The translations under genes were made by a program, and so were the position numbers. The notes under the pieces are model-generated. The model was not told the DNA's origin. It made no database searches and saw only the letters and a list, made by a program, of their open reading frames with translations. From assembly GCA_963796275.1 (NCBI GenBank), contig CAWCKY010000001.1:1184001-1248000 (forward strand): 64,000 bases of DNA. Direction: 5' to 3'. Shown one piece after another: positions 1 to 64,000 of the stretch. The DNA comes from an uncultured Acidobacteriota bacterium. GTDB taxonomy: Bacteria; Acidobacteriota; Blastocatellia; RBC074. The first letter of the stretch is position 1. Every line of letters starts with the position of its first letter.

Positions 1-2073
1 GGTTAGCATCGATATACTGCATCAGCCTGGCGTAGCACCAGCTAACTCCGCCGCCAGGGTGGATGCAAAATAGGGGAGGAAGGCTACCTTGAGATCTGAG
101 CGGTAGCATGACATCAAATGAATTTCGATCAGTAGGGTGGGACAATATCACTGCCAGGCCCGCCACAGTCGGAGCCTCGAACAGGCTGCGAATCGAGAGT
201 TCAACCCCGAGCATGGCGCGCACCCGGCTGGCTAGGCGTGCCCCCAACAATGAATGGCCGCCGAGTTCGAAGAAATTGTCATCAATTCCCACCCGCTCCA
301 GACCCAGCACCTCGGCAAACAATGCGCAGAGTAACTCTTCTTTGGGGTTGCGCGGCGCTCTCCAGATATCTGACGAGACGAACTCCGGTTCGGGCAGGGC
401 CTTGCGATCCAACTTTCCGTTGGGGGTCAACGGCAGTGCCTCCAACTGGACGATCGTTGCCGGCACCATATAGTCGGGCAGACGTTGGCCTAACTGCTGG
501 CGCAAGGCGCTGGAGTCAAGGCTGCGTCCCGGCGCTGGCACTACGTAACCAGCCAGTAGTATCTCTCCTGTACGATTCTCGCGCGCCACGACTACTGCCT
601 GAGCCACCTCCGGCAGCTCGCGCAGCGCCGCCTCGACCTCGCCCGGTTCGATGCGGAAGCCGCGGATCTTGACTTGCTGATCGGCTCGTCCGAGGAACTC
701 GAGGTTGCCATCGGGGCGCCATCTCGCCAGGTCTCCCGTCCGGTAAATTCGCGTACCAGGCTGCCCGTAAGGATCGGCCACAAATCGCTCGGCGGTCAGG
801 GCCGGGCGCTTCAGATATCCGCGTGCCATGCCCGCTCCTGCGACGTAGAGCTCTCCTGCGACTCCCACCGGCACGATTTGCAGGTCCTCGTCTAACACGT
901 ACATGCGCGTATTCCAGATTGGTTGCCCGATGGAAACTCGCTTCTCGGAGATAACTAACGTTTTCGAATCACTCCATGTCACATCTGCCGATACTTCCGA
1001 AGATCCATAGAGGTTTAGTAGCTGTCCCGAAGGCGCGAACTCCGCGAATCGTTGCGCCAGTTCCGGGGATAACCTCTCGCCGCTGCTTACCCAAAGCTTT
1101 ATTTCACTGGGACCTTGATGATTCTCGTAGTACTCCAGCAATACGCGAAGTTGAGAAGGTACAAGCACAAGCCTCGTCACCTTATGGTTAACGAGAATCT
1201 CGGTGAACTGCGTTGGATCCTTCATCACCAAGTCTGGAATGATTACGCACGGTATTCCGCGTAGCAATGGTCCAAATATCTCCCACATCGAGTCGAGGAA
1301 GTTCAGCGAAGTTTTCTGGCAGCAGACCTCATCTTCTCCAAATGGAAATACGTTCCACATCCAGTCGTAGCGGTTGATTGCCCCACGGTGCAACCCTAAT
1401 ACTCCTTTCGGCGGTCCGGTTGAACCTGAAGTATAGATCACATAGGCCAGGTTATCTCCGCATACATCGACTCCGGGATTCTCTGTCGCATCCTTCGCCT
1501 CTGCCTCCACGGTTGCAAGGTTGATTACCTCTAGCGCGCCATCCCCCAGACGCTCGCCCAGCAACGGATTGCTGATTACTATTCTCACTCCGCTATCTTT
1601 CACCATGTAAAGCAAGCGCGATAGCGGATACTCGGGATCAAGCGGCAGATATGCTCCGCCGGCCTTCAGAATCCCCAGGAGGGCGGTTACCATATCTATC
1701 CCGCGCTCCAAACAGACTCCCACCACATCATCCCGCCCCACACCTCGCCCGCGCAGGTAATGCGCCAGGCGATTAGCGCGCAGGTTCAAATCTCGATAGG
1801 TGATCTCCTCGCTCCCACTAACAATTGCCACCGCCCCAGGCGATCTTCGGACCTGCTCCTCAAACAGTTCCACCGCTGTCGTCTCCGGCACCTCCCGCCG
1901 CGTCTGATTCCACTCCTCCAGTATCTGGATGCGCTCCTGCTCTCCCAGCAGGTCGATGCCTGCAATCATCTGTTGGGCATCGCTCACCATCGCCTCCAGC
2001 ACCCGCGCGCAATGCCGCCCCATCTGCTCAATCCTCCAGCGGTCAAAGAGCTCGCGGTTGTAGAGCCACGACG
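1..2073 (-). CDS. NRPS-2, 3' segment after frameshift: end of C10, A10 (beta-alanine-like), T10, start of thioesterase; runs off window edge
   Basis: Not in the ORF track because there is no stop in the window. Manual minus-strand translation gives [11 protein letters not shown]...[18 protein letters not shown]...WVSSGE...[13 protein letters not shown], then [16 protein letters not shown], then TE-like [20 protein letters not shown] at about 1-110. Confidence 0.9.
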
Positions 2074-5000
2074 AGCATGATCTCTCCATCTTCTTCCCAG
2101 GCGTACATCTCCAGATCGAAGCGTACTTGCAGCTGGTCTCCCGCCAGCTGCTCTATCTCCAGCCCCTTCATCCGCTCGGCCACCTGCGGCGCATTCTGCA
2201 GGGCAAAAATCACCTGGAAGATGGGCGTCGTGTCCAGACTCCGCTGCGGGGAGAGCTCCTCCACCAGCCGCTCGAAAGGCACATCCTGATGCTCATAGGC
2301 CTCCAGCGCTACCCGCCGCGCCTCACTCACCAACTCTTCGACGCTCTTCTCTCCATTGACACTCACTCTCATCACCAGCGTGTTGACGAAGAATCCGATC
2401 ATCTCCTCCAACTGCGCCTCCTGCCGGTTGGCGATCGGCGATCCCACCACGATCTCTTCCTGCCCGCTGTAGCGTTCCAGCAGCAGGGCGAAGCCCGCCA
2501 GCAGCGTCATATAGAGAGTCGCCTGTTGGCTCTGGCTGAGGCGCTTCAAGCCATCGACCTGCTGACCGCTCAGGATCATCTGAGAGAATTCGCCCTGGAA
2601 GGTCTGCACCGGTGGTCGCACTCTATCGGTCGGCAACTCGAGCCGCTCGGGAATCCCGGCCAGCTGCTGCTTCCAGTAGGCGAGCTCTGCTTGAAGCCTC
2701 TCCTGCTCCAGCCACTGTCTCTGCCAGAGGGCGAAGTCGGCGTACTGGACGCTCAGCGGCTTGAGCGGATTCTCGCGCCCCTGACAGAAGGCCTCGTAGA
2801 GCTGAGTGAACTCGCGGTTGAAGACTCCCTCCGACCAGCCGTCGGAGACGATGTGGTGCATGGTGCGCAAAAGGATATGATCGCGCTCTCCCAGTTTGAG
2901 CAGATTCACCCGCAGCAGCGGTCCGCGAGCCAGATCGAAGGGGCAGCTCACTTGCTCCCGCAGGCGAGCCGTCACCCGCGTTTGTTGCTCTTGCTCATCC
3001 AGTTGGCTCAAGTCATCCACGGGAATCTCGATCCACAACTCCGGCTCGATGATTTGGATGGGCGCTCCCTCTATCTCGTCAAAGTGTGTGCGCAGAGTCT
3101 CGTGGCGGGAGATGATGGTGTTGATAGTTTGCTCCAGCGCCTGGCGGTGGAGTTCTCCTCTCAGCCGGAGAGCCACAGGCATGTTGTATTCTGTGCTGTT
3201 TTCAGCCAGGCGGTCGAGAAACCAGAGGCGCTGCTGGGCATAGGAGAGGGGCAGACGCTCGGGCCGCTGCTGCTGCACAAGTGGAGGGCGTCCCGTCCCG
3301 GACTCTCTCAGCCGCGAGCTGAGTTGGGCAACAGAGGGCGACTCAAAGAGGGTGCGAATGGCCAGTTCCGCTCCCAGCGCGGCGCGCACTCGGCTGACCA
3401 GGCGCGTTGCCAACAGCGAGTGGCCGCCGAGGTCGAAGAAGTTGTCATCAATTCCCACCCGCTCCAGACCAAGCACCTCGGCGAACAATGAGCAGAGAAT
3501 CTCCTCTTCGGGACTGCGCGGCGCCCTCCAGACGGAGGTCGATATCATCTCCGGCTCGGGCAAGGCCTTGCGATCCAGTTTTCCATTGGGAGTCAACGGC
3601 AGGGCTTGCAACTCGACGATGGCTGCCGGCACCATATAGTCGGGCAGCCGTTGCGACAACTGCTGGCGCAACGCACTGGGGTCAATGCTGCGTCCTGGCG
3701 CTGGCACCACATAGCCGGCCAGCAATTTCCCTCCCATACGATTCTCGCACGCCACCACTACTGCCTGGGCGATCTCCGGCAGCTCGCGCAGCGCCGCCTC
3801 GATCTCGCCCGGCTCGATGCGGAAGCCGCGAATCTTGACCTGGTGGTCAATGCGACCCAGAAAATGAATACTGCCATCTGGCAGGTAGCATCCCAGGTCC
3901 CCTGTCTTATATAGCCTCTGATAGTAAGCATTTCGGTGATCCAGATTTTGCTTTGAAGCTTTAGAACCGTAAAAGCTCCAGACCTCATAATCCTGAACGC
4001 CATCTCTGCTCGCCACAACATATGGCAACCGGCAGATGTTTAATTCGTCTGCGCCAAGCTGATAAAGCATGCTTACTAACGTTTCCTTATCCTGCTCTAG
4101 ACTCTCTCCTGGTGTAATTCGGTTTTGGGTTGATGTGTATGTGATTGGACTTCCAATATCACCGTCGTCTATCGGGACGATAGGTAAGATTGTTTGTATC
4201 GCGAACCGCCCACCTTCTTTCAAGCTCTTAAACAGGTTCACCAGAAAGTTTTTAGGATTATCTAGACGATCAAGCGTTAAGGTCGAGATGACAAAGTCCT
4301 GAGATCTCTCCTCTACTCCGCATTCCTGTGAGAACATTCCTGGAGGTACGTCAACTTTCGCTGCCCGAACATTCAAATTCCTGCTTCTTGCTTTCTGCAC
4401 GAGAAACGGGCACAAATCCAAACCTAGCATCTGCGCTCCCATTTCTGACAATGCTTCAAGCACTTCCGCGTTACCGAAACAGAAATCTATCCCCTTAAGC
4501 CCGGCAAAGGTTTGATAAGGGAAGAGTAGCCTCAGTATATCCTGGTTGATTCCGCACGAGGCATAGCTGTCATTGGCCCCTTCCTGGAAATACCTGATGA
4601 ATCCATTGTAGGCAAACTCATCCCCGCAATAATTATCGATGAATCGTTTCGTGTTATCGATAAGATCGGGATCAAGCCCTTTAACTGACTCCAAAATGCG
4701 CTGGAATGGCGTGCGTTCAGCCGTACTGTTCTTACCATTATGGTCCCACCTCGTAAGATTATTATTGCCTCTGAATCTCTCTAGCATTTCGCGAACACTT
4801 TCTACTGATATGAACCCATGACTAATTTCGCTATGGGAGTAGTGATTAGAAATGAACTTAGCCGCTGTCGCCTGCGGCTGGTTTAGGTAACCTCGCGCTA
4901 TGCCGGCTCCTGTAAGGTATATCTCACCTGCTACCCCTATAGGGACCGGCCTCAATCTCTGGTCCAGAATGTATGACCTGGTATTGTCTATTGGATGGCC

Positions 5001-8000
5001 TATCGGCACATATCCCAATCTCTTCACCTTTTCACCTTCCACCTCCCACAAGTGCGAATAGACCGTATACTCAGTCGGCCCATATGCGTTGATGAATGTG
5101 CAGTGATTCGACCATTCCGCCGCCAATTCCACCGGACAACTCTCCCCCACCGAGACGATCGTCAGCCTCTCCGCATCTTCGATCCGCTCTGGATCAAGCT
5201 GCTTGAGTACGGATGGTACGAAGACTGCGACATTGATCCGCTGTCGATTAAGGAACTCCATCAACCTCTGAGGCTCCAGGTCGTCAGGCGCAGAGATGAC
5301 GAGCGTAGCGCCGTTGAGCAACGCCATAAAGGTTTCGCCGACGGCGCCGTCGAAGTTGTAGGAGAAGAACTGTGAGATACGGGATTGAGAAGATAGGTGG
5401 AAGATGCGGGCTTGCCACTTGGCGAGGTTGACGACACCGTGGTGCTCGACGGCGACACCTTTAGGAGTACCAGTGGAGCCGGAGGTGTAAATCATATACG
5501 CCAGGTTCTCGGCTGCAACACCACTTTTCGGCTCGCTCTCGTTTTGCTCGCTGATCATCTCCCTCTCCTCATCCAGCAACACTGTCCGTCCCCCATGCGC
5601 CGGCAGACGCTGCTCTAACACTTTCTGCGTCAGTACTACTCCGACTCTTGCATCATCCAGCAGATAGCTCAATCTATTCTGCGGTGAGTCCGGATCAAGT
5701 GGCAGATATGCTCCTCCAGTTTTGAGTATCCCCAGCAAACCTACAATCATCTCCACACTGCGTTCCAAACATATACCGACCCGCACTTCCGGCCCCACTC
5801 CGAAACGTTGCAGGTAATGCGCCAGGCGATTAGCGCGCAGGTTCAAATCTCGATAGGTGATCTCCTCGCTCCCACTAACAATTGCTACCGCCCCAGGCGA
5901 TCTTCGGACCTGCTCCTCAAACAGTTCCACCGCTGTCGTCTCCGGCACCTCCCGCCGCGTCTGATTCCACTCCTCCAGCATCTGCTTGCGCTCCTGCTCT
6001 CCCAGCAGGTCGATGCTTGCAATCTTTTGTTGCGCATCTCCCACCATCGCCTTCAGCACCCGCACGCAATGCCGCCCCATCTGCTCAATCCTCCAGCGGT
6101 CAAAGAGCTCGCGGTTGTAGAGCCACGACAGCATGATCTCTCCATCTTCTTCCCAGGCGTACATCTCCAGATCGAAGCGTACTTGCAGCTGGTCTCCCGC
6201 CAGCTGCTCTATCTCCAGCCCCTTCATCCGCTCGGCCACCTGCGGCGCATTCTGCAGGGCAAAAATCACCTGGAAGATGGGCGTCGTGTCCAGACTCCGC
6301 TGCGGGGAGAGCTCCTCCACCAGCCGCTCGAAAGGCACATCCTGATGCTCATAGGCCTCCAGCGCTACCCGCCGCGCCTCACTCACCAACTCCTCGACGC
6401 TCTTCTCTCCATTGACACTCACTCTCATCACCAGCGTGTTGACGAAGAATCCGATCATCTCCTCCAACTGCGCCTCCTGCCGGTTGGCGATCGGCGATCC
6501 CACCACGATCTCTTCCTGCCCGCTGTAGCGTTCCAGCAGCAGGGCGAAGCCCGCCAGCAGCGTCATATAGAGAGTCGCCTGTTGGCTCTGGCTGAGGCGC
6601 TTCAAGCCATCGACCTGCTGACCGCTCAGGATCATCTGAGAGAATTCGCCCTGGAAGGTCTGCACCGGTGGTCGCACTCTATCGGTCGGCAACTCGAGCC
6701 GCTCGGGAATCCCGGCCAGCTGCTGCTTCCAGTAGGCGAGCTCTGCTTGAAGCCTCTCCTGCTCCAGCCACTGTCTCTGCCAGAGGGCGAAGTCGGCGTA
6801 CTGGACGCTCAGCGGCTTGAGCGGATTCTCGCGCCCCTGACAGAAGGCCTCGTAGAGCTGAGTGAACTCGCGGTTGAAGACTCCCTCCGACCAGCCGTCG
6901 GAGACGATGTGGTGCATGGTGCGCAAAAGGATATGATCGCGCTCTCCCAGTTTGAGCAGATTCACCCGCAGCAGCGGTCCGCGAGTCAGATCGAAGGGGC
7001 AGCTCACTTGCTCCCGCAGGCGAGCCGTCACCCGCGTTTGTTGCTCTTGCTCATCCAGTTGGCTCAAGTCATCCACGGGAATCTCGATCCACAACTCCGG
7101 CTCGATTATTTGGATGGGCGCTCCCTCTATCTCGTCAAAGTGTGTGCGCAGAGTCTCGTGGCGGGAGATGATGGTGTTGATAGTTTGCTCCAGCGCCTGG
7201 CGGTGGAGTTCTCCTCTCAGCCGGAGAGCCACAGGCATGTTGTATTCTGTGCTGTTTTCAGCCAGGCGGTCGAGAAACCAGAGGCGCTGCTGGGCATAGG
7301 AGAGGGGCAGACGCCCGGGCCGCTGCTGCTGCACAAGTGGAGGGCGTCCCGTCCCGGACTCTCTCAGCCGCGAGCTGAGTTGGGCAACAGAGGGCGACTC
7401 AAAGAGGGTGCGAATGGCCAGTTCCGCTCCCAGCGCGGCGCGCACTCGGCTGACCAGGCGCGTGGCCAGCAACGAGTGGCCGCCGAGGTCGAAGAAGTTG
7501 TCGTCAATGCCGACCGATTCCAGACCGAGCACCTCGGCGAACAATGAGCAGAGAATCTCCTCCTGTGGTGTTCGGGCAGAGCGATAAGTTTTACCCTGCC
7601 ACTCGGGCTGGGGCAGGGCCTTGCGATCCAGTTTTCCATTGGGAGTCAGCGGCAGTGCTTGTAATTCGACGATGGCTGCCGGCACCATATAGTCGGGCAC
7701 TCGTTGCGCCAGGTGTTGGCGGAATGCGCTGGAGTCAATGTTGCGTCCTGGAGCTGGCACTACGTATCCCACCAGTCGCTTCTCTCCTGGAGTATCCTCG
7801 CGCGCAACCACCACTGCCTGAGCTACCTGCGGAAGCTCGCGCAGCGCCGCCTCGATCTCGCCCGGCTCGATGCGGAAGCCCCGTATCTTCACCTGCTGAT
7901 CGGCCCGCCCGAGGAACTCCAGATTCCCATCGGCCCGCCAGCGCGCCAGGTCTCCCGTCCGGTAGATACGCGTTCCAGGTTCGCCGTATGGGTCAGCCAC

Positions 8001-8309
8001 AAAGCGCTCGGCGGTCAAAGCTGTACGCTTCTGATATCCGCGCGCCAATCCTGGCCCAGCGATATAGAGCTCTCCTCCGACTCCCACCGGCGTCGGTCTC
8101 AGACTCCTGTCCAACACGTACACACGTGTGTTGCTGATCGGTTGCCCGATCGGTATCGTCTCTCCTTCTTTGATCTCCTCTCGACAAATTTCTCTAAAAG
8201 TCGCAAAAGTCGTCGTCTCTGTTGGTCCGTAGACGTGCAACAGACGCTCTGGCCCCTCTCGCTTGAGCACCTCCGCCACCCAAACGGGATCATACCTTCT
8301 CTCCGCCAA
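2043..8309 (-). CDS. NRPS-2, middle segment: A8 C-terminal half, T8, C9, A9 with inserted methyltransferase-like domain, T9, C10
   Basis: 2088-aa ORF with YGPTE, GELYIAG, TGDLAR, two GGHSLL PCP motifs and two [10 protein letters not shown] motifs. Both ends are frameshift artefacts (N-term MAERRY, C-term VVALQPRAL). Confidence 0.93.
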
Positions 8310-10602
8310 ATAAAACCTCCCGGCAACCTTTGAATGCCCTCGGTTCGGATCGTGCCACCTGGTTAAATAACGCAGTGGTCAGAAAGATCGTGTTAATCCC
8401 TTGTGTTATCAATGCCTCAGATAGCAACCGAGGTTGCAACAATAGATCGCGACTGATGCAATACAATCGCGCTCCATGCAGTAATGCGCCCCATATCTCA
8501 AAGGTCGCTGCATCAAATGAGATGGTCGATGCCTGAGCTATTACATCGGTCTCTCTAATCTCGACGTAGTTTGTTTGACAAACCAGTCGCACTACCCCCC
8601 GATGCGTAATCTCAATCCCTTTTGGCTCCCCGGTCGATCCGGAAGTATAGATCACATAGGCCAGGTTATTTCCGCATACATCGATTCCGGGATTCTCTGT
8701 CGCATTCTTCGCCTCTGCCTCCACTGTTGCAAGGTTGATTACCTCTAGCGCGCCATCCCCCAGACGCTCGCCCAGCAACGGATTGCTGATTACTACTCTC
8801 ACTCCGCTATCTTTCACCATGTAAAGCAAGCGCGATAGCGGATACTCGGGATCAAGCGGCAGATATGCTCCGCCGGCCTTCAGAATCCCCAGGAGGGCGG
8901 TTACCATATCTATCCCGCGCTCCAAACAGACTCCCACCACATTATCCCGCCCCACACCTCGCCCGCGCAGGTAATGCGCCAGGCGATTAGCGCGCAGGTT
9001 CAAATCTCGATAGGTGATCTCCTCGCTCCCACTAACAATTGCCACCGCCCCAGGCGATCTTCGGACCTGCTCCTCAAACAGTTCCACCGCTGTCGTCTCC
9101 GGCACCTCCCGCCGCGTCTGATTCCACTCCTCCAGTATCTGGATGCGCTCCTGCTCTCCCAGCAGGTCGATGCTTGCAATCATCTGTTGGGCATCGCTCA
9201 CCATCGCCTCCAGCACCCGCACGCAATGCCGCCCCATCTGCTCAATCCTCCAGCGGTCAAAGAGCTCGCGGTTGTAGAGCCACGACAGCATGATCTCTCC
9301 ATCTTCTTCCCAGGCGTACATCTCCAGATCGAAGCGTACTTGCAGCTGGTCTCCCGCCAGCTGCTCTATCTCCAGCCCCTTCATCCGCTCGGCCACCTGC
9401 GGCGCATTCTGCAGGGCAAAAATCACCTGGAAGATGGGCGTCGTGTCCAGACTCCGCTGCGGGGAGAGCTCCTCCACCAGCCGCTCGAAAGGCACATCCT
9501 GATGCTCATAGGCCTCCAGCGCTACCCGCCGCGCCTCACTCACCAACTCCTCGACGCTCTTCTCTCCATTGACCCTCATCCTCATCACCAGCGTGTTGAC
9601 GAAGAATCCGATCATCTCCTCCAACTGCGCCTCCTGACGGTTGGCGATCGGCGATCCCACCACGATCTCTTCCTGCCCGCTGTAGCGTTCCAGCAGCAGG
9701 GCGAAGCCCGCCAGCAGCGTCATATAGAGAGTCGCCTGTTGGCTCTGGCTGAGGCGTTTCAAGCCATCGACCTGCTGACCGCTCAGGATCATCTGAGAGA
9801 TTTCGCTCTGGAAGGTCTGCACTGGTGGTCGCACTCTATCGGTCGGCAACTCGAGCCGCTCGGGAATCCCGGCCAGCTGCTGCTTCCAGTAGGCGAGCTC
9901 TGCTTGAAGCCTCTCCTGCTCCAGCCACTGTCTCTGCCAGAGGGCGAAGTCGGCGTACTGGACGCTCAGCGGCTTGAGCGGATTCTCGCGCCCCTGACAG
10001 AAGGCCTCGTAGAGCTGCGTGAACTCGTGGTTGAAGACTCCCTCCGACCAGCCGTCGGAGACGATGTGGTGCATGGTGCGCAAAAGGATATGATCGCGCT
10101 CTCCCAGTTTGAGCAGATTCACCCGCAGCAGCGGTCCGCGAGTCAGATCGAAGGGGCAGCTCACTTGCTCCCGCAGGCGAGCCGTCACCCGCGTTTGTTG
10201 CTCTTGCTCATCCAGTTGGCTCAAGTCATCCACGGGAATCTCGATCCACAACTCCGGCTCGATGATTTGGATGGGCGCTCCCTCTATCTCGTCAAAGTGT
10301 GTGCGCAGAGTCTCGTGGCGGGAGATGATGGTGTTGATAGTTTGCTCCAGCGCCTGGCGGTGGAGTTCTCCTCTCAGCCGGAGAGCCACAGGCATGTTGT
10401 ATTCGCTGCTGTTTCCAGCCAGGCGGTCGAGAAACCAGAGGCGCTGCTGGGCATAGGAGAGGGGTAGGTGCTGCGGACGAGGCAACGAACCAATTCGCTG
10501 CAGATTATTGACTTCAATAGTTTCACCACGGAGTCGCTTCTCCAGGAGTAGCTGCTTGGTAGGTGAAAGCTTTGTCTTGCGCTCTAGCAAAGAACGTTTC
10601 AT
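8290..10602 (-). CDS. NRPS-2, 5' segment: docking-like N-terminus, C8, A8 N-terminal half (Ile-type)
   Basis: 770-aa ORF with N-terminal [13 protein letters not shown] helix, [20 protein letters not shown] and FDAATFE. It stops at GGEKV* where the A3 paralog continues GGEKLDSGW. Confidence 0.92.
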
Positions 10603-10659
10603 GCTCGGTAGTTCAGCTCCGTGTTGTTATCAATGTTATTTAACGCAGTCGCTCACAGT

Positions 10660-13600
10660 TTAATGAATGCCTGCTGCCTCTGGGCTCTGTTCGATTTCAT
10701 CCAATATTCTCTCTTCGATGATGTCTGCTAACTGTTCAGCGGTTGGCGATCCAAATAGAGTACGGATGGAGAGTTCAACTCCCAGCGTGGCGCGTATCCG
10801 GCTGGCTAGGCGCGTTGCCAACAGCGAGTGGCCCCCGAGTTCGAAGAAGTTGTCGTCAATGCCGACCGATTCCAGACCGAGCACCTCGGCGAACAATGAG
10901 CAGAGAATCTCCTCCTGTGGTGTTCGGGCAGAGCGATAAGCTTTACCCTGCCACTCAGGCTGGGGCAGGGCATTGCGATCCAGCTTCCCGTTCGGCGTCA
11001 GCGGCAGCGCTTCCATCTCGACGATCGCCGCCGGCACCATATAGTCGGGCAACCGTTGCGCCAGGTGCTGGCGGAATGCGCTAGAGTCAATGCTGCGCCC
11101 TGGGGCTGGCACTACGTATCCCACCAGGCGCTTCTCCCCCGGAATATCTGCGCGCGCAACCACCACTGCCTGAGCCACTTCCGGCAGCTCGCGCAGGGCA
11201 GACTCGATCTCGCCCGGCTCGATGCGGAAGCCGCGAATCTTGATCTGCTGATCGGCCCGTCCCAGGAACTCCAGATTTCCATCACTCCGCCATCTCGCAA
11301 GGTCTCCCGTCCGGTACATTCTCGCTCCCGCCTCTTTACTATAGGGATTGGCGACGAAGCGCTCTGCGCTTAAATCCGCCCGCTTCAGGTATCCGCGTGC
11401 AAGTCCTTCGCCTGCGATGTACAGCTCGCCACTTACCCCAATCGGCACCACGTTCAGATTTGAATCGAGAAGATAGCATGTTGTGTTGGCTATCGGATGG
11501 CCCAGTGATACTGAGCTTGTCACCGAAGTTACGCGCATCGCGGTCGACCAGATGGTCGTCTCTGTAGGCCCATACAGATTGTAAACAGAGCCATGCCAGC
11601 CAAGCATCCGCTCCGCCAGCTCGGGCGGAAAAGCTTCGCCACCACACAACATCTTCAGGCCCTGATCTCCTGGCCAGCCGCTGTCAGCCAATATCCTCCA
11701 GGTTGCAGGCGTCGCTTGCATGACGGTTGCACCTGATTGGCGCAATTCCTCTGCCAGCTGATGTCCGTCGGCAGCTACTTCGCGGCTGACGATTATGCAC
11801 TTCGCGCCAATGATCAGAGGTAGGTACAATTCCAGCCCGGCAATGTCGAAGGATAAAGAGGTAAGCGCAAGTAATATTTCATCGGTGCGGAAATCGAGCT
11901 CCTGACTCATCGATGCCAGGAAATTTGTGCAAGCCTGATGAGAAATCATTACCCCCTTGGGTCGGCCCGTAGAACCGGAGGTATAGATAACATAGGCTGG
12001 ATTTTCTGACCTCAGAGGCCGGATTTGCCGCTGGTCTGTTGGATTGCAGGTCGGGCTCCGATCTAATGCCGCAACCATCCCCGGATGATCGAGCAGCAGT
12101 TGGCGCTGATTCTCAGGCAAGCGCCCACCAGTCTCCCGCATCGTGATCACGCAGGCGGGCTCGGCATCCTCAAGCATCAAGGCGAGGCGCTCGGCCGGAT
12201 AGTCCGGGTCGATCGGCAGATAGGCCGCTCCTGCCTTCAAAATACCCAGCAGCGCGACGATCATCTCCGGCGACCGCGGCAGGGCCAGCGCCACCACATC
12301 CTCCGGCCCAACTCCCTCACCGATCAGCAGGTGCGCCAATCGATTGGCTCGCTCGTTCAACTCTCGGTAGGTCAGCTCCTGCTCCTGATAGATCACCGCC
12401 ACCGCTCCGGGCGATCTTCGGACCTGCTCTTCAAACAGCTCTACCAGCGTCGCCTCTGGCACCTCTCGCCGTGTCTGGTTCCATTCCTCCAGTATCTGCC
12501 CGCGCTCCTCGGCTGTGAGCATATCTAATCGCCCGATCCGCTCTTTCGGATCAGCCAACACCGCCTCCAACACCCGCAGATAGTGGCGTCCCATCTGCTC
12601 CATCCTCCACCCATCAAACAAATCCCTATTGTAGAGCCACGCGATCTGAATCTCTCCCTCGCTCTCCCATGCGTGCACCTCCAGGTCGAAGCGCACTCGC
12701 AGCTCGTCTCCCATTACCTCCTCCACCTCCAGCCCCTTCACCCGCTCGACCACTTGCGGCGCATTCTGCAGGGCGAAGACCACCTGGTAGATGGGCGTCG
12801 TGTTCAGACTCCGCTGCGGAGAGAGCTCCTCCACCAGCCGCTCGAAGGGCACGTCCTGATGCTCATAGGCCTCCAGCGCAACTCGCCTCACCTCTCCCAT
12901 CAGCTCCTCGAAGCTCATCTCCCCATTGACCCTCATCCTCATCACCAGCGTGTTGACGAAGAATCCGATCATCTCCTCCAACTGCGCCTCCTGCCGGTTG
13001 GCGATCGGCGATCCCACCACGATCTCTTCCTGCCCGCTGTAGCGGCTCAGCACTACTCCGAAGGCGCCGAGCATGCTCATATAGAGGGTCGCCTGACCAG
13101 TCTGGCTCACCATCCGCAATCCCGCCGTCTGCTCCCGGTTCAACTTCATCTGACAGAGCTCGGCTTCATAGGTCTGCACCGGAGGCCGCACTCTATCGGT
13201 CGGTAACTCCAGTCGCTCGGGAATCCCGGCCAACTGCTCTTTCCAGTAGGCGAGCCCTCCTTGAAGCCCCTCCTGCTCCAGCCACTGCCTCTGCCACAAG
13301 GCGAAGTCGGCATACTGCACCGCCAGGGGCCGCAGCGGATTCTCTCTCCCCTCGCAGAACGCCTGGTAGAGCAGGGTCAACTCCTGATTGAAGACCCCCT
13401 CCGACCAACCGTCAGATGCGATGTGATGCATCGTCCTGATCAGGATGTGATCGCGCTCGGCCAGCTTGAGCAGCTTGATTCGCAGCAGCGGCCCGCGCCC
13501 CAGGTCAAAGGGCTGCCCGCCTTCCTCCCGCAGCGCGTCAATCACTCGAGCTTCTCGTTGCTTCCGGTGGAGCCCGCCCAGGTCTTCCACCCGAAGCTCG

Positions 13601-16600
13601 ATCCGCATCTCCGGCTCGATGACCTGCACTGGCTCTCCCTCTACCTCAGCAAAGTGTGTGCGCAGGCTCTCGTGGCGCGAGATGATGGTATTGATGGTCT
13701 GCTCCAGCGCCTTCAGGTCGAGCTCGCCGCGCAGCCGCAGCGCGCTGGGCATGTTGTACTCGGTGCTGGTCTCTCCCAGCCGATCGAGAAACCAGAGGCG
13801 CTGCTGGGCATAGGAGAGGGGCAGACGCCCGGGCCGCTGCTGCGGCGCAAGCGGAGCGCGCCCTGTCTTAGACTCTCGCAGCCGCGGGCTGAGCTGGGCA
13901 ACAGAGGGCGATTCAAAGAGGGTGCGAATGGCCAGTTCCGCTCCCAGCGTGGCGCGCACTCGGCTGACCAGTCGGGTGGCCAGCAGCGAGTGGCCGCCGA
14001 GTTCAAAGAAGTTGTCGTCAATGCCCACCCGCTCCAGACCGAGCACCTCGGCGAACAACGAGCAGAGAATCTCCTCGTGCGGGCTGCGCGGAGCCTTCCA
14101 GACAGAGGTTGAGATCAACTCCGGTTCCGGCAGGGCCTTGCGGTCCAATTTTCCATTGGGTGTCAGCGGCAGCGCTTGTAACTCGACGATGGCTGCCGGC
14201 ACCATATAGTCGGGCAGGCGCCGGGCTAATTGCTGCCGTACAGAGGTGGAATCAATGCTCCGGCCGGGTGCGGGCACCAGATAGCCGGTCAGTCGCTTCT
14301 CTCCCGGAATATCCTCGCGCGCCACCACCACTGCCTGAGCCACTTCCGGCAGCTCGCGCAGGGCAGACTCGATCTCGCCCGGCTCGATGCGGAAGCCGCG
14401 AATCTTGACCTGCTGATCGGCTCGTCCCAGAAACTCCAGGTTCCCGTCGGCCCGCCAGCGCGCCAGGTCTCCCGTCCGGTACATCCGCATTCCAGGTTCG
14501 CCGTATGGATCACCCACAAAGCGATCGGCGGTCAGGGCCGGGCGCTTGAGATATCCGCGCGCCAACCCTGCTCCTGCGATATAGAGCTCTCCTGCCACTC
14601 CCACCGGAACAGGTCCTAAACCACTATCCAAAACATACACACGCGTGTTGCAGATCGGTTGCCCTATAGGTGGCTCCCCAACTCCTAATAGTGGCCCACT
14701 CGTCGTCGCACACACTGTTGTCTCCGTCGGGCCATACGCATTGATCATCCGGCATTTCTCCGACCATCGCGCCGCCACTTCTGCAGGGCATGCCTCTCCA
14801 GCAACAATCAGGGTGTTAAGTTGTATAACCTGATCTTCTGCGAAATCGGCAACCACCACCGGCGGTAGCGTTGCGTGGGTCACCCTATGCTTGTGCATTG
14901 CCTTCACCAATAATTCACCTCTGCGCTCTTCCTCCCCTAAAAGCGTCAGCTTAGCGCCAGATAATAGACCCATCACGATTTCATAGAACGATGAGTCGAA
15001 GCTCAATGAAGCGAACTGTAGAACGCGGGACTCGGATGTAACACCGAATTGATGGATGCCCGCCGCTGAAAGGCTGGGAATGCCTCTGTGGGTGACTACA
15101 ACGCCTTTGGACCTACCAGTAGAGCCGGATGTGTAGATGATATAGGCCGGGTTGTGCGGCCGCAGAGACCGGCCCGGATTGCCGCAGGGTAATTGCTCTA
15201 TCGCCTTGGGCAGTTCCGCTTGATCGAGCAATAGGCAGCCCGTCCATACGGGCAAGTGTGCCATTATCTCACCGGTTGTGATGAGGCAAGCTGGCTCGGC
15301 GTCCTCCATCATGAAGGTGAGGCGCTCGGCTGGATACTCGGCGTCGATGGGCAGATAGGCCGCTCCTGCCTTCAAAATACCCAGCAGCGCAACGATCATC
15401 TCCGGCGACCGCGGCAGGGCCAGCGCCACCACATCCTCCGGCCCAACTCCCTCACCGATCAGCAGGTGCGCCAATCGATTGGCTCGCTCGTTCAACTCTC
15501 GGTAGGTCAGCTCCTGCTCCTGATAGATCACCGCCACCGCTCCGGGCGATCTTCGGACCTGCTCTTCAAACAGCTCTACCAGCGTCGCCTCTGGCATCTC
15601 TCGCCGTGTCTGGTTCCATTCCTCCAGTATCTGCCTGCGCTCCTCGGCTGTGAGCATATCTAATCGCCCGATCCGCTCTTTCGGATCAGCCAACACCGCC
15701 TCCAACACCCGCAGATAGTGGCGTCCCATCTGCTCCATCCTCCACCCATCAAACAAATCCCTATTGTAGAGCCACGCGATCTGAATCTCTCCCTCGCTCT
15801 CCCATGCGTGCACCTCCAGGTCGAAGCGCACTCGCAGCTCGTCTCCCATTACCTCCTCCACCTCCAGCCCCTTCACCCGCTCGGCCACCTGCGGCGCATT
15901 CTGCAAGGCGAAGACCACCTGGTAGATGGGCGTCGTGTCCAGGCTCCGCTGCGGAGTGAGCTCCTCCACCAGCCGTTCGAAGGGCACGTCCTGATGCTCA
16001 TAGGCCTCCAGCGCAACTCGCCTCACCTCTCCCATCAGCTCCTCGAAGCTCATCTCCCCATTGACCCTCATCCTCATCACCAGCGTGTTGACGAAGAATC
16101 CGATCATCTCCTCCAACTGCGCCTCCTGCCGGTTGGCGATCGGCGATCCCACCACGATCTCTTCCTGCCCGCTGTAGCGGCTCAGCACTACTCCGAAGGC
16201 GCCGAGCATGCTCATATAGAGGGTCGCCTGACCAGTCTGGCTCACCATCCGCAATCCCGCCGTCTGCTCCCGGTTCAACTTCATCTGACAGAGCTCGGCT
16301 TCATAGGTCTGCACCGGAGGCCGCACTCTATCGGTCGGTAACTCCAGTCGCTCGGGAATCCCGGCTAACTGCTCCTTCCAGTAGGCGAGCCCTTCTTGAA
16401 GGCCCTCCTGCTCCAGCCATTGCCTCTGCCACAAGGCGAAGTCGGCATACTGCACCGCCAGGGGCCGCAGCGGATTCTCTCTCCCCTCGCAGAACGCCTG
16501 GTAGAGCAGGGTCAACTCCTGATTGAAGACCCCCTCCGACCAACCGTCAGATGCGATGTGATGCATCGTCCTGATCAGGATGTGATCGCGCTCGGCCAGC

Positions 16601-19600
16601 TTAAGCAGCTTGATTCGCAGCAGCGGCCCGCGCCCCAGGTCAAAGGGCTGCCCGCCTTCCTCCCGCAGCGCGTCAATCACTCGAGCTTCTCGTTGCTTCC
16701 GGTGGAGCCCGCCCAGGTCTTCCACCCGAAGCTCGATCCGCATCTCCGGCTCGATGACCTGCACTGGCTCTCCCTCTACCTCAGCAAAGTGTGTGCGCAG
16801 GCTCTCGTGGCGCGAGATGATGGTATTGATGGTCTGCTCCAGCGCCTTCAGGTCGAGCTCGCCGCGCAGCCGCAGCGCGCTAGGCATGTTGTACTCGGTG
16901 CTGGTCTCTCCCAGCCGGTCGAGAAACCAGAGGCGCTGCTGGGCATAGGAGAGGGGCAGACGCCCGGGCCGCTGCTGCGGCGCAAGCGGAGCGCGCCCTG
17001 TCTTAGACTCTCGCAGCCGCGGGCTGAGCTGGGCAACAGAGGGCGATTCAAAGAGGGTGCGAATGGCCAGTTCCGCTCCCAGCGTGGCGCGCACTCGGCT
17101 GACCAGTCGGGTGGCCAGCAGCGAGTGGCCGCCGAGTTCAAAGAAGTTGTCGTCAATGCCCACCCGCTCCAGACCGAGCACCTCGGCGAACAACGAGCAG
17201 AGAATCTCCTCGTGCGGGCTGCGCGGAGCCTTCCAGACAGAGGTTGAGATCAACTCCGGTTCCGGCAGGGCCTTGCGGTCCAATTTTCCATTGGGAGTCA
17301 GCGGCAGCGCCTCCAGCTCGACCATCGCCGCCGGCACCATATAGTCGGGCAGGCGCCGGGCTAATTGCTGTCGCACAGAGGTGAAATCAATGTTCCGGCC
17401 GGGTGCGGGCACCACATAGCCGGCCAGTCGCTTCTCTCCCGGAGTATCCTCGCGCGCCACCACCACTGCCTGAGCCACTTCCGGCAGCTCGCGCAGCGCC
17501 GCCTCGATCTCGCCCGGCTCGATGCGGAAGCCGCGAATCTTGACCTGCTGATCGGCTCGTCCCAGAAACTCCAGGTTCCCGTCGGCCCGCCAGCGCGCCA
17601 GGTCTCCCGTCCGGTACATCCGCATTCCGGGTTCGCCGTATGGATCACCCACAAAGCGATCGGCGGTCAGGGCCGGGCGCTTGAGATATCCGCGCGCCAA
17701 TCCTGCCCCCGCGATATAGAGCTCTCCTACGACTCCCACCGGCGTCAGTTTGAGACTCCCGTCCAACACGTACACGCGCGAGTTACTGATCGCCCCTCCG
17801 ATCGGTACATCTCTGCCATCGCCTCGCTCCAATAAAGCATAGGTCGAGTATGTTGTATCTTCCGTCGGCCCGTACAGGTTGAATACCTTCCGCACTTGCT
17901 CTAGTTCATATATTTCCTCAGCTAACCTTCGCCTCAGTGCCTCGCCAGCCAGATTCACCGTCCGTACTCCTTCCGGCAGACCGCCTATCCTCAACAGTTC
18001 TGTTATTGCTGAAGGAACAGTGTTAATTAGTCTCACTTGCTTGGCCGACGGCGTATTGGGCAACTCCAATACGTTCTCTACCAGGATCACCGTCCCACCG
18101 CAGCTGAGTGGAACAAATATTTCGAAGACCGATAAATCAAAACAGATCGAGGTCGAAGCAAGTACTCCTGCTAGATCCTGTGTCTCAAACACCTCTGCTG
18201 CCCAGCACAGCAATTCTGCCGCACTGTGATGCTCGATCTGTGTCCCTTTAGGCCTGCCGGTTGAGCCGGAAGTATAGATAACATAGGCTGGGTTCTTAGG
18301 TCTGAGTTGGCTTCGACGATCACCATCTCCTGGATTTCCAGATAGACTTTGCGCCAAAGCTTCAACCGCATGGGGATGATCCAGGAGAAGGATGCCAGAT
18401 CTCACCGGTAAGCGGTCTGCTACCTTACTGGCGGTCAGCATATAGGCAGGCTCGGCATCCTCGAGCATCAAGGCCAGGCGATCGGCTGGATACTCAGTGT
18501 CGATGGGCAGATAGGCCGCTCCTGCTTTCAAAATACCCAGCAGCGAGACGATCATCTCCGGCGACCGCGGCAGGGCCAGCGCCACCACATCCTCCGGCCC
18601 AACTCCCTCGCCGATCAGCAGGTGCGCCAATCGATTGGCTCGCTCGTTCAACTCTCGGTAGGTCAGCTCCTGCTCCTGATAGATCACCGCCACCGCTCCG
18701 GGCGATCTTCGGACCTGCTCTTCAAATAGCTCTACCAGCGTCGCCTGCGGTATCTCGCGCGACGTCTCGTTCCACTCCTCCAGTATCTGCCTGCGCTCCT
18801 CGGCTGTGAGCATATCTAATCGCCCGATTCGCTCCTTCGGATCTGCCAACACCGCCTCCAACACCCGCAGATAGTGGCGTCCCATCTGCTCTATCTTCCA
18901 GCGATCGAAGAGCTCCCGGTTGTAGAGCCAGTAGATCGCCAGCTCTCCTTTTTCTTCCCAGACGTGCACCTCCAGGTCACAGTGGACCTGCAGTTGAGCT
19001 CCCATCACCAGCTCTACCTCCAGCCCCTTCATTCGCTCGGCCACCTGCGGCGCATTCTGCAGGGCGAAGACCACCTGGAAGATGGGCGTCGTGTCCAGGC
19101 TCCGCTGCGGGGAGAGCTCCTCCACCAGCCGTTCGAAGGGCACGTCCTGATGCTCATAGGCCTCCAGCGCAACTCGCCTCACCTCTCCCATCAGCTCCTC
19201 GAAGCTCATCTCCCCATTGACCCTCATCCTCATCACCAGCGTGTTGACGAAGAATCCGATCATCTCCTCCAACTGCGCCTCCTGCCGGTTGGCGATCGGC
19301 GATCCCACCACGATCTCTTCCTGCCCGCTGTAGCGGCTCAGCACTACTCCGAAGGCGCCGAGCATGCTCATATAGAGGGTCGCCTGACCAGTCTGGCTCA
19401 CCATCCGCAATCCCGCCGTCTGCTCCCGGTTCAACTTCATCTGACAGAGCTCGGCTTCATAGGTCTGCACCGGAGGCCGCACTCTATCGGTCGGTAACTC
19501 CAGTCGCTCGGGAATCCCGGCCAACTGCTCCTTCCAGTAGGCGAGCCCTTCTTGAAGGCCCTCCTGCTCCAGCCATTGCCTCTGCCACAAGGCGAAGTCG

Positions 19601-22600
19601 GCATACTGCACCGCCAGGGGCCGCAGCGGATTCTCTCTCCCCTCGCAGAACGCCTGGTAGAGCAGGGTCAACTCCTGATTGAAGACCCCCTCCGACCAAC
19701 CGTCAGATGCGATGTGATGCATCGTCCTGATCAGGATGTGATCGCGCTCGGCCAGCTTAAGCAGCTTGATTCGCAGCAGCGGCCCGCGCCCCAGGTCAAA
19801 GGGCTGCCCGCCTTCCTCCCGCAGCGCGTCCATCACTCGAGCTTCTCGTTGCTCCCGGTGGAGCCCGCCCAGGTCTTCCACCCGAAGCTCGATCCGCATC
19901 TCCGGCTCGATGACCTGCACTGGCTCTCCCTCTACCTCAGCAAAGTGTGTGCGCAGGCTCTCGTGGCGCGAGATGATGGTATTGATGGTCTGCTCCAGCG
20001 CCTTCAGGTCGAGCTCCCCGCGCAGCCGCAGCGCGCCGGGCAGGTTGTACTCGGTGCTGGTCTCTCCCAGCCGGTCGAGAAACCAGAGGCGCTGCTGGGC
20101 GTAGGAGAGGGGCAGACGCCCGGGCCGCTGCTGCGGCGCAAGCGGAGCGCGCCCTGTCTCAGACTCTTGCAGCCGCGGGCTGAGCTGGGCAACAGATGGC
20201 GATTCAAAGAGGGTGCGAATGGCCAGTTCCGCTCCCAGCGTGGCGCGCACTCGACTGACCAGTCGGGTGGCCAGCAGCGAGTGGCCGCCGAGTTCAAAGA
20301 AGTTGTCGTCAATGCCCATCCGCTCCAGACCGAGCACCTCGGCGAACAACGAGCAGAGAATCTCCTCGTGCGGGCTGCGCGGCGCCCTCCAGACAGAGGT
20401 TGAGATCAACTCTGGTTCCGGCAGGGCCTTGCGGTCCAATTTTCCATTGGGAGTCAGCGGCAGCGCCTCCAGCTCGACCATCGCCACCGGCACCATATAG
20501 TCGGGCAGGCGCCGGGCTAATTGCTGCCGCACAGAGGTGAAATCAATGCTTCGGCCGGGTGCGGGCACCACATAGCCGGCCAGTCGCTTCTCTCCCGGAG
20601 TATCCTCGCGCGCCACCACCACTGCCTGAGCCACTTCCGGCAGCTCGCGCAGCGCCGCCTCGATCTCGCCCGGCTCGATGCGGAAGCCGCGAATCTTGAC
20701 CTGCTGATCGGCTCGTCCCAGAAACTCCAGGTTCCCGTCGGCCCGCCAGCGCGCCAGGTCTCCCGTCCGGTACATCCGCATTCCAGGTTCGCCGTATGGA
20801 TCACCCACAAAGCGATCGGCGGTCAGGGCCGGGCGCTTGAGATATCCGCGCGCCAACCCCGCCCCCGCGATATAGAGCTCTCCTGCCACTCCCACCGGCA
20901 CCGGCTGCAGGTTCCCGTCCAACACGTACATACGCGTGTTGCTGATTGGTCTTCCAATAAGGACTGACTCCAGTCTCAAACCTTCACTACATTCCCAGTA
21001 GCTCGCATCGATCGTCGCTTCTGTCGGCCCATAGAGATTGATTAAACTCGCTCCGCTCACCGATTGGAACTTCTCTACCAAATCCCATGTCAATGCTTCA
21101 CCGCCGCAGAACAATCGCTTCAGCTTCGTGCATCTCTCCCATCCTTCTTCCTCCACCATTGACTGCAGCAGCTTCGGCACTACCTGCACGATATTGACCT
21201 CTCGCTCTGCTATCTCCGACACTAAATAGGCGCTGTCACGATGACCGCCAGGTTTAGCTATGACAAGCTGTGCCCCAACCAGCAACGGTGCGTAAAATTC
21301 CCATACCGAGGCATCAAAACTAAACGGAGTTTTTTGTAGGACGCGGTCAGACTCGCTCAAGGCAAAGGACTCCTGCATCCAGAGCATATGGTTGTGGAGT
21401 GCGCCGTGTGAGACCATCACTCCCTTTGGCTCTCCCGTCGAGCCGGAGGTATAGAGAACACAGGCTATATTCTCAGAGGCTACTTTGGTTAGCGGTGACG
21501 ACTCAGTATTAGAACGGAGAGCTGTTAAATCGGTATCAATGAAAATCAAATTACACTGAGAACTACCTAAGCGCTCACGTAAATATTGCTGAGTGAGAAT
21601 AATTGATACTTGTGCATTAACAAGCATAAATAACAGCCGGTCCAGTGGGTACTCTACGTCCAGCGGCAGATAAGCCGCTCCCGCCTTCAGAATCCCCAAC
21701 ATTCCCACCACCAACTCTACACTTCGCTCAAGACATAGACCCACACACACCTCAGGTCCGACACCCATCGCTTGTAAAAGATGCGCCAACTGATTGGCTC
21801 GCTCATTCAATTCACCATAGGTCAGTTCCTGCTCCTGGTAGATCACCGCCACCGCCCCGGGTGACCTTCGCACCTGCTCTTCAAACAGTTCCACCACTGT
21901 CGTTTCCCGCACCTCTCGCCGCGTTTGGTTCCACTCCTCCAGTATCTGAATGCGATCCTGCTCTCCCAGCAGGTTGATGCCTGCAATCTTTCGTTGCGCA
22001 TCGCTCACCATCGCCTCCAGCACCCGCAGATAGTGGCGTCCCATCTGCTCCATCCTCCAGCGATCGAAGAGCTCCCGGTTGTAGAGCCAGTAGATCGCAA
22101 GCTCTCCTTTTTCTTCCCAGACGTGCACCTCCAGGTCACAGTGGACCTGCAGTTGAGCTCCCATCACCAGCTCTACCTCCAGCCCCTTCATCCGCTCGGC
22201 CACCAGCGGCGCATTCTGCAGGGCGAAGACCACCTGGAAGACGGGCGTCGTGTTCAGACTCCGCTGCGGGGAGAGCTCCTCCACCAGCCGCTCGAAAGGC
22301 ACATCCTGATGCTCATAGGCCTCCAGCGCTATGCGCCGCGCCTCACTCACCAACTCCTCGACGCTCTTCTCTCCATTGACCCTCATCCTCATCACCAGCG
22401 TGTTGACGAAGAATCCGATCATCTCCTCCAACTGCGCCTCCTGCCGGTTGGCGATCGGCGATCCCACCACGATCTCTTCCTGCCCGCTGTAGCGTTCCAG
22501 CAGCAGGGCGAAGCCCGCCAGCAGCGTCATATAGAGAGTCGCCTGTTGGCTCTGGCTGAGGCGTTTCAAGCCATCGACCTGCTGACCGCTCAGGATCATC

Positions 22601-25600
22601 TGAGAGAATTCGCCCTGAAAGGTCTGCACCGGTGGTCGCACTCTATCGGTCGGCAACTCGAGCCGCTCGGGAATCCCGGCCAGCTGCTGCTTCCAGTAGG
22701 CGAGCTCTGCTTGAAGCCTCTCCTGCTCCAGCCACTGTCTCTGCCAGAGGGCGAAGTCGGCGTACTGGACGCTCAGCGGCTTGAGCGGATTCTCGCGCCC
22801 CTGACAGAAGGCCTCGTAGAGCTGAGTGAACTCGCGGTTGAAGACTCCCTCCGACCAGCCGTCGGAGACGATGTGGTGCATGGTGCGCAAAAGGATATGA
22901 TCGCGCTCTCCCAGTTTGAGCAGATTCACCCGCAGCAGCGGTCCGCGAGTCAGATCGAAGGGGCAGCTCACTTGCTCCCGCAGGCGAGCCGTCACCCGCG
23001 TTTGTTGCTCTTGCTCATCCAGTTGGCTCAAGTCATCCACGGGAATCTCGATCCACAACTCCGGCTCGATGATTTGGATGGGCGCTCCCTCTATCTCGTC
23101 AAAGTGTGTGCGCAGAGTCTCGTGGCGGGAGATGATGGTGTTGATAGTTTGCTCCAGCGCCTGGCGGTGGAGTTCTCCTCTCAGCCGGAGAGCCACAGGC
23201 ATGTTGTATTCTGTGCTGTTTCCAGCCAGGCGGTCGAGAAACCAGAGGCGCTGCTGGGCATAGGAGAGGGGCAGACGCTCGGGCCGCTGCTGCTGCACAA
23301 GTGAAGGGCGTCCCGTCCCGGACTCTCTCAGCCGCGAGCTGAGTTGGGCAACAGAGGGCGACTCAAAGAGGGTGCGAATGGCCAGTTCCGCTCCCAGCGC
23401 GGCGCGCACTCGGCTGACCAGGCGCGTGGCCAGCAGCGAGTGGCCGCCGAGGTCGAAGAAATTGTCGTCAATGCCCACCCGCTCCAGACCGAGCACCTCG
23501 GCGAACAACGAGCATAGTATCTCCTCTTCGGGACTGCGCGGCGCCCTCCAGACAGAGGTCGATGTCATCTCCGGCTCGGGCAAGGCCTTGCGATCGAGCT
23601 TCCCATTGGGGGTCAGCGGCAGCTCATTCACCTCTACTATCGCTCCCGGCACCATATAGTCGGGCAGCCGCTGCCCTAACTGCTGGCGCAGTGCCGCCAC
23701 ATCCAGCCCCTGGCCAGCGCTCGCTACCGCATATCCAACCAATCGCTTCTCTCCCGGAGTATCCTCGCGCGTCACCACTGCCGCCTGATCTACCTGCGGC
23801 AGCTCGCGCAGCGCCGCCTCGATCTCGCCCGGCTCGATGCGGAAGCCGCGAATCTTCACCTGCTGATCGGCCCGCCCGAGGAACTCCAGATTCCCATCGG
23901 CCCGCCAGCGCGCCAGGTCTCCCGTCCGGTAGATACGCGTTCCAGGCTCGCCGTATGGGTCAGCCACAAAGCGCTCGGCGGTCAAAGCTGCCCGCTTCTG
24001 ATATCCGCGCGCCAATCCTGGCCCAGCGATATAGAGCTCTCCTCCGACTCCCACCGGCGTCGGTCTCAGACTCCTGTCCAACACGTACACACGTGTGTTG
24101 CTGATCGGTTGCCCGATCGGTATCGTCTCTCCTTCTTTGATCTCCTCTCGACAAATTTCCTTAAAAGTCGCAAAAGTCGTCGTCTCTGTTGGTCCGTAGA
24201 CGTTCAACAAACGCTCTGGCCCCTCTCGCTTGAGCACCTCCGCCACCCATCCCGAATCTAACTTCTCTCCGCCAATTAGGACCTCCCGACAACCTTTGAA
24301 TGCCCTCGGTTCGGATCGTGCCACCTGGTTAAATAACGCCGTGGTCAGAAAGATTGTGTTAATCCCTTGTGTTATCAATTCCTCGGCGAGCAACCGAGGT
24401 TGCAACAATAGATCGCGACTGATGCAATACAATCGCGCTCCATGCAGTAATGCGCCCCATATCTCAAAGGTCGCTGCATCAAATGAGATGGTCGATGCCT
24501 GAGCTATTACATCGGTCTCTCTAATCTCGACGTAGTTTGTTTGACAAACCAGTCGCACTACCCCCCGATGCGTAATCTCAATCCCTTTTGGCTCCCCGGT
24601 CGATCCGGAAGTGTAGGTCACATAAGCCAGGTTATTTCCGCATACATCGATTCCGGGATTCTCTGTCGCATTCTTCGCCTCTGCCTCCACTGTTGCAAGG
24701 TTGATTACCTCTAGCGCGCCATCCCCCAGACGCTCGCCCAGCAACGGATTGCTGATTACTACTCTCACTCCGCTATCTTTCACCATGTAAAGCAAGCGCG
24801 ATAGCGGATACTCGGGATCAAGCGGCAGATATGCTCCGCCGGCCTTCAGAATCCCCAGGAGGGCGGTTACCATATCTATCCCGCGCTCCAAACAGACTCC
24901 CACCACATCATCCCGCCCCACACCTCGCCCGCGCAGGTAATGCGCCAGGCGATTAGCGCGCAGGTTCAAATCTCGATAGGTGATCTCCTCGCTCCCACTA
25001 ACAATTGCCACCGCCCCAGGCGATCTTCGGACCTGCTCTTCAAACAACTCCACCACCGACGCCTCTGGTATCTCCCGCTCCGTCCGATTCCACTCCTCCA
25101 GTATCAGCGTGCGCTCCTCTACGAGCACTTCAATCGCCCTCATCTCAATCTCGGGCTCCCTCTCCAACGCCTCCACCAACGCCTCCAGCGCATTCCGCAT
25201 ATAATTACAGATACGATCCGGTTCGATCGGTCTGACCGCTTGCGCGGTGAGCGCGAATTCATCCCCCCAATCCTCTACAGACAATATCAGCGGGTAGTTG
25301 GTCCACTCTTCGGAGTGAATCACCTCGATACCAGCCCAGGACTGCCTTGCCTCAGGTAATTGCTCCACCTGCCGGGAGTGCCGGTAGTTGAGCAAAGAGC
25401 TGAACAACGGCGTCGGCGCCGCCACCCCGCTGCACCTCTGTGCAAGGGCCAGCGACGCGTGTTCATGCTTCATCAACTCTCCCAGCAGTTCGTGCGTTTT
25501 TTTCACGCTCCGCTCCACACTCTCCTTCCCCACACGAACCCGTATCGGCAAGGAGTTGATGAACAATCCCAGAACTCGCTCAGATCCCTCTCCTCCTCCC

Positions 25601-28600
25601 ATTCGCCCAAAGAGCACCGTCCCGAAGACTACATCCTCCGATCCCGATACACGCGCCAATACTCTTGCCCATGCCAGGTGGCATAGGCTCGCCGCGCTTA
25701 CTCCCATCGCTCTCGCTCGTTCCCGCAACCGCCTCGCCAGTATTGCGTCAAGCTCTATTTGAGCTTCCTTGATATCTAAGCTGTCGCCCTGCACCTCCAG
25801 TAGGCCATACGGCGCCGTAGGCTCATCCACATCTCCCAGCAGCCCGCGGAAAAAGGTCTCGTGCTCGGCCTGCGTCCCCCTCAATTGCATCTGCGCCGCG
25901 AAGTTTCGGAACGGTACCGGTTCCGCTAGTTGATCTACCTGTCCCGACGAGAAGGATTGCACCTCCTGGATCATAATCTCCAGACTGGTATGGTCGAGCG
26001 TGAGGTGATGACTTATCCACAACAGCAGCCAACGTTCGTTGGCCGCATCATAAGTCATGGTGAGGCACATGATCGGCGCCTGACGCACATCGAGCCGGTT
26101 CCGCCGCGGATCGAAGTGTGCACGCAGTTGATCTGTTATCTCCCCTTCGGATGGATCGAGCAGAACTTCTTCGACCGGCAGCTGCGCCTCTCGCCAGACC
26201 ACCTGCACCGGTTCGCGCAGTCCTTCCCAGACCACTGCCGTTCGCAGAATGTCGTGCCGCGCAATCACCTCGCGCAGCGCGCCAAGGAAACTCTCCAGAT
26301 GCTCGCGCGTATTGAAGGCCATCAATACCTGGAGTTGATAGATATCTCCCAGGGTGCTCATCAGGTGATGAAAGAGAATCCCTTCCTGCAATGGTACCAG
26401 CGGGTAGATGTCTTGCACGTTGGCCGCTCCACCAGGCACCTTCGCCACTGCGGCATCGATCTCCGGCTGCGTTAGCCCCACCAGCGGCAGCATTTCCGAT
26501 GTGATTTCGGAGCAGCCCGGCGGGATGAGATTGGGCGGCACCTCAATCTCGGCCTGGCTCGTTCCTTCAATCGCCTCGGCCAAAGCCTGCAGTGTGGGTG
26601 CGGTGAAGAGCGTCCGGATGTCGCTCGGCACTCCTTGGCGGCGCATGCGCTCAATAATCGAGACTGCCAGCAGAGAATGGCCGCCGAGTTCAAAAAAGTT
26701 GTCCTGGCGTCCTACTCTCTCAACCTTGAGCAGATCGGCCCAGATTCGCGCCAGTTTGCTTTCGATCTCACCCTCAGGCGGCTCATATCCGCGTCTTATA
26801 TAGGCCTCGTCGTCGGGTGCCGGCAGCGCACGGCGGTCCAGTTTGCCGTTCGGAGTTAACGGCAAAGATTCGAGATGGACGTAGGCCGCTGGGATCATAT
26901 ACCCTGGTAGCGCCGAGCTGAGATGCGCGCACAGGGCTTCGGCTCCGACTTCCCGCCCAGTATAGTAGGCTACCAGCCGCTTGCCTGCTTCCCCATCCTC
27001 GCACGCCAGCACCACCGCCTCGCGTACCTCGGAGTGCCCAGCCAACCTCGTCTCAATTTCACCCAACTCGATGCGGAAGCCGCGAATCTTTACTTGCTGA
27101 TCGGCTCGTCCCAGAAACTCCAGATTTCCATCCGGACGCCAACGCGCCAGGTCTCCACTGCGGTACATCCTCGTTCCCGGCCCCCCATATGGATCGGCCA
27201 CGAATCGCTCGGCCGTCAGCGCCAGTCGCTTCAGATATCCGCGCGCCAATCCCGCTCCCGCGATGTAGAGTTCTCCTGTCACTCCCACCGGCACTGGCTT
27301 CATGCTCTGATCCAGCACATAAATTCGTAGATCCGGTATCCCGCGCCCGATGAGACTGTTCGCCCCCATAACGATCGCCTGCTGTTCAAGCGCAATATAG
27401 CTGACATGCACTGTCGTCTCTGTGATACCGTACATGTTAATCAGGCGTGGCGCGCTCTCATGGTGTCGCTGATACCAATCCCGAAGCCGCCATAGCTCCA
27501 GCGCTTCGCCGCCGAAGATCACATATCGCAAAGCGAGTGCTCGCCCGAGATCCGGGTTTTCTTGATCCGCTTGCATCAGTTGATAGAACCCCGATGGCGT
27601 CTGATTGAGGACGGTCACGCCATGGTGGACGAGGAATTTCAAAAACTCATCGGGTGATCGACTGATCAAATGGGACACTACTGCCAGGCGGCCGCCATGT
27701 AGAAGTGGCCCCCAAATCTCCCAGACAGAGAAATCGAAGGCATAGGAATGGAATAACGTCCAAACATCATCCTTTCTGAAATCGAACCAATTCTCTGTGG
27801 CAGCGAAAAGCCGCGTGACGTTCTGATGCGTGACGATGACGCCTTTAGGTCTGCCAGTAGAACCAGAAGTGTAGATGATATAGGCCGGACTGTGCGGACT
27901 GAACGGTCTTGTCCGCTCTATCTCTGCTGGGTTGTCGGCCTTGCTTCGCTGCAGCGCCTCGACCGTTTCCACCTCGTCAATAATCAGACGGCGCGCACTC
28001 TCCGGCAGCCGCCACGCCATCTCACTGGTAGTAATGACGCATCCCGGCTCAGCATCCTCTAGCATGAAAACTAGCCGATGCGCGGGATAGTCCAAGTCTA
28101 GCGGCAGATAGGCCGCCCCAGCCTTCAATATCCCCAGCAGCCCCACCACCATCTCCAGCGACCGTGACAGGGCCAGCGCCACTACATCCTCCGGCCCGAT
28201 CCCCTCACCGATCAGCAGATACGCCAGCCGATTGGCTCGCTCGTTCAACTCCTCGTAGGTCAGCTCCCGCTCTTGATAGACCACCGCCACCGCCCCGGGT
28301 GTTCTCCGCACCTGCTCTTCAAACAGCTCCACCAGTGTCGCCTGCGGTATCTCGCGCGACGTCTCGTTCCACTCCTCCAGTATCTGCCTGCGCTCTTCCT
28401 CTACCAGCAGATCGATGCCTCTGATCTTTTGTCCCGCATCACCTACCATCGCCTCCAACACCCGCAGATAGTGGCGCCCCATCTGCTCCATCCTCCACCG
28501 ATCAAACAGGTCTCGGTTGTAGACCCACGACAGCACGATCTCTCCCTCGCTCTCCCAGGCGTGCACCTCCAGGTCGAACCGCACTCGCAGCTCATCTCCC

Positions 28601-31600
28601 ACCACCAGCTCAACCTCCATCCCCTTCATCCGCTCGGCCACCCACGGCGCATTCTGCAACGCAAAGACCACCTGAAACACCGGCGTCGTGTTCAGGCTCC
28701 GCTGCGGCAATATCTCCTCAACAACTCGCTCAAAAGGAATGTCCTGATGCTCATAGGCCTCCAGCGCCACTCGCCGCACCTCTCCCAGCAATTCTCCAAA
28801 ACTCATCCCCCGCTCGGCCCCCACCCTCATTACCAGCGTGTTGACGAAGAATCCGATCATCTCCTCCAACTGCGCCTCCTGCCGGTTAGCGATCGGCGTC
28901 CCCACCACGATCTCCTCCTGCCCGGTGTAACGGCCCAGCAGCACTCCGAAGCCAGCCAGCAACGTCATATAGAGGGTCGCCTGTTGGCTCTGGCTCACCC
29001 TCTTCAAGCCCGCCGTCTGCTCCATACTCAGCTTCATCTGACACAGTTCGGCCCCATATGTCTGCACCGGTGGTCGCACTCTATCGGTCGGCAATTCCAA
29101 TCGCTCCGGTATCCCCGCCAACTGCTGCTTCCAGTAATCAATTCCTCCTCTCAGCCCCTCTTGATCCAGCCACTCTCTCTGCCACAGGGCGAAGTCGACA
29201 TACTGCACCGCCAGCGGCCGCAGCGGATTCTCTCTCCCCTCACAGAACGTCTCGTAGAGTAGCGCGAGCTCCCGGTTGAAGACCCCCTCCGACCAGCCGT
29301 CGGATGCGATGTGGTGCATCGTCCTCATCAGGATGTGATCGCGCTCTCCCAGCTTGAGCAGCCTGATCCGCAGCAACGGGCTGCGCCCCAGGTCAAACGG
29401 GCGGTTTGCTTCCTCCCCTAGCTGAGTCAGCACTCCTGCTTGTCGGTGCTCTTCATCGAGCCCGCTCAGGTCTTCCACGAGCAGTTCGATCCTCATCTCC
29501 GGCTCGATGATCTGGACCGGCTCTCCCTCTACCTCCGCAAAGTGTGTCCGCAGACTCTCGTGGCGCGAAATGATCGCATTGATGGCCTTCTCCAGTGCCT
29601 GGTGGTCGAGCTCTCCCCGCAGCCGCAGCGCGCCGGGCATGTTGTACTCGGTGCTGGTTCCTCCCAGCTGGTCGAGAAACCAGAGCCGCTGCTGGGCATA
29701 GGACAAGGGCAGATGCTCGGGCCTCTGCTGTCGCAACAGCGCAGGACGCCCGGTGGAGTCCTCCCTCAGCCGGGGACTCAACTGCGCAACACTCGGCGAC
29801 TCAAATAGCGTCCGAATTGCCAGTTCCCCTCCCAGCCTCGCCCTCACCCCGCTCACCAGCCGCGTCGCCAGCAGAGAGTGGCCGCCCAGTTCGAAGAAGT
29901 TATCATCTAGTCCTACCCGCTCTACCCCCAGCACTTCAGCAAATAACGAACAGAGAATCTCTTCTTGTGGACTGCGCGGCGACCGCCAGACGGAGGTTGA
30001 GATCAGCTCCGGTTCGGGCAGAGCCTTGCGATCGAGCTTTCCGTTAGGGGTGAGGGGGAGAGCTTCCAACTGGACGATGGTTGCCGGCACCATATATTCG
30101 GGCAGACGTTGAGCCAAATGCTGGCGCAACGTTCTGGAGTCAATGCTGCGCCCTGGCGCTGGTACTACATAGCCGGCCAGCAGTTTCTCTCCCGGACGAT
30201 TCTCGCGCGTCACGACGGCTGCCTGGGCGATCTCCGGCAGCTCGCGCAGCGCAGCCTCGATCTCGCCCGGCTCGATGCGGAAGCCGCGAATCTTGATTTG
30301 CTGATCGGCCCGTCCCAAAAACTCCAGGTTGCCATCGGGGCGCCATCTCGCCAGGTCTCCCGTCCGGTAAATTCGTGTTCCAGGCTGCCCGTATGGATCG
30401 GCCACAAACCGCTCGGCGGTCAGAGCGGGGCGCTTCAGATATCCGCGCGCCAGGCCGGCCCCAGCGATGTAGAGCTCTCCTCCGATTCCCACCGGCACTG
30501 GCTGCAAGCCACCATCCAAAACGTAAAGCTTGTAGTTCGGCAACGAAAACCCGATCGGTACGGATCCGGCGGTCACCGGCATCTCGGTGAGCTCAAAGGC
30601 TGAGGCATCGATGCAGGTTTCCGTGGGGCCATAAAAATTAAAGACTCGGCGAGCAACACCAGCTGATTGGAGCTCGTTCGCCAAGCTGACAGGGAGAACT
30701 TCGCCGCCCACAGTAAGAGTATCGAGACGGGCATTCCAACAGCTATTTCGGATCAGCTGCTCCGCGACACCGGGAGTGGCGTCAAGCGCGGAAACTCGGT
30801 GCTTCAAAGCATATGCGCTGAAGCGTTCAATGTCGTCGCGGACATTATCAGGAACGATCACCGATGTCCCGCCGGCACAGAGCGGGCAGAATATCTGCTC
30901 TAGGAGCGGGTCGAAAATAGTTGAACTTATCGCAGCAAACCGCGTCGTTTGGGAAACCTCAAGATAGCCGATGAGCGTGCGGATTTTGTTGACAATTGCC
31001 GAGTGGGGTATCACCGCACCTTTCGGAGCCCCTGTCGAGCCGGAGGTATAGATGACATAAGCAGGTGTTTGCTGAGCGAGGAGTTTCGTACGATCCTGAT
31101 TTCCGGGGTTGCTGGTCGGGCACTTGGCTAATGAGCTAATCATCTCCTCCCCGTCGAGGATCAGCCTTCGTTGGCTATCGTCCAGCCGTGACTCAAGCCC
31201 GGTCGTGACCAGCACGGAGGCAGGCTGGGCGTCCGATAGCATAAAGGCTACCCGCTCGTCCGGCGAATCCGGGTCGATGGGCAGATATGCCGCGCCGGCC
31301 TTCCATATCCCCAATAACGCGACCACCATCTCTAGAGACCGAGGCAGGGCCAGCGCCACCACATCCTCAGGCCCGATTCCAGCTCTCAACAGTAGGTGGG
31401 CCAGCCGGTTGGCTCGCTCGTTCAATTCCTCGTAGCTCAGCTCTTGCTCTTCATAGACTACCGCTACCGCTTTGGGAGTTATTTGCACCTGCTCCTCAAA
31501 CAGCTCAACTAGCGTTGTATTCGGTAACTCCTTCTCTGTTTGGTTCCATTCCTTCAGTATCTGCCCCCGCTCCTCGGCAGACAGCAAGTCAATACGCCCG

Positions 31601-32886
31601 ACCCGCTCCTCGGGATCATCCACTACTGCCTCTAAAAACTGCAAAAATCTGCGATGATGGGCCAGAAGATCATCAATTGTGTAGAGGCTAGGGTTCACAT
31701 CGAAGTCAATCCGCAGCCCACCGTCCTTGGATCTGCCGTAGAAGGCGATCGATATATCTTCGACCGCTCCATTTGAAAGATTGTGCGTAGTACCGTGATG
31801 GCCGGCAAAATCCAGGTCAAATTCGAACAACATGGGATTTACCGTTGGACCAAACAACCTGCGATTTGTGGCTGTGAAACCAAGTTCCCGGTTCAGGGTT
31901 TCAGATCTATAACGTTGGTGTCGCAGTATATTCCGGGTTTTCTGTCCCACTTGTTGTATCAGTTCGACGACAGTCGTGTTTGTGAGCACCTTCAATCGCA
32001 GGGGCAACACGTTTGACAACATGCCCGGGATGTTTCGTGAGACTGCGCCCAGGCGGGCGGTGACTGTCAGACCGAGGGTAATCTCATCGGCACCCGTCAA
32101 CCGATTAAGATAGGCAGCTATTGCTGCGATGATGAGCTGGGACAAGGTTGCATTGGTGCGGTTCGCAACAGCCCGCAGCATATCCGCATCTGCAGATTGA
32201 ATATACGCAGTCTGGCGTAGAAAGCTGCTTGACTTGACTGGTGGTTGGTTTGCCAGACTGACTGGCTCTGGCATCTCAGCCAAACATTCCAGCCAATACC
32301 GCCGATCCTTCACGAAATGCTCAGAGGCGCGATACGCCTGTTCGTTCTCGATCAGAAGTTGCAGAGAATCAAAAGCTCTCCCACTGTCAGTTAGATCATT
32401 CGCAATCGATGAGTAGACTTCCGCGACACGTCGCGCTATGAGCCAGACGCCAATGCCATCATTTACAATATGATGATATCTCTGGTACCAAAGAAATCGC
32501 TCGGGGCCGATTTTGAGTAGGGCGAAGTTGAAAAGCGGATCGCGTGCCAGATCGACCAACTGACCAAAATCGGCCCTCATCCAGCTCTCGGCAGCCTCCT
32601 GGGGTGCCGATTCAGCACTAAAGTCTATAAATGGTATCGACCACTTCTGAGCACAATATATGATCTGCCGCGGGGGATTGATTTCTTTCGATATCTGAAC
32701 ACGAATAGCTTCGGTCTCGACGAGGACCTGTCGCAACGCAGCCTCGAATACAGCTGGATCAATCGCTCCATGAATTTCTGTATACTGACCGATGTTGAAA
32801 ATGGGATTATCGGGATCTACCACCTGAGCCAACCAAATTTCGCGCTGAGCGGCTAGGAGTGGCTGGTCGAGGGAATTAATTAACAT
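10660..32886 (-). CDS. NRPS-1, 7 modules: Cstarter-A1-T, C-A2(Thr)-T, dual E/C-A3(Ile)-T, C-A4(Gln)-T, C-A5(Ala)-T, C-A6(Phe/Tyr)-T, C-A7(Gly)-T
   Basis: 7408-aa ORF with ATG start and GGAG RBS upstream. Seven A domains and seven GGHSLL PCPs. Starter-type C (AQREIWLAQ...HHIVNDG) and dual E/C (HHLMSTLGD plus HHLTLDH). Hand-read codes DFWNIGMVHK, DAFFLGVTFK, DAWQFGLIDK, DLFNNALTYK, DSYTIAAVCK, DILQLGLIWK. Confidence 0.97.
12480..20850. repeat. Tandem module-sized repeat, family B (A-subdomain/T/C), period about 3.14 kb, three copies
   Basis: Near-identical 283-aa shadow ORFs at 13261, 16396 and 19552 (offsets 3135 and 3156 bp). Protein stretches in C5, C6 and C7 are near-identical. Confidence 0.9.
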
Positions 32887-33215
32887 TGCGATACTCCGCT
32901 GTTAGATATAACTTTATAAATGCTCCGGCTATTCTGTACGTGGGGATCACTGAGCATGAGACAAAGCGGGACATCAACTATGTGGGCAATGCGTTTGTGA
33001 CCAGGGCCAGCAGAAAGCGACGAATGCTTTGTTGCAGCAGCACACGCCAAAATCGTGGGGAGCCGGTTGAAAACTGTTCATAAGGGCACAAAGGGTAGGG
33101 CACAGAAAGGAACAGTCAGTTGTGACGTTACAATTATAATTTATAATTATAATTGACAAACTCTACCACACTGTTCTGGGGATCAACATAAGAGATAAAT
33201 AAAAAGCAAAGCTTA

Positions 33216-33231
33216 TGCAAAAGCCATGCCC
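33216..33231 (-). promoter_or_regulatory. Candidate sigma54 (-24/-12) promoter facing NRPS-1
   Basis: Minus strand reads GGGCATGGCTTTTGCA, i.e. GG-N10-GC with TTGCA, about 330 bp upstream of the NRPS-1 ATG in an AT-rich intergenic region. Confidence 0.5.
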
Positions 33232-33467
33232 TGATACTCTTAGTGCGAGCTTGTCGGAACCAAGACTCAGATAACAAACAAAATGCCCTTTTCTTTTGAA
33301 TTGAATCAGTTATGCTTTCTTTTTCTCACAAACTCGCCACTTGACTTTATGCGAACGAGTCTAATACATGGGTGTATATAATCTGTCTAGTGCAAAAGAT
33401 AATGTGTATTAAGATTGAACATAAGCAATTGCATTAAAATTGACATTTTCGAATATAGCCAATGAAC

Positions 33468-33497
33468 GACGAAATCGGTGCATCTTCATATTTCGTC
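33468..33497. promoter_or_regulatory. Inverted repeat, possible enhancer (UAS) for a sigma54 activator
   Basis: GACGAAAT-N14-ATTTCGTC, a perfect 8-bp inverted repeat between the two divergent sigma54-like motifs. Confidence 0.3.
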
Positions 33498-33555
33498 TCA
33501 TCGGCACGATAAATAAGGTGGAGTAAAATGGCTATCTTTAGCCGATAAATAGGCA

Positions 33556-33571
33556 TGGCATCTAACTTGCT
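33556..33571 (+). promoter_or_regulatory. Candidate sigma54 (-24/-12) promoter facing the CHAT gene
   Basis: TGGCATCTAACTTGCT matches TGGCAC-N5-TTGCW with exact spacing and one mismatch, about 230 bp upstream of ATG 33798. Confidence 0.55.
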
Positions 33572-33797
33572 ATGAAGGGTAATTTGGATATCCTGTAAAG
33601 TGGATTGCTTCCTTCGGAGCTTGAACTCTCACGCCAGTGCGCAGTAAGATGAACGGGATATAGGTAGTGCCGTAATCTTATCGGTCGACCAATCTACCTA
33701 GTGGTAATCTTTAGTTGCCCCCCGGTTTGCAGGGTGTTAGATCCTAAATCAGGCTCTGAAATAGGAGTATTAACTTTACCTTTAACGGAGGCATCAA

Positions 33798-36700
33798 ATG
33801 ATTCACCCGCTGCCAAGATCAACTCGAGTTATGTTTCGTTCATGGATTGTCTATCTCGGACTCGGACTCACATTCTCTATCAGCCTGCTATTGATGCCCA
33901 ATGAAATTCGAGCATCTCGAAGTACGTTCGCCGTAAGCAATGAAGTGAAGGCTTACGTTGGCGTGGTCGGTTTGGCGCAGGAGAATCAGCAGAACTTGCA
34001 AACCGAACTGGGAAAGCCGATTGAACGAAAGCTGGCTGGTGGCGACTCTCATTATTATGCTTATCAACTCACGCTGGCTAACGGTCAATCTGCCAGGCTG
34101 GTCGTTCATCAAAAGGGGATCGACGTCCTGGTGAAGCTCTTTGGTCCGGATGGGAAACAGATCGCGGAGTTTGACTCTGAAGCCACGACGCAGGGACAAG
34201 AGACCGTGTCGTGGGTAGCGGAAGTGGCGGGGAGCTACCGGGTGGATGTGGTGGCGAAACAGAAGGATGCGGTGGCCGGACGCTATGAGATCAATGTGGC
34301 TGAGGTGCGCGTAGCGACTGAGAATGATCGAGCTCTGTATGAATCGGACAAGTTGTATGCGGAATCAGGCAGACTCTTAGCTAAGTTTGATGAGGCGCGC
34401 CCGCTAGCTGAACGTGCATTGGAGATTCGGGAACGGGTGTTGGGGACGGAGCACTACGATGTCGCTCGCGCTCTCAATCGTCTCGCCAACATATATTTGT
34501 TCAACGATTATTTCACGAAAGCGGAGCCGTACTATCAGCGTGCGCTAGCTATCTCGGAAAAATTGCTCGGCCCCGAAAATTCTTTTGTGCTTGGTTGTCG
34601 CGACAATCTTGCCCTCGCTTATAAGCAGATGGGCGACTATTCAAAGGCAGAACCGCTTTATCAGCGCACGCTAGACATCAGGCAAAAATCGTTGGGACTC
34701 GAACATCCTCTCGTCGGCCTCTCTGTTGATAATATTGCCAACATCTATACTTTGAAAGGCGACTACGGCAAGGCGGAACCTCTATATCAACGTGCGCTGG
34801 CCATCGCGGAGAAAGCACTGGGACCAGAACACCCCGGTATCGCTCGTCTTCTCAACAGCATAGCCCTTCTCTATTATTACAATGGTGACTACACCAAGGC
34901 AGAGCCGCTCTATCTGCGTGCCCTGGCCATCGGGGAGAAATCTTTGGGAGCTGAGTCCTCCGAAGTGACTGGATATGTCTACCAAAGTCTCTCGTTTGAA
35001 CTCGGCGAGTATCTCTTCAATCTCGCGGTCTTATACCGCGACCAAGGAAACTTTGACAAGGCAGAGCCGCTCTTTCAACGCGCACTGACCATATCGGAAA
35101 AATCGCTCGGGCCCGAAAACTCCATTTCCGCTAAGGTCCTACACCACTCCGCCATTCTCCATCGCAAGAGAGGCGACTTAGCCAAGGCGGAGTCGTTATA
35201 TGAACGCGCGCTGAAGATGGCGGAGAAGACGCTGGGGCCTGAACACCCTGATATCGCGATTACTCTCGGTGACTCTGCTTTCCTTTACGAGGCAAAAGGC
35301 GATATCGCTCAAGCTGTTGCGTCTCTGTCTCGCGCCAATGCCGTTGTCGAGCGCGATCTCACGCGCAATCTTGTTTCCGGTTCCGAACGACAGAAACTCG
35401 CTTACCTCTCTTTCTTCGCGAAACAGACCAATCTTTCACTGGCAATCTCGCTCCATAGCCAGGCTGCGCCGAACGATCCGCAGGCATTAGATCTGGCTCT
35501 CACAACTTTGTTGCGTCATAAAGGGCGCGGTCTCGATGCAATGACCGATACCATCGCCATTTTGCGGCGTAATGCCACACCGCAAAATCGAGCGCTCTTC
35601 GATAATCTCAAGGAAACCAGCTCGGAATTGGCCTCGCTGAAACTCAAAGATTCAGGCGCGGGGGACGTAGAAACTTACCGGAAAAGAATTAAGGATCTGG
35701 AAGGTAAGGTTGATGATCTGGAAAATGAACTCAGCTCTCGTAGCCAAGAGTTTCAGGCGCAAACGCGACCGATCACGATCGCATCAGTCCAAGCTGCGCT
35801 TCCAGCGGACAGCGCGCTAATCGAGTTTGCCTTGCACACGCCGCTGGACCCAAAGACTGAGGAGAAAAAACAGGCGCGCTACGTCGCCTATATACTCACG
35901 GCGAAAGGTCAACCCAAGTGGGTAGCCCTTGGCGAAGCTGCTAAGGTCGATCGGGCAGTGGATGTCTGGCGCGAAGCATTACGCGATCCAAACCGGACAG
36001 ATGTCAAACTGCTCGCGCGCGACGTGGATGAGAAGGTGATGCGCCCTGTTCGATCTTTACTTGGTGAAACGCGCCGACTCCTGATTGCGCCCGATAGTAT
36101 GCTAAGTCTCATACCATTCGCTGCCCTCATCGATGAACAGAATCAGTATCTGCTTGAGCGTTTCTCTATCAGCTATCTGACCAGCGGGCGTGATTTGTTG
36201 AGGCTGCAAACGCCACAGCCGAGCAAGACGGGCCCGCTTGTAGTTGCCAATCCCGACTTCGGCCGATTCGCTACAATCGCTATGCGGACAGATCGGGGCG
36301 CCGGAAATGCGCGAGCACAGATTGATCCGACACAGATATTCTTCCAGCCGCTGCCGGGCACCGAAGATGAGGCATTGGCGATCAAAACCCTGTTACCGAA
36401 GGCATCGGTGTTGAGACGGGAACAGGCTACCGAAAGGGCGCTCAAACAGGCAAGTGGGCCGCGCATCCTGCATATCGCAACGCACGGCTTCTTCCTAAAT
36501 AATCAGGATACTGCACCTGTAGATGATAACCCTTTGCGTGTTAGTTCCGAGGAAACTGGCGAACCGGCCAGTCCTTACACGGTTCAGCTTGAATCCTTAC
36601 CAGTGCTCGAAACCGCTCAAGAGAAGGTCAAGGGATTCAGGTCGCGGGGCTTGAATGCCTATATCGTCAAGACCGAGGTGAATGGCAAAGGCACCTTCTT

Positions 36701-37331
36701 CCGCGTGCGCGCCGGAAATTTTCGGACTCAAAACGAGGCTCTGAAATACGGTGCTAACCTGCAGGATAAGGGGGTTGTCAGCGATTACTTCGTCGCACGT
36801 TATGAGTCGCCGCAGCGAGGTTTACAGCTGCCAGCCGGTAATGACAAATTGCGGCTCAGCAAGTTTGCGACGCTAGTCGAAGACCCATTGCTGCGCTCTG
36901 GCCTCGCGCTGGCTGGAGCTAACCAGGGTAAAAGCGGAGAAGAAGATGACGGTATCTTGACAGCGCTGGAGGCGGCTTATCTAGACTTATTTGGAACAAA
37001 ACTGGTAGTCCTTTCCGCGTGCGATACGGGTGTAGGGGAAGTTAAGAAAGGCGAAGGTGTTCAGGGGTTGCGGCGCGCGTTTGTACTGGCCGGATCAGAG
37101 AGCCAGGTGATGAGCCTCTGGCCGGTCTCGGACGAAGCGGCCAAAGATCTGATGATCCCTTATTACAAGGCCCTCCAGCAGGGAGAAGGGCGGGGTGAAG
37201 GCCTGAGGCAAGTGCAGTTGCGAATGCTACACGGCCGAAAGGACCAGCGACATCCGTTTTACTGGGCAGCATTCATTCAATCCGGGGAATGGGCGAACTT
37301 GGAAAAAGGTAGCGATCTTGGAAAAAGGTAA
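33798..37331 (+). CDS. Secreted/anchored TPR-repeat CHAT (caspase-like) protease with internal SPOR domain
   Basis: N-terminal hydrophobic segment, PPC-like beta domain, roughly 7-8 kinesin-light-chain-type TPRs (AEPLYQRALAI.EK.LGPEHP), CHAT motifs HIATHGF and LSACDTG, C-terminal HPFYWAAF. SPOR-like YTVQL...FFRVRAGNF lies between the His and Cys. Confidence 0.9.
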   Translation: MIHPLPRSTRVMFRSWIVYLGLGLTFSISLLLMPNEIRASRSTFAVSNEVKAYVGVVGLAQENQQNLQTELGKPIERKLAGGDSHYYAYQLTLANGQSARLVVHQKGIDVLVKLFGPDGKQIAEFDSEATTQGQETVSWVAEVAGSYRVDVVAKQKDAVAGRYEINVAEVRVATENDRALYESDKLYAESGRLLAKFDEARPLAERALEIRERVLGTEHYDVARALNRLANIYLFNDYFTKAEPYYQRALAISEKLLGPENSFVLGCRDNLALAYKQMGDYSKAEPLYQRTLDIRQKSLGLEHPLVGLSVDNIANIYTLKGDYGKAEPLYQRALAIAEKALGPEHPGIARLLNSIALLYYYNGDYTKAEPLYLRALAIGEKSLGAESSEVTGYVYQSLSFELGEYLFNLAVLYRDQGNFDKAEPLFQRALTISEKSLGPENSISAKVLHHSAILHRKRGDLAKAESLYERALKMAEKTLGPEHPDIAITLGDSAFLYEAKGDIAQAVASLSRANAVVERDLTRNLVSGSERQKLAYLSFFAKQTNLSLAISLHSQAAPNDPQALDLALTTLLRHKGRGLDAMTDTIAILRRNATPQNRALFDNLKETSSELASLKLKDSGAGDVETYRKRIKDLEGKVDDLENELSSRSQEFQAQTRPITIASVQAALPADSALIEFALHTPLDPKTEEKKQARYVAYILTAKGQPKWVALGEAAKVDRAVDVWREALRDPNRTDVKLLARDVDEKVMRPVRSLLGETRRLLIAPDSMLSLIPFAALIDEQNQYLLERFSISYLTSGRDLLRLQTPQPSKTGPLVVANPDFGRFATIAMRTDRGAGNARAQIDPTQIFFQPLPGTEDEALAIKTLLPKASVLRREQATERALKQASGPRILHIATHGFFLNNQDTAPVDDNPLRVSSEETGEPASPYTVQLESLPVLETAQEKVKGFRSRGLNAYIVKTEVNGKGTFFRVRAGNFRTQNEALKYGANLQDKGVVSDYFVARYESPQRGLQLPAGNDKLRLSKFATLVEDPLLRSGLALAGANQGKSGEEDDGILTALEAAYLDLFGTKLVVLSACDTGVGEVKKGEGVQGLRRAFVLAGSESQVMSLWPVSDEAAKDLMIPYYKALQQGEGRGEGLRQVQLRMLHGRKDQRHPFYWAAFIQSGEWANLEKGSDLGKR

Positions 37332-37962
37332 TCAGCAAGGAGGTTCGTCAAGGTTTGTGAAAACCCAGCCTGAATCAGACCCATTAGAAGCGTTCTTCGA
37401 CTATCTCGGTCCTGATCCGAGCCAAGCCGGGGAGAAGTACGAGACCCTGCGCCGTGTCCTCATGAAATTCTTCGAGTGGCGTGGTGCGCTCTCCCCTGAC
37501 CATCTCACTGATCTTACCTTCGACCGTGTCGCCGGCAAGATAGCGGCAGGGGAACAGATTCAAAACATAAATGGGTATTGCCAGAAGGTCGCGTATTTTA
37601 TCTACCTTGAATGGGTCAATCGAAGTCAGGATGATAAACACGAAGCCCTCGGCGATGACGAAAGTCTCCCACTAGTACAGGCGGTTTCCAATGATGAGTT
37701 CGAACAAGAGGAGAACCGCTTCGAGTGCCAAAAGAGATGCCTTCTGGAGATGCCCGACGAAAGCCGTGATGTGATCCGTGAATATTTTGCCGGTGAGGGG
37801 CGTGATCGGATCAACCGCCGCGAAGAAATGGCCGCACGCATGGGAATCAGCCGCTCTGCCCTGGGAAATCGAATTACACGATTGCTTAGTAAACTCAGAG
37901 AATGTGAACGCAAATGTTTGGGAATCTTTCAAGATGGCGCACGTTTTGCCGACATGAATTAG
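37318..37962 (+). CDS. ECF-type sigma-70-like factor
   Basis: 214 aa overlapping the CHAT stop. Region-2-like (YETLRRVLMKFFEWRG...DLTFDRVA) and region-4 HTH-like (CLLEMPDESRDVI...MAARMGISRSALGNRITRL) segments. Start codon uncertain. Confidence 0.7.
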   Translation: MEKGNQQGGSSRFVKTQPESDPLEAFFDYLGPDPSQAGEKYETLRRVLMKFFEWRGALSPDHLTDLTFDRVAGKIAAGEQIQNINGYCQKVAYFIYLEWVNRSQDDKHEALGDDESLPLVQAVSNDEFEQEENRFECQKRCLLEMPDESRDVIREYFAGEGRDRINRREEMAARMGISRSALGNRITRLLSKLRECERKCLGIFQDGARFADMN

Positions 37963-38129
37963 GTAGTATGTCACTTGTTAGTAGGAAGGATGACATAGGA
38001 CTGTAATTTATTATTAACATCATCCTTTCAAAATGGGAAGTTTAGGTTATCAGCAATACTTATAATATGTTAGTTGCGCTGACAGTCAGGTAAACCACAG
38101 ACTATCTTAAAATTAAATTAAAGGCTCCC

Positions 38130-39098
38130 ATGGAAGAAAGATTAAAAACCGAACAACAAATGATTCGATACCTGTTGGGCGATATGTCCATTGAAGAGCA
38201 GATCGCGATGGAGACCGGGTACTTCACCGATCCAGAAAGTTTTAATTTGCTCCAGGCTGTCGAACAGGATCTCATCGAAGGTTATATAAATGGCAAGCTT
38301 TCGGCTGCAGGTCGAGTGAAGTTTGAGCGTCATTTTCTGAGCACTCCTGCCCGTCGAGATCAGGTGCGGTTTTTTCAGACCCTGGTCAAAGTCGTACCTA
38401 TTGAAATTGATCAACAAGTTGTGGAGCAGCCGGTCAGACTCGCGGCTCTTGATTCTATTGACCTGGGACGGAAGAGCTCGTGGTGGGAATCTATCATGTC
38501 CCCATTCCGAGGACCGCGATTGGCCATGGGTATGTCGTTTGCCGCCGCAATGTTAATTCTGGCAGTTGCAGGGACATGGCTGATCGTCGGGAACCGCAGT
38601 GGGAACGATGGACAGATCGCGTCTGTCAGTCCCACTTCTTCACCCGAGACCGTGCAAGCGCCGAACCCGGATCAACCGGATGTCCCGTCAAAAGATAATG
38701 AAATAGATGGGGAGAAGCCGATCACTCCCAAACCGTCATCGAAGCCGGTCACCGCTTCTTTCGTTTTGAATATTCCTGGATTGAGGGATATTAATAAAGG
38801 TAGTACAGCGCCTCAGGTTTGGCGCATTCCGTCCAACACCGATTTTGTTCAAATGGCCTTCAACCATAAAGGTGACCCATACGGGAACTACAGAGTCTCA
38901 TTAAATTATATCTCTGGTAAGCAGGCCTGGCGCCGGAGCGACATCCAAGCCAATCGCGTGAAATCAGGTACGCTATTGATTGTGAATGTACCTGCAAAAC
39001 GGATTGAAGAAGGTTCATACAGCCTGGAGATCAGCAGAGACAATGTTGCAGGTGAATGGGTAATGTTCCACGAATTTTTGATCGAAGTAGTACGGTAA
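38130..39098 (+). CDS. Putative anti-sigma factor: cytoplasmic N-domain, single TM helix, extracytoplasmic C-domain
   Basis: N-term MIRYLLGDMS..EQIAME...LIEGYINGKLS...FERHFL resembles zinc-less anti-sigma domains. TM at FAAAMLILAVAGTWLIV, then a Pro-rich linker. Directly downstream of the sigma gene. Confidence 0.65.
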   Translation: MEERLKTEQQMIRYLLGDMSIEEQIAMETGYFTDPESFNLLQAVEQDLIEGYINGKLSAAGRVKFERHFLSTPARRDQVRFFQTLVKVVPIEIDQQVVEQPVRLAALDSIDLGRKSSWWESIMSPFRGPRLAMGMSFAAAMLILAVAGTWLIVGNRSGNDGQIASVSPTSSPETVQAPNPDQPDVPSKDNEIDGEKPITPKPSSKPVTASFVLNIPGLRDINKGSTAPQVWRIPSNTDFVQMAFNHKGDPYGNYRVSLNYISGKQAWRRSDIQANRVKSGTLLIVNVPAKRIEEGSYSLEISRDNVAGEWVMFHEFLIEVVR

Positions 39099-39138
39099 GA
39101 AACGAATTTAAACATTTAATATCAACCCGTAGTCCGAC

Positions 39139-39180
39139 GCAAAGGCGCAAAGGAGAAAGAGAAATCCTTTGCGCCTTTGC
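39139..39180. terminator. Perfect 16-bp inverted repeat (terminator or REP-like element)
   Basis: GCAAAGGCGCAAAGGA-N10-TCCTTTGCGCCTTTGC followed by ATTTTT, 40 bp after the anti-sigma stop. Confidence 0.6.
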
Positions 39181-39242
39181 ATTTTTGCGTAATATCTTCG
39201 TTTATTGCAGTATTTTAAACTAACAACCCCAACTCCATTGAT

Positions 39243-40163
39243 ATGATAAAAAATTGGCATGATAAAAAAAGAATTGCAAGTAGTATGGTTAAAATCAGTA
39301 AATTCCTTAGTCTTGTCCTGAGGCATCAACCCGACAAGATTGGGGTGATGCTCGACAAGGCGGGTTGGGTTTCTGTGGAGGAGTTGATCGAAGCTCACAT
39401 CGACCGCGATTTGAATGATAATGATCTGAAAGGCAAACCGCCGGAAGGTTTGAGCGGGGCGCAACTCAAGCGGTGGAAATACAAACGCTACATGCAAGAT
39501 TACCTGGCCTGCGTCGCCTCGGTGGACGACAACATCGGACGCTTCCTCGATTATCTTGATAAAACCGGTCAGGCAAAAAATACCATTGTGATCTATACCT
39601 CGGATCAGTGCTTTTTTCTCGGTGAGCACAACTTTTTCGATAAACGGTTTATGTACGAGGAGTCGCTGCGGATGCCTTTCGTCATACTCTGGCCCGGACA
39701 GATCAAGGCCGCTTCGATCAATAAGAAACTGGTCCTCAATGTGGACTTCGCGCCGACTATGCTGGACGCGGCCGGTGTGAAAATGCCCTCTGATATGCAG
39801 GGCCGAAGTTTCCTGCCGCTCCTGCGCAGCCAGAAACCCAAAGGCTGGAGGACTTCAATGTATTATCGGTATTACCATCCGGGCCATCACAACGTGGCGG
39901 CGCACTACGGTATTCGCACGGAGCGATACAAACTGATCTACTTCAATAAGCTTAATCAGTGGGAACTATACGATCTGAAGAATGACCCGGTTGAAATGCG
40001 CAACATCTACGCCGATCCCGTCAATGCGGGGCTCGTGACGAAGCTCAAGACTGAAATGTACAGATTGAAAAAAGCTCTGAAGGACGAGGATAAGTTTCAG
40101 GAAAATCTGCCGCTTGATGATGTTGGTGGTGGCAGGGTGCGAGCCCGACAATCGATGAACTGA
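39243..40163 (+). pseudogene. Chimeric ORF: N-terminal fragment of RNA 2'-phosphotransferase (KptA/Tpt1) fused in frame to the C-terminal half of a sulfatase
   Basis: ISKFLSLVLRHQPDKIGVMLDKAGWVSVEELI is the KptA N-terminal motif. The rest (YMQDYLACVASVDDNIGR...YTSDQCFFLGEH...DKRFMYEESLRMPF...NVDFAPT...WELYDL) is a sulfatase C-half with no CxPxR motif. Confidence 0.8.
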
Positions 40164-40193
40164 ATCGCGATATTATGCGATATAAAAATTTAA

Positions 40194-40253
40194 GCCAGGC
40201 TCGCAGATACGCCGAGGAAAAAGAGGTAAAGCTTGGCGTATTTGCGGCCTGGC
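40194..40253. terminator. Imperfect long inverted repeat between convergent genes (bidirectional terminator or REP-like)
   Basis: GCCAGGCTCGCAGATACGCCGAG ... CTTGGCGTATTTGCGGCCTGGC. Confidence 0.5.
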
Positions 40254-40286
40254 GTGCGTTTGTAAGCAATCAGTAGCTGCGATTGA

Positions 40287-40649
40287 TTACCAGTACCAGC
40301 GGCGATCACGATCCTGGCGATCATTCTTCTGGCGATAGATGTCCCGGTTTGAGCGATCTAACATTTGATCGAGCCGTTGACGCTCGCGATTACTCAATCC
40401 GCCGCCATCCCGGCGTGAGCGATATTCATAGCGATCGATCCTACGCTGCTGATCATAAAGCCTTCTCGCTTCGTTTCTCGTTAACTCTCCGCTGCGAATT
40501 CCTGATCGAATCCGGTCCCGTTGGAAATCTTGTCTTCGATTGACGTTGCCTGAGCGACGATTTCTGTTCCCGTTTGCCAATCCGGTCAACGGCATAATCC
40601 CAGCGATCATTACTGCGGCGATAACCAACTTAACCAAAGGTTGCTTCAT
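40287..40649 (-). CDS. Small secreted Arg/Asp-rich helical protein
   Basis: 120 aa, Sec signal peptide, motif RIRSGIRSGELTRNEARRL...DGGGLSNRERQRL, AAGGAG RBS upstream. Confidence 0.75.
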   Translation of the reverse strand: MKQPLVKLVIAAVMIAGIMPLTGLANGNRNRRSGNVNRRQDFQRDRIRSGIRSGELTRNEARRLYDQQRRIDRYEYRSRRDGGGLSNRERQRLDQMLDRSNRDIYRQKNDRQDRDRRWYW

Positions 40650-40754
40650 TATTTAAATCTCCTTTTCTCAAAGGTGTGAATGGATTCTTTTTACGTTAAT
40701 CAGCTTGAATAACTAACATTTTTTGCTTTTGCGTTTGCTGTCGTAATCAGTAAT

Positions 40755-40770
40755 AGCAACTCCCGGGCCA
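40755..40770 (-). promoter_or_regulatory. Candidate sigma54 promoter for the small secreted protein
   Basis: Minus strand TGGCCCGGGAGTTGCT (GG-N10-GC, TTGCT), about 105 bp upstream of ATG 40649. Confidence 0.55.
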
Positions 40771-41055
40771 GGCCGTTCTAATGTTTGCTAGCGAGCTGAT
40801 TGGAATGATTCGATGGCGGCGCTGAATCCATAAGTCCTTCATATGCATTCATAACAGAATGTTGCTACTCTCGTTTTTAACCCAGCATTGCTTTTAATTG
40901 TTGAGATTGGTTTTAACTGAACTCTGATCGACAGACTAATTCGTTTGTCCGATAGACGAAAACGTGAGTAGCTTCAGCAAGCTTCATTCTGGAAGAGCGA
41001 GTCAGGGTTGACTGGAGCACCGAAAAGCGACCGATTCTAATGGCGATCGGATCGC

Positions 41056-42408
41056 TTACATCCTCTCCCGTACAGCTTTTATGCTTCCAAGCATGCCGAG
41101 AAGAATAATGAGCAATAGGGAAATGCCTGCTGCAGGCATCAGTACGCCCAGCAGGCATATCAACGCGATCAGCCATTTGGCCGGGTTGAATCCTTTTGGT
41201 TTATATGGAAAACCGGTTTTGCCTTTGGGCCGGCGAATCCACCACATTGCACCACCCGTCACGCTCATTGCTACGATCAACACACAGACGATCACGGCCA
41301 GAATCTTGGTCGCCGTGCCGTAGATCGATCCGATGTGGATTGAGTAGGCTGAGAGCTGCAATTTGGCTGCGGCCGAGAGCTGCCGCCATCGGACTGAATC
41401 CAGCACGGCACCTGAATACTGATCGATATGAAGAATCGTGACCGTTGACGGACTGTCGTAACTTCCCGCATAAACCGTGATGCTATTCTCGGCCGTGTGC
41501 GGGAAATCGATGTAAATCTCTTTTTCGCTTTGCTCCCGCCGCGTTAAGGCGATGATTTCATCGACCTTCACGCGGGCATCGCCGTCTTTCTTGATCGATT
41601 TTGGCGGATTGAGATAGCTCGGCGGATAGGATTTCGTCATATCAGCCATCATCTGATAGCCGCGTGCGAATAGAACCGTGAAAAAGAGGCCGGTCACCAG
41701 TACCAGGAAGGCGAGGAGTGAGAGATAGAAGCCGGGGACCGTGTGCCAGTCGCGCCAGATGACATAACTCTTTCCGCGCAATCGCGGCAGCCAGACGCCG
41801 CGCGTCTGATTGCCGCCGCGGGGCCACCACAGATAAACGCCCGTGATAATCAGGATGATGCCCCAGCTTGTTGCCAGTTCGACGATGATTCTGCCAGTCG
41901 TTCCGGCCAGCAGAGTGCGGTGGATATTGAGGATGACGCCGAAAAGTGAACTGTCATACGCGAGCTGCCCGAGCACGTTGCCCGTATGCTGATTGACGAA
42001 TACCCATGTAAAGCTTTCATGCGCAGTCTCGGCGATGATGGCTGTTGCGCGCGTGGGATCGTCTGAAACGGACACACCATGCACCGTTGCGCCAGAGGGA
42101 AGGGCAGCGGTCGCGGTTGTTAGCTGTTCGTCATATGAAAATGTTTGCGGCTGCGGCTCGACAAACATCAGATGCGGATAGATCACCCGTTCCAGCTCTT
42201 CTTTGAAAACATATAGCCCCCCGGTTAGGGAAACAGCTAGGAGCACGGGCAATACGATCAATCCCGCATAGAAATGCCAGCGCCAGATGACTCGGTAAAG
42301 ACGAGGCTCTTGCCTTCCATTGGTGATGATCTCGTCATGAGCAGCATCAGCCGTAGCCGGTTTAAAATGCTCTTCTGCCACGCTCGTGGTGTTCATCTCT
42401 AGACTCAT
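41056..42408 (-). CDS. PepSY-associated TM-helix protein (FoxB-like iron/siderophore uptake membrane protein)
   Basis: WRWHFYAGL...SLTG, IHRTLLAG, TGVYLWWPR, RDWHTVPG, IDQYSG and IHIG conserved His motifs. Directly downstream of a siderophore receptor. Start placed at MSLEMN. Confidence 0.88.
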   Translation of the reverse strand: MSLEMNTTSVAEEHFKPATADAAHDEIITNGRQEPRLYRVIWRWHFYAGLIVLPVLLAVSLTGGLYVFKEELERVIYPHLMFVEPQPQTFSYDEQLTTATAALPSGATVHGVSVSDDPTRATAIIAETAHESFTWVFVNQHTGNVLGQLAYDSSLFGVILNIHRTLLAGTTGRIIVELATSWGIILIITGVYLWWPRGGNQTRGVWLPRLRGKSYVIWRDWHTVPGFYLSLLAFLVLVTGLFFTVLFARGYQMMADMTKSYPPSYLNPPKSIKKDGDARVKVDEIIALTRREQSEKEIYIDFPHTAENSITVYAGSYDSPSTVTILHIDQYSGAVLDSVRWRQLSAAAKLQLSAYSIHIGSIYGTATKILAVIVCVLIVAMSVTGGAMWWIRRPKGKTGFPYKPKGFNPAKWLIALICLLGVLMPAAGISLLLIILLGMLGSIKAVRERM

Positions 42409-42418
42409 AGATGTTTTG

Positions 42419-44755
42419 TTAGAAACGGTAACTGATGTTCGCTGTAATGGCCCGGCGCAAACCATAGAAACAGTCGCCCCGCGCCAGGCAAGTTGTGACG
42501 TGCACTCTATCGGTCAGGTTGGCGACATTGATCGCCAGTCGCCAGGTTCGAAAATCATAGGATAACATTGCATCGAAGAGGGTATAGGAAGGGGTTTTCA
42601 GTAGGTCGTTCCCATCCCATGATGTGCCGGTGAAGCGCACGCCGCCACCAGCGGTAAGGCTTCGTGAGTCGCCGATGCGGAAGATGCGCGTCGCCCACAG
42701 CGATGCGACGTGCGCCGGCGATGTCGGCAGCCTCTTTCCGAGGTCCGGACCGTTGCTCTTCGAGACGCGCGCATTTGTGAAGGAATAAGACGACAGCAGA
42801 TTCACTCTTCGGAAAACGGTGGCGTTGGCCTCGAGTTCGATCCCGCGCGTACGAGCTTCTCCGATCTGCAGGCTGTTGAGCGGATTGGTCGGATCAGGCG
42901 TGAGCCGGTTCTGTTGCCGCATATCGAAGAGAGCAAGACTTACCAGACCATTCCCGCTTCGCGGCTGGTACCGGACGCCGACCTCTACCTGCTTGCCACG
43001 CAGCGGCTTGTAGGGATTGTTATTGAAGTCGAGGCCCGTCACTGGTTGAAACGACTGCGAATAGTTAACGTAGGGAGAGATTCCGAGACTTGATAGGTAG
43101 ACGAATCCTGCCCGTCCCGTCACAGCTTGATCGTTCTGCCGCCCGGGGGTTACGCCCGCGGATTCGAAGCTGGCCCAGTCCTTGCGTATACCCATCGACA
43201 ATACCCACTGCTCGCGTATTTTGAGCTGGTCGTTGGCATAGATGCCGGTCTGATTCTGTCGTGTGTCGGGTAAGGCGTTCAGAGTTGGATAAGTGTAATT
43301 ACCGTAAACTGGAGTATAGACATCGAGCGCAGGCTCGTCGCTATACCCTTCGAAACCGGTGATCGTCGCCTTCTGATAATCCACCCCGGATAAAAACAGA
43401 TGTTGAAAAGGGCCCGTGCGCCAGCGTTTTTCCATCTGAGTATCAAACGCAAGGCTATTGAGCTCCTGCTTACTTACATAGAGTGTACGGTTGATACTCC
43501 GCTGGTCGTCGTTGAAAGCCGGAATCGGAGCGAATCGGGTATAGAACTCCTGAATGCTTCCGCGGCCGTTAGCGTAATTCAGGTTTTGCCGCACCGAGCA
43601 CCTGTCACTCAATCTGTGTTCGAAGAGATAGCTGATCGCGTTTTGTCTGGTGCTGTACTCATCGATGTCGGGTTCGCCTATGAACGTGTTGGTCGGAATC
43701 TGTCCGTAGACGTGCGGCAAAACCGTACCCTGCCAGGGGAAGAAACCGATCGATGAGCCGCCCTCGTCCTGTTGGAAATTGGTGAGAACGGTCAGCCGGG
43801 TTGCCTTTCCCGGCTTCCAGGTCAGCGATGGCGCGAGCAGCAGACGATCGTCCGGCACATAGTCCACCTGCGTGTTGCTGTCGCGACCGAGGGCGATTAT
43901 GCGATAGAGCCATTTTTCGTCGGTATCGATCGATCCGGTGAAATCGAACGCAGCCTGTTTGCGACCGTAGCTGCCCAGTTGCAGGCTGACTTCCCGGTGT
44001 GAGGTGGCAAGCGGTTTTTTTGAAACCAGATTGACGACCCCATTGAAACTGCCCTGACCATATAGTACCGAAGATGGTCCCCGTAGAACTTCGATCTGCT
44101 CGATGGAAAACGGGTCAGGCCGCGTATTGTTATTGTAGCCATACAACATGCGGATGCCGTTGAGATATTGTCCCCATTCCTCACCGCCGCGGATTGTCGC
44201 CCAATCGCCGCGGCTGTCGAGACCGTATGCTTCCGTGCGCACTCCCGCTGTGTAACGCAGCGCCTCCTGCAGAGTGAGGGGAGATTGGGCCACGAGATTT
44301 TCACGAGTAACAACCGAGGTTGCCTGCGGCGTCTCGACCAGCGGAATGTCTGTCTTCGAAGCCGTGGTAGGGATCTCTCTGATTTTCCCGACCACCTGGA
44401 CTGATTCTGTCATTCCGGGGGGGGCGAGGGCGATCTGCAGATCGAGCGTCTGGCCGGCCGCGAGCGTAATCTCCCGTGACTTCTCGGAGAGGCCGGCGCT
44501 CCGTACTATGACTCGATACGAACCGGGATCGAGATTTTCGATGTGAAAGTTCCCTTCGGCATCGGTCGCCGCCATCTTTTCACGGCCCGATGCAACTTCG
44601 CGCAGAATGATGGTAGCGCCAGCCAAAACAGATTGGGCTGTATCCGTTACTCTCCCCGTCAGCGTTGCAGTAGATTGGGCACGGACGAATAGTGTAATAA
44701 ATACACAACAGAGCAGACCCGCGGCAGTCCGCAGAAACATATTCCTTTTGGTCAT
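42419..44755 (-). CDS. TonB-dependent siderophore receptor (FhuA/FoxA-like) with N-terminal carboxypeptidase-regulatory-like domain
   Basis: TASKTDIPLVETPQATSVVT, EALRYTAGV, IEVLRGPSSVLYG plug motifs and C-terminal SYRF. Start placed at MTKRN (ORF track starts at 44794). Confidence 0.92.
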   Translation of the reverse strand: MTKRNMFLRTAAGLLCCVFITLFVRAQSTATLTGRVTDTAQSVLAGATIILREVASGREKMAATDAEGNFHIENLDPGSYRVIVRSAGLSEKSREITLAAGQTLDLQIALAPPGMTESVQVVGKIREIPTTASKTDIPLVETPQATSVVTRENLVAQSPLTLQEALRYTAGVRTEAYGLDSRGDWATIRGGEEWGQYLNGIRMLYGYNNNTRPDPFSIEQIEVLRGPSSVLYGQGSFNGVVNLVSKKPLATSHREVSLQLGSYGRKQAAFDFTGSIDTDEKWLYRIIALGRDSNTQVDYVPDDRLLLAPSLTWKPGKATRLTVLTNFQQDEGGSSIGFFPWQGTVLPHVYGQIPTNTFIGEPDIDEYSTRQNAISYLFEHRLSDRCSVRQNLNYANGRGSIQEFYTRFAPIPAFNDDQRSINRTLYVSKQELNSLAFDTQMEKRWRTGPFQHLFLSGVDYQKATITGFEGYSDEPALDVYTPVYGNYTYPTLNALPDTRQNQTGIYANDQLKIREQWVLSMGIRKDWASFESAGVTPGRQNDQAVTGRAGFVYLSSLGISPYVNYSQSFQPVTGLDFNNNPYKPLRGKQVEVGVRYQPRSGNGLVSLALFDMRQQNRLTPDPTNPLNSLQIGEARTRGIELEANATVFRRVNLLSSYSFTNARVSKSNGPDLGKRLPTSPAHVASLWATRIFRIGDSRSLTAGGGVRFTGTSWDGNDLLKTPSYTLFDAMLSYDFRTWRLAINVANLTDRVHVTTCLARGDCFYGLRRAITANISYRF

Positions 44756-44884
44756 TCGTTTTCCGTTATACGGCTGCTTGTGAGAGCAACCCAAGGTTTG
44801 TCATTTCATAGGCGGTGTGGCAGGATGACCCTCGCACACTGCCCGCGATGTTGCCAGAACAGACCGGTTCAGTTGTTGCAATAT

Positions 44885-44916
44885 GAGCCTCCGGCGTGCC
44901 GCGCCGGGGGCTTTTT
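44885..44916. other. GC-rich 12-bp hairpin with T-run on the + strand, in the leader of the siderophore receptor gene
   Basis: GAGCCTCCGGCG-TGCCG-CGCCGGGGGCTT-TTT. Confidence 0.4.
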
Positions 44917-45077
44917 CCTGATACCTTTTCTCAATTTTTATAGAGCTAGTGAGTTACCCAGCTCGATGACCCCACGTTATTCTTACCCCGCACCTACCTC
45001 TCCGGGATAAATATCCGGTAATAAATTTCTTTGAAAACTAGATGTCATGAGATCTAAATAGATAAGTTAGCTGAAGT

Positions 45078-45092
45078 TGAAAATCATTTTCA
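45078..45092. promoter_or_regulatory. Fur-box-like 7-1-7 inverted repeat
   Basis: TGAAAAT-C-ATTTTCA is a perfect 7-1-7 palindrome, two mismatches from TGATAAT-N-ATTATCA, between the divergent siderophore receptor and halogenase-activator genes. Confidence 0.65.
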
Positions 45093-45216
45093 GCTCGCTG
45101 CGATATTATAGACAGCATAAAGGCGTGTCAAGCATTTACTTGCTGCCAGTAACTGTCGCGCATACAATGGCAAAGATGAGGCAGTATCTGTAAAAAATAA
45201 TCTGGAAAAAAATTGG

Positions 45217-47901
45217 ATGAAGAGTGATTTCGATCTAGCAATTATCGGTTCTGGGTTTTCCGGTTCGCTGATGGCGATGATTGCGCGGCGCACGGGTCGA
45301 TCGGTCATTCTGTTGGATCACGGCGGGCATCCGCGATTCGCCATTGGGGAGTCGACCTCGCCGCTAATGAATCTGATCATCGAGCAATTGGCTGATCGCT
45401 ACGACCTGCCGCGACTGAAACCGCTCGCCACCTGGGGGGAGTGGCAGCGCACCTATCCGCAACTTGTTGGGGGGCTTAAACGCGGGTCCACCTTCTTCAA
45501 ACACGAATCGGGCACACCCTATCGGACAGCTCCGGATCATTCGAATCAATTACTTATATCAGCCAACCCGAACGATGAGGCCGCCGACACCCACTGGCTA
45601 CGCTCTGATGTTGATTATTTTCTGTTGCAGGAAGCCATTTCATGCGGAGCGGAATATCTTGATCAAACACGACTGAACTCCCTCGAATGGGCGGGTAGCG
45701 ACGGGGCAAACGGGGCAAACGGAGCAATCGGGGCAAACGGAGCAATACTTCGTGGTGAACGGCGCGGACGAGCTGTTAATCTGCGCGCGCGTTTTATTGT
45801 CGATGCCAGCGGCCCGCGCGGATTCTTGAGCAGGGCGCTCAATCTGAAGGAGCGGGCTTTTGCTGATTTTCCGGCGACCCAGGCGCTCTATTCACATTTC
45901 ATTGGCGTCCATCGATGTGAGGGGATGCCGGATTACGAAGTCGAAATAGATCCGCCGTACCCGATGGATGATTCGGCCGTACATCATGTTTTTGACGGTG
46001 GTTGGATGTGGGTTTTGCGTTTCAACAACGGAGTGACCAGCGCTGGGATCGCCGTAACCGAAGATATGGCGAGAGAGTTGAAACTGGCGGAGGGTGAAGC
46101 CGCTTGGCAGCGATTCCTTGCGCGATTCCCCTCGATCGCCGAGCAGTTTGCCGGCGCGCGAGCGATTCGAGAATTCACCTGGATGCCCCATCTGACGTAT
46201 CGTTCCGAGCTGGCTGCCGGGGACGGCTGGGCTTTGCTTCCGTCGGCCGCGGCATTCATCGATCCGCTTTTCGGTCCGGGGATGCCGATGTCGGTGCTCG
46301 GCATCGAAAGGCTCGGCCGGTTACTGGAGCATGACATCGCGGATTGTGAGGTTAATGACAGACTACGCGAATATAGCCGGGTGACGCTTATGGAAGCCGA
46401 TCATACGGCTGATTTCGTTGCTGGCTGCTATGCCGCGTTCCCGCATTTTGAACTCTTTACATCACTCTCGATGGTTTATTTTGCGGCCGCCAGCTTCTGT
46501 GAAATGGCCCGCAGATTGGGACGAAACCATCTAGCGCAGCGTTTTCTGGCCGTGGACCGACCGGCCTTTGCTAATGCTTCTGGCAGCCTGAGTCAAATTT
46601 TGCGTCACAACGAATGCCTTGACTCGATCCTATTTGCCGCTCAGGTGAAACAGAATATCGATACGCTGAACATAGCCGGGCTTTGCGATCAACGCAAACG
46701 AAACTGGTACGATGTGGATATTGAAAATATGATCCGATGCGCCGATAAGCTGGAGGTTACGTCAGATGAGATGGGAAGATTTTTGCGGAGCGCGAATTGG
46801 GCGCAAAAAGCCGTCCAACTTCATCAGGATCACACGAAGCAGCTGATTCAATCGGGGCAACTGCGCCAACGTTCGATCCGGCTATCCCATAATCTTTCCC
46901 GGGATGAAGCAGAATCTGGTGGCGATATGGTTGGATCCTGCCCGGCATTTCAGCTGATGCTCGAAGACGCCTTGAACGTTGCTCCTACCGATGTCACTGT
47001 TCTCCTGCGCGGAGAAACGGGGACGGGCAAGGAGCTGCTCGCCTACGCGATTCACCAGCACAGTTTACGCAGGCTCGGCCCATTCGTCATCGTCAATTGC
47101 GCGGCGTTGCCGCCTTCGTTGATAGAAAGCGAACTGTTCGGGTACGAGAAAGGCGCTTTCACCGGTGCGTCGCTGCGAAAGCCCGGGCGGTTCGAACTGG
47201 CGGATGGGGGAACCATCTTTTTGGATGAGATCGGTGAAGTGCCGCTGGAGATACAGGGAAGATTCTTGCGCGTGCTGCAGACCGGCGTTTTCGAGCGATT
47301 GGGGAGCACGAAGAGCGTCCGCGTCAAGGTCCGTATAATCGCTGCGACCAATCAGCCGCTCGAGCAACTCGTCAATGAGCGAAAGTTCCGCTCCGATCTT
47401 TTTTACCGTCTCAACGTCTTTCCGATCACACTGCCTCCGCTGCGCGAGCGATCAGCCGATATCCCACTGCTAGTTCGGCATTTCGTCGATAAATACAATG
47501 CGCGGTTCAAACGTTCGATAACATCGATCAGCAAACAGTCGCTCCACGCCTTGGAACAGTATGGCTGGCCCGGCAATGTGCGGGAGCTGGAACATCTGGT
47601 GGAGCGCGCCGTCCTCTCCGCTAAAGGTGAGATATTGAAAGTCGCACCACCCGCGATCTGCCTCGAACCTGCTTTACCGGTTAATGAAAGAGACACCCAG
47701 TTGGCCGAACCTGGTGTTTCGGCGCGGCCCGCAACCCTTACTGAGAACGAGTTGGCCCACATTCGAATGGTTTTGCGCCGCACTGGCGGCCGCATTTCGG
47801 GGCCGCAGGGAGCCGCTTCGATTCTCGGCATCCCGCCATCAACGCTTCGCAGTCGAATCAAAAAGCTGGGATTGAAAATCAATCCGGACGGCGCAAATTG
47901 A
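45217..47901 (+). CDS. Fusion protein: flavin-dependent halogenase-like domain plus sigma54-dependent activator (AAA+ and Fis-type HTH, FhlA-like)
   Basis: N-part: IIGSGFSG, HPRFAIGES, KRG, GWMWVLRF, AFIDPLF. C-part: GETGTGKE, ESELFGYEKGAFTGA, FLDEIGE, RIIAATN, DLFYRLNV, WPGNVREL, GAASILGIPPSTLRSRIKKLG. One uninterrupted 894-aa frame. Confidence 0.9.
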   Translation: MKSDFDLAIIGSGFSGSLMAMIARRTGRSVILLDHGGHPRFAIGESTSPLMNLIIEQLADRYDLPRLKPLATWGEWQRTYPQLVGGLKRGSTFFKHESGTPYRTAPDHSNQLLISANPNDEAADTHWLRSDVDYFLLQEAISCGAEYLDQTRLNSLEWAGSDGANGANGAIGANGAILRGERRGRAVNLRARFIVDASGPRGFLSRALNLKERAFADFPATQALYSHFIGVHRCEGMPDYEVEIDPPYPMDDSAVHHVFDGGWMWVLRFNNGVTSAGIAVTEDMARELKLAEGEAAWQRFLARFPSIAEQFAGARAIREFTWMPHLTYRSELAAGDGWALLPSAAAFIDPLFGPGMPMSVLGIERLGRLLEHDIADCEVNDRLREYSRVTLMEADHTADFVAGCYAAFPHFELFTSLSMVYFAAASFCEMARRLGRNHLAQRFLAVDRPAFANASGSLSQILRHNECLDSILFAAQVKQNIDTLNIAGLCDQRKRNWYDVDIENMIRCADKLEVTSDEMGRFLRSANWAQKAVQLHQDHTKQLIQSGQLRQRSIRLSHNLSRDEAESGGDMVGSCPAFQLMLEDALNVAPTDVTVLLRGETGTGKELLAYAIHQHSLRRLGPFVIVNCAALPPSLIESELFGYEKGAFTGASLRKPGRFELADGGTIFLDEIGEVPLEIQGRFLRVLQTGVFERLGSTKSVRVKVRIIAATNQPLEQLVNERKFRSDLFYRLNVFPITLPPLRERSADIPLLVRHFVDKYNARFKRSITSISKQSLHALEQYGWPGNVRELEHLVERAVLSAKGEILKVAPPAICLEPALPVNERDTQLAEPGVSARPATLTENELAHIRMVLRRTGGRISGPQGAASILGIPPSTLRSRIKKLGLKINPDGAN
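45703..45747 (+). repeat. In-frame 9-bp tandem repeat x5 (GAN/GAI)
   Basis: ggggcaaac ggggcaaac ggagcaatc ggggcaaac ggagcaata encodes GANGANGAIGANGAI. Confidence 0.85.
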
Positions 47902-48831
47902 TCAATACTCTACCAGAGGATCGACGACAGCCAGCCCAGCTCTTTCCTTTATAACCGAAAGGTGAGGCAGGAGCGCTTCCTCCAACTCTCCGCTAGTCAC
48001 CGTCGTGGCGCAATGATCAGTTGCGAGCTGTTTCCAGGGCGGCTTCTCACCATAGACGTACTCTCCGAAGACGAGCACCGGTGTTCCGTATCCGACGATC
48101 TGGCGACGATCTGAGGAAAGTTTCCACTCGTCTGCCCAGCCATAAAACCATGCTGCGTCATCGGCGAGCAGCCGGATGCAGGAATGGCTGGCAGGATATC
48201 CGGGAAGCTCATATTCGTGAATAGAAATGCCCTTCGCGTTGTCGAGGTTGAAGTACCAGCGGAGAAGCCACGCCGAGTTGACCGTACTACGGGTCGCCTT
48301 CGATCTCCAGTTCGTGTGATAAAGGCCCGCAGGAGTAGGCGTCGACTTCTTTCCTGTGCTGGTTGGCCCCCACCGCACGAGGCGCCCGAACTCATAGGCG
48401 CCGAAGGCCTGGACGCGCCGCGAAACCAAGAGCAGCCTGGGCGTGTCTCGCGCCTGCTCGACCTCAGATGGGAAAGGCGAGAGATTGACCAGATTGCTGA
48501 CAGACTCTGGTATCAGAAGTGTATCACCCTTTCGGATGTGTCCGGCATCGACCCGGTTCAGTTTGAGAACCGCCGCCATGGTTTCCTCGCCGATTTCAGC
48601 CTTGATCTGCGTAAGGGATTTCGCACCTTTAACAGCATAAGTGCGATAACTGATAGGATTGTTCTCGGGCATTTCGGGCACGAGCCTTGGATCGGAGCTG
48701 AGTCCCGTGGTTGGGGGATCATCGATCGTGATAGCCTCAAGATATCTGGGCGGCACCGTCATCGTGGTAATGAGCAGGAATGCACAGATGAGCCCGAGAG
48801 GCAATGTGCGCGGGATAAAAGTTGTTTTCAT
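47902..48831 (-). CDS. L,D-transpeptidase family (YkuD) protein
   Basis: Signal peptide, STGKKSTPTPAG, and catalytic HEYELPGYPASHSCIRL (H...SHxC). Confidence 0.88.
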   Translation of the reverse strand: MKTTFIPRTLPLGLICAFLLITTMTVPPRYLEAITIDDPPTTGLSSDPRLVPEMPENNPISYRTYAVKGAKSLTQIKAEIGEETMAAVLKLNRVDAGHIRKGDTLLIPESVSNLVNLSPFPSEVEQARDTPRLLLVSRRVQAFGAYEFGRLVRWGPTSTGKKSTPTPAGLYHTNWRSKATRSTVNSAWLLRWYFNLDNAKGISIHEYELPGYPASHSCIRLLADDAAWFYGWADEWKLSSDRRQIVGYGTPVLVFGEYVYGEKPPWKQLATDHCATTVTSGELEEALLPHLSVIKERAGLAVVDPLVEY

Positions 48832-48940
48832 CGTAATGAATCCTCCTTGTCCCGCGGATACTATTCGGATCGTGGTTTCTGCAGTAGGACTCTCGCCACA
48901 TTAAATAAATGTGGAATGCCGCCTGAAGCTGAGGCGGGGA

Positions 48941-49373
48941 TCACACAGTTTTGGGTTGAGGGTTCCCCGGTGCGTTTGGTACCGCTGGGAGATCTACTCC
49001 GTGCGCCCAAACCAATTTCCACTTCTCCTGATGCTTTACGAACACATCTACGAATGCCGCTGCGCTTATTTCCTCTTTACCTTCATCATTTAGCGTCCTG
49101 GCCTTCTGCGTTCCGCTCATTACGACCACGTCTGAAAATACGTTCGCCTTCATATCCTCGGACCAGACAGAGAGGATACTCAACGGGTAGTGACTCAATG
49201 GCAGCAAGAAACTCTGGCCTTGAGCGATCGCCTTCCATCGGATTTCTATAGATAAAATTATCCGACAAAATTTGATCCAGCTTGTTTGTGTCTTTACCCT
49301 TTATAGCAGCGAAGATATCGGTCTCAATTCGGAATATTTCGTTTTCAATCGACCCATCATGTTCTTGATTCAT
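48941..49373 (-). pseudogene. NTF2-like / DUF4440 family protein split by a single-base insertion
   Basis: ORFs 49086..49373 and 48941..49207 join as ...IESLPVE-ILSVWSEDMK... if one base near 49178 is removed. Motifs KGKDTNKLDQILSDNFIY and FVDVFVKHQEKWKLVWAH. Confidence 0.75.
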
Positions 49374-49702
49374 AGCTCTTTCTCCTACCTGCTCTGGAAT
49401 CTGACTCCGTGCCTGCTATACCTTGATTGAACACCTAATGGAATCTGTGGAACAAAATAACCCCATATCACGGCTATCACAAGTAGCGCGGCAAAACAGG
49501 TCCGACGATAGTCGAGCTGGACATAAAAGTATCCGCCGACGAGGCGCTCAAAACTGGGCACCTCGCGGCGGTGAATATGTCATTGAGAATATTTCTGACG
49601 ACAGGCTGAGATATCCGCTCAAAGAACTGTCCCGAACATTATAGAAAGAGCCGGATCAGCCGAAGAGGACTCGTAATCTGAGCCGCTAGTTTAAAAGGAT
49701 GT

Positions 49703-51100
49703 TCAACCTCTCCGGATCAATTTCATTCTCCCGCTGGCACCTTTACCGTTTTGCAGTGTGTGTGACCAGGGGCCTTCGAACTGATCGTTGGTCAATTTCA
49801 CATATCCTTCAATAACCCCGCCTTTACCGTCCACCGCCTTGATGATGAACTTTTCGCCATCAAATCTCGGTTCGATCAGCGCTAATTCACTTCCCCCACC
49901 CCCAGGGGATAAAATTTTGCCAGTGAGACGATCTCCGTCGGTGTTGACGATCAGCACTGGACCTTGAGCGCCATCACCTTCTTCGTATCCATTCCCTTTA
50001 TCCAGGGCCACGTCCCACTCGCCGATGATTTTTTCGTTGGGCGACTTTTTTGAGTTATGTTCTTTGCTGCTCTGCTCGATATCGAGTGAGAAGACGGCGG
50101 CGAGGGCACTCGACGCTGTCAAAACCGAAAAAACGGCAGCCAATATAAGAGTTTTACTTCTCTTGCTCACGTGTGGTCTTCGTTCGATCAGTTTCATAAT
50201 GCGTTCCTCCAGAATGTCGGCTTCGAATACGCCGAGAGTGTATGCGGGCTGGTTTACAACCATCGCGGAATCGGCCAACTGCAGCAATGAGCGGGCGTAG
50301 GCCGGCGCATCGAGCAACCTGTCAGTCACCAACTCATCACAAGCCAATTCACGCGTCTCTTTGATTCGTCGTTTGATGAAAATGACTGCCGGGTGAAATG
50401 CAAGCAGTATGCTCAGTAGTTCGTAAATCAGGTTGAAAGTGAAGTCGCGTCGTTTGATATGCGCCATTTCGTGCCCGATCGCCGCGGACAATAGTTCGGG
50501 CGCATCGGAATCGAGCAGAGCCTCAGGCAGAACGATGCACCGTCTCCCGACTGTAAACGGAACGGCGATTTCAGCGGAGAAGAGAAGCGTGACGCCCTTT
50601 AATCCAAACTCTCTCTGGCATTGATCCTTGATCAGTGCGAGCCGTTCGGATATCTCGCGTTCGTTCGAGGCTGCCAGCAGAGCATTCGTCTTTCTCCCGG
50701 CGCGCCATAGCTTGATTCCGTAAAACAGCAACGAGAGCCAATAACAAGCCAACGCCAGCGCGGCGAGGGTCGGCGGCGGGGAGACCGTTCTCAAGCCCGT
50801 GCGAAAATAATCGCTCAGATCGAACGGTGATAGAGTGGGATTTGAATGGCCGCTTGCCACTCGACTTGAGATCGCCCTCCCCAGGGCGGAGCCTTGTACA
50901 TCACCGCTGAGGACCCCAGATGCGCCGAGCAGCGGAATCAGCACGCAAAGTGTCAGCGCCGCAACCCATAAGAAATGGCGTTGGCGCGCCGGGGCATTCC
51001 GCATCAACCGGTCGCAACCAAGCGCCGCAGCCGTGATCACCAGTGGTTGCCACAGGGCGTTGCCGAGAAAAGTCAGGAACCACTGATTAATCGTCTCCAT
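49703..51100 (-). CDS. BlaR1/MecR1-type M56 metallopeptidase signal transducer with non-PBP extracellular domain
   Basis: TM helices, GHEMAHIKRRD zinc motif, RELACD, YARSLL, LEERI. The short C-terminal beta-rich domain is not PBP-like. Confidence 0.9.
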   Translation of the reverse strand: METINQWFLTFLGNALWQPLVITAAALGCDRLMRNAPARQRHFLWVAALTLCVLIPLLGASGVLSGDVQGSALGRAISSRVASGHSNPTLSPFDLSDYFRTGLRTVSPPPTLAALALACYWLSLLFYGIKLWRAGRKTNALLAASNEREISERLALIKDQCQREFGLKGVTLLFSAEIAVPFTVGRRCIVLPEALLDSDAPELLSAAIGHEMAHIKRRDFTFNLIYELLSILLAFHPAVIFIKRRIKETRELACDELVTDRLLDAPAYARSLLQLADSAMVVNQPAYTLGVFEADILEERIMKLIERRPHVSKRSKTLILAAVFSVLTASSALAAVFSLDIEQSSKEHNSKKSPNEKIIGEWDVALDKGNGYEEGDGAQGPVLIVNTDGDRLTGKILSPGGGGSELALIEPRFDGEKFIIKAVDGKGGVIEGYVKLTNDQFEGPWSHTLQNGKGASGRMKLIRRG

Positions 51101-51479
51101 CGCGTGCCTCCTTGGCCTCCAGCATTCGTTGAAGCCGGGCCAGTTTCTCCGGCGTCAATTGGCGCGACTCGACCAGACTCATCACCAGGCTCTCCGCCGA
51201 TCCCCCAAACAACCGGTCGATCAGGTCTTTGGCCGCGCTCCCGGCCACCTGATCGCGCTTCACTGCCGGACGGTAGTAATATGCCCGGTCTTTGAGCGTT
51301 CGCCTGGCCTTTTTCTTCCGCACCAATACGTTGAGCATCGTTTGTACCGTTGTATAAGCCAGCTCCCTTCCCAGCCGCTGCTGCACGGTCTGTACCGTCG
51401 CAGGGCTGGTCTCCCACAACACATTCATGATTTCGGTCTCGAGCGGCGTCAGCCGGTCGCTCTTTTTTCTAGGTGCCAT
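51087..51479 (-). CDS. BlaI/MecI/CopY family transcriptional repressor
   Basis: LTPLETEIMNVLW...LAYTTVQTMLNVL...LIDRLFGGSAESLV; overlaps the M56 gene start. Confidence 0.93.
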   Translation of the reverse strand: MAPRKKSDRLTPLETEIMNVLWETSPATVQTVQQRLGRELAYTTVQTMLNVLVRKKKARRTLKDRAYYYRPAVKRDQVAGSAAKDLIDRLFGGSAESLVMSLVESRQLTPEKLARLQRMLEAKEARDGDD

Positions 51480-51488
51480 TGAAAATCA

Positions 51489-51508
51489 TCTCCTATATGT
51501 ATAGGAGA
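51489..51508. promoter_or_regulatory. Probable BlaI autoregulatory operator
   Basis: Perfect 9-2-9 palindrome TCTCCTATA-TG-TATAGGAGA about 10 bp upstream of the blaI-like start. A weaker copy CTAAA-GG-TTTAG lies at about 51535-51546. Confidence 0.7.
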
Positions 51509-51632
51509 GTATTCGCTGGTCAGGGATTTGTCAACTAAAGGTTTAGGAGCTTGTCGATTATTGGTTGGGATCAGTCCTGACAGGCATTCGTGATTTCTGG
51601 TGATTTCTAGAAGATGGAGAGATCAAAGCACA

Positions 51633-52691
51633 CTATTGCAACCAGCGGCTCAGGTTTTCGCGGACGAAATCATCGTCGGTCAGATGGGGATAATCTCGGC
51701 AGATGCGGTCTATCTCTGCCATCTGGCCGGGCGAAAGTTCTTCGTTTGGGTCCAGGCACCAGCGGCCCGCCATCAAGCCCTGGCGGCAGAGAATTTCGTG
51801 CAGTCCGGCGATGCAGCCGGCGAAATTGTTCTTCGCGTCGAACAGGACCGCATTGGCGTCGGTGATCTCGGCCGATCGCGCCAGCATTTTATAAGCATTC
51901 TGACCGCCGGCGGATCGGCAGTCTTTGATCTCTTTCAGTAACTCGACGGCTCGTTTCGTCCAGACTGCCCAATGGCCCAACAGCCCTCCCGCAAAGCTGA
52001 TCGCGACATTTCCCATCTCGCCCGCGACGCGAAACTCCGTCAGAAGGTCCGCCACGATGTTGTCATCATTGCCCGTATAGAGGGCGACTTCGCTGTAGCG
52101 CCCACTGCTGGCGAGCGCGCGGACAACGTCGAGCGTCTGGTAGCGATTGAACGGCGCGACTTTGATGCCGGCGACGTTCTCTATCTCAAGAAATTCGCGC
52201 CAGAACCCATAGTCCAGCAGCCGTCCCCCGACCGCGGGCTGCAGATAGAAACCGAAGATGGGGATCACCTCCGAGACGCGCCGGCAATGCTCGACCATCT
52301 CCGCTGTCGAGGCTTCCCGCAATGCCGCCAGGCTTAACAGACCGAGGTCGTATCCCAGGTTGCGCGCGATCACCGCTTCATCAATAGCCTGTTTCGTCAG
52401 ACCGCAGACGCCGGCGACCTTGACCAGCCTCCTCCTATTGCGCAGCTCCCATTCGCGCATCGTCTCTGCGCCCAATCGCAACACCAGCTCGAACAAGCCC
52501 ACCTGTCGAATTGCGAATTGTGTGGTATGCACACCGACTGCGATGCCCCCCGCCCCCGCGTCACTATAGTATCGGGTTAAAGCGGCCTGCCTGCGTTTAT
52601 CAAGTTTGCGGTTCTGGTCGAGCGCGAGGGGATGCGCGGGGATCACAATTCCCGCGAGCAGCCGATCTCGCAACTCCTTATCTATCGACAT
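51633..52691 (-). CDS. Dihydrodipicolinate synthase-like (class I aldolase/dehydratase) family protein
   Basis: VIPAHPLAL, GVHTTQF, FYLQPAVGG, Schiff-base IKVAPF, LYTGNDD. Confidence 0.85.
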   Translation of the reverse strand: MSIDKELRDRLLAGIVIPAHPLALDQNRKLDKRRQAALTRYYSDAGAGGIAVGVHTTQFAIRQVGLFELVLRLGAETMREWELRNRRRLVKVAGVCGLTKQAIDEAVIARNLGYDLGLLSLAALREASTAEMVEHCRRVSEVIPIFGFYLQPAVGGRLLDYGFWREFLEIENVAGIKVAPFNRYQTLDVVRALASSGRYSEVALYTGNDDNIVADLLTEFRVAGEMGNVAISFAGGLLGHWAVWTKRAVELLKEIKDCRSAGGQNAYKMLARSAEITDANAVLFDAKNNFAGCIAGLHEILCRQGLMAGRWCLDPNEELSPGQMAEIDRICRDYPHLTDDDFVRENLSRWLQ

Positions 52692-53710
52692 CAGAATCTC
52701 CCGTCAGTAACTTCGAACTTCGTAGGCTTGTTCAAACTCGTACCGCCTATTTCAATCCAATGCGCCACCATCTCCATCAACTCGCCCAGGGGGACTTCCG
52801 GATAGCCGAGCAGCCTGTGGCAGAGCGATGCGTTGTTCAGAAGGGCTGTATCACTCTCCACACCCCGAAAAATGGCTTCGCGTTTGAATCTCGCCGCAAA
52901 AAATTCAGCCGCGCGCCGGGTCGATACAATCTCGGGTCCGGTGACGTTCAAGATTCGGGGCGGCGACTGGCATAACTCAAGACAGCGTAAAGCATATGAG
53001 TTCGCATCGCCCTGCCAGACGACGTTGAAGGCGGGGACGGTCAGATCGATTGCGTTGCCCTCATAGACGTTCCGCGCTATGTCAACCAGCACGCCGTAGC
53101 GTAGATCGACTGCGTAATTAAGCCGGAAGATCAGGCACTGCATCCCGAATTCGCGCGAGAAATACTCGAATACTCGTTCGCGTCCCAGACACGATTGGGC
53201 ATATTCGCCCAGCGGATCAGGCGAATCGATTTCAATAGAACCGCCTGATGCCGGCTTGGCAAAACGATAGACATTGCCGGTGGAGAAGGCGACGATGCGA
53301 GCATCGCGATAATGGTGCGCAACATAAGCCGGAATTATGGTATTGCTGACCCAGGTGAGATCGTTGCGATCCAGCGAACCGAACTTGCGGCCCGCGAGAT
53401 AGAGCACATTCTCGCACGCCGGCAAAGTATCCACCTCGGCTTGGTCGAAAAGATCGCATGCGACAGTCTCGACATCATTCTTTTCGAGCTCTTGGCGCGC
53501 CTGCATTGAAGAAAAGCGTGAGATGGCGATCACGCGGCGCTCGATCCCGGCGGCTTGTGATGCGCGTTTGATGCGACGAGCGAGCGATGGCCCCATCTTC
53601 CCGCCGGCTCCTAGAACGACCAGATCACCAGGCAGCCTCCGCATCGCCTCAATGTCGGCTGCATTGGGGGTGGAGAGAAGACTCTCCAGTTGTTCTTCGT
53701 TCTCTACCAT
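52691..53710 (-). CDS. NAD-dependent epimerase/dehydratase family protein
   Basis: LGAGGKMG Rossmann motif, FSTGNVY, EYAQSCLGRE; TGATG coupling to the DHDPS-like gene. Confidence 0.87.
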   Translation of the reverse strand: MVENEEQLESLLSTPNAADIEAMRRLPGDLVVLGAGGKMGPSLARRIKRASQAAGIERRVIAISRFSSMQARQELEKNDVETVACDLFDQAEVDTLPACENVLYLAGRKFGSLDRNDLTWVSNTIIPAYVAHHYRDARIVAFSTGNVYRFAKPASGGSIEIDSPDPLGEYAQSCLGRERVFEYFSREFGMQCLIFRLNYAVDLRYGVLVDIARNVYEGNAIDLTVPAFNVVWQGDANSYALRCLELCQSPPRILNVTGPEIVSTRRAAEFFAARFKREAIFRGVESDTALLNNASLCHRLLGYPEVPLGELMEMVAHWIEIGGTSLNKPTKFEVTDGRF

Positions 53711-53834
53711 ACATGTTCAGATGGAAACAAATTAGGCAAAAAAGGGCAAGAATGGCCAAGACTCAAAGCTCTATGTCTTCGTGCCCTTTAACTATTTTGT
53801 TTCCGTTTTGCCTTCACAGAGCGCCCGGCAAGTG

Positions 53835-55130
53835 TCATATCGCATTTACGATTCCCTCTCGTGTGGCGCTGTTGTTGCGAACCAGAGTCACGACAGCCAG
53901 CATCGCCAGCAACGGAATCAAGCTGGCCACGATCAGTATCGGTTCGAATGAATAGCGATCGGCGACCATTCCTATCAGATAGGTCGCTGCGATCGTGCCC
54001 ACCCCAGCCCCGGTCCCGCTCATTCCGCTGACTGACGCGACCGATCCGGTGGGATAGATATCGGCCGGCAGATTCAATACCATCGTCGAGAGCGCGGCAT
54101 AGGTGAGGGTCGAGATCGCGAAGCAGATGACTATCCAGTAGAACGAGCTGGTGAATGCGGTCGGAATCAACAGGGTCATCCCCAGCGCGCAGATCACGAC
54201 GACGAACTTTCTCGCTGCGCCGACCGACCAGCCGCGCTTGATCAAATAACTCGACAGCCCTCCGCCCGCGAAATTCCCGATATCGGCAGCGACGAACGGG
54301 ACCCAGAATGCCAGCAGGCTATTTTCAAGTTTAAAACCCTTGGCTACCAGGTAGATGGCGAACCAATCGGTGATGAAGAACCAGACCGGATCGGTCAGGG
54401 TCTTGCCGATGATAATGCCCCAGGTCTGCGGCAATGAGAGGAGCGTGCGATAACTCAAACGCTTGCTCGCGCCGGATTCCGCGTTCTTATCCGCACGATT
54501 GGCCATTATGTAGTCGCGTTCCTCGGCGCTCAGACGCGGGTGCTCTTCCGGACGGTGATATAACTTGCGAAACAGTATCAGCCAGATGAAACCGAGCGAA
54601 CCGGTGATGATGAAGGCCGGCCGCCAGCTTCCGAAATAGTGGTAGGCCGACAGGACCAGAATCGGCGCAATTGCTCCGCCGATCGAAGAACCGCTGTCGA
54701 AGAGCGCTACCGCCCATCCGCTCTCACGTTTCGGAAACCATTCGGAGACGGCCTTGGTCGCGCCGGGCCAGTTGGCGGACTCGCCCGCGCCCAGCAGAAA
54801 GCGAAAGAACGCGAAGCTTCGCAATCCCGTGGCCAGCGACGTCAGCATCGCGGCAAGAGAATAGAAGGCTACCCCCAAACTCAACCCCTTTCGCGTTCCG
54901 ATGAGGTCCAGAAGGCGGCCTGAAGCAGTCTGACCGAATGAATAAGCGACGCGAAATGCGATGATCAGCAAGGCGAAATCGGAATTCGTCCATTGATATT
55001 CGGTCTTGATATACGGCGCGAGCACGCTCAATGTCTGCCGGTCGATATAGTTGATGACCGTCGAAAGGAAGAGCAGACCGCCGATATACCAGCGCAGGTG
55101 TTTGATAGGAGCCCGTTTGTCATCCTTCAT
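53835..55130 (-). CDS. MFS transporter, ExuT-like hexuronate/sugar-acid (ACS) family
   Basis: [55 protein letters not shown]. Start placed at MKDDK with GGGG/GAAG upstream. Confidence 0.88.
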
Positions 55131-55132
55131 CT

Positions 55133-56026
55133 TCACCCCTTGACTCTGATCCCGAGCAGCTTCGCCAGCGTCTCGCCATAGATTTTCCGGCGGCTGGCTT
55201 CGGGCACGCCGCAGGCATCCAGCATAGATTCGTAACCGGCCAGGCAAGCATCCAGATTCTCCGGCAGCTCATCAGTCCCGAAGACCAGTTTTTCAAAGGC
55301 GTAGACCGCCTCGGACGAACTATGCGCCGTCGGTCCCTCCCACCAGAGGTACTCTTTAAAGACGGCCAGATTCTTAGCTTTCTTGAGCAAAGACGACCCG
55401 GTGAGATCGAAGTAGATGTTCCTCTCCCAGCGCGCGACCTCAGCGGCCTCATCGTACCAGGGATTGCCTAGGTGCGCGCCCTGGATCACCAGCTTTGGGA
55501 ACGACCGCGCGATGGTATGCAGGAAAGACGGTCGCATGCGGGCCATCGAGGACGGCTCCGGCTCGTCCGTGTTCGATCCTGAAACTATGCCGGTGTGGAA
55601 TAGCGCGATGAGCCCGAGCGATTGCAGCTTGTCGTATATCGGGAAATAGCCGAAATCATCCCAATTATATTTTGGGGTATGCATCTTGATCCCTTTAAAC
55701 CCTGCATCGGCGAACTGCTTGATCTCACGCAGCGCATTCGGGTCATCCACGCTGATTCGACCGTAAGGGATTATCACATTGGGATGCTGGGCTGCGGCCT
55801 TCCTGATCACTTCGAGGCCCGGCGCAGGAGTGAGAACGCAGGCCATCGCATTGCGCTCAGCGTACACCTTCACCAGCCGGGCGACGTAATCGGGCGCGGG
55901 CTGGTAGTGCTGATGAGAGTCGATGATGAACCTGCGTGGCGGCTGGTATGATGCGTCGAGCGGAATACTCGCCGCACCCGCCGTCATCAGTTTGATAAAG
56001 TTCCGGCGTGAAGTAGTCAGATTCAT
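55133..56026 (-). CDS. Tat-exported amidohydrolase_2 family protein
   Basis: SRRNFIK twin-arginine signal; IDSHQH, KMH, FHTG, AHLG and FGTD metal-binding motifs. Confidence 0.85.
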
Positions 56027-56314
56027 GCCCGCGAGACTAGGCGAAATTTACAAAAATGTCTATGCGCCAACCAACCTTAACCGCTTGTACAATATATGGA
56101 AAAAACTGAAGGATATGGATTTTGAACTACGGTGATGGTATAAATCAACAGGTACCATCCAAGACGATAATCGTTAAACATACTTATGTCAGCGAAATAA
56201 ATTGCTAAATTCGCAAGCATCACGTCTACCTGGCTTTGCAGGGTTTCACGCTACCCAAAATATATCAATCGAACCGCAAGAACCACAAAACCATACACAC
56301 GCAAGGAGTATCGT

Positions 56315-59300
56315 ATGATTTGTATCGCTCAATCCCCCAACCCTCTAGGCCGTTACATAACTTCATTGGGATCGCTTCTTATACTGCTCGTCGCGTTAGC
56401 GGCCGGAAGCCGCGCCCAGACAACTTTCGGCAGTATAACGGGCAATGTGACGGATAGCTCGGGGGCTGCTGTTCCAAACGTCACCATTGAAGCCACACAC
56501 ATTCAGAGTAACTATCGTTACGCGGCTAAATCCAATGAGGTCGGAAACTATACCCTGCCGCAGTTGCGTGAAGGCGAGTACCGGGTGCGCGCAAACGCCA
56601 CGGGATTCAGCGAATTCATCGCGCAGAACGTTCTGCTTCAGGCGCGTGAAGAGCGGCGTCTCGATATCCGGCTTCAGGTGGGCACATTGGGCTCCGCCGT
56701 CGAAGTAACGGCTGGAGCGGCTCTCATCGAGACTGATACTGCGCGCATCGGGGATTCGAAAAACGCCGAGGCGCTGAAGAGCCTCCCGCTCAGTACACGC
56801 TCGCTCTATTCGTTTCTGGCGCTCACCCCTGGAGTGTTGGGCGCTGGAGGAGGCCAGTCGACGAGAAGATTTGCCGGCAGCCGCGTCAATCAGTCAGAGC
56901 AGTCGATCGATGGCATCACAACCAGCAATGGGTTCGATGGGACACAGATCACTCCGCTGGTGAGCTATATCGAGAGCTTCCAGGAAGTACGCGTCGATAT
57001 GGCGAACAATAGCGCAGATATCGGTTCGGTGGGACAGGTGACGGTGGTCTCGAAATCCGGCACCAATGAGATACACGGTAACGTCTTCGATTACTATGTG
57101 ACGCCCTGGTTTCGCGCGCGTAACCCGTTTGCGGCGGAGCGAGGCGCAGGTGTCAGGCATCAGCCGGGCGGCTCCATCGGCGGCCCGATCGCGATCCCGA
57201 AGGTCTACAATGGCCGGGATCGAAGTTTCTTCTTCTTCTCATTCGAGACATCGCGCGGCAGCAACATCAATCAACTGCTCAACCCGACCGTTCCGCCGGT
57301 TCCATGGAGAAATGGGGATTTCTCGGCCCTTTGTTCCGCCTATGATGCCGCAGGTCTCTGCGACGACGAAGACGGAGTACAACTGATTAACCCGCTTGCA
57401 GATGGAGGCCCGGCTCCATTTGCCAACAATCGGATTCCAATAGGAAGTATCAATGCGGTTTCGCAGCGGATCCAGGACCGATTCTATCCATTGCCCAATT
57501 TCGGCGATCTCAACGTTTTCGCGTCGCAAAACTATCGCGAGCAGAAGAGCAGGCAGTTCGACCCTCAGACCTACTATACGGCGCGCCTCGACCATCGTTT
57601 CTCCAATAATTCGTTCATTTTCGGCCGCTGGACGTGGGCGCGGGAGCACAGCCGGGATTACGAAGCGAACCTTCCTACCATCGGGCAGCGCTGGCAGACA
57701 CGAGACACGCGAGCATTTAACCTCTCCTACACGCACAACCTGAGACCGACCCTGGTCTCGGAGACCCGGTGGGGATTTGCTTATAACGACAATCCCAGGA
57801 ATGGCGCTCTGCTGGGTCAGGAAGTAGTTGATAACCTCGGGATCACGGGTCTCGTCGATAATCTTCCGGATATCAATGGGGTGCTCGATCTGCGGTTCCA
57901 GGGAGTCGGCCTCACGCGCATCACGCAGACGCCGTGGCGCCATCCGGGATTCAAGAACTTCGCGCAGCAATGGCAGCAACATCTCAATTGGTATAGCGGC
58001 CGCCATTCGATCAAATCGGGGTTCATTCTCAGCCGGGTTCGTTTTGAGGATAACCAGGCTCCGGCTGCATTATTCGGCGACGTGCGATTCTCGGACCGTT
58101 TCACCGGTCATCCGTACGCCGACTTTCTGCTCGGCATACCGACGTCCAGCTCGCGCGCCTTTCCGCAGGTCGAGATCAGCCGCCTGCGCTGGGCCTATGA
58201 TTTCTTTGTCGCCGACGATTTCAAGGTAACACCGAAGCTCACTTTGAATATCGGTATGCGCTATGAGTTGCATCCGACGTACAGCGAGGATAACGGGATG
58301 CAATCGACTTTCGATATCGAGAGCGGCAAGATCGTGGTCCCGAACGGGAGCCTCAGCCAGATCAGTCCGTTAATGCCGCGCGGTTATGTGGATATCATCG
58401 AGGCGAGCGATGCCGGGCTTCCCGGCGACCGTTTGATCAAGACCGACAGGAACAATTTCGCACCGAGAATCGGCCTGGCATACCGGCCATGGGATAATGA
58501 CACCGTGATCCGCGCCGGGTTCGGCATCTTTTATGACGTCGTGCCGCGCGCCGAAAATGCCGGTGGCGCGCCTTTCGTGATCAACGAACCGATGTTCACC
58601 AATCCGGCGACCAATCCGAGCGTGATCTTCCCGCTCGTCTTTCCGGATAGCGTTGCAGGGCCGACCACGATCACCATACCGACGGCATTCAATCCGAATT
58701 TGAGGTCTCCATACAGCATGCAGTACAACTTAACGCTCGAGCACCAGCGATGGAATACCGGTTTTCGCCTGTCATACATCGGGACCAATACACGGCAGGG
58801 AGAATGGATGTTCAATATCAACCAGCCGGTTGCCGATGAACGGCTTTTCGCCGACAAGCCCCGGCGTTTTCCCCGATATCCGGGTATCAACTATCTGACC
58901 AACGGCGCTGGTCATCAATACCACTCGTTCGCAGTAGAGGTCGAGCGCCGTTTTGTAAGAGGGCTCTCGTACCAGGCTTCGTGGGTCTGGGCGCGCGACA
59001 TTGGCGATCTGGATCGAGGAGCTGCACCGGAAAACGCATACGATCGCGAGCGTGAACGCGGAGTCTGGCTCGACATACCGACTCACAGGCTGACCGGTAA
59101 CCTCGTATATGAACTGCCGTTCGGTCGGAATAAGCAATGGTTCAAATCAGGTCGAGCTGTTAACGCAATTTTTGGCGGATGGGAGATCAGCGGGATCTAC
59201 AGCTATCATTCCGGCCAGTTCATGACGCCGCTGTGGACGGGGCCTGATCCGACCGGCACGGCCTTCACCACCAGCCGCACTCCGGCGAATGTGACTATCC

Positions 59301-59695
59301 GTCCTGACCAGTTGCGCGATCCCAACCTGCCGTCGTCTGAGCGCACGGTCGAGCGCTGGTTCGATGTCTCGGCTTTCGGAGCGCCTCAGCTGGGACGATT
59401 CGGGACCTCGGCGCGCAATGTTATCAAAGGGCCTGATTCGAAGGTTATGCATGCCGGCCTATCAAAGACTTTCAGCTTTGGTGAGCGGATGCGCCTCCGT
59501 TTCGATATCATCTCGACCAATGTGTTCAATCGTCCCAACTATTCATCGCTCACGGGCGACGACGCGCTCACGGCGGAGGGATTGAATATCTCGCAGAGAG
59601 GCGTGGTCGGGGTACTGACCGGCGTCGGCGACACATCGGACCTAGATTTGAGCGGCCCGCGTTCGTTTCGAGCCGGAATCCGGGTGGAGTGGTAA
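56315..59695 (+). CDS. Oar-like TonB-dependent receptor (acidobacterial glycan-uptake type)
   Basis: GSITGNVTDSSGAAVP carboxypeptidase-regulatory domain, KSGTNEIHG, NNFAPRIGLAY, IRAGFGIFY, C-terminal IRVEW. Confidence 0.92.
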   Translation: MICIAQSPNPLGRYITSLGSLLILLVALAAGSRAQTTFGSITGNVTDSSGAAVPNVTIEATHIQSNYRYAAKSNEVGNYTLPQLREGEYRVRANATGFSEFIAQNVLLQAREERRLDIRLQVGTLGSAVEVTAGAALIETDTARIGDSKNAEALKSLPLSTRSLYSFLALTPGVLGAGGGQSTRRFAGSRVNQSEQSIDGITTSNGFDGTQITPLVSYIESFQEVRVDMANNSADIGSVGQVTVVSKSGTNEIHGNVFDYYVTPWFRARNPFAAERGAGVRHQPGGSIGGPIAIPKVYNGRDRSFFFFSFETSRGSNINQLLNPTVPPVPWRNGDFSALCSAYDAAGLCDDEDGVQLINPLADGGPAPFANNRIPIGSINAVSQRIQDRFYPLPNFGDLNVFASQNYREQKSRQFDPQTYYTARLDHRFSNNSFIFGRWTWAREHSRDYEANLPTIGQRWQTRDTRAFNLSYTHNLRPTLVSETRWGFAYNDNPRNGALLGQEVVDNLGITGLVDNLPDINGVLDLRFQGVGLTRITQTPWRHPGFKNFAQQWQQHLNWYSGRHSIKSGFILSRVRFEDNQAPAALFGDVRFSDRFTGHPYADFLLGIPTSSSRAFPQVEISRLRWAYDFFVADDFKVTPKLTLNIGMRYELHPTYSEDNGMQSTFDIESGKIVVPNGSLSQISPLMPRGYVDIIEASDAGLPGDRLIKTDRNNFAPRIGLAYRPWDNDTVIRAGFGIFYDVVPRAENAGGAPFVINEPMFTNPATNPSVIFPLVFPDSVAGPTTITIPTAFNPNLRSPYSMQYNLTLEHQRWNTGFRLSYIGTNTRQGEWMFNINQPVADERLFADKPRRFPRYPGINYLTNGAGHQYHSFAVEVERRFVRGLSYQASWVWARDIGDLDRGAAPENAYDRERERGVWLDIPTHRLTGNLVYELPFGRNKQWFKSGRAVNAIFGGWEISGIYSYHSGQFMTPLWTGPDPTGTAFTTSRTPANVTIRPDQLRDPNLPSSERTVERWFDVSAFGAPQLGRFGTSARNVIKGPDSKVMHAGLSKTFSFGERMRLRFDIISTNVFNRPNYSSLTGDDALTAEGLNISQRGVVGVLTGVGDTSDLDLSGPRSFRAGIRVEW

Positions 59696-59805
59696 GGGCA
59701 GATGTTGTCGATGATATTTCAACCCGGCGCTGCTCGACTGCAGTCGAGCTGACAGCGATCTTCAATTAGCGGGTCGTGAAACCCGGATTGCCGCAAAGCA
59801 CAGAG

Positions 59806-59868
59806 GCAGCGGGAAGGCAGAGCTTAAGAGGATAGACGAGACTTCGGTCATCCCCTGCCTCCCCCTGC
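59806..59868. repeat. Imperfect intergenic inverted repeat
   Basis: GCAGCGGGAAGGCAG ... CTGCCTCCCCCTGC between the receptor and lyase genes. Confidence 0.3.
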
Positions 59869-59942
59869 GCCTTCTGAGGTGACTCGGGTTTCTTCTTGAC
59901 CCTTTGCGATAAATAAGCCTGATAACGTATATTTTCTGAAAA

Positions 59943-61592
59943 ATGAAACATACCAAATTACCGATCCTGGTTATGCTCGCCTTAATGCTCAGCGCCGTGC
60001 GGGTCGAGGCCCAGGTTACGCGCGCGCAGGCGGAAGGTGCGCTTCGTAAGGCCGCCCAGTTCTATCGAGAGAAGGTTTCCACAAAGGGCGGCTATCACTA
60101 TTACTATGCCGAAGACCTGAGCTATGGCCGATCCGAGCACGGAGAAGGGCCGACGCAGATAGAAGTACAGCGCGAGGCGACTCCGATCGTGGGCCTTACC
60201 TACCTGCGCGCCTATGACGCCACCGGTGACCGGTTCTACCTCGAGGCGGCGCGCGCAGCGGCGAATGCTCTCGTCCTGGGCCAGCAATGTTCGGGCGGGT
60301 GGGATTACATAATCGAGTTCGATCCGGAGAAGCGCAAAAAATATCCTTATCGCGCCGACCAAAATTGCGAGGCGGAAAACGCGGGCCGGCACTATACGAC
60401 GCTGGACGACAACGTGACGCAGGGCGCCGTGCGGCTGATGATGCGGGTCGATCGCGAACTGAAGTTCGAAGACAAGAATATCCACGAGGCGGTTCTCTTC
60501 TCTCTGGATCAGTTGATGAAAACGCAGTACCCCAATGGCGCCTGGCCGCAGCGCTATTATCAGTTTGCTGATCCCGCTCGTTTCCCGGTGAAGAAGGCGA
60601 GCTATCCGGAATCCTGGTCACGGACGTGGCCGGGGCCGGATTATCGTTTCCTCTATACCTTCAACGACAATACGATCTCAGACCTGATCGACATGTTTCT
60701 GGAGGCCTGGCGAGTCTACGGAGACGACAGGTACCGCCGAGCCGCGGTGAAGGGCGGTGAATTTATCCTCCTGGCGCAGATGCCAGATCCTCAACCGGCG
60801 TGGGCGCAACAATACGATATCGATATGCACCCAGCTTGGGCTCGCATCTTTGAGCCGCCCTCGATCACCGGGGGCGAATCTCAGGGCATCATCCGAATCC
60901 TGCTGGTTCTTTATGCGGAGACGGGCGACAAGAAATATATCGAGCCGGTCCGCCGGGCTCTCGATTACCTGAAACGTTCTGTGCTGCCGTCGGTAGAGAA
61001 TCCGTCGGAAGCTCGCCGCCGCTTCAAAGAGGGGGAACCGGTGCTGGCACGCTTTTCCGAGCTGAAGACCAACCGCCCGCTATACATTACCAAGGGCACG
61101 CGCGTCAGCGTCCTGGGTAACGGAGCGTCTTTGGTGGGCGGGTACCAGCTCAGTTACACCGATGAATCGGTCATCACACATTACTCCGTGCTGGTCAGCG
61201 GCGCACAGCTCGGCGAGATCGAAGCCGAATATAAACGCCTGCTCGATGCCGACCCGGCTACTATCCGGCGTCCGTTGAAGTTGCGCGGCCTGTCGCCATG
61301 GAGCCACAGCGAAACACGATTGTCCGATGTCGGTGAGATCATCGCCAAGATGGACGCCCGCGGGGCCTGGGTCGAGGAGGGTAGTATCGGGAAATCCGAC
61401 CGCGTCGTCAGCGTATTTGCCGCACGCGATATGGTGGTAACCATCGGAGACCGAGTGTTGCCGATCAAAGAGAATGAGACTCTCGCAATCTTTCAGGGCA
61501 CAGAGAGCCCGCGCGGGCGCATCATCCGCTCTGAGACATTTGCGCGCAATATGGATGCTCTATGCTTATTTCTCGAGCAGGCAGGCCGGTGA
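59943..61592 (+). CDS. Secreted pectate lyase-like (PL10 / Pec_lyase) protein
   Basis: Signal peptide; TLDDNVT, QYPNGAWPQ, TFNDN, QPAWAQQYD, ARIFEPP..GGES motifs. Confidence 0.78.
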   Translation: MKHTKLPILVMLALMLSAVRVEAQVTRAQAEGALRKAAQFYREKVSTKGGYHYYYAEDLSYGRSEHGEGPTQIEVQREATPIVGLTYLRAYDATGDRFYLEAARAAANALVLGQQCSGGWDYIIEFDPEKRKKYPYRADQNCEAENAGRHYTTLDDNVTQGAVRLMMRVDRELKFEDKNIHEAVLFSLDQLMKTQYPNGAWPQRYYQFADPARFPVKKASYPESWSRTWPGPDYRFLYTFNDNTISDLIDMFLEAWRVYGDDRYRRAAVKGGEFILLAQMPDPQPAWAQQYDIDMHPAWARIFEPPSITGGESQGIIRILLVLYAETGDKKYIEPVRRALDYLKRSVLPSVENPSEARRRFKEGEPVLARFSELKTNRPLYITKGTRVSVLGNGASLVGGYQLSYTDESVITHYSVLVSGAQLGEIEAEYKRLLDADPATIRRPLKLRGLSPWSHSETRLSDVGEIIAKMDARGAWVEEGSIGKSDRVVSVFAARDMVVTIGDRVLPIKENETLAIFQGTESPRGRIIRSETFARNMDALCLFLEQAGR

Positions 61593-61663
61593 GCTACCAC
61601 AAGAATGGAATGAACCCTTAATTTGCGGTTTTTGTGATGAATTTTTTTGAGTCAATGAACAGC

Positions 61664-64000
61664 ATGAAATGGAAATTGCCAGTTTTGTTCCTGGCTTGCG
61701 GCTTACTTGTTTACTCGTTCTGTAGTGAATCGGCCGTCAGCCGCGCGCAGCGACGCATCGATTTCAACCGCGACATTCGCCCGATCCTTTCTGATAAATG
61801 TTTCGCCTGCCATGGACCGGACGCGCCCAACCAGAAGATCAGGCTGCGTCTCGATTCAGAGGCCGCCGCGACTGCTGATCTGGGGAGAGGCCGTCGCGCA
61901 ATCGTTCCGGGTGATATTGAACGGAGCGAGGTCGTGCGCCGCATCACGGCGAGCGACGAATCGATGCGAATGCCTCCGTCATATTCCGGACATAAATTGA
62001 CTCGAACAGAGATCGATCTGATTATCGACTGGATCAAAGATGGCGCACAGTGGCAGAAACATTGGTCGTTCATCCCGCCTGACAGGCCGGAGCTGCCGCA
62101 AGTCAAAAACAAATCGTGGCCGAAAAACCCGATCGATTATTTTGTGCTGCAACGTCTGGAGCGCGAAGGTTTGGAACCCTCGCCCGAGGCTGATCGCGCC
62201 ACTCTCTTACGCCGTCTGTCTTTCGATCTGACCGGGCTTCCGCCGTCGCTGAAGGAGATCGATGACTTTATCAACGACAAATCGGATTATGCCTACGAAA
62301 AGGTCGTCGACCGTTTGCTCAGCAGCCCACGGTACGGCGAACGGATGGCTTTCAGATGGCTCGATGCGGCCAGGTATGCCGATACGAACGGATATCAGAT
62401 CGATGGGAATCGCGATGCCTGGCGCTGGCGCGATTGGGTGATCGAATCTTTCAACCGCAATATGCCGTTCGACCAATTCGTTGTCGAGCAATTGGCCGGC
62501 GATCTGTTGCCGAACGCTACTCTCGACCAGAAGATCGCCACCGCATTCAATCGCAACCATCGCATCAACGCCGAAGGGGGGATCGTTCCCGAAGAATATC
62601 GCATCGAGTATGTCGTCGATCGCGTAGACACGACATCGACCGTCTTCATGGGGCTGACGATGGGCTGCGCGCGCTGCCATAACCACAAATACGATCCGAT
62701 TACGCAGAAGGAGTATTATCAGCTCTCCGCCTATTTCAACAGCATCGACGAAGATGGGCATTCATTTGACCAGGGGAATTCACCGCCTTTGATCGCCGCA
62801 CCCACTGATGAGCAACAGCGGAAATTATCGCACTACGATCGGGTGATCGAAGAAGCTGAAAATCGAATCGATGTGCTATCACAACAATACGCCGCAAACC
62901 AACGCCGCTGGGAGAAGTCATTGAAATCTTCCGCTCGCGGGAAATCGAAACGACACTGGTTCCCAGAAGAAAATCTACTGGTACATCTTGGGTTCGATCA
63001 AACCAGCATCCCCGTCTTCAACAAATCGGACCGGCCGTATCACGGGCAATCCGACAAGAAGATGGAGATCGGATTCAAGGGAGGCACGCCGCACTACGTG
63101 GTTGCGCCGGCGGGGCAGGGGGTAGCCTTCGACGGAAAATTATCATTCGATGCCGGCTTGCACGCTGATTTCCGTTACAAATCGACTTCTCAGGATTTCC
63201 GTGAGCGTTTCACGATTGCTGCGTGGGTATACCCGGGATCGGAACAGAGCGGCTCAATTGTTACGAAGGTCAGCGACAACCCGGCGGAAACGGAAAATAA
63301 CATCCCGCGCGCCGATGGTTACGGAATCTATTTTCTGAATGGCAAGCTCCATTTCAATATGGTTTTCCGCTGGGGCGAAGATACGCTGCGAGTCGAAACG
63401 GAAAATACATTGCCGGTCAAACAGTGGCATCATATAGCCGTGGTGTTCGATGGATCTGAGGTCTGGGAAGACCGCATCCGTATCTACGTAGACGGGAAGC
63501 AGGAAAAACTGAAATTCAATCAACGAAATTTCTTTCTGTTTTTCGGCAATTCCAGGGAGACGCTGAAGATCGGCGCCGGCGGCGGTCCGCAGGTTCGCTT
63601 CAAAGGCGCGCTTGACGAAGTGCGAATTTATAGCCGCGCCCTCGATACGGATGAGATCGCTCTGCTCGGTTGCGCAGATTCGCTGGAAAAAATCGCAGCG
63701 ATTCCTTCCGCCAATCGAACGCGCGTCCAGGAGTTAAAGATTCATCGCGCCTTCGTCGCGCAAGCCGGCCCGGCAGATGTGAAAGATGCTTACAAAAAAT
63801 TGATCGATCTCAAACAGGAGAGGCTCAATTTTACAGACACCATCCCTACCTTGATGGTCATGGAAGAGTTGCCCGAGCCTCGTCCGACATTTTTGCTCAA
63901 GCGCGGCGCGTATGATGCTCCCGGTGAAAAAGTAGGCCGCGGCGTTCCATTCGCATTGCCGTCGATTCCTTCGTCCTTCCCTGACAACCGTCTCGGTTTC
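61664..64000 (+). CDS. Planctomycete cytochrome c / DUF1549(-DUF1553) protein with LamG-like insert; partial at window edge
   Basis: Manual translation [12 protein letters not shown]...[22 protein letters not shown] (CxxCH), [43 protein letters not shown]. No stop before 64000, so absent from the ORF track. Confidence 0.9.

What the first reader, a model, noticed from the sequence alone, without database searches (positions are those of the whole stretch)
45217..47901. Halogenase-like enzyme fused in frame to a sigma54 enhancer-binding protein
Seen: an apparently complete ~530-aa flavin-dependent halogenase-like domain (GxGxxG, PRFxIGES, conserved Lys in KRG, WxW, FIDPLF), a ~40-aa linker with no stop or clear internal RBS, then an intact AAA+ bEBP (GAFTGA at 47152-47169) and an FhlA-like HTH. 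Known: bEBP input domains are normally REC, GAF, PAS, V4R or PRD. I do not know of a halogenase in that role. Inference: a trigger-enzyme regulator in which FAD, halide or substrate occupancy controls sigma54 transcription, or a tailoring enzyme that also activates its own pathway.
Basis: partly seen in the sequence, partly recalled or inferred. Interest (0 to 1): 0.85.

Follow-up and report, generated by a model that had tools for sequence, protein, structure and literature searches.

The report
Halogenase-fold sensor fused to sigma54 activator
A soil acidobacterium carries a real, evolutionarily conserved gene in which a complete halogenase-type flavoenzyme domain has become the input module of a sigma-54 transcription activator, a domain combination that no paper found here describes.

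Summary
ORF 45217-47901 (+) encodes 894 aa: a complete CtcP/PltM-type flavin-halogenase fold (1-~527), a variable linker, then an intact sigma54 activator (Walker A/B, GAFTGA, HTH_8). It is not a one-off junction. 68 database clusters (67-88% identical) have the same architecture, and an independent metagenome contig crosses the linker without indels. All fused forms make one clade in one Blastocatellia family, nested among stand-alone ~520-aa enzymes.

The stand-alone enzymes end a conserved operon (Asn-synthase-like, radical-SAM, ABC importer). Their genomes carry a separate short bEBP orthologue, directly adjacent in one genome. Fused genomes lack that short bEBP.

After the fusion the tunnel Ser of FxDPxFSxG became Gly (67/69), and the catalytic Lys is lost in 3/69 fused proteins against 0/108 stand-alone. 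This genome also lacks the partner enzymes. I therefore read the N-domain as an enzyme-derived, probably FAD-binding, sensor rather than a working halogenase.

In relatives the gene faces a TonB-receptor-like/MFS operon, with a -24/-12 element and tandem GCGAWATNTCGC sites between them. In this genome those sites sit before three such receptor genes elsewhere, not before the adjacent one. Ligand and activity are untested. This is a new variant of a known kind.

The parts
45217..47901 (+). Whole fused gene, 894 aa
   Evidence: Single ORF. The N-terminus MKSDFDLAIIGSG is conserved in 10 relatives' loci, which fixes the start.
45217..46797 (+). Flavin-dependent-halogenase-fold domain (res 1-527), CtcP/PltM type
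   Evidence: PDB sequence search: CtcP E 4.8e-51, PltM E 4.7e-45. Model pLDDT 90-99. Foldseek TM(target) 0.80-0.85.
45247..45264 (+). GxGxxG dinucleotide (FAD) binding motif GSGFSG
   Evidence: G11 and G13 are conserved in 67/69 fused proteins and G16 in 66/69.
45478..45480 (+). Lys88, aligned with the Lys in the GQK/GIK stretch of CtcP and PltM
   Evidence: Alignments. K in 66/69 fused, 55/55 close stand-alone and 53/53 distant representatives.
45701..45745 (+). In-frame 9-bp x 5 tandem repeat encoding GANGANGAIGANGA, a surface-loop insert
   Evidence: TRF. pLDDT is below 50 at residues 165-172. The consensus of relatives has no such insert.
46000..46023 (+). GWMWVLRF: variant WxWxLR in place of the halogenase WxWxIP motif
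   Evidence: WxWxLR in 69/69 fused, 55/55 stand-alone and most of 53 distant representatives.
46255..46281 (+). FIDPLFGPG: halogenase tunnel signature with its Ser replaced by Gly353
   Evidence: G in 67/69 fused and S in 55/55 stand-alone. In the A2 alignment every listed signature variant of the 53 distant representatives has S at this position.
46795..46941 (+). Interdomain linker (res 527-575): helix, then a disordered stretch
   Evidence: Variable in length and always in frame in 30/30 fused relatives. No indels in metagenome contigs.
46930..47643 (+). AAA+ sigma54-interaction domain plus lid (res 572-809), with Walker A 47011-47034, GAFTGA 47152-47169 and Walker B 47218-47238
   Evidence: Pfam; motif positions.
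47740..47868 (+). C-terminal Fis-type HTH_8 DNA-binding domain (res 842-884)
   Evidence: Pfam 26.4 bits, cut-off 22. The recognition helix PPSTLRSRIKKLG is shared with the consensus of relatives.
42419..44794 (-). Divergent neighbour: TonB-dependent receptor (CarboxypepD_reg + Plug + barrel). Probably NOT the regulator's target.
   Evidence: Pfam. The intergenic region has no UAS-type site. It has a sigma70-like TTGACA-17-TAATAT at 45131-45103 (-) and only a weak -24/-12 look-alike at 44886-44901 (-), which abuts a terminator-like hairpin at 44905-44920.
41056..42465 (-). PepSY_TM membrane protein, co-oriented with the receptor
   Evidence: Pfam.

Best explanation
The gene encodes a one-component sigma54 activator whose input module is an enzyme-derived pseudo-halogenase. 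The N-domain keeps the full CtcP/PltM fold and the FAD-binding motifs. Inferred: it binds FAD plus a small molecule related to the substrate of its stand-alone ancestor, it no longer needs to halogenate, and its state is passed through the helical linker to gate assembly or ATPase activity of the AAA+ ring. The active ring would bind tandem 12-bp sites (GCGAWATNTCGC, 19-20 bp apart) about 120-150 bp from a -24/-12 promoter and switch on genes for TonB-receptor-like outer-membrane transporters (CarboxypepD_reg + OMP_b-brl_4), with an MFS transporter in relatives. The protein arose once, in one Blastocatellia family. A copy of the last enzyme gene of a conserved uptake/enzyme operon was joined to that locus's own coiled-coil bEBP. 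The active-site tunnel then changed. Shown: the architecture, its conservation, phylogeny and synteny, the motif changes, and the conserved DNA elements. Inferred: ligand binding, loss of catalysis, DNA binding to these sites, and the sign of control.
For: 1. Real and conserved. 68 database clusters of at least 850 aa have the same domains at 67-88% identity over 97-100% of the query. Fused copies occur in 14 of 87 sampled genomes of family f1 (this genome included) and in 0 of 214 genomes of nine other families of the class.
2. Single origin. The fused N-domains form one clade (69/69, support 0.997) nested among stand-alone enzymes. Among the best 150 of 1.84 billion representatives, only one is long enough to be fused.
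3. Source of the two halves. Stand-alone homologues end a conserved operon. Five stand-alone-only genomes each have one short bEBP that is 69-100% identical to the split-form bEBP query. That query is itself 65% identical to this protein's C-half, against 52% for the best paralogue in this genome. The short bEBP lies on the enzyme's contig in 4 of 5 genomes and is separated from the enzyme gene only by TGA-T-ATG in one. Five fused genomes have no separate copy.
4. Catalytic signature erodes only after the fusion. The basal fused pair keeps Ser353 and Phe91, and the other 67 have Gly353. Lys88 is replaced in 3/69 fused proteins against 0/108 stand-alone. [quoted passage not shown]
5. The domain is still under constraint. 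The N-half is 73-78% identical between relatives and the bEBP half 77-81%.
6. This genome lacks the Asn-synthase-like and radical-SAM partner genes and any stand-alone copy.
7. Regulon. In 7 of 10 relatives' loci the gene is divergent from the receptor-like and/or MFS genes. 6 of 10 have CGGCYAG-N4-WTTGCW facing that operon, and 8 of 10 have the tandem sites. A matrix trained on relatives only finds 10 site pairs in this 9.46-Mb genome. The top three (31.6-33.1 bits, the next 23.0) all lie before receptor-like genes, whose 600-bp upstream zones make up 0.86% of the genome. One of the three is the 77%-identical orthologue, preceded by TGGTCAGAGAATTGCC.
8. rpoN is present.
Against: No biochemical, expression or binding data exist. 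FAD binding, ligand binding and loss of halogenation all rest on sequence. This protein itself keeps Lys88 and the FAD motifs, so catalysis is not excluded. WxWxLR is shared with the stand-alone enzymes, so it does not discriminate between the two forms. The link between the tandem sites and this bEBP rests on conserved proximity only, and the matrix was trained on the fused loci, so its hits there are circular. Only its hits in this genome and its misses in 14 stand-alone loci are independent. The window's own intergenic region has no such site. One of the three top site pairs precedes a receptor gene broken into three ORFs and has no canonical -24/-12 element. One relative with full flanks (L113) shows neither the transporter genes nor the sites. 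The AAA+ half of the model has low pLDDT because the alignment is shallow there, so nothing can be said about interdomain contacts. The ligand is unknown.
Confidence: 0.6

Rival explanations
1. It is a trigger enzyme. The N-domain is still a working flavin-dependent halogenase or monooxygenase, and its catalytic cycle (substrate turnover, as in PutA-type regulators) sets the activity of the attached bEBP.
For: Lys88, GxGxxG and the rest of the fold are intact in this protein and in 66/69 fused relatives. The N-half is about as conserved as the AAA+ half. The basal fused pair keeps the full signature. Reviews note that some active FDHs lack canonical motifs (passage of PMC8407142).
Against: Ser353 of the tunnel signature is lost in 67/69 fused proteins. 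Lys88 is lost in 3 full-length fused proteins and in none of 108 stand-alone ones. The operon partners are absent from this genome. No flavin reductase or pathway genes are conserved next to the fused gene.
Confidence: 0.2
2. It is a flavin redox or oxygen sensor. The domain has no small-molecule ligand besides FAD. The FAD/FADH2 state, set by cellular reductant and O2 (in the manner recalled for NifL acting on NifA), gates the bEBP.
For: The FAD-binding motifs are retained while the tunnel residues that carry the halogenating species have changed. Two-component FDHs bind diffusible reduced flavin (passage of PMC8407142).
Against: The predicted targets are outer-membrane transporters rather than redox functions. 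The C-terminal helical substrate subdomain is kept and conserved at high model confidence, which a pure flavin sensor would not need. There is no direct evidence either way.
Confidence: 0.12
3. It is an artefact or a one-off chimera, that is an assembly error or a recent deletion junction joining two separate genes.
For: A chimeric kptA::sulfatase ORF lies 5 kb away, so rearrangements do occur in this region. One relative (G125) has the two genes separate with only TGA-T-ATG between them.
Against: 68 independent database clusters from several sources (JGI, NCBI, ENA, Logan) and 13 other genomes carry the same fusion. The linker is in frame in 30/30 relatives. A 3158-nt contig from another study spans it with 0 gaps. 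The fused clade is old enough to have diverged to 67% identity.
Confidence: 0.01

Closest known systems
CtcP (tetracycline 7-halogenase) and PltM (phenolic halogenase), two-component flavin-dependent halogenases
   Same: They share the whole fold, including the C-terminal helical subdomain (Foldseek TM(target) 0.80-0.85; sequence E 4.8e-51 and 4.7e-45). GxGxxG, the PRFxxGES block, the aligned Lys and FxDPLF are also shared.
   Different: Identity is only 23-25%. The motif is WxWxLR instead of WxWxIP, and Gly-Pro replaces the Ser-Arg of FIDPLFSRG. The domain is fused to a transcription factor and is not in a biosynthetic cluster in relatives. No activity is known for it.
Stand-alone ~520-aa halogenase-like proteins of Blastocatellia and other phyla (annotated 'tryptophan 7-halogenase' or 'FADH2 O2-dependent halogenase')
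   Same: They are 58-67% identical over the whole N-domain, share WxWxLR and the Lys, and are the direct evolutionary source of the domain.
   Different: They keep FxDPxFSTG (55/55). They are the last gene of an operon with Asn-synthase-like, RaSEA-like radical-SAM, SsuA-like ABC importer and FG-GAP/UnbV_ASPIC proteins. They have no DNA-binding or AAA+ part. Their function is itself unknown.
bEBPs with an N-terminal ligand-binding domain that gates the AAA+ ring (NorR-GAF, XylR/DmpR/MobR-V4R, FhlA-GAF, PrpR)
   Same: The layout is the same: sensor, linker, AAA+ with GAFTGA, HTH_8. NCBIfam matches to NifA, FhlA and NorR cover only residues ~510-890 and stay below their cut-offs. Control by the N-domain is the expected logic (recalled textbook knowledge; NorR abstract in the listing).
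   Different: The sensor is a ~527-aa FAD-enzyme fold, far larger than and unrelated to REC, GAF, PAS, V4R, PRD or CARF domains. No paper listing this architecture was found. Whether control is negative or positive is unknown.
Short coiled-coil bEBPs of Blastocatellia (~395-405 aa; P0271-P0305)
   Same: They are orthologous to the C-half. The split-form bEBP is 65% identical to it, against 52% for the best paralogue in this genome. The HTH recognition helix is nearly the same. They are mutually exclusive with the fused gene in the 10 genomes checked.
   Different: They carry a conserved ~60-residue Q/N-rich coiled coil instead of the halogenase domain. How they are controlled is unknown.
Enzyme-fold regulators: MocR/GabR (aminotransferase fold + wHTH), PutA (flavoenzyme-repressor), DhaR controlled by DhaK/DhaL, NifL-NifA (all recalled, not from any call)
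   Same: They share the principle that a complete cofactor-binding enzyme fold is used as the signal-input part of a transcription factor, either covalently (MocR, PutA) or in trans (DhaR, NifL).
   Different: The folds, cofactors and output domains differ. None combines an FDH fold with a sigma54 AAA+ activator. These are analogies of mechanism, not homology.

Membership tests
Bacterial enhancer-binding protein (sigma54 AAA+ activator) | Sigma54_activat domain above the Pfam threshold | tested here: met
   226.9 bits against a cut-off of 20.2, residues 572-737.
Bacterial enhancer-binding protein (sigma54 AAA+ activator) | Walker A, Walker B and the GAFTGA sigma54-contact loop | tested here: met
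   GETGTGKE 599-606, FLDEIGE 668-674, GAFTGA 646-651.
Bacterial enhancer-binding protein (sigma54 AAA+ activator) | C-terminal HTH for enhancer binding | tested here: met
   HTH_8, 26.4 bits against 22, residues 842-884.
Bacterial enhancer-binding protein (sigma54 AAA+ activator) | Host encodes sigma54 | tested here: met
   One Sigma54_DBD match, 198 bits, at G000:C3:1419712-1420188 in a 548-aa open frame. The genome has 60 Sigma54_activat matches at E <= 0.001, 44 of them above 180 bits.
Bacterial enhancer-binding protein (sigma54 AAA+ activator) | ATP-dependent activation of a -24/-12 promoter from upstream sites | not testable with these tools
   Only candidate promoters and tandem sites were found.
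Flavin-dependent halogenase (active enzyme) | FDH fold and Trp_halogenase profile | tested here: met
   Pfam 38.3 bits against 21, a partial match at 188-407. TM(target) 0.80-0.85 to CtcP and PltM.
Flavin-dependent halogenase (active enzyme) | GxGxxG flavin-binding motif | tested here: met
   GSGFSG at residues 11-16.
Flavin-dependent halogenase (active enzyme) | Catalytic Lys at the end of the tunnel | tested here: met
   Lys88 aligns with the Lys of CtcP and PltM. However, it is replaced in 3 of 69 fused relatives.
Flavin-dependent halogenase (active enzyme) | WxWxI(P) motif | tested here: not met
   WMWVLR. The same variant occurs in the stand-alone relatives. Reviews say some FDHs lack this motif.
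Flavin-dependent halogenase (active enzyme) | Fx.Px.Sx.G tunnel motif | tested here: not met
   FIDPLFGPG: the Ser is replaced by Gly in this protein and in 67/69 fused proteins, and is present in 55/55 stand-alone ones. The motif definition comes from passages of PMC8407142 and PMC12871659.
Flavin-dependent halogenase (active enzyme) | Halogenation with FADH2, O2 and halide | not testable with these tools

The most novel reading that the evidence does not exclude
The halogenase fold has been turned into a true small-molecule receptor, a pseudoenzyme that uses FAD as a structural or redox cofactor. This would add a new class of input domain to sigma54 activators. Read as a 'Rosetta stone', the fusion would also mean that the widespread stand-alone halogenase-like enzymes of Acidobacteria control their coiled-coil bEBP in trans. 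On that reading, many metagenomic 'halogenases' belong to nutrient-uptake signalling rather than natural-product chemistry.
Probability: 0.35. Interest if true: 0.75.

Novelty: new variant of a known kind. Interest (0 to 1): 0.62.

Why it matters
bEBP input domains are drawn from a short known list (REC, GAF, PAS, V4R, PRD, CARF and a few others). A 527-residue flavoenzyme fold in that position widens what can gate an AAA+ transcription activator.

The family also preserves an unusually complete series of steps from enzyme to sensor:
- enzyme and regulator unlinked in the same locus;
- adjacent with one base between stop and start;
- fused with the enzyme signature intact;
- fused with the tunnel Ser gone and the catalytic Lys occasionally lost.

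This makes the evolution of a pseudoenzyme sensor directly testable.

It is also a warning for halogenase mining. Sources label these proteins 'tetracycline 7-halogenase' or 'FADH2 O2-dependent halogenase', although the family lacks WxWxI(P) and the fused clade also lacks the tunnel Ser.

If the ligand can be found, the protein would be a compact ligand-responsive sigma54 switch. It would also give a handle on which of the 135 TonB-receptor-like paralogues of this organism takes up what.

Tried and rejected
- Adjacent genes as targets: rejected. The divergent TonB receptor/PepSY_TM operon in the window has none of the tandem sites (0 matches to GCGAWWWWTCGC with up to 1 mismatch in 64 kb; none). 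It has a sigma70-like promoter. Its only -24/-12 look-alike (44886-44901) abuts a terminator-like hairpin at 44905-44920.
- NRPS tailoring role: rejected. NRPS genes fill 2-32886 (-). A tblastn search with one NRPS module against 16 relatives' loci (283 kb) found only two 24-25% matches to stand-alone AMP-binding enzymes.
- The search for related loci in genome contigs: swamped by generic bEBPs. None of the 80 loci kept was a fused relative, so the genome search was used instead.
- Binding of the stand-alone enzyme to the short bEBP: complex prediction with P0118 and P0271 residues 1-310 returned 'no answer' (score 0.00, mark 0.32). This is no evidence either way.
- Expression: no RNA holder was listed. 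The best DNA holder had a 0.26 share of words.
- Protein atlas: only stand-alone halogenase-family clusters, nothing new.
- Promoter before the receptor gene that follows the stand-alone enzyme in L120: no canonical GG-N10-GC element in the right place (one search scanned the wrong stretch).
- Third site pair of this genome (C6:2174970): no canonical -24/-12 element, and the gene behind it is split into three ORFs.
- Literature: searches listed no paper on a halogenase-bEBP fusion. PMC12316311 (passages) and PMC12871659 (passages) do not mention one.
- Alignment A1 contained a two-base reference given by mistake. I did not use A1 for any fold, search or count, but its consensus line is cited for the HTH recognition helix and for the absence of the repeat insert. 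A2 replaced it for the fold and the counts.
Full report
OBSERVATION. The window holds one uninterrupted ORF at 45217-47901 (+), 894 aa. Pfam finds Trp_halogenase (188-407; 38.3 bits, cut-off 21), Sigma54_activat (572-737; 226.9 bits), AAA_lid_14 and HTH_8 (842-884). NCBIfam matches to NifA, FhlA and NorR cover only residues ~510-890 and stay far below their cut-offs, so the C-half is a generic bEBP. The N-domain is most like the solved halogenases CtcP (E 4.8e-51) and PltM (E 4.7e-45). An AlphaFold model built on a 99-row alignment has pLDDT 90-99 for residues 1-550, apart from a loop at 165-172. It shows a helix at 527-553 and a disordered stretch at 553-575. The AAA+ part has low confidence because the alignment is shallow there. 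Foldseek places the model on whole CtcP and PltM chains at TM(target) 0.80-0.85. The halogenase-like part is therefore complete.

NOT AN ARTEFACT. A word-indexed search of 5.8 billion proteins lists 68 clusters of at least 850 aa with both halves. They are 67-88% identical over 97-100% of the query and come from JGI, NCBI, ENA and Logan. Named ones are Blastocatellia or Acidobacteriota MAGs. In 301 genomes sampled from the class, fused copies (open frame at least 738 aa, 74-100% identity) occur in 14 genomes of family f1, this genome included, across four genera. They occur in none of the 214 genomes of nine other families. The unpublished G244 is left out of this count. The linker varies in length and sequence but stays in frame in 30 of 30 aligned fused proteins. 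Contigs of four metagenome runs show no indel on 46300-47300, and one 3158-nt contig spans the stretch with 77 substitutions and 0 gaps.

ORIGIN. The same searches find stand-alone ~520-aa relatives (58-67% identity). A HMMER scan of 1.84 billion representatives gives 725 hits at E<=1e-30. Of the best 150, only one (885 aa) is long enough to be fused. A FastTree of 124 N-domains (523 columns), rooted on three sequences from another family of the class, puts all 69 fused sequences in one clade (support 0.997). The clade is nested among stand-alone forms, and its sister is a stand-alone group of five.

Stand-alone genes are the last gene of a conserved operon. Its parts are:
- TPR and FG-GAP/UnbV_ASPIC proteins;
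- a weak RnfD-like membrane protein;
- an ABC ATPase and an SsuA-like binding protein, sometimes with a rhodanese-Rid protein;
- an Asn-synthase-like protein;
- a RaSEA-like radical-SAM protein;
- the halogenase-like gene.

In one genome (G125, locus L122) the enzyme gene is followed, after TGA-T-ATG, by a 392-aa bEBP and then by the receptor-like and MFS genes. That bEBP is 65% identical to the C-half of the window's protein. The best paralogue in the window's own genome reaches 52%. This short bEBP defines a family of about 35 clusters with a conserved ~60-residue Q/N-rich coiled coil at the N-terminus. Each of five stand-alone-only genomes has exactly one orthologue. Four lie on the enzyme's contig: one adjacent and three 7-19 kb away. 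In five fused genomes the only match is the fused gene itself. The simplest history is that a copy of the operon's last gene was joined to the locus's own bEBP and replaced its coiled coil.

ENZYME OR SENSOR. Both forms keep GxGxxG and the Lys that aligns with the Lys of CtcP and PltM. Both have WxWxLR rather than WxWxIP. The clear difference lies in the tunnel signature. It reads FxDPxF-S-T-G in 55 of 55 close stand-alone proteins. In the 53 distant representatives of alignment A2, every listed variant also has Ser at this position. It reads G-(P/A)-G in 67 of 69 fused proteins. The two fused proteins that keep Ser (and Phe91 next to the Lys) are the basal branch of the fused clade, so the change followed the fusion. 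Lys88 is replaced (R, N, R) in three full-length fused proteins and in none of 108 stand-alone ones. Reviews describe Fx.Px.Sx.G as lining the tunnel and as possibly present in all active FDHs, and WxWxI(P) as preventing mono-oxygenation (passages). The N-half nevertheless stays about as conserved as the AAA+ half (73-78% against 77-81%). The window's genome has no stand-alone copy and no Asn-synthase-like or radical-SAM partner (no tblastn hit at E<1e-20). I conclude, by inference, that the domain is kept for binding rather than for halogenation.

TARGETS. In 7 of 10 relatives' loci the fused gene is divergent from a CarboxypepD_reg + OMP_b-brl_4 (TonB-receptor-like) gene and/or an MFS gene. 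The shared intergenic region contains three elements:
- CGGCYAG-N4-WTTGCW, pointing at the transporter operon (6 of 10 loci);
- two to four GCGAWATNTCGC sites, 19-20 bp apart and about 120-150 bp upstream of that element (8 of 10 loci);
- a TTGAAT-17-TATTTT element before the fused gene.

The same matrix finds no site pair in 14 stand-alone loci.

The window differs. Its neighbour is another kind of TonB receptor with a PepSY_TM gene. None of the sites is present, and a sigma70-like promoter points at the receptor. In the whole 9.46-Mb genome, a matrix trained only on relatives' sites finds 10 pairs. The top three score 31.6-33.1 bits and the next 23.0. All three lie before receptor-like genes. 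The genome has 135 loci of this family, and their 600-bp upstream zones make up 0.86% of the sequence.
- One pair precedes the 77%-identical orthologue of the relatives' neighbour (C6:2826412-2829792), which also has TGGTCAGAGAATTGCC at the expected distance.
- A second pair precedes a 1078-aa gene with TGGCGGAGAAATTGCT.
- The third pair precedes a gene broken into three ORFs, and no canonical promoter was seen there.

rpoN is present. The genome has 60 Sigma54_activat matches, 44 of them above 180 bits.

MECHANISM PROPOSED. The FAD-binding, enzyme-derived N-domain senses a metabolite, or less likely the flavin redox state. Through the helical linker it controls oligomerisation or ATPase activity of the AAA+ domain. 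The activator binds the tandem sites and opens sigma54 promoters of outer-membrane uptake genes. Architecture, phylogeny, motif changes and DNA elements are shown. Binding, direction of control and the ligand are inferred.

COMPARISON AND NOVELTY. The C-half meets every testable criterion of a bEBP. The N-half meets the fold, profile, GxGxxG and Lys criteria of flavin-dependent halogenases but fails WxWxI(P) and the Ser of the tunnel motif, so I do not file it as an active halogenase. It works like the ligand-gated bEBPs (NorR, XylR/DmpR, FhlA). In principle it also resembles enzyme-fold regulators such as MocR/GabR, PutA, DhaR-DhaK/L and NifL-NifA; these comparisons are recalled, not taken from calls. 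Five literature searches and two papers read in passages gave no description of this architecture. Closed supplementary tables might list it, and databases already hold the proteins under generic names. I rate it a new variant of a known kind.

LIMITS. There are no experimental data. The site matrix is circular for the loci it was trained on. One relative (L113) lacks both the transporter genes and the sites.

Noticed in passing
window 2-32886 (-): Non-ribosomal peptide synthetase genes fill half of the window: ORFs of 696+ aa (open end), 2088 aa, 770 aa and 7408 aa, made of Condensation/AMP-binding/PP-binding modules plus one methyltransferase domain. Near-identical ~3.15-kb module repeats explain short motifs recurring 4-5 times (for example at 14576, 17711, 20867 and 24026).
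   Followed up: partly
window 33556-33571 (+) and 33798-37331 (+): A strong -24/-12 look-alike, TGGCATCTAACTTGCT, lies about 230 nt before a 1177-aa TPR-SPOR-CHAT protein gene.
   Followed up: no
window 39243-40163 (+): A 306-aa ORF combines the first ~40 residues of a KptA/Tpt1 RNA 2'-phosphotransferase with the C-terminal part of a sulfatase and an SGSH_C domain.
   Followed up: no
window 45701-45745 (+): A 9-bp unit repeated five times inside the fused gene encodes GANGANGAIGANGA in a low-confidence surface loop. The consensus of relatives has no such insert, so it looks like a recent microsatellite expansion that keeps the frame.
   Followed up: partly
G000 whole genome: The 9.46-Mb genome has 135 loci of the CarboxypepD_reg/OMP_b-brl_4 receptor-like family and 60 Sigma54_activat matches (44 above 180 bits), but only one rpoN. 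This is a very large sigma54 regulator and outer-membrane transporter repertoire.
   Followed up: partly
L119-L123, L128, L130-L132 (stand-alone loci): A three-gene module is conserved with an SsuA-like ABC importer and secreted FG-GAP/UnbV_ASPIC proteins: an Asn-synthase-like ATP-pyrophosphatase, a RaSEA-like radical-SAM protein and the halogenase-like flavoprotein. The pathway is unknown and may deserve its own study.
   Followed up: partly
P0271-P0305 (alignment A4): This family of ~400-aa bEBPs has as its only N-terminal feature a highly conserved Q/N-rich heptad coiled coil (…ILANQEQIKQNQ.KLDLLLASQETILANQEQI…). Its mode of control is unknown.
   Followed up: partly
G000:C6:2175202-2178205 (L139:4702-7705): A receptor-like gene behind one of the three best site pairs is split into ORFs of 107, 365 and 534 aa. 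It is either a pseudogene or carries assembly frameshifts.
   Followed up: no
L135 (G258:C36:8814-10379, -): In the only other sampled genome of the same genus with a hit, a distant stand-alone halogenase-like gene (49% identical to the window's N-domain) lies 6 kb downstream of the fused gene.
   Followed up: no
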